A stretch of DNA of 20,000 nucleotides from an uncultured virus (IMG/VR IMGVR_UViG_3300020685_000001) (IMGVR_UViG_3300020685_000001), one strand, 5' to 3'; positions 1 to 20,000 are shown, numbered from the stretch's first letter. Made by a program: numbers and translations. Notes: generated by a model not told the origin, from the sequence alone.

Positions 1-649
1 ATGCACCACGGTTTTGAAAGGCGGAGATAAACGGCTGCCAGTAAGCAGTATTAGTAGGTAAATTACCTGTAGTATTAGCAGTTGCAATATATAGGTTTGC
101 GCCATAGGCTACGATATTATTAGGTACATATGCAGTAGCGGAGTTATATACACCACTAGCAGCAATACCAGAAACAAATGGGGACCAATAAGTAGCATTT
201 GTTGGATCATGGCCGGTTGTTGTTTGGATTGCAATATAGGCAGATGGGCCATACGTTACAACGTCATCCGGTTGATAGGCCGTAGTATTGCTATAAACCC
301 CATTATATTGAATACCAGTTACAAACGTAGACCAAATAGCAGGGTATAAGTCAGGTTCTTTATTAATATTATCCGATAAAGAAACGTAAACTACAGCGCC
401 ATAAGCAACAGCATCGCCAATGTGGTATTGAACAGCAGGATCCCATACACCAACGAAGTTAACGCCCTTTACCATTAATGCCCAGTAGGCAGTGTCTGTA
501 GGTAGGTTACCAATAGTTTTTACAACATTAGTGTATACGTATACGTTACCACCATATTTAACAACGTCATTAAGTTCATATTGAGTTGTAATTACATAGT
601 CGCCGGCCCAATAGAACCGTAGTTTGCCTAAGTCAAGAATTGTTGTCAT
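1..649 (-). CDS. Tail fibre / receptor-binding protein with tandem CBM5/12 (ChtBD3)-like repeats; partial, continues beyond the left window edge
   Basis: Not in the ORF track. Manual translation from ATG 649 (ATGA overlap with the upstream stop) gives MTTILDLGKLRFYWAGDYVITTQYELNDVVKYGGNVY..., open to base 1. Four complete ~50-aa repeats of pattern G-x-[YW]-x5-Y-x4-[VA]V-x-YG-x3-Y...P...W. Confidence 0.8.
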   Translation of the reverse strand, partial: MTTILDLGKLRFYWAGDYVITTQYELNDVVKYGGNVYVYTNVVKTIGNLPTDTAYWALMVKGVNFVGVWDPAVQYHIGDAVAYGAVVYVSLSDNINKEPDLYPAIWSTFVTGIQYNGVYSNTTAYQPDDVVTYGPSAYIAIQTTTGHDPTNATYWSPFVSGIAASGVYNSATAYVPNNIVAYGANLYIATANTTGNLPTNTAYWQPFISAFQNRGA

Positions 650-891
650 ACCATCACCATTAGTAAATGTCCATCATCACCCCACTGGAACTGATATGTA
701 TCAGTTGACCAGATCCAAGCTTGATACTCGTTTGGGCCTGTAATATAAGTCGGATCAGGTATAGATACTACACCATCTCCATTTTTTATGGTATCAATAT
801 CTAATTGACCCGTTGCATTAATTAGCCTAAAACCGTAAAAAGTTTTATTTTTTAAATCCGTACCTAAATAGAACCCGCCATCTGCTGACAT
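646..891 (-). CDS. Hypothetical virion-associated protein (81 aa)
   Basis: ORF track; tightly packed between neighbours; aromatic-rich C-terminus (YQFQWGDDGHLLMV). Confidence 0.7.
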   Translation of the reverse strand: MSADGGFYLGTDLKNKTFYGFRLINATGQLDIDTIKNGDGVVSIPDPTYITGPNEYQAWIWSTDTYQFQWGDDGHLLMVMV

Positions 892-892
892 T

Positions 893-1222
893 TTATAGTC
901 CTTCCAGAGCTGAAACGATTATATCAAAACCGTTAGTAATTCCACTAGTATACGTGGATGCAGTTAATGTGTCACCACCTAAAAGTACTAATTTATTGCC
1001 TGGAAGCAGTGCTTCTGCGGCCCCACCAGCAACATAATAATTAGATACCACAGCCGTTGTTGTTCCGCCTCGAACTAAATTAATAGTTATAGGTAAATTT
1101 GTATAGTAAGTATTGGCTGCATTTAAACCAATAATAACGCAATTACTACCTCCAGGGGCGGTAAAAATAGTCTGGGGTGTCGTGCCTAGACCTTGAGTTT
1201 GTATGCTGGTAAATGTTGCCAT
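893..1222 (-). CDS. Small beta-rich virion/tail-associated protein (109 aa)
   Basis: Start re-called to ATG 1222 (MATFTSIQ...), 1 nt after the upstream stop. IIGLNAAN...NKLVL..GDTL...DIIVS pattern resembles a common phage tail-region family. Confidence 0.7.
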   Translation of the reverse strand: MATFTSIQTQGLGTTPQTIFTAPGGSNCVIIGLNAANTYYTNLPITINLVRGGTTTAVVSNYYVAGGAAEALLPGNKLVLLGGDTLTASTYTSGITNGFDIIVSALEGL

Positions 1223-1223
1223 A

Positions 1224-1610
1224 TTAGCCGCCCAATGCAATTGCGTAAATTAAAGCTGACCCTGCTGGGTCGTACACCAAAGACCCATCTACATTATTAT
1301 ATACTGCTCTTTCAGCGGGTAAGTCACAAAATATATCTTTTGGTCCAGTAGCAAAGTTAACTAATGCATTACTGTTTGAACTTTTAAATACTGTATCTCT
1401 GTTCAACACTAAACCAGTACTATCTAATGTACCAGCACCTGTTTCCCAAGTATTATTAGTAGAATCAGAAATTGTATAGAAAGTAGTATTGCCACCGCCG
1501 ATAGCGGCGGTAAAAGTGGTAAACCCGGGGAATGCCCCCCCCAAAGTCATAGCACCTGTACCGCCTGTGCTAGTGGTTTCTCGGACTCTATCTGAGACTA
1601 CAAAGGTCAT
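1224..1610 (-). CDS. Tail-fibre attachment/adaptor-type protein (DRVRETT N-terminal domain, 128 aa)
   Basis: MTFVVSDRVRETTSTGGTG...WETGAGT...LNRDTV.KSSN...VNF..G.KDIFCD.PA resembles a widespread phage fibre N-terminus; ends in AIALGG. Confidence 0.7.
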   Translation of the reverse strand: MTFVVSDRVRETTSTGGTGAMTLGGAFPGFTTFTAAIGGGNTTFYTISDSTNNTWETGAGTLDSTGLVLNRDTVFKSSNSNALVNFATGPKDIFCDLPAERAVYNNVDGSLVYDPAGSALIYAIALGG

Positions 1611-1613
1611 CTA

Positions 1614-2192
1614 TTAACCCGCTGCAGACAATGTATAGGTTACGTTAATAGTATCGCCAGCAGTAACTGTTTTAGAACCAGCAGTAAAGTCACCAGCACT
1701 AAATAACACGCCTGTTGTACTATCAATAGTAGAAGAACCACCAATATTAATAAATGCACCTGCAACAGTACCAGAACCAGTCATTGTAAAAATTACTGCG
1801 GCGCTTGTAGATAAAACAGCTGGATTAGCATTAGTAGCAGCGCTAAATGTTGGGGTTGGGCGGGTTCCAGAATAAGTAGGGGCATTAGCACCGCCAACTT
1901 CTAACCAAGTAGTATGGCTAGATTGCGTATCTGTGTAGGCAGGGGTACCTGTCCCCATTAAACCCATAACAATTGCGCCACCACCAGTGTTAGCAAAGTA
2001 TGAATTTAAAAGGCTTTGGCGCCCTACGTTGGTGGTCAAATTATTAATGCTATCAGACCATTTTAAGTTGCCTTGGGCATCACGGCATTCGGCTGTATAA
2101 ACACCTTCTAGGCCAAACATTTCGGTGGATCCAGCGCCACGGGCTACAGTCGCTTCTACGCTGTCTCCAAATAACGATTTTTCATTGCTCAT
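1614..2192 (-). CDS. Putative tail/virion structural protein (192 aa)
   Basis: Thr/Gly/Ala-rich; G.LKW....NL.TN.G and C-terminal K.V.AGDT.NVTY motifs typical of phage tail-region proteins; position in the structural operon. Confidence 0.7.
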   Translation of the reverse strand: MSNEKSLFGDSVEATVARGAGSTEMFGLEGVYTAECRDAQGNLKWSDSINNLTTNVGRQSLLNSYFANTGGGAIVMGLMGTGTPAYTDTQSSHTTWLEVGGANAPTYSGTRPTPTFSAATNANPAVLSTSAAVIFTMTGSGTVAGAFINIGGSSTIDSTTGVLFSAGDFTAGSKTVTAGDTINVTYTLSAAG

Positions 2193-2201
2193 AAAAGTTC
2201 C

Positions 2202-2639
2202 TTAACTAATGCTTAAAATGGCGGTATTTGAAGTCGCCGTTGGAAATGTAATTGTAAATGTATTTAACCCATTTTGAGTCTTAGGACCGCCAAAATCTAA
2301 GACCGCTACAGCCGCATTTGTAGTGCTATTGTATATTAAAGCCCCTGCTGCAGTAAAGACTGCTGGGTTCCAAGTTACATTAGCAAATGAAATAAAAGCC
2401 GTATTACTAGCATTGTCAGCTATTGGGGGTTGAGAAATAGTCAGAACTTTACCCCCAGCTGTATACCCAGTACCTGTAATCTCCCCTGTTGTTGTATAGG
2501 TTAGGGTAGATGCGTTTAGGTTTGCCAGGCTTGTATATAGGGCAATCTTATATGTATATGGGGTACCAATAGCAAAGTTTTCTAACCCGCTAAGGCAGTT
2601 TTGCTTAAATACCGTTGTCTGGGTCTGTGCAATAGACAT
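2202..2639 (-). CDS. Putative tail/virion structural protein (145 aa)
   Basis: YKIALYT...EITGTGYTAGGK.L...GALIYN...AVAVLDFG..K...FTI.FP motif of a common phage structural family. Confidence 0.75.
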   Translation of the reverse strand: MSIAQTQTTVFKQNCLSGLENFAIGTPYTYKIALYTSLANLNASTLTYTTTGEITGTGYTAGGKVLTISQPPIADNASNTAFISFANVTWNPAVFTAAGALIYNSTTNAAVAVLDFGGPKTQNGLNTFTITFPTATSNTAILSIS

Positions 2640-3607
2640 TATAGAGTGTTGTAATTAAGTTTAGTTTGGCCACCACGGTAAGCATCGCCACGCTCCAGGC
2701 CATCGCCCAAACGTTTCAATTGACCCATAGCTTCTTGGTATTTGGCAGTATATTGGGCAATAATATCTTGTTCACCCTTCATAAATGTATATGCTTCTAC
2801 TAGTGTTCCGTATAACAGAACAGGGCTATAATTATCGCCAAGCCAGCTAGTACCAGTATCGTTATTTACACCTTCTACTGTAATATAGAAATTAGTTGTA
2901 GAAGTACCGCCAAGGCTAGTAGCAGGAGCGCTTAATTGGTCTCCTACTTGATATAAAGACCCACCATCTACAAGAGTAAACGCTGTAATAGCATTACCGC
3001 TAATAGTAATATCTGCAACTGCACCGGTACCATTACCATTTGTAAGAGATACGTTGTAATAGATACCATTTACATACCCACTACCTGCTTGGGTTACGTT
3101 ATAGGCAGTAATAATACCTTTAACGATTGAAGGCGGGTAGAAGAAATAATGCAGTTCAGCTTGGTAGTTTTGGTCTGGAGTTGGTCCTAAAAGGAAAGAC
3201 AACTCATTTGGATAGCTAAGCTGTGGACCAAACAATGCATAGTACTTAGGAGTACCGGTATATGACTGTGTTGGGTATGACTCACGAATAAAGTTAACAT
3301 CTTTATTTAGCAAATATGTGTAGTTACCAGTAGCATCTACAACTGCTAAAGAATAGCTAGATAAAAAGTCTGATGGGCAAGATAAATACGGATTAGAAAT
3401 AGTAAGTGTGCCCGTTACGTTTCTACGCAAAGAAGGTATCTGAACGGTGTTATAAATCCGCTCTTCAGCCTGCTGAATAAAGGTGTTAATCTGGGTTGAC
3501 CCCAACGAATTAATAGTACTTTGGTTATCGTCACCAGTAAAAACCGTAGTCGGAAAATCATTCTCCGTATAGGTCTTAATAGTGTTGAATAAAGTTGTGT
3601 AATCCAT
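2639..3607 (-). CDS. Putative head-tail adaptor/connector protein with an inserted beta-rich domain (322 aa)
   Basis: FIQQAEERIYN...LLNKDVNFIRE.YP...G.PKYYA.F...LGPTPD..Y..ELHYF.YP...WLGDN...LLYG.LVEAY.FMKGE pattern of phage adaptor-like proteins; TAATG overlap with the next gene. Confidence 0.7.
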   Translation of the reverse strand: MDYTTLFNTIKTYTENDFPTTVFTGDDNQSTINSLGSTQINTFIQQAEERIYNTVQIPSLRRNVTGTLTISNPYLSCPSDFLSSYSLAVVDATGNYTYLLNKDVNFIRESYPTQSYTGTPKYYALFGPQLSYPNELSFLLGPTPDQNYQAELHYFFYPPSIVKGIITAYNVTQAGSGYVNGIYYNVSLTNGNGTGAVADITISGNAITAFTLVDGGSLYQVGDQLSAPATSLGGTSTTNFYITVEGVNNDTGTSWLGDNYSPVLLYGTLVEAYTFMKGEQDIIAQYTAKYQEAMGQLKRLGDGLERGDAYRGGQTKLNYNTL

Positions 3608-3622
3608 TAGGGTATACCTTTA

Positions 3623-3865
3623 TTAAGCCATCGGCCCACGTGAAGTGAAGCCTTTAGTAGCAGCGCCAGATCCACGTTGTTTAACGCCATCAGTTTTAAC
3701 TGTAGCACGGCCAGTTTTGCTGACATTACCAACAGCAATATTTGACTTATTAATAAACTCAACACCAGTTTCTGTAGACATAGCAGGTAGTTCATTACTA
3801 ACAGCTTTGCCACTCATTGTATGAGGTTTAGCATATACTTCAGCAGGTTTATTGTTAATAGCCAT
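3623..3865 (-). CDS. Small basic protein (80 aa), C-terminal RGSGAATKG motif
   Basis: ORF track; starts 2 nt after the upstream stop; C-terminus resembles the RGxGxAxKG motif of neighbours. Confidence 0.75.
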   Translation of the reverse strand: MAINNKPAEVYAKPHTMSGKAVSNELPAMSTETGVEFINKSNIAVGNVSKTGRATVKTDGVKQRGSGAATKGFTSRGPMA

Positions 3866-3867
3866 GA

Positions 3868-4065
3868 TTAGCGTCCTTTACCTTTGAGGTTAACTGAACC
3901 AAACTGGTTAGCTAACTTAGCACGGTTACGACCATCGGCCTTCATTTCTTCATTAGTTTTACCAAGGCTTTTATTTGCCTTATCAATTTTTGCATTAGGG
4001 CCTGAGTCACCTAGGTTTTTACCTTTGGTTGCACCCTTGCTAATAACACCATCAAATTTTGCCAT
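3868..4065 (-). CDS. Small Lys-rich protein (65 aa)
   Basis: AGGAG SD upstream; DGVISKGATKGK motif related to neighbours. Confidence 0.75.
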   Translation of the reverse strand: MAKFDGVISKGATKGKNLGDSGPNAKIDKANKSLGKTNEEMKADGRNRAKLANQFGSVNLKGKGR

Positions 4066-4074
4066 GTCCTACTC

Positions 4075-4491
4075 CTAATTAATTGTTACTTGGCCTACAT
4101 TACCTACAGCTCTTAAATAATTTTGAGTTTCCCCAAAATCGTACTTCATTCCTACGGGATTCCAAGACCACTGAAACACTCGGCTACCACCACTAGGAGT
4201 ACCATTTGCTAGTACGCTAGTACCCCCATTTACATTTACATCCAAACCATTGTTGCCTGATTGGTAGTAGCTATTATCTCGGCGTGGCTCCCGTACAGCT
4301 TGTGGGTCATTGACCGGATACATCCCTAATTGTAACTGAGGTTGATCCATTTCCCAACATTCTGGGCATACTTTAATACTAACATTCTTGGTCTTAATAG
4401 TCAGCTTTTTGAGTGTAACTAACTTATAACGAAACCCGCAACGGTCACATTCAGCAATTGCGAACCGGCCGGATGCAAACTGAGTTGTCAT
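4075..4491 (-). CDS. Zn-ribbon (CxxC...CxxC) phage protein (138 aa)
   Basis: CDRC and CPEC pairs followed by DQPQLQLG...DPQAVREPR; TAATG overlap with the upstream gene. Confidence 0.75.
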   Translation of the reverse strand: MTTQFASGRFAIAECDRCGFRYKLVTLKKLTIKTKNVSIKVCPECWEMDQPQLQLGMYPVNDPQAVREPRRDNSYYQSGNNGLDVNVNGGTSVLANGTPSGGSRVFQWSWNPVGMKYDFGETQNYLRAVGNVGQVTIN

Positions 4492-5237
4492 TATTTACTA
4501 CCTAAGAACGTTTGACGAGGGATAAACCTAATCGGTGCCTTTTCTCTATCTTCTTGCGCTGCTAAGTCAAACTGCTCTTCATAATCTGCTTTAAGTCCAG
4601 CAATACGCTGTAAGTCAACACCTTGTAGTTTAATAGACAAATAGTAAGCCAGTCCAGCCACCATGCAGTTTAAGAAACGGAAAGGTATATCTTGGGTAGT
4701 AACGCCCTGTCCAGCATCCTGAATACGGCGCATACGCCAGTAAACGAAGTTATAGTAAGGGTTACCTACCGTACCTTGGTCTGGAGTGGGCCAAACAGTG
4801 ATTTGAGGGTGCCTATCAGGGTTATTACCAGTAGGGTATAAGGCGCCACTTTGACGGTTAATCCATACTTGAATAGGGCGCCCTTGGCTTAGCTTATTAG
4901 GGATTGTAGAGTAGGTAGATACACTGATGCGACTGATGGTGATATCAGTTTGGTTGTTAGTTTGACCAGAATTAGTTCTAATTTGGTGTTCAAGTAAGTC
5001 AATTGTGTCATCAGGTAAGTCATAAGTATTTACACCTTGAATCAAAGGAATAACGCCCTGTTCAATAGTCCACAGGTTGATACCCCGGTTAGCCCACTCA
5101 ATAGTTAATAAGTTTAAAGAACGACGTGCAGTACGCAAATCATATCCAGTGCGCAGCTCTTTTCCGCAACGCTCAAACGCCTCTTCTACGAGGTCATTTA
5201 GGTCTAGATTAAACGATGAGGTACCTGTTGTAGTCAT
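4491..5237 (-). CDS. Putative head-completion/adaptor protein (248 aa)
   Basis: F.LD...EEAFERCG...GYDLRTARRSLNLL..EWANRG.NLW...PNK...GRP...WP.PD...PFRF..CM.AGLAYY motif set of a conserved phage adaptor-like family; position downstream of the head genes. Confidence 0.75.
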   Translation of the reverse strand: MTTTGTSSFNLDLNDLVEEAFERCGKELRTGYDLRTARRSLNLLTIEWANRGINLWTIEQGVIPLIQGVNTYDLPDDTIDLLEHQIRTNSGQTNNQTDITISRISVSTYSTIPNKLSQGRPIQVWINRQSGALYPTGNNPDRHPQITVWPTPDQGTVGNPYYNFVYWRMRRIQDAGQGVTTQDIPFRFLNCMVAGLAYYLSIKLQGVDLQRIAGLKADYEEQFDLAAQEDREKAPIRFIPRQTFLGSK

Positions 5238-5443
5238 TATTTAGAGATTCCATATCCACGTTTAGCAAGTTTACCTGCTACTTTACCGCCTTTTTTCATA
5301 GCCTGCGGGGAAACCATAGGAGTATCTCCGGCTACTGGCGCTGCTGTAGAAGGCGAAGCACTTAGCTTTGGGGTAGGTACTGTTTGGACTGCCTGCATAG
5401 CTGCTGTACGGTCACTTTTTTTACGACTAGCTAGTAATGGCAT
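5237..5443 (-). CDS. Small basic protein with C-terminal MKKGGKV motif (68 aa)
   Basis: ORF track; TAATG overlaps at both ends. Confidence 0.75.
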   Translation of the reverse strand: MPLLASRKKSDRTAAMQAVQTVPTPKLSASPSTAAPVAGDTPMVSPQAMKKGGKVAGKLAKRGYGISK

Positions 5444-5619
5444 TATTTAAATCCTTTAAGGGTTTCCGCAAGCCTAGCCCGCTTACCCATCTTGCCGGGT
5501 TTCTTTGCAGCTGCAGCTAGTTTGCTTGACGGAATCTTTTTATCAGCAGCAACACCCAACGCCTTTTTCAAGGAGCCAGGTTTTTTAATTGCATCTTTAA
5601 TCCAATTTTTAGTAGCCAT
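5443..5619 (-). CDS. Small very basic protein (58 aa), missed by the ORF track
   Basis: Manual translation MATKNWIKDAIKKPGSLKKALGVAADKKIPSSKLAAAAKKPGKMGKRARLAETLKGFK; fills the gap exactly, with TAATG overlaps at both ends. Confidence 0.85.
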   Translation of the reverse strand: MATKNWIKDAIKKPGSLKKALGVAADKKIPSSKLAAAAKKPGKMGKRARLAETLKGFK

Positions 5620-5843
5620 TATTTTTTCGCAGTCTTAGCTGATTTAATAAAGTCCGCTTTAGTAGGCGCCCCTTTAGCCCCAGGCTTACGCATTTTTTCA
5701 CCAGAACCAGCTGCAATATGAGCTTGCTTTTTATGAATATTTTCGTATAGCCCAACTTTACCGCCTTTTGCAAGGACGGCGGATTCGGAACCTTTTGGAA
5801 CCTTTTTAGGACTAATAGCGCCCATTCCACGGGAAGCCTTCAT
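5619..5843 (-). CDS. Small basic protein with LAKGGKV motif (74 aa)
   Basis: ORF track; TAATG overlaps; Lys/Gly/Ala-rich. Confidence 0.8.
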   Translation of the reverse strand: MKASRGMGAISPKKVPKGSESAVLAKGGKVGLYENIHKKQAHIAAGSGEKMRKPGAKGAPTKADFIKSAKTAKK

Positions 5844-6037
5844 TACTTCTTAGCCTTCATAGCGCCACCAGTACAAAACGACTTGATATGGTCGTCATGT
5901 TTTTTAAAGCTAGCAGCATGTTCGCCATATACTGTAGCATGAGGCTTATAACCAGATGCGTGCATAGCTACAGACTCGGCTAATGTTTTATGGATAATTG
6001 GCTCTACGCCAGCTTCGATTGGACCTGTCTTTTTCAT
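5843..6037 (-). CDS. Small His-rich protein with C-terminal FCTGG variant motif (64 aa)
   Basis: ORF track; ATGA overlap upstream and TAATG overlap downstream. Confidence 0.75.
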   Translation of the reverse strand: MKKTGPIEAGVEPIIHKTLAESVAMHASGYKPHATVYGEHAASFKKHDDHIKSFCTGGAMKAKK

Positions 6038-6297
6038 ACTATTCTTCCTTTAGTTAAACCTTTTTGTGCAATACCGCAACCACGTACTTTACCGCCTTTT
6101 TTCAAACCTAGTACACCACGGACTTTTTCAACACCAGTTTTAATAGACTCTTTAAACTTAGTATCTTTATCTTCCATAGCTTTTTGAGCTGATTGTTGTT
6201 GCTTTTCGTAATTAGCATAACCCTTTTGATTTTTTTGGGTTTCAGTATCATTAATAATGTTACCGTTTTCGTCTTGTTGTAGTGGTTTAGTAGCCAT
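6034..6297 (-). CDS. Small basic protein with C-terminal LKKGGKVRGCGIAQKGLTKGR motif (87 aa)
   Basis: ORF track; C-terminus paralogous to that of the adjacent upstream gene. Confidence 0.8.
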   Translation of the reverse strand: MATKPLQQDENGNIINDTETQKNQKGYANYEKQQQSAQKAMEDKDTKFKESIKTGVEKVRGVLGLKKGGKVRGCGIAQKGLTKGRIV

Positions 6298-6732
6298 TTA
6301 GCACATCCGTCCTTTAGTTTTACCCTTTTGGGCGATACCATCCCCACGTACTTTACCGCCCTTTTTAAGAGTAATCTTAGTACCTTTACCACCTTTATGT
6401 TCTTGGGCATCATGTTCTTTAAATGCTTTTTTAATCATGGCAACGTCTTGCTTTTTGTCTTCTGCCATTTCTTTACGCATTTCCGCTTTAGATTCTTTTT
6501 CCATAGCTTTACCACCTTTTTTAAATAGCTTTGTATCACCGTGATCTGTTTTCTTTTTATTAATAGTCTGTAAATCTTCACGAATACCACCGCCTACACC
6601 GAACTTTTTACCTTTATCCGCAGCAACAAAATCTTTACCTACGGATTGTTTAATTCCGACTTTCTTAGCAAAAGCAGGGCTATGTGCCACGGCTTCCATT
6701 AAGTTATGCTGTTTCTTTGATGTGCTTGGCAT
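6298..6732 (-). CDS. Lys-rich protein with several KGG motifs (144 aa)
   Basis: Start re-called to ATG 6732 (MPSTSKKQHN), a TAATG overlap; ends LKKGGKVRGDGIAQKGKTKGRMC. Confidence 0.8.
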   Translation of the reverse strand: MPSTSKKQHNLMEAVAHSPAFAKKVGIKQSVGKDFVAADKGKKFGVGGGIREDLQTINKKKTDHGDTKLFKKGGKAMEKESKAEMRKEMAEDKKQDVAMIKKAFKEHDAQEHKGGKGTKITLKKGGKVRGDGIAQKGKTKGRMC

Positions 6733-6980
6733 TATTTGCTCCAAAAACCTTGAAACAGATTAGCCATAATAGCGCCAATAAGTGCTGCTGCACCGCCTAC
6801 GCCTAGTAATAGTCGCCAACCGCCATGAGCCTCAGCAAGCGTCTTTTGGATAGCTTGAATGGCTTCTTTGATTTCTTTCATCTCGTTAACCATCTTATCC
6901 ATATCCGCTTGCAGGTGTTCAATATCGTTAGCGTGAGTTGCTAGTTCCCTAGCAGTTGAAATTGGGTCTATATCATTCAT
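6732..6980 (-). CDS. Coiled-coil protein with one C-terminal transmembrane helix (XhlA/holin-accessory-like, 82 aa)
   Basis: Start re-called to ATG 6980 (TAATG overlap); heptad-like helix followed by hydrophobic GGWRLLLGVGGAAALIGAIMA. Confidence 0.65.
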   Translation of the reverse strand: MNDIDPISTARELATHANDIEHLQADMDKMVNEMKEIKEAIQAIQKTLAEAHGGWRLLLGVGGAAALIGAIMANLFQGFWSK

Positions 6981-7237
6981 TAGCATTTCCACCGCTTTAA
7001 ACTAGCAGCCTTCCTTGTAGGCTTGCCGTTTTCATCTTTCATCGGACCTGGCATTCCAGACATTCTTGCGCAGAACGACTTTTTGCGAGGACCCCCTTCG
7101 GGTTGTGGAGCTTTTAAATTGCTGCCAGTAGCCGCATTATACTTAGCACGACCTTTGGCAGTAAGCCCAGCGCCCTTGGATACAGGCAACTTTTCACCAC
7201 GACCAACTGCAAGCGAGACACCTTTTTTCTTAGCCAT
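6980..7237 (-). CDS. Small basic conserved phage protein (DUF6321-like, 85 aa)
   Basis: GLTAKGRAKYN..TGSNLKAP...RKKSFCARM.G...SLKRWKC pattern; DUF label from memory, unverified. Confidence 0.7.
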   Translation of the reverse strand: MAKKKGVSLAVGRGEKLPVSKGAGLTAKGRAKYNAATGSNLKAPQPEGGPRKKSFCARMSGMPGPMKDENGKPTRKAASLKRWKC

Positions 7238-7508
7238 AGAATACTGTAACCGTGGCGTTAGATAAAGTAGCGTAAATAGTAGTAGAAAATAATACGCCTT
7301 CTCCAGGTATCAGTACATTAAAGGGCTGCCCAGCTGCTGGTGTATTAATAACCATTTTGCTTGTACCACCAGAACCACCGTCTAGTAAAGTTACACTTCC
7401 TGCAGAAGCTCCAGGTGTTATAACTAAACCACGTACTCTAGTTCTAGCGCCATATACTGAACCACTAGAACTTAATGATGTTGATAATACATCAGTTTGC
7501 ATTGCCAT
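7230..7508 (-). CDS. Small beta-rich virion protein (92 aa)
   Basis: GGAG SD; RTRVRG...IPGEGVLF...YA.L....VTVFYG motif common downstream of such capsid genes. Confidence 0.75.
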   Translation of the reverse strand: MAMQTDVLSTSLSSSGSVYGARTRVRGLVITPGASAGSVTLLDGGSGGTSKMVINTPAAGQPFNVLIPGEGVLFSTTIYATLSNATVTVFYG

Positions 7509-7523
7509 AATTAATCTCCAATA

Positions 7524-7550
7524 AAGTTAAACAAGGGGGACAAGCCCCCC
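7524..7550 (-). terminator. Probable (leaky) intrinsic terminator
   Basis: Minus strand GGGGG-CUUGU-CCCCC followed by UUGUUUAACUUU, just after the stop of the 159-aa gene. Confidence 0.55.
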
Positions 7551-7558
7551 ATCAGAGA

Positions 7559-8038
7559 TTAAGCCTGATATGTTGTTGGATTAGCGTTACCGTTTGAATC
7601 ACGAACTACATAAGTGATAACAACAGTAGCAGCACCAGTTGTCAAAGCAGAAGCTTCAGTAGCTGTGTAAGTAATTAACGCATCGGTTGTGCCAACGTTT
7701 ACAGATGTAGGAGCAAAACCAGCAGATAAAGCCTGGGTAATAGAACCAACAGAAGTAATAGTTGAGGCAGCAGCAAAATCAACACCACCAATAGTAATCT
7801 TCAAAGTAGTAGCAGCGCTAAATACTGTAGAAGTGATGATTTGAACACCAGTAACACAAGCACCTGCAGGAATAGCACCAATTGTGCCAGTCAATGCGGT
7901 ATTAATACCAGTATATGTGAAAGGAATAGTCTGTGCAACTACCGTTGCGCCTGTATTACGAACAGTACCAGCTGTAGTGCCAGTTGTGTTTTTAACAGTA
8001 CCTAATAGCCAAGGGCCTAAATGTGTAGCAAATCCCAT
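7559..8038 (-). CDS. Candidate capsid decoration/cement protein (159 aa)
   Basis: Thr/Ala/Gly-rich beta protein; first co-oriented gene after the capsid gene; GGAG SD at 8046-8049. Function inferred from position. Confidence 0.65.
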   Translation of the reverse strand: MGFATHLGPWLLGTVKNTTGTTAGTVRNTGATVVAQTIPFTYTGINTALTGTIGAIPAGACVTGVQIITSTVFSAATTLKITIGGVDFAAASTITSVGSITQALSAGFAPTSVNVGTTDALITYTATEASALTTGAATVVITYVVRDSNGNANPTTYQA

Positions 8039-8043
8039 AATAA

Positions 8044-8116
8044 ATCTCCATACGATAAGGCTTACTAGTTTGTATGGTATCTGCCGGGGCAGTCTAATAA
8101 GCCGGGTTTCCCGGTT
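8044..8116 (-). ncRNA. Structured cis-regulatory RNA leader with probable pseudoknot(s)
   Basis: 10-bp stem GGCUUAUUAG/CUAGUAAGCC (8094-8103 with 8059-8068); inner CUGC/GCAG hairpin (8081-8092); loop CCAUAC (8072-8077) complementary to GUAUGG (8048-8053), which overlaps the SD; 5' CCGGG (8110-8114) has two alternative CCCGG partners. Confidence 0.65.
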
Positions 8117-8207
8117 TCCTGTAGTTTACCCTATTTTTAATTTTTGCAACACCCTTTTTAGGTAAAATATCCAAAATCAGATAAATAATTTGGACGGGGT
8201 ATGGGCA

Positions 8208-8696
8208 ATGAAATTCACAGTGAAAAAAGTCGATATAAGAAACCCAGCAATTCAGAGTCTACTTCTCTTTCTTCAGAAAAAGATTTTGCCGGAAGACCAA
8301 CCTTACCAACCGACTCGGGGCCATTGGTGGATAGCCTACGCAGAGTGTGGGAAGCCCGTGGCTTTTGCGGGTCTGGTGCGTTCGATCAAGTGGACCGATA
8401 CAGGGTACTTATGCAGGGCTGGTGTAATGGGTGGCTTTACTGGTCATGGACTTCAATTGCGTTTAATTAAAGCTAGACTATCCCAAGCAAAACGACTTGG
8501 TTGGAACTGGTGTATCACAGATACAACAAATAACCCCGCATCAAGCAACTCTTTGATTAATGCTGGCTTTAAGATATATACTCCTGCAAATAAGTGGTCT
8601 TTCAGAAACGCAATATATTGGAAATATAAGGTAAATGCTGATGCCGTACAAAGACGAGAGCGTAAGAAAAGCGTATCATCAACAACGCAGCCGTGA
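8208..8696 (+). CDS. GNAT-family N-acetyltransferase (162 aa)
   Basis: Acetyl-CoA motif A-like YLCRAGV....TGHGLQLRLI and motif B-like NPASSNSLINAGF; ATG 8208 preferred over the TTG at 8190. Confidence 0.85.
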   Translation: MKFTVKKVDIRNPAIQSLLLFLQKKILPEDQPYQPTRGHWWIAYAECGKPVAFAGLVRSIKWTDTGYLCRAGVMGGFTGHGLQLRLIKARLSQAKRLGWNWCITDTTNNPASSNSLINAGFKIYTPANKWSFRNAIYWKYKVNADAVQRRERKKSVSSTTQP

Positions 8697-8994
8697 ATAT
8701 TATTTAGCTAATAAAGAAAAAGTAATAGCCGTAAGCAAAGCTAGTAGAGCTATAGGAAAAGCAAAATGGGTAGATTTTAAAACTTCCCTTAAGTGCACGC
8801 AGTGTGGGTTTTCCCATATTGCAGCCCTAGATTTCCACCACACAAACCCAAACGAAAAAGAAAACCTAGTCAGTAAACTAGTCAGCAGTGGTTGTTACGC
8901 TGCTGCAATGGAAGAGGTTAAAAAGTGCGTAGTCTTATGCGCTAACTGCCATAGGGTACATCACTACGAAGAAACAAAAAACCCCGCCTTGTGA
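8641..8994 (+). CDS. HNH endonuclease with Zn-binding cysteines (117 aa)
   Basis: CTQCG...LDFHH...EEVKKCVVLCANCHRVHH; N-terminal MPYKD...REYY..NKEK basic helix typical of phage HNH proteins. Confidence 0.9.
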   Translation: MPYKDESVRKAYHQQRSREYYLANKEKVIAVSKASRAIGKAKWVDFKTSLKCTQCGFSHIAALDFHHTNPNEKENLVSKLVSSGCYAAAMEEVKKCVVLCANCHRVHHYEETKNPAL

Positions 8995-9002
8995 GCGGGG
9001 TT
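8976..9002 (-). terminator. Intrinsic terminator of the major capsid transcript (possibly bidirectional)
   Basis: AACCCCGC/GCGGGGTT stem with a 7-nt loop and a U-run on the minus strand; about 20 nt after the capsid stop and overlapping the HNH stop. Confidence 0.85.
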
Positions 9003-9023
9003 CTCATTGACTCTAGTTCTATT

Positions 9024-9941
9024 TTAGTTAGAACCGGAAGAGCCCCAGACACCGAGTGGGTCTGACCAACCGAAGCTGTAACGCTCACGGGATTTGTAAC
9101 GTACGTTACCTGTGTCGAAGTCACCGTCCATAGAATTCTGGAGTGGTGTACGCTCGAAGTGCTTCAAACCGTTTGGAACGTCGGTAGTTAAGAACCAGCC
9201 GTTTGTGTCGGTCAAGAAGTGGTTAACTGTGTAACCTTCAGGAATTGTACCGTTGTTGTTGATAGCGCTAATATCGTTATCAGTTGTACCAACACGCAAT
9301 TTAGTTTCGAGCAAACGAGTTGCAACGAACATCAAAGCAGGTGGAACTACCAATTTACGTGGTTTAGCAGCGATCAAAAGACCACGCTCGTCAGTCCAAG
9401 CAGCAATTTGAATAACAGCAGCTTCCAAAGAAGTTTCATTCAAGTCGACAGGTACAGCAGCAGTGTTGCTGTTTGTGCCGCCAGAAACCAATGGGTGAGC
9501 AGTGTTGAACAAAGATACGCCGTCGCCGCCGTTGTACGAACCAGAGGTGTTGAAACCATTATTCAATACAGATGCAGCTTTAACTTGCTTGGTGTAAGCC
9601 ATAGCACGAGCCAATGCTTTAGTGTAACGAGCAGACAAGCTGTCGTACAAGTTATCTTCAATCGCTTCTTCAGTGATTGAGAAACCTAAAGCGATGGTTT
9701 CGTGTGAGTAGCGTGTGGACCATGCTTCTTGTGCATTATCGTAAGAGATAGCGCCGCCCTCGTTTTTAACAGGGGCTGCAGAGAAACCGGACAACTTGGT
9801 TTCTTCTTCGAAAGAACGCTCAGAAGATTCAGTTTCGTAAATCTCTTTGTGCTCTTCGCCGTAGCGTGCGTATTCTAATCCGAACAATGCATTCAGACCT
9901 GGGAGTAACTCTTTAAGGAGTTGTGAACGTGAAATAGCCAT
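9024..9941 (-). CDS. Major capsid protein (305 aa)
   Basis: MAISRSQLLKELLPGLNALFGLEY...SERSFEEE..LSGF...K.EG..I.YD...DGDFDTGNVRYKSRERYSFGWSDP signature; strong AAGGAG SD (9949-9954); followed by a terminator. Confidence 0.95.
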   Translation of the reverse strand: MAISRSQLLKELLPGLNALFGLEYARYGEEHKEIYETESSERSFEEETKLSGFSAAPVKNEGGAISYDNAQEAWSTRYSHETIALGFSITEEAIEDNLYDSLSARYTKALARAMAYTKQVKAASVLNNGFNTSGSYNGGDGVSLFNTAHPLVSGGTNSNTAAVPVDLNETSLEAAVIQIAAWTDERGLLIAAKPRKLVVPPALMFVATRLLETKLRVGTTDNDISAINNNGTIPEGYTVNHFLTDTNGWFLTTDVPNGLKHFERTPLQNSMDGDFDTGNVRYKSRERYSFGWSDPLGVWGSSGSN

Positions 9942-9956
9942 TATTTAGCTCCTTAA

Positions 9957-10637
9957 TTAGTTAGCTGTACCAGCAGCTTGATAATAAGAATGCGCACCAA
10001 AGTTGATCTTAACGATCAAATCTGTGTATGCATCGCCTGGGTTCGATGGGAAGTTACCACCGAATGTTGAGCTGGAGTTAACCAAGTCAACGATTTTTAC
10101 TGCTGCTGTATTAGCATTGCTTACAGTCAAAGCGCCACTAGATAATGTACCAGTTACGTTAATTACAGAGTTACCTGTAGTTGTAGAACCAGTTGTAGAA
10201 CCTGTGCCGCCTGTGAAGTTACCCAATGCTGCTGTCTTACCAATAGAACCGTAACCTACGGAACCAGCGGCTTGAACTTGATACAACTGATCTGGGTCTT
10301 CAACTACACGAATGAAAATGTTTGTGTAGCCTGCTGTTACAGCGTTAGCTGGCAAGTATTGCGCATACAAAGGATAGCCGAGTTGTTGGCCAGCCAATTG
10401 ATAACGAACACCTACGCAAACACCAACCAAACCAACTTGTGTACCAACTACTGGAGTAGCTGTAACGACTGTAGGTTGGCCAGCAGCAGATGCGCCTAAT
10501 TGCACCAAGTCACCATTAAAAATAGGTGCGGTGTTATTTGTGGTCAATAAATACTCACGGATTGTGCCGCCAGTAAAGGATTGACCGCCAATCAAACTGA
10601 TTGGTTTAAGCCCGTATGGGGCCGATACTGTGCTCAT
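9957..10637 (-). CDS. Head-associated (minor capsid/cement-like) protein (226 aa)
   Basis: APYGLKPI...IFNGDLV...GVCVG..Y...V.EDPD..Y.VQA motif; directly upstream of the capsid gene with an AAGGAG SD. Confidence 0.75.
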   Translation of the reverse strand: MSTVSAPYGLKPISLIGGQSFTGGTIREYLLTTNNTAPIFNGDLVQLGASAAGQPTVVTATPVVGTQVGLVGVCVGVRYQLAGQQLGYPLYAQYLPANAVTAGYTNIFIRVVEDPDQLYQVQAAGSVGYGSIGKTAALGNFTGGTGSTTGSTTTGNSVINVTGTLSSGALTVSNANTAAVKIVDLVNSSSTFGGNFPSNPGDAYTDLIVKINFGAHSYYQAAGTAN

Positions 10638-10664
10638 AAAAAGCTCCTTAAATTAAATTAAAAA

Positions 10665-11111
10665 TTAACTTCCTTTTCCAAAAGTAACTTTAGTAGACCG
10701 CTCTTTAAACATCGGCATACGTGGGTCATTCTGGGCCATGAAGTTATTGTCTACGGACTCCATTTGAGAATTATTTAACTTGCTGTAATAAGCAGCACGT
10801 TGTTCCATAAACTCTTTTGGAGCACGACATAAAACTAAACCACCAATTTCAATTGAGCCTTTAAACTGTCCATCAACGGAAGCATGGCTCATAAGTTCAG
10901 GATAATCCTCAGCCTTAACAGGCTCAAAACCTTCCCTACGCTTAGCTGAGACATTCATGGGATCAGCAGAGCCCATAGTAGAAGTTCTAACCCAACGATG
11001 TGCCCAGCCTTCACGAGGATCTGGCGTTGGTAACAACTGAGGCGGTGCCCAACTATCAATTGGACGTACTTCAGTTTCACGACTTTCTAATTCACGGGTT
11101 TTCTTAACCAT
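10665..11111 (-). CDS. Conserved head-region protein (148 aa)
   Basis: WAPPQLLP.P...HRWVR.S..G..D..NVS...REG.EPV...GGLVLC motif seen between scaffold and capsid genes in this phage type. Confidence 0.75.
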   Translation of the reverse strand: MVKKTRELESRETEVRPIDSWAPPQLLPTPDPREGWAHRWVRTSTMGSADPMNVSAKRREGFEPVKAEDYPELMSHASVDGQFKGSIEIGGLVLCRAPKEFMEQRAAYYSKLNNSQMESVDNNFMAQNDPRMPMFKERSTKVTFGKGS

Positions 11112-12160
11112 TATCTATCTCCATTCATTTGTTCGGCAACCTTCTTGGCATAAAGATCTAGAGGCACACCTAAGCGCTTCGCAATCTGTACCTGAGTAGG
11201 CGTAAGTTGTACTTTCTTGGGGGCAACTGAGCGAGTAGCAGGAGCTACAACACTGGCAGCGGGTTTGGCACGGGTCTTAACCGGTTTTGTTTCTTGTACT
11301 TCTTCAACTTCTTGATCGTCGCTCCCGAAATAATCGGGGAATCTTTTCCGGATTGTATCACTGATTTTTGAGTAATACTCATCGGATCCAACATATTTTT
11401 CACCAAATTCTTTTGCAAGACGGTTATGGATCGTAATAGCGAGACCAGTCATTTCATCTTCTTCAGCTGTTTCACCACCGTACCAGTCGTTAGCATCTAG
11501 CCATTTTGTTAGCTTAGGATCCTGTGCTGGTGCTTCTGGTGCATACGTTGGAAGCTGGAATTCCTGTTCTTTTGGTTGAATTGGCTGCATAGTTTTAGCA
11601 CGATCAAGCTTTAGCGTTGCTTCTGCCATTGCTTGTTGTGCATCTACTAGGGCGTCGCTATCTCCGGCCTCATAAGCCTCTTTGTACGCCTTTTTAGCCA
11701 AAATAAGAGCTGCTTCGGCACCTTCTTGACCTTGCTGAATGAATACTTTACTACCTTCATGCAGGGTATTTTGGATGCGTTTGTTCTCATCAACCAAGAA
11801 TTGAGCCACTCTAAGCGCTTCTTCACGCATTTTGAGAGCTTCTTCTTTCTCACGACGGATGTCATGGTAGCCTTTGGTTAGCTTCTTAATGCGTTTTTGA
11901 ACTTTCTTGTCATAACTAAGTAGTTCATCTTCATCATCAATAGCTGCTGCATCAGCTTCCATTGGTTCACGACCACGGTCTTCTGGAGGAGTATCATCAA
12001 CAATCTCAATATCTACCTCAGGCGCCGCCTTTGCTTCTTTTTGTACTTCTTCTCTGGCTGCAATTTCGTCAGGGAACTCAAAAGTATCGCCCTCAGTACC
12101 ACCTAGAGGGATAACCTTACCGCCCTTACCAAAAGTTACAGCCCCAAATTCTTCAGACAT
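11111..12160 (-). CDS. Capsid scaffolding protein (putative, 349 aa)
   Basis: Acidic N-terminus, long coiled coil, C-terminal LT..QV.IAKRLGVPL..YAK helix-turn-helix; located between portal and capsid; GGAGG SD. Confidence 0.75.
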   Translation of the reverse strand: MSEEFGAVTFGKGGKVIPLGGTEGDTFEFPDEIAAREEVQKEAKAAPEVDIEIVDDTPPEDRGREPMEADAAAIDDEDELLSYDKKVQKRIKKLTKGYHDIRREKEEALKMREEALRVAQFLVDENKRIQNTLHEGSKVFIQQGQEGAEAALILAKKAYKEAYEAGDSDALVDAQQAMAEATLKLDRAKTMQPIQPKEQEFQLPTYAPEAPAQDPKLTKWLDANDWYGGETAEEDEMTGLAITIHNRLAKEFGEKYVGSDEYYSKISDTIRKRFPDYFGSDDQEVEEVQETKPVKTRAKPAASVVAPATRSVAPKKVQLTPTQVQIAKRLGVPLDLYAKKVAEQMNGDR

Positions 12161-12171
12161 GTAAACCTCCT

Positions 12172-12573
12172 TTATGCTCTCGTAATGCCACGAGGATCTT
12201 CTACTACGGCTTCTACGGAATCATCGTTGATAATTCTGAACTCACGGCCATGAATCTTGAGGCGTGAACCAGAACTAGGGCGAATCAACACGAAGTCACC
12301 AACTTTGCACAGCGGACCGCTGGGAAAACGCTCTTTGTCGGCATAAGCATCAGGTCCAATGTCCATAACAAAAAGCACGGGTGTTAGGACTTCTTCGTGT
12401 TGCTGTGTTACCGCTGACTTTAATAAACCGCTTTCATACTCTTCTTCAACCTGTGGAACCATACACAAGATATGGTAGCCAGCAGCTTTTGGAAGTTGTG
12501 TTGCTTTTGCTTCAGGTTTTTCAGGTAGCTTTGAGAGATTCCCCAAGGCATCGCTGATAATGATGTCACTCAT
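12172..12573 (-). CDS. groES: Co-chaperonin GroES-like protein (133 aa)
   Basis: LP...GY.IL...mobile loop (ESGLL)...V..IGPDAY.D..RFP.GP.CKVGDFVL...SG.RLKI.G.EFRIINDD.VEAVV; start re-called to ATG 12573, overlapping the upstream stop. Confidence 0.85.
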   Translation of the reverse strand: MSDIIISDALGNLSKLPEKPEAKATQLPKAAGYHILCMVPQVEEEYESGLLKSAVTQQHEEVLTPVLFVMDIGPDAYADKERFPSGPLCKVGDFVLIRPSSGSRLKIHGREFRIINDDSVEAVVEDPRGITRA

Positions 12574-12754
12574 CTTCATCCTTTGTTTTTTGCTCACGGT
12601 CTTTAATAAAATCCACAGCCAGGGCAAGACCACGGATAATCCCTGTTGTGTGTTTGTACTCATCGTACGCTTTGCAGCTGCCATCGGCAACGGATTGTGC
12701 TCTAGACTCGATCATTAGATTTAACTCTCGGACTAGGTATTCATACTCGGTCAC
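12566..12754 (-). CDS. Small conserved head-region protein (62 aa)
   Basis: G....YDEYK...GIIRGL motif; ATGA overlap with the portal stop. Confidence 0.75.
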   Translation of the reverse strand: MTEYEYLVRELNLMIESRAQSVADGSCKAYDEYKHTTGIIRGLALAVDFIKDREQKTKDEDE

Positions 12755-15279
12755 TCTTTAGTTTCCTTTTTTGGTTGTGCTGGTTGCATCTCAGCTAGTT
12801 GTTCAGTCTTCATCATCTCGTGGAGGTGTTGGCGTCCTTGAGCGTTTTTCTCATGTCTAAGCTGGGCATCTTTTTCTACTGCCTTACCTAAAATCTCGCC
12901 ACCTTTTTGGATACGTTGGGCTTTAAGTTTAGCCTGGCTCATGCCTGCCTGATTAATAGCATTACCTGCAGCAATCAAAGCCTGAGACTTGATACGCTCT
13001 TCTTCGATACGTAACTGTTCTTGCTTGAGCTGGAAGTCCTGTTGGTCTTTAGTAGCTTTACGCTGTTGCTCTTGTTGCTTGATTTGCAGCTCTTGCATTT
13101 GGATCTGGATAATCGGATCTTGTTGTTGCTGAGCATTTTGCTGGGCTTGTTGAGCTTGCTGGTTTTGCTGTAGCAATTTCTGTGCAGCTTGGGCCATCAT
13201 CGGAGCTAACTGAGCTTCCATCTCTGGAGTAAATTCAACATCTTCCTCTTCACCCCTATCATCAAGTTGCTGTGGAGGCATTGGCATACCCATCTGTTGT
13301 GCAATCTGTGCACGATACGCATAACCTAAGTGCTCATTGACGTGAGCCATCATAGCCGAGCCAATCTGCTGAGCTTGTGGGTTATTTTGTAGTAACGCTT
13401 GGATCTTAGGATCTTGCATTGCCGCCATGTGGACCTGGATATGCGCTTCATGGTCTTGGTAGCTAAACGCCTTAACCGGCTTCATCATGAGAATATTTTG
13501 ATTCTCTGTGACTGGGTCAGCAGGTTTTTGGTCTTCTGCCATTGGTACAAGTTTTTGAGCATTCTTGATACCAAGAACTTCAATCATCTGGCGGTGGAGG
13601 AGCGGGAGGTTGTAGAGTTGCGGTGCCGATTGAGCCAGTTGGAGCACAGCTTGATACTGTACGATTTTCTGCGCCATCGTGCTCGCATTAGGGTCGCTAA
13701 CCGGTAAAACCTCAACATCATCGTAATCCGATTTTTTAGCTGCTGGAGTACCATCTTCAGGTTCATATTCATAATCCTCATCTGTGTAGTCCGCAATAAT
13801 TACTTTGAGGAGGTTGAACTCCTGCTTCATTGAGTAATGCAAACGGGCTTGGATAGCCGACATTACCTTGAGGGTGCGCTCCAAAATAGCCAAAGTAGTT
13901 CCAACAGGTGCATTACCACCCATATCAGATACCTGGAGATCTCCGGCGGAAACAAATGCACGACCTTCTTGAACTATTTGATTGAATAACGCCATCAAAG
14001 TTTGGCTAGGCTCCTTATACGGCAGGAGCATAATGTTGTCTTTAATGACACCTGATGGTACGTCTACATCTCGGAATTCTCCTGGGCTGATTGGGGTGTC
14101 GTCTCCCTTAACCCGTAAGCCTCGTGCTTTGAGACCGCCCGGTAAATTGCTGAGGGTCCCTGCGTCGACGAGCTGGCGAATAATAGTAGTAGCGGAACGA
14201 GCATAACCGCCAATGAGGTGAATGAGTCCATATCCATAAAATCCAAATCCCGGTACGTATTGATAGTGCACGAAATGTGTACGTTTCAATTTAAGGTTAT
14301 CACCCTCATACCAGTTGCGGCGAATCGCAAGCACTCTTCCGGTGCTCTTTTCTATAGTAATGATGTAAGGTAGTGCAATTCCGTCCTCATCTTCGTGCCC
14401 GGGTAGATCATAGTCCACGTGCATCTCAATAATTCTGAAACGATTATCTGTAGTTGCAGTAAATCCTTGCTCTTCTGCTTTGCGTTTCTCGATGTCATCA
14501 AGAATGTTTGTTGGCTCGCCCAAATCAATATCACGCCAAAAGCCAGCAGCCTGAAGCTTTTTCACATCATTCTTGGTCTTGCGCATTACGTGGCTGATGC
14601 GACCAGCGTTATCTAAGTTTGATGCGCCATAAGGAACAACTAAATCTTCTGCAGGTATAAACATTGCTACTTGACGGCCAAGGGCTGGGTCAAAATACAC
14701 CTTTTTAAATGCTGAACCAGCTAAAGGCAAATTCCATAAAAGCTTTTCATGCTCTGGGCGATACTCGCTCATCTGCTCAGTCAAGCGATAATTCATATCC
14801 TCCGATACACGGTATGATGCCTCTTTCTTGCTCGTAGTCTCTTTTCCAATAATTTTTGTCTTAACGGGACCCATCGCCGGAAAGGTCTCCATAATAGCTT
14901 CGGACTGGAACTTGACCACCGCTTCAGCAAGCATTGGATGGTACACCCCGCAGGCACCCGCCCATGGTTCAGTAGTTTCCTCATACTTTAATCCCAATAG
15001 TTTTAGACCTTCGACATAGGTATCAGCCCAATCTTTACGAGCAGACACGTCTGCATCAAACAAACCAATTAATTCACTAGCAATAGACTGAAGTTCACGT
15101 TCATCCATGTCCTCAGCAAGGTTTTCATTAAACTTGTCGGAACCTGTGTCCTCTTCTTCGATACCACTCTCGGTGTCACCGATTTCATCACCTGGGCCAA
15201 GAATCTCAATCTCGAGTGCTGGCTCTTGTGTATCTGCGATCCCTGCCGGGGCTTGGTAAATGCCTTTATCTATTGCCAT
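12751..15279 (-). CDS. Portal protein with long Gln-rich C-terminal coil (842 aa)
   Basis: Directly follows the large terminase; SRKDW...Y..GL.LLG, HPMLAEAVV.FQ, LPLAGSAFKKVY.D, RQLVDAGTLSNLPGG.K motifs; size and helical tail as in P22-type portals. Confidence 0.9.
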   Translation of the reverse strand: MAIDKGIYQAPAGIADTQEPALEIEILGPGDEIGDTESGIEEEDTGSDKFNENLAEDMDERELQSIASELIGLFDADVSARKDWADTYVEGLKLLGLKYEETTEPWAGACGVYHPMLAEAVVKFQSEAIMETFPAMGPVKTKIIGKETTSKKEASYRVSEDMNYRLTEQMSEYRPEHEKLLWNLPLAGSAFKKVYFDPALGRQVAMFIPAEDLVVPYGASNLDNAGRISHVMRKTKNDVKKLQAAGFWRDIDLGEPTNILDDIEKRKAEEQGFTATTDNRFRIIEMHVDYDLPGHEDEDGIALPYIITIEKSTGRVLAIRRNWYEGDNLKLKRTHFVHYQYVPGFGFYGYGLIHLIGGYARSATTIIRQLVDAGTLSNLPGGLKARGLRVKGDDTPISPGEFRDVDVPSGVIKDNIMLLPYKEPSQTLMALFNQIVQEGRAFVSAGDLQVSDMGGNAPVGTTLAILERTLKVMSAIQARLHYSMKQEFNLLKVIIADYTDEDYEYEPEDGTPAAKKSDYDDVEVLPVSDPNASTMAQKIVQYQAVLQLAQSAPQLYNLPLLHRQMIEVLGIKNAQKLVPMAEDQKPADPVTENQNILMMKPVKAFSYQDHEAHIQVHMAAMQDPKIQALLQNNPQAQQIGSAMMAHVNEHLGYAYRAQIAQQMGMPMPPQQLDDRGEEEDVEFTPEMEAQLAPMMAQAAQKLLQQNQQAQQAQQNAQQQQDPIIQIQMQELQIKQQEQQRKATKDQQDFQLKQEQLRIEEERIKSQALIAAGNAINQAGMSQAKLKAQRIQKGGEILGKAVEKDAQLRHEKNAQGRQHLHEMMKTEQLAEMQPAQPKKETKE

Positions 15280-15290
15280 GTCGTTTGTCC

Positions 15291-16853
15291 TTAAACGTTA
15301 TAATACCCAGCGCCTCTTTTAGATTTGAACCATTTAATCTCTTCTGGTTCGTCGGTAGGTAAGCGCAAAAAGCCCCCCTGCCTAAATCTCATTAGCGCTA
15401 ATGTCATTGAGTCCACTAAGTCGTCGTGTTCGCCCGAAGGGAATGCCGCAACCTCGTCTATCAGCTCTTCTGCCCAGCGTGTAGCTGGAGCCCATACTTT
15501 ACCAGATGCAAAGAAATCTGCAACTGAATTTAACCTCGAAATCTTGTCCTGACCTTTCCCCGGACTAAATTCCCCGACAGGGATTCCCATCCTTCTAAGT
15601 TCTTGAATGAGAGGCGCACCAGCCGCCTTTTTCTCAACAATAAGAGAGTCCGGCTCATACGCTTCGTATAGTTCATACGCTTTCGCCTTGAGGTCCGGAA
15701 ATTCCAAGCGCTCCTTATAGGAGTCCAAAAGGATAATGTTTGGTAGGTTGTGGTCTTCCTCATTGTAGAAAACACCCCAGGTTGTGCAAGTTGAGAAGTC
15801 ATTTACGGTTTTCTTTTCGTGGGCCGTATCCCAAGACTGAATAATATATTCACAAGCGGGAGGTCTTTCGGCTTCCCAAATTTTCCACCACTCTCTCTTC
15901 ACAATCGCCGAGCTATCGCTCGTCGGCTGTTGCATATATTGTGCCATCCATTTGGCGTTAGGTAATTCAGTATGTAGGGCTTCAAGTTCTTTAAGGGACC
16001 AAAACTCTGGCCAAAGCGGTTTGCCGCTATCCAAAATGGCTGGCAACTCAATCACACGCCATTCATCCCCACCACGCTGGGCTGCACTTTTTACTACCTG
16101 AGCAGTCAAGTCCCGCATCGACCAGCGGGTCATCACGATTACAATAGAGCCTCCAGGTTGTAAACGCTGACGAGGACCAGAGGTAAACCACTCATAAACT
16201 TTATCGTAGACTTCTGGATTGAATGCAGCTATGGCAGCCTCTTGCTCAGAATGTGGATCGTCAATGATGAGAAGATCAGCTCCCTTACCAGTAACAGCAC
16301 CGCCCACACCGATAGCGAAATAATCACCGCCAAAATTAGTATTCCAACGGCCTGCCGCCTTTGAGTCTGACTGGAGTTCAATAGCAGGGAAAAGGCGTCT
16401 ATACAGAGGGTTGTCCACCAGGTTCCTAACTTTACGGCCAAAGCCCACAGCCAGCTCAGCGGTGTGCGAAGTTTGGATAACTTTCTTCTGAGGAAACTTC
16501 CCGAGGAACCAAGCTGGTAGCAAATAAGAAGCAAACTCAGACTTAGTGTGACGGGGAGGCATATTAATGATGAGACGTTTACATGTACCATTGGCTACAT
16601 CCTCAAAAGCCTTTGCCATTTTCTCATGGTGCCTTCCATGAATAAACTCAGGCCAGACGCTGTTAACAAATTTCATGAAGTCTTGCTGGACTTCTTCCCT
16701 TGCATCCCGAGTATCTAGTTCTTCTAGTATTTCTAACGTAGATGCAGCTTCTTCAGCCGGCATGTCCTTTAAAAAACGGGCACGTTCTTCCGGAGATAGA
16801 CTTTTTAGAATCTCAATCGGGTCTAATTCAGCTTGGATAACGGTATCAGTCAT
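15291..16853 (-). CDS. terL: Terminase large subunit (520 aa)
   Basis: Walker A-like INMPPRHTKSE, Walker B LLIIDDP, coupling motif VMTRW, RNase H-like nuclease QSWDTA...VEKKA.G...HDDLVDS. Confidence 0.95.
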   Translation of the reverse strand: MTDTVIQAELDPIEILKSLSPEERARFLKDMPAEEAASTLEILEELDTRDAREEVQQDFMKFVNSVWPEFIHGRHHEKMAKAFEDVANGTCKRLIINMPPRHTKSEFASYLLPAWFLGKFPQKKVIQTSHTAELAVGFGRKVRNLVDNPLYRRLFPAIELQSDSKAAGRWNTNFGGDYFAIGVGGAVTGKGADLLIIDDPHSEQEAAIAAFNPEVYDKVYEWFTSGPRQRLQPGGSIVIVMTRWSMRDLTAQVVKSAAQRGGDEWRVIELPAILDSGKPLWPEFWSLKELEALHTELPNAKWMAQYMQQPTSDSSAIVKREWWKIWEAERPPACEYIIQSWDTAHEKKTVNDFSTCTTWGVFYNEEDHNLPNIILLDSYKERLEFPDLKAKAYELYEAYEPDSLIVEKKAAGAPLIQELRRMGIPVGEFSPGKGQDKISRLNSVADFFASGKVWAPATRWAEELIDEVAAFPSGEHDDLVDSMTLALMRFRQGGFLRLPTDEPEEIKWFKSKRGAGYYNV

Positions 16854-17493
16854 CTAATTCCACAATATCATCACCGCCACCTAGCTCAACTTTACCTAAT
16901 TTCTTGTTCAGATCAATAGTTATCGGCTTTTTTTCTTCTATTTGTTTAATTTCCTGCGCTGGAACTTCTTCTGCTAGGCCCATATACCTGTTTAATTTCT
17001 TAGCAAGCTCTTGTTTTAGCTCATCTGTACTCTTATGGGACACATTTACTTCTAGTTTGTCTGCAAACATACCCAATTGTGTGAGTCGGCCTAGACTTTC
17101 TAGCGCTCTTAGCCTGTCTCCAGCCTTTTGACCCAACGAAACGGGGTCTGATTCCTCAACTAAGCGTGTAGTTACGTAGGTTTTGAGGCGAATCGTATCT
17201 TCTACTACAGCATTGTTGTATTTATCCAACAGATCATTCAACCACAAAGCTGTTTTGGCATTAAATGGTCGGCGTTGTGCATCTGGACTGCCCGTTGCTT
17301 GTTTAGCCGCTTCACGTTGCGCAGCCTGGTCTTCTTTTTTATCGGGTCTTAGCTTTAAACCATTGGAGTATAGAAACTCTGCCGTATTAAATGCGGCTTT
17401 AGCCTGTTCATACAATGACTTAGCTTCCTGCGGAGTTAGATCCACTGGAATAGGAACAGTTAATTCTGGTGATACATGTATCTCAGTTGTCAT
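16846..17493 (-). CDS. terS: Putative terminase small subunit (215 aa)
   Basis: Overlaps the terL start; RLRALESLGR...GMFADKLEV motif typical of TerS oligomerisation/C-terminal regions. Confidence 0.65.
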   Translation of the reverse strand: MTTEIHVSPELTVPIPVDLTPQEAKSLYEQAKAAFNTAEFLYSNGLKLRPDKKEDQAAQREAAKQATGSPDAQRRPFNAKTALWLNDLLDKYNNAVVEDTIRLKTYVTTRLVEESDPVSLGQKAGDRLRALESLGRLTQLGMFADKLEVNVSHKSTDELKQELAKKLNRYMGLAEEVPAQEIKQIEEKKPITIDLNKKLGKVELGGGDDIVELDD

Positions 17494-17593
17494 AGGAGGA
17501 AAAGTTTGGGTGCACTCCGGTTATGTGAAGTGTAACACAAAGATTTTTTAACGTGTAGTTATAACGTTATTTCCGGGGGGTACTTGTAACTAC

Positions 17594-17614
17594 AAAAAAG
17601 GGCCCGAAGGCCCT
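17594..17614 (-). terminator. Intrinsic terminator with cUUCGg tetraloop
   Basis: Minus strand AGGGCC-UUCG-GGCCCU-UUUUU, 5 nt after the stop of the 42-aa ORF. Confidence 0.9.
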
Positions 17615-17619
17615 AGGTA

Positions 17620-17748
17620 TTACTTAGTTTTGTATAGCTTGAGGGTATCAATCGCAACGTCTAACCAAAAATGGTATGCGTCTTTAATTGCTTTTTCGGT
17701 TTGCTGATAGGTCTTGTTTAATTCAATTGGTTTAAAAAAGTCATACAT
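17620..17748 (-). CDS. Unannotated 42-aa amphipathic peptide (possibly phasin-like)
   Basis: MYDFFKPIELNKTYQQTEKAIKDAYHFWLDVAIDTLKLYKTK; AGGAG SD at 17756-17760, TATAAT upstream, terminator immediately downstream. Confidence 0.8.
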   Translation of the reverse strand: MYDFFKPIELNKTYQQTEKAIKDAYHFWLDVAIDTLKLYKTK

Positions 17749-17780
17749 AGGGTTTCTCCTAATAGGGGTTAATAATGTAT

Positions 17781-17810
17781 ATTATACGATACATTTGTTG
17801 TAGTGCAGCA
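17781..17810 (-). promoter_or_regulatory. Promoter of the 42-aa gene with a TGC-rich operator-like box over the -35 position
   Basis: Perfect TATAAT (17781-17786); -35 region occupied by TGCTGCACTACA (plus strand TGTAGTGCAGCA, 17799-17810). Confidence 0.6.
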
Positions 17811-17843
17811 TTGTTACTAGACAGTTTTTTATTTGTCTAGTAT

Positions 17844-17906
17844 TTCCCGTTCGGGAAGATTTAGTTGTTTTTGCTTATTTTTTAGGCATTTATTCCCGTT
17901 CGGGAA
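17844..17906. repeat. Two identical 14-bp palindromes TTCCCG-TT-CGGGAA
   Basis: Copies at 17844-17857 and 17893-17906. Confidence 0.85.
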
Positions 17907-18400
17907 ACTTTTTTATACCTATGTGTATTAATTATGCGCATGTTTTGATACCTATGGGTATCAGTTTTATTGAAATTTCATGCACTTTATGCCGGTCGAT
18001 GTCACATGTTTGCACGGGTTTTTTATTTGTAATCATAGGGTTACAGTATTATTTTTTTGAGGTGGTTTTATAAAAAATATATACCCCCCGGGGGTATTGA
18101 ATTTGATTTTGATAGGGGGGCATCGGCTAGAAAATCTATAGTTGGCTGTGCAAATTCGAGTATTAGTAGAACCGTCGGAGTCCCAATTCAAAATTTTGGG
18201 GGTGGGGGTCGTCAAAATCAATTTAAAAAATAAAAAAATCGTGGCGCAAAAAAACCTTTTTAGAACTATTTAAAACAATTAGTCATTCGTTACAGTCCCG
18301 AAAAGGGTTGATTGAATGGATAAACCAAGTAATAACCTTATAACTTAGTCAAGTATTAAACCTATATAAAACAATGACTTACGATTGATGTATTTATAAT

Positions 18401-18429
18401 TTGACGGGGTTTAAAAACTTTGATATAGT
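18401..18429 (+). promoter_or_regulatory. Strong sigma70-type early promoter
   Basis: TTGACG (18401-18406), 17-nt spacer, extended -10 TGnTATAGT (18421-18429); AT-rich upstream. Confidence 0.8.
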
Positions 18430-18478
18430 TTAGTTATGGATGGAATGGTTCTATCCTATTTAAGAAAGGTAATACATC

Positions 18479-19030
18479 ATGACTACATCAACACAATCTA
18501 AAGTAATCAATTCAATCGTTAAGACATCGGCGGGAGCTATTGTCAAGGTTCAATCTACTAAACCTAGTCTTACCAGTAGCGAAACCCTTGACCTTATCCA
18601 CGATTCAGCGAAGTTCGTCGTTGCTTATAAAGCGTCAAGTGATGGAATGGCATCAGCATTAGAAAACCTAAACAAATCTATTGCTTGCTTACATAACGGC
18701 GGGGTACGCTTTGAAGATGGTAGAAAGAAAGACCAAGCAACAGCGACAGCAAAATCCGCTTTTCTCGATTCACTTGGTAATCTTAGCAAGTCTTATAAGC
18801 AAGATATTTGGGAGCTATACTTTAAAGCGGTTAATTCGGGTAAAGCATTAAAGACTTTAAACAAATCCCGCAATTCGGGCAAAGGTGCTAAGACCGAGAA
18901 AACCGAATCCGCTATTATCAATATCTTAGTTAAGCTATACAATCATTCTGATTTTGACGATACGCTTAGCGACGAAGTGAAAGACGAGATTCTCGACATC
19001 TTGAAGCGTGAAGGTTGCATCGAGGAATAA
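18479..19030 (+). CDS. Hypothetical early protein (183 aa)
   Basis: GAAAGG SD, own promoter and terminators; no recognisable motif. Confidence 0.8.
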   Translation: MTTSTQSKVINSIVKTSAGAIVKVQSTKPSLTSSETLDLIHDSAKFVVAYKASSDGMASALENLNKSIACLHNGGVRFEDGRKKDQATATAKSAFLDSLGNLSKSYKQDIWELYFKAVNSGKALKTLNKSRNSGKGAKTEKTESAIINILVKLYNHSDFDDTLSDEVKDEILDILKREGCIEE

Positions 19031-19061
19031 AAACGATTCGGGACAATCCCGATTCACTTAG

Positions 19062-19116
19062 ACCCCGCCTTGTGCGGGGTTTTTTATTGCCCGCAATTTC
19101 TTGCGGGTTTTATTTT
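19062..19116 (+). terminator. Tandem intrinsic terminators
   Basis: ACCCCGC-CTTGT-GCGGGGT-TTTTT (19062-19085), then CCCGCAA-TTTC-TTGCGGG-TTTTATTTT (19090-19116). Confidence 0.85.
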
Positions 19117-19201
19117 GTCCTGATTTTGTGGGAACTATCATTTTTGGGAAGTTGAGATGTTGAGAAGGTGGGATTGTCAGGCTAGTGTAACTTAATGTAA
19201 A

Positions 19202-19228
19202 AGCGCAATTAGCGCAATTAGCGCAAAT
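19202..19228. repeat. Tandem 9-bp repeat AGCGCAAWT x3
   Basis: agcgcaatt agcgcaatt agcgcaaat in a non-coding stretch. Confidence 0.75.
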
Positions 19229-19624
19229 ATTCCAGACACTTGGAAAAATCTGCAGACCTTTGTTTATAAGGCTCGCAGGGGATTATTTTGTATTATTCTT
19301 ATATAAATATATTTAAGAAAAGGTTATAGTAGTAGAGCCGTATTACATTGTGTAACAGAGATTTCGCTCCAGCTTTGGCTACTTGAAAACCTTTGAAAAG
19401 AAGAATATTCCCGCCAAATCAATAGAATCAAGGGGGTATTTTTCCAGTTCCCCAAAATATGCAAATTACAACCTTATAACCAAATACACCACGCTATTCG
19501 GGACAGTACCGATTACTACGCAAATTAAACTCAATTCTCACTCCATCTCGTATAACATCGTGTATACTTTATACCAACAGATCACCTAAGCCCGTTACAA
19601 CACACAACTAACAAAGGTACAACA

Positions 19625-19897
19625 ATGTTAAACAAGAAACAGCAACAAAACGATGAAATTCTCGCTATCCGCATGCCTAAAAAGCTACTAGACCAGCTAA
19701 ACGCACTCGCATTAGCCAAAGGTGTCGGAACTTCTACGATGGCAAGGATGGCTCTTATAGACTACCTCAGAGATGAAGCACCCAACGCATTGATCGGTGC
19801 AACACCAACTACATCTACAACTGCCAGACCAAACCAACCTAGTGCAATCATGTCCCCATCACAACGCCAAGCATACGATAACGAGTGGGATTATTAA
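19625..19897 (+). CDS. Ribbon-helix-helix (CopG/Arc-like) DNA-binding protein (90 aa)
   Basis: ILAIRMPKKLLDQLNALALAKGVGTSTMARMALIDYL fits the beta-strand, helix, G-x-x-S, helix pattern; AAAGG SD. Confidence 0.8.
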   Translation: MLNKKQQQNDEILAIRMPKKLLDQLNALALAKGVGTSTMARMALIDYLRDEAPNALIGATPTTSTTARPNQPSAIMSPSQRQAYDNEWDY

Positions 19898-19906
19898 GAG
19901 GGCAAT

Positions 19907-20000
19907 ATGGAACTCAGTATTATTAAACAACTTAAACAAACCCTGTATCAAATTAGACGAAAACCCAAGCGCATGGTGGAGCAAAAGATTGTCAAGAAAA
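19907..20000 (+). CDS. Hypothetical protein, N-terminal fragment (runs off the right edge)
   Basis: GAGGG SD then ATG 19907, MELSIIKQLKQTLYQIRRKPKRMVEQKIVKK, open to the window end. Confidence 0.6.
   Translation, partial: MELSIIKQLKQTLYQIRRKPKRMVEQKIVKK

What the first reader, a model, noticed from the sequence alone, without database searches (positions are those of the whole stretch)
8044..8116. Pseudoknotted RNA leader that can pair over the ribosome-binding site of a capsid-associated gene
Seen (minus-strand RNA): CCGGG-AAA-CCCGGCUUAUUAG-A-CUGCCCCGGCAG-AUA-CCAUAC-AAA-CUAGUAAGCC-UUAUC-GUAUGGAG-AUUUAUU-AUG. A 10-bp stem encloses a small hairpin. CCAUAC in the loop can pair with GUAUGG overlapping the GGAG SD (pseudoknot 1). 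The 5' CCGGG can pair with the inner hairpin's CCCGG (pseudoknot 2) or form a local hairpin that competes with the main stem. Inference: a translational switch (protein-feedback element, riboswitch or ribozyme-like fold) tuning a structural protein. It may correspond to an orphan Rfam motif such as Polynucleobacter-1; that is from memory and unverified.
Basis: partly seen in the sequence, partly recalled or inferred. Interest (0 to 1): 0.72.

Follow-up and report, generated by a model that had tools for sequence, protein, structure and literature searches.

The report
Knotted leader RNA of phage cement gene
The flagged 75 bases are a real, evolutionarily conserved, doubly knotted RNA that forms the whole untranslated leader of a capsid "cement" protein gene in hundreds of lake and ocean phages; it belongs to no catalogued RNA family and its function is untested.

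Summary
On the minus strand, 8114-8048 holds four interlocked helices: S1 (5' end with a hairpin loop), M (10-bp stem), H (3-bp hairpin) and K (6 bp, overlapping the Shine-Dalgarno by 2 nt).

A single-sequence fold is unremarkable (z -0.53). Comparison settles it. On an unfitted alignment of 66 homologous leaders, 87% of cells pair, against 31-40% for slid controls, and 20 of 24 pairs show compensatory changes.

S1:loop is a perfect Watson-Crick helix of 5 bp or more in 119 of 122 distinct leaders, in 11 sequence types (0 of 2380 mismatched-partner controls). A sequence-divergent marine class keeps the same four helices.

The element occurs once per phage genome. It follows a predicted promoter closely, so the mRNA 5' end is paired, and it always ends at the start codon of the gene after the major capsid gene. 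That gene encodes a jellyroll cement protein.

No Rfam family matches. Polynucleobacter-1 is excluded. The orphan Mu-gpT-DE motif occupies the same position in a roseophage but does not match here.

Function is inferred only: a cis-acting leader setting mRNA stability and ribosome access. A riboswitch or ribozyme is unlikely.

The parts
8123..8150 (-). Predicted sigma-70-type promoter of the cement gene: -10 TAAACT at 8128-8123, -35-like GTTGCA/TTGCAA at 8150-8144
   Evidence: Read. In 59 distinct promoter-leader sequences a -10-like hexamer lies 6-10 nt before S1 in 50. In the other 9 the script picked a hexamer 5 nt too far upstream, by eye. The consensus scan did not list this site, and the spacer is short here (15-16 nt). 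Prediction only.
8039..8116 (-). Whole leader RNA (predicted +1 near 8116 to the base before ATG)
   Evidence: Covariance model R1 hit at window 8036-8116, 70.3 bits, E 1.4e-13. One copy per phage genome.
8110..8114 (-). S1, 5'-terminal strand CCGGG; pairs with loop of H (pseudoknot 2) or with S2
   Evidence: Perfect Watson-Crick helix of 5 bp or more with the H loop in 119 of 122 distinct leaders, in 11 sequence types. Controls with partners of another S1 type: 0 of 2380.
8102..8106 (-). S2, CCCGG; alternative local partner of S1, sharing GG with helix M
   Evidence: S1:S2 of at least 4 Watson-Crick bp in 91 of 119 leaders, against 5.5% in controls. Absent in 28. It is broken in the CTAGG lineage, where S1:loop is kept by compensation.
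8094..8103 (-). M 5' strand GGCTTATTAG
   Evidence: 10 of 10 pairs show changes on both sides. Predicted de novo by RNAalifold.
8081..8092 (-). Hairpin H: CTG / 6-nt loop CCCCGG / CAG; the last five loop bases pair with S1
   Evidence: 3 of 3 stem pairs compensatory and 100% of cells paired. The variant with a 4-nt loop (L084, L092) also lacks S1.
8072..8077 (-). K 5' strand CCATAC, in the junction enclosed by M
   Evidence: K helix of at least 5 bp in 63 of 65 and 61 of 61 distinct leaders, in at least 10 sequence types.
8059..8068 (-). M 3' strand CTAGTAAGCC
   Evidence: As for the M 5' strand.
8048..8053 (-). K 3' strand GTATGG (pseudoknot 1); overlaps the SD by 2 nt
8046..8049 (-). Shine-Dalgarno GGAG
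   Evidence: Spacing of 7 nt to the ATG.
7559..8038 (-). 159-aa gene: capsid cement/decoration protein (jellyroll)
   Evidence: No Pfam, PHROG or PDB sequence hit.
AF2 model pLDDT 86.
hhalign to the 'cement protein' of DSL-LC04: probability 96.4%, E 1.3e-9.
7535..7550 (-). Terminator-like hairpin after the cement gene
   Evidence: A strict scan found one within 100 nt of the stop in 27 of 79 loci.
8977..9005 (-). Strong terminator after the major capsid gene (9024-9941)
   Evidence: 12-bp stem followed by a T run. The capsid gene has Pfam Phage_capsid_4 and Mu-like_gpT hits.

Best explanation
The element is a cis-acting, double-pseudoknotted 5' leader of the capsid cement-protein mRNA.

Transcription and fold:
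- The gene after the major capsid gene is transcribed from its own promoter.
- The first transcribed bases (S1) pair into the loop of a small hairpin (H).
- H sits on top of a 10-bp stem (M).
- A second strand from the junction enclosed by M (K 5') pairs with the segment just 5' of, or overlapping, the Shine-Dalgarno (K 3').
- The result is a compact fold that ties down both ends of the untranslated region.

Proposed action: the fold sets the output of an abundant virion protein after transcription, in two ways.
- It hides the mRNA 5' end from 5'-end-dependent decay.
- It fixes how the ribosome-binding site is presented. The SD is held at the edge of helix K, or partly inside it, so K must be accommodated or opened by the 30S subunit.

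The local S1:S2 hairpin is most simply a folding intermediate made early during transcription. It would be displaced when M forms, because the two share two bases.

Shown: the four helices, their conservation, their position and their single-copy linkage to the cement gene. Inferred: the promoter and +1, and every functional step.
For: Structure:
- Searches cover the freshwater class. Searches give an independent set of 80 loci not used to build the model, with 80 of 80 hits ending at the ATG. Searches cover marine class 2: 99.6% of cells paired versus 23-46% slid, with 10 of 24 pairs compensatory.

Linkage to the gene:
- The model hits 78 of 80 first-set loci. L023 has no leader and L059 holds only 11 nt upstream.
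- It hits 5 of 5 MAG loci.
- It hits once in each of five records searched: this window's record, three related virus records of 58-63 kb and one MAG.
- The order capsid gene, terminator, promoter, leader, cement gene holds in 74 of 80 loci. The other 6 lack upstream sequence.

5' end:
- A -10-like hexamer lies 6-10 nt before S1 in 50 of 59 sequences. S1 would therefore start at about +1 to +4.
- Established knowledge, recalled and not from a call here: RppH and the 5' sensor of RNase E need unpaired 5' bases, and 5'-terminal stem-loops stabilise bacterial mRNAs such as ompA.

Ribosome-binding site:
- K 3' ends 0-3 nt before the SD or overlaps it in every class.
- From the SD to the ATG the sequence is A/T-rich.
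- Synonymous sites of the first 30 codons vary freely, so the structure stops at the start codon.

Against a ligand pocket:
- Only about four unpaired positions are at least 90% conserved.

Expression in a relative:
- In the published HTVC027P infection transcriptome, the gene behind the class-2 leader (gp62) is classed late.
- Its average TPM at the last time point is 28.6 thousand. That compares with 11.9 thousand for gp60 upstream and 74.6 thousand for the capsid gene (PMC12753301, Table S3 rows seen).
- This fits a separate transcript start or a stabilised message.
Against: - There is no experimental datum for this RNA.
- A simple 5' hairpin would suffice for stabilisation. Four conserved helices over such divergence suggest a more specific role.
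- S1 covaries with two mutually exclusive partners in 91 of 119 leaders. That is the signature of a switch rather than of a static fold.
- SD overlap is absent in 48 of 65 freshwater leaders, so occlusion cannot be the universal mechanism.
- Rare variants lack S1 altogether (L060, L069, L084, L092), so 5'-end capture is not indispensable.
- The promoter in this window has a short 15-16 nt spacer, and the consensus scan did not list it.
Confidence: 0.45

Rival explanations
1. It is a protein-responsive translational operator. Free cement protein, the capsid protein, or another phage or host factor binds the folded leader. Binding traps or blocks the 30S subunit and so couples cement synthesis to capsid assembly. 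Known examples of this kind are the S15 and S4 leader pseudoknots and the T4 gene 32 leader.
For: - A pseudoknot abuts or includes the SD in all classes.
- The shape is conserved while the sequence varies, which suits recognition of a fold.
- The product is a stoichiometric assembly protein.
- Other leaders at the same position in related phages also involve the SD region. The Mu-gpT-DE model in CRP-902 pairs CCTG with the CAGG of CAGGAG. The Pag-Yong1 hairpin loop is complementary to GGAGACGG, by eye.
- Precedents are recalled knowledge, not from calls.
Against: - The 159-aa protein is neutral and rich in Thr, Gly and Ala, with only 4 Lys/Arg (counted by eye from the sequence). It has no RNA-binding family hit.
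- The SD is free in most freshwater leaders.
Confidence: 0.27
2. It is a small-molecule riboswitch. Ligand binding would choose between S1:S2 and S1:loop and thereby alter K and SD access.
For: Two mutually exclusive, covarying partners for S1. A pseudoknot next to the SD, as in several translational riboswitches (recalled).
Against: - Very few conserved unpaired nucleotides.
- S2 is absent in 28 of 119 leaders.
- The downstream gene is a virion protein with no metabolic link.
- No Rfam riboswitch model matches.
Confidence: 0.07
3. It is an RNA that acts on RNA polymerase in cis, like the put RNAs of phage HK022. It would let transcription from the cement promoter read through the terminator after the cement gene into the downstream head and tail genes.
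For: It lies immediately after a promoter. A terminator-like hairpin follows the cement gene in the window, and co-oriented structural genes lie downstream.
Against: - A terminator was detected after the gene in only 27 of 79 loci by a strict scan.
- The fold extends to the SD and ATG, which points to translation.
- No similarity to put was tested or seen.
Confidence: 0.06
4. It is a self-cleaving ribozyme at the 5' end of the message.
For: A compact double pseudoknot at a transcript 5' end is superficially like HDV-type folds.
Against: - The strand order here is S1, M, H, S1', H', K, M', K'. As recalled, HDV-like ribozymes have a different order.
- No ribozyme family in Rfam matches at E up to 10.
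- There is no conserved catalytic-core nucleotide set.
- Cleavage next to +1 would remove almost nothing.
Confidence: 0.02

Closest known systems
Mu-gpT-DE RNA motif (Rfam RF03012; orphan, typed 'sRNA' in Rfam; its origin in Weinberg et al. 2017 is recalled, and neither that paper's main text nor its supplement could be used)
   Same: - Same genomic niche. In Roseobacter phage CRP-902 the motif (72.3 bits against a 49-bit cut-off) runs up to and includes the SD and ATG of the gene after the gpT-like capsid gene.
- That gene is a homologue of the 159-aa cement protein: hhalign probability 95.6%, E 1.2e-8.
- The CRP-902 capsid protein is 55.9% identical to the window's.
- By eye, the junction layout is alike: outer helix, A, hairpin, AC, about 7 nt, GA, outer helix 3' strand.
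   Different: - The Rfam model does not match the window's genome, HTVC023P or HTVC027P. The only hits at E up to 10 in a related phage lie away from its leader.
- No hit at gathering score in 36 related loci.
- Not listed at E up to 10 on three leaders.
- It has 53 positions and two nested helices of 4 and 5 bp. The present element has about 78 nt and four helices, two of them pseudoknots.
- In Mu-gpT-DE the outer helix itself covers the SD.
- Whether the two are diverged homologues or replacements is open.
Pseudoknotted translational operators of bacterial and phage mRNAs: E. coli rpsO (S15) leader, alpha-operon (S4) nested double pseudoknot, phage T4 gene 32 leader (all recalled, not from calls)
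   Same: A pseudoknot in the 5' leader that abuts or includes the ribosome-binding site of the regulated gene. A compact fold that could sit on the 30S platform.
   Different: No sequence or model relationship. Binding by the gene product is unknown here. Those leaders are not described as capturing the mRNA 5' end.
5'-terminal stabiliser stem-loops (for example the ompA leader) and, more distantly, exoribonuclease-resistant viral RNAs (recalled)
   Same: The first transcribed bases are base-paired, with a predicted overhang of about 0-3 nt. In xrRNAs too, the 5' end is locked by a pseudoknot.
   Different: Here the 5' end pairs into a distant hairpin loop within a four-helix fold. Resistance to any RNase is untested, and the +1 is only predicted.
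Polynucleobacter-1 motif (RF01718; listed for Burkholderiales and fresh water/estuary in the table of PMC2864571, passage seen)
   Same: Freshwater origin and a presumed cis-regulatory role.
   Different: A 141-position model with no match in this genome or in three related virus records. Not listed by the full Rfam scans.

Membership tests
Mu-gpT-DE (RF03012) | Scores at or above the Rfam gathering score (49 bits) with the family covariance model | tested here: not met
   0 matches at E up to 10 in the window's genome. The positive control, CRP-902, scores 72.3 bits.
Mu-gpT-DE (RF03012) | Lies downstream of a Mu gpT-like major head gene | tested here: met
   The capsid gene at 9024-9941 has a Pfam Mu-like_gpT hit at 39.4 bits. 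The leader follows it in 74 of 80 loci.
Mu-gpT-DE (RF03012) | The 3' end of the motif contains the SD and start codon of the next gene | tested here: met
   The Rfam consensus ends in GGAGAT..ACATG (alignment). The window element ends at GGAG...ATG. The downstream genes are homologous.
Mu-gpT-DE (RF03012) | Consensus of two nested helices (4 bp outer covering the SD, 5 bp inner hairpin) | tested here: inconclusive
   The window has a 10-bp outer stem that does not cover the SD, a 3-bp hairpin and two pseudoknots. Similar junction letters were seen by eye only.
Polynucleobacter-1 (RF01718) | Match to the family covariance model (gathering 37 bits) | tested here: not met
   No match in G000 or in three related virus records. 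The only hit is 14 bits, in an unrelated MAG contig.
Small-molecule riboswitch | Highly conserved unpaired nucleotides forming a ligand pocket | tested here: not met
   Only an A after M 5', an A(C) after H 3' and GA before M 3' reach about 90% in 65 and 61 distinct leaders.
Small-molecule riboswitch | Mutually exclusive alternative pairings linked to an expression platform | tested here: inconclusive
   S1 has two covarying partners in 91 of 119 leaders. No link from that choice to K or the SD could be shown.
Self-cleaving ribozymes in Rfam (HDV-like, twister, pistol, hatchet, hammerhead and others) | Match to a family model | tested here: not met
   Nothing at gathering score. No ribozyme family is listed at E up to 10 on three leaders.
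Autogenous pseudoknot operators (S15, S4, T4 gp32 type) | Pseudoknot includes or abuts the ribosome-binding site | tested here: met
   K 3' overlaps the SD or ends within 3 nt of it.
Autogenous pseudoknot operators (S15, S4, T4 gp32 type) | The regulated protein binds its own leader | not testable with these tools
   No RNA-protein binding tool is available. The protein shows no RNA-binding family.
5'-terminal mRNA stabiliser | The transcript 5' end is base-paired within a few nucleotides of +1 | tested here: inconclusive
   The spacing from a -10-like hexamer to S1 implies an overhang of 0-3 nt.

The most novel reading that the evidence does not exclude
The fold is a cap-like lock on the mRNA 5' end. 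The first transcribed bases are tucked into a hairpin loop at a coaxial helix junction. This would make the cement-protein message refractory to 5'-end-dependent decay (RppH followed by RNase E, or RNase J where present). It would be a phage analogue of exoribonuclease-resistant RNAs in bacteria. Helix K would couple the locked state to ribosome entry. On this reading the orphan Mu-gpT-DE motif would be a reduced relative doing the same job.
Probability: 0.2. Interest if true: 0.85.

Novelty: new variant of a known kind. Interest (0 to 1): 0.68.

Why it matters
This is a compact RNA fold of about 78 nt with two pseudoknots and exceptionally clear covariation: more than 150 distinct natural sequences and at least 11 variants of one 5-bp helix.

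It is carried once per genome by a very abundant group of aquatic phages. The group includes the cultured Pelagibacter phages HTVC023P and HTVC027P. [quoted passage not shown]

It gives a concrete, testable case of post-transcriptional control of a capsid assembly protein. It also shows that the orphan Rfam motif Mu-gpT-DE lies in the leader of the orthologous cement gene, rather than being an unexplained 'downstream element'.

If the 5'-end capture protects the message, it would be a new way for a bacterial virus to stabilise mRNA.

Tried and rejected
**Rfam**
- The whole window at gathering score gave nothing.
- 7900-8300 at E up to 10 gave only snoZ223, mir-4875 and SmY noise.
- 20 and then 16 related loci at gathering score gave nothing in the first set. 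In the second set the only hit was Mu-gpT-DE in CRP-902.
- Leaders of L046 and HTVC023P at E up to 10 gave only sub-threshold hits on the neighbouring terminator.

**Other searches**
- tRNA/tmRNA scan: none.
- Single-sequence folding is not significant.
- DNA similarity to GenBank phages: none.
- tblastn of the 159-aa protein against GenBank phages: none.
- Profile search against PDB sequences: none.
- Foldseek alone gave only weak rows, E at least 2.4e-3.

**Chance hit set aside**
- The model hit at L047/L048 965-1047 (17 bits, E 0.94) lies in coding sequence and was treated as chance.

**Negatives for the leader model**
- Model R1 found nothing in Pag-Yong1, HTVC027P, 023Pt_psg01, CRP-902, Alcaligenes phage QDWS535 or Caulobacter phage GB2A.
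- HTVC027P and 023Pt_psg01 were then shown by eye and by script to carry a sequence-divergent version of the same four helices.

**Not available**

**Literature**
- Searches found no description of this RNA.
- The catalogue of 8,495 candidate structured RNAs from IMG/VR (PMC10690425) may contain it. Its alignment archives could not be read, and a search of the readable tables for three leader strings found nothing.
- The supplement of the paper that introduced Mu-gpT-DE could not be read.

**Earlier notes of this scan**
- Look-ups by place and by sequence returned nothing.

Full report
**1. Setting**

- The window is part of a 35,171-base virus record estimated 53% complete.
- Its minus strand carries a head-to-tail structural module:
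  - large terminase, 15291-16853;
  - portal, 12751-15279;
  - major capsid protein, 9024-9941, with Phage_capsid_4 and Mu-like gpT hits;
  - adaptor and tail genes further on.
- A strong terminator follows the capsid gene (9005-8977).
- Next comes a plus-strand insert with an HNH endonuclease ORF (8635-8994, PHROG E 2.7e-24) and an overlapping 168-aa ORF (8190-8696).
- After that lie the flagged region and a 159-aa gene (7559-8038), which is followed by another terminator-like hairpin (7550-7535).

**2. The observation**

All motif letters below are DNA letters of the sense strand, as printed by the tools.

  - S1: CCGGG 8114-8110 with CCCGG 8088-8084, inside the loop of hairpin H.
  - H: CTG 8092-8090 with CAG 8083-8081.
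  - M: GGCTTATTAG 8103-8094 with CTAGTAAGCC 8068-8059.
  - K: CCATAC 8077-8072 with GTATGG 8053-8048.
  - SD: GGAG 8049-8046. ATG: 8038-8036.
  - S2, the local alternative partner of S1: CCCGG 8106-8102. It shares GG with M.
- Folding this one sequence says little. The nested minimum free energy structure is no better than shuffles (z -0.53, 58 of 200 shuffles fold as well).

**3. Comparative test, freshwater set**

The best 80 loci were fetched.
- The order is conserved.
  - A capsid-gene homologue (74-98% identity in the best segment) lies upstream in 74 of 80 loci.
  - The other 6 have too little upstream DNA.
Four short sequences and L023 were left out.
  - 87.0% of cells pair, against 30.7-40.5% when the 3' partners are slid by 1-3 columns.
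  - 20 of 24 pairs show changes on both sides.
  - The covariation score is 0.547 against at most 0.152. None of 500 shuffles reaches it.
- RNAalifold finds M and H on its own, with 12 of 12 pairs compensatory.
- A covariance model of M plus H (R1) hits exactly one place per locus, always ending at the ATG.
  - It hits 78 of 80 loci. L023 has a deletion joining the capsid and cement genes. L059 holds only 11 nt upstream.
  - Two further hits at E 0.94 lie in coding sequence.

**4. Independent sets**

- A second fetch, seeded with a 42%-identical homologue from a MAG, gave 80 new loci. All 80 carry the element at the ATG.
  - Of its 61 distinct leaders, 60 are new. 59 of 61 have an S1:loop helix of at least 5 bp, and 61 of 61 have a K helix of at least 5 bp.
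- Pooling both sets gives 125 distinct leaders.
  - S1:loop is a perfect Watson-Crick helix of at least 5 bp in 119 of the 122 with a complete 5' part, in 11 sequence types.
  - Pairing S1 with the loop of a leader of another type never gives 5 bp (0 of 2380).
  - The three exceptions are L060 and L069 (no 5' S1) and L092 (4-nt loop, no S1).
- In helix M, G-T pairs outnumber A-C by 130 to 14. The selection is therefore on RNA of the sense strand.
- Five of five loci in MAGs have the element, one of them in a Candidatus Methylopumilus bin.
- The model hits once in each of five records searched: this window's record, three related virus records of 58-63 kb and one MAG.

**5. Marine relatives and a second sequence class**

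- The capsid protein has relatives in GenBank phages.
- Model R1 finds the element in two of them.
  - Pelagibacter phage HTVC023P, between capsid gene gp40 and gp41: 38.8 bits, E 1.1e-7.
  - The metagenome-assembled phage DSL-LC04, in front of a gene its depositors call 'cement protein': 27.2 bits.
- Eighty loci seeded with HTVC023P gp41 gave 36 distinct leaders with enough upstream sequence.
  - 14 resemble HTVC023P. Their S1 is CCTAG or ACTAG with a matching loop.
  - 22 form a class that R1 does not detect. HTVC027P and 023Pt_psg01 belong to it.
- That second class nevertheless has the same four helices.
  - S1 is 7 bp: ACTGTAT or ACTATAC, with GTACAGT, ATACAGT or GTATAGT in the loop.
  - H is 2 bp.
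  - M is 9-11 bp.
  - K is CCTAG with CTAGG, or CCTAA with TTAGG.
- On an unfitted alignment of 23 such leaders (22 distinct):
  - 99.6% of cells pair, against 22.8-45.6% slid;
  - 10 of 24 pairs are compensatory.
- Architecture is thus conserved where sequence is not.

**6. Anatomy**

- A -10-like hexamer lies 6-10 nt before S1 in 50 of 59 distinct sequences.
  - In the other 9 the script chose a hexamer that is, by eye, 5 nt too far upstream.
  - S1 would therefore begin at about +1 to +4, leaving the mRNA 5' end paired. This rests on a predicted promoter.
- The strand order is S1, (S2), M, H, S1', H', K, M', K'.
  - S1' runs directly into the 3' strand of H, and one base or none separates the 5' strand of H from S1'.
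  - S1 and H can therefore stack as in an H-type pseudoknot, with the 5' terminus at the junction (inference from geometry).
- M, H and K meet at a junction with few conserved unpaired bases: an A after M 5', an A(C) after H 3', and GA before M 3'.
- K 3' ends 0-3 nt before the SD or overlaps it.
  - In 65 freshwater leaders the overlap is 0 nt in 48, 1-3 nt in 10 and 4 nt in 7.
  - In 21 of 22 marine class-2 leaders, K 3' is followed directly by AGGA or AGAA, so a GGAG-type SD would begin on its last two bases by eye.
- The alternative S1:S2 hairpin has at least 4 Watson-Crick bp in 91 of 119 leaders (controls 5.5%).
  - It covaries with S1 in several types.
  - It is absent in 28.
  - It is broken in the CTAGG lineage, where S1:loop was repaired by compensation.
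- Synonymous sites in the first 30 codons vary freely, so the structure ends at the start codon.

**7. The downstream gene**

- There is no Pfam, PHROG or PDB sequence match.
- An AlphaFold2 model from 45 homologues (pLDDT 86) is a beta jellyroll.
- Its best structural neighbours are phage capsid entries.

|---|---|---|---|
| 7eel_H | cyanophage Pam1 capsid | 10.5 | 110 |
| 8h89_J | Ralstonia phage GP4 capsid | 10.1 | 116 |
| 7dn2_1 | Helicobacter phage KHP30 capsid | 10.1 | 116 |
| 7dou_4 | Helicobacter phage KHP40 trimeric cement protein | 9.7 | 115 |

- The family profile aligns with the DSL-LC04 'cement protein' (96.4%, E 1.3e-9) and with CRP-902 gp56 (95.6%, E 1.2e-8).
- It does not align detectably with HTVC023P gp41 (E 0.24).
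  - gp41 shares only the N-terminal motif, by eye.
  - The RNA is therefore recognisable further than the protein.

**8. Comparison with what is known**

- No Rfam family reaches threshold on the window or on 36 related loci. Nothing relevant appears at E up to 10 on three leaders.
- Polynucleobacter-1 (RF01718) has no match.
- The one Rfam hit in this phage group is Mu-gpT-DE (RF03012), at 72.3 bits in Roseobacter phage CRP-902.
  - It ends at the ATG of the cement-gene homologue.
  - The same model finds nothing in the window's genome, HTVC023P or HTVC027P.
  - The window element therefore fails the membership test, although it occupies the orthologous leader.
  - The two may be diverged relatives or replacements. 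Junction letters look alike by eye only.
- Papers.
  - Searches found no description of this RNA.
  - The IMG/VR catalogue of candidate structured RNAs (PMC10690425; passages and the file list were seen) could hold it, but its alignments were unreadable.

**9. Mechanism**

- Shown: a conserved four-helix, double-pseudoknot RNA, single copy, forming the leader of the cement gene.
- Inferred: that it starts at +1 to +4, and what it does.
- I favour a cis-acting element that protects the 5' end and fixes how the SD is offered to the ribosome (0.45).
  - Its complexity, the two partners of S1 and the SD-adjacent helix keep a protein-responsive operator well in play (0.27).
  - A riboswitch (0.07), a put-like antitermination RNA (0.06) and a ribozyme (0.02) are less likely, for the reasons given under the rival explanations.
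- The HTVC027P transcriptome fits a separately started or stabilised message but does not discriminate between these readings (PMC12753301, Table S3 rows).
  - The gene behind the class-2 leader is classed late.
  - It is 2.4-fold more abundant than the gene upstream of it.

**10. Verdict**

- This is a new, well-supported RNA fold in the known category of pseudoknotted mRNA leaders.
- It is positionally equivalent to an orphan Rfam motif, and its function is open.

Noticed in passing
window 8190-8994 (+): An HNH endonuclease ORF (8635-8994) and an overlapping 168-aa ORF (8190-8696, weak GNAT-like hit below cut-off) lie on the opposite strand, between the capsid terminator and the cement promoter. 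HNH homologues occupy the same gap in 13 of 80 related loci, and other loci have 0.5-2 kb inserts there. The site looks like an insertion hot spot for mobile endonuclease genes.
   Followed up: partly
L178:2196-2248 (Roseobacter phage CRP-902): The Rfam orphan Mu-gpT-DE (RF03012, typed sRNA) matches here at 72.3 bits. It ends at the ATG of a homologue of the cement gene, so it is probably a 5' leader rather than a 'downstream element' or free sRNA.
   Followed up: partly
L060:1332-1419, L069:2916-3003: This variant leader has no 5' S1. The H loop GCCTAG is instead complementary to the CTAGG that overlaps the SD (CTAGGAG), so here the hairpin loop may pair with the ribosome-binding site directly.
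   Followed up: no
L084:2923-3003, L092:523-603: This variant has a 4-nt H loop and no S1. The leader starts at helix M, right after the capsid terminator. The loss of both pairing partners together fits the S1:loop pairing.
   Followed up: partly
L023:2950-3003: This is the only locus without a leader. The capsid gene's 3' end, the terminator, the promoter and the leader are missing, and the cement ATG lies out of frame inside the capsid reading frame. It may be a deletion variant or an assembly artefact.
   Followed up: no
L174:2430-2510 (Planktothrix phage Pag-Yong1): The R1 model does not hit. However, the leader of the gene after the capsid gene has a 9-bp hairpin whose loop end, CCGTCT(CC), is complementary to GGAGACGG at the SD. 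This single sequence was read by eye.
   Followed up: no
K 3' strand in related leaders (tails printed): In the commonest freshwater types the K 3' strand holds an ATG followed at once by a stop (GTATGTAAGGA, GCATGTGAGGA), a start-stop pair just before the SD. In the window, the ATG at 8051-8049 opens an out-of-frame ORF across the true start.
   Followed up: no
window 7559-8038 (-), first 10 codons: Residues 1-10 of the cement protein are invariant in 66 distinct sequences, while the third codon positions vary freely. The constraint is on the protein, probably an N-terminal anchoring arm, and not on RNA.
   Followed up: partly
window 12172-12690 (-): A 172-aa ORF between the portal and head genes has weak GroES/Cpn10-like hits (PHROG E 4e-8; Pfam 20.2 bits, just under the cut-off).
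   Followed up: no
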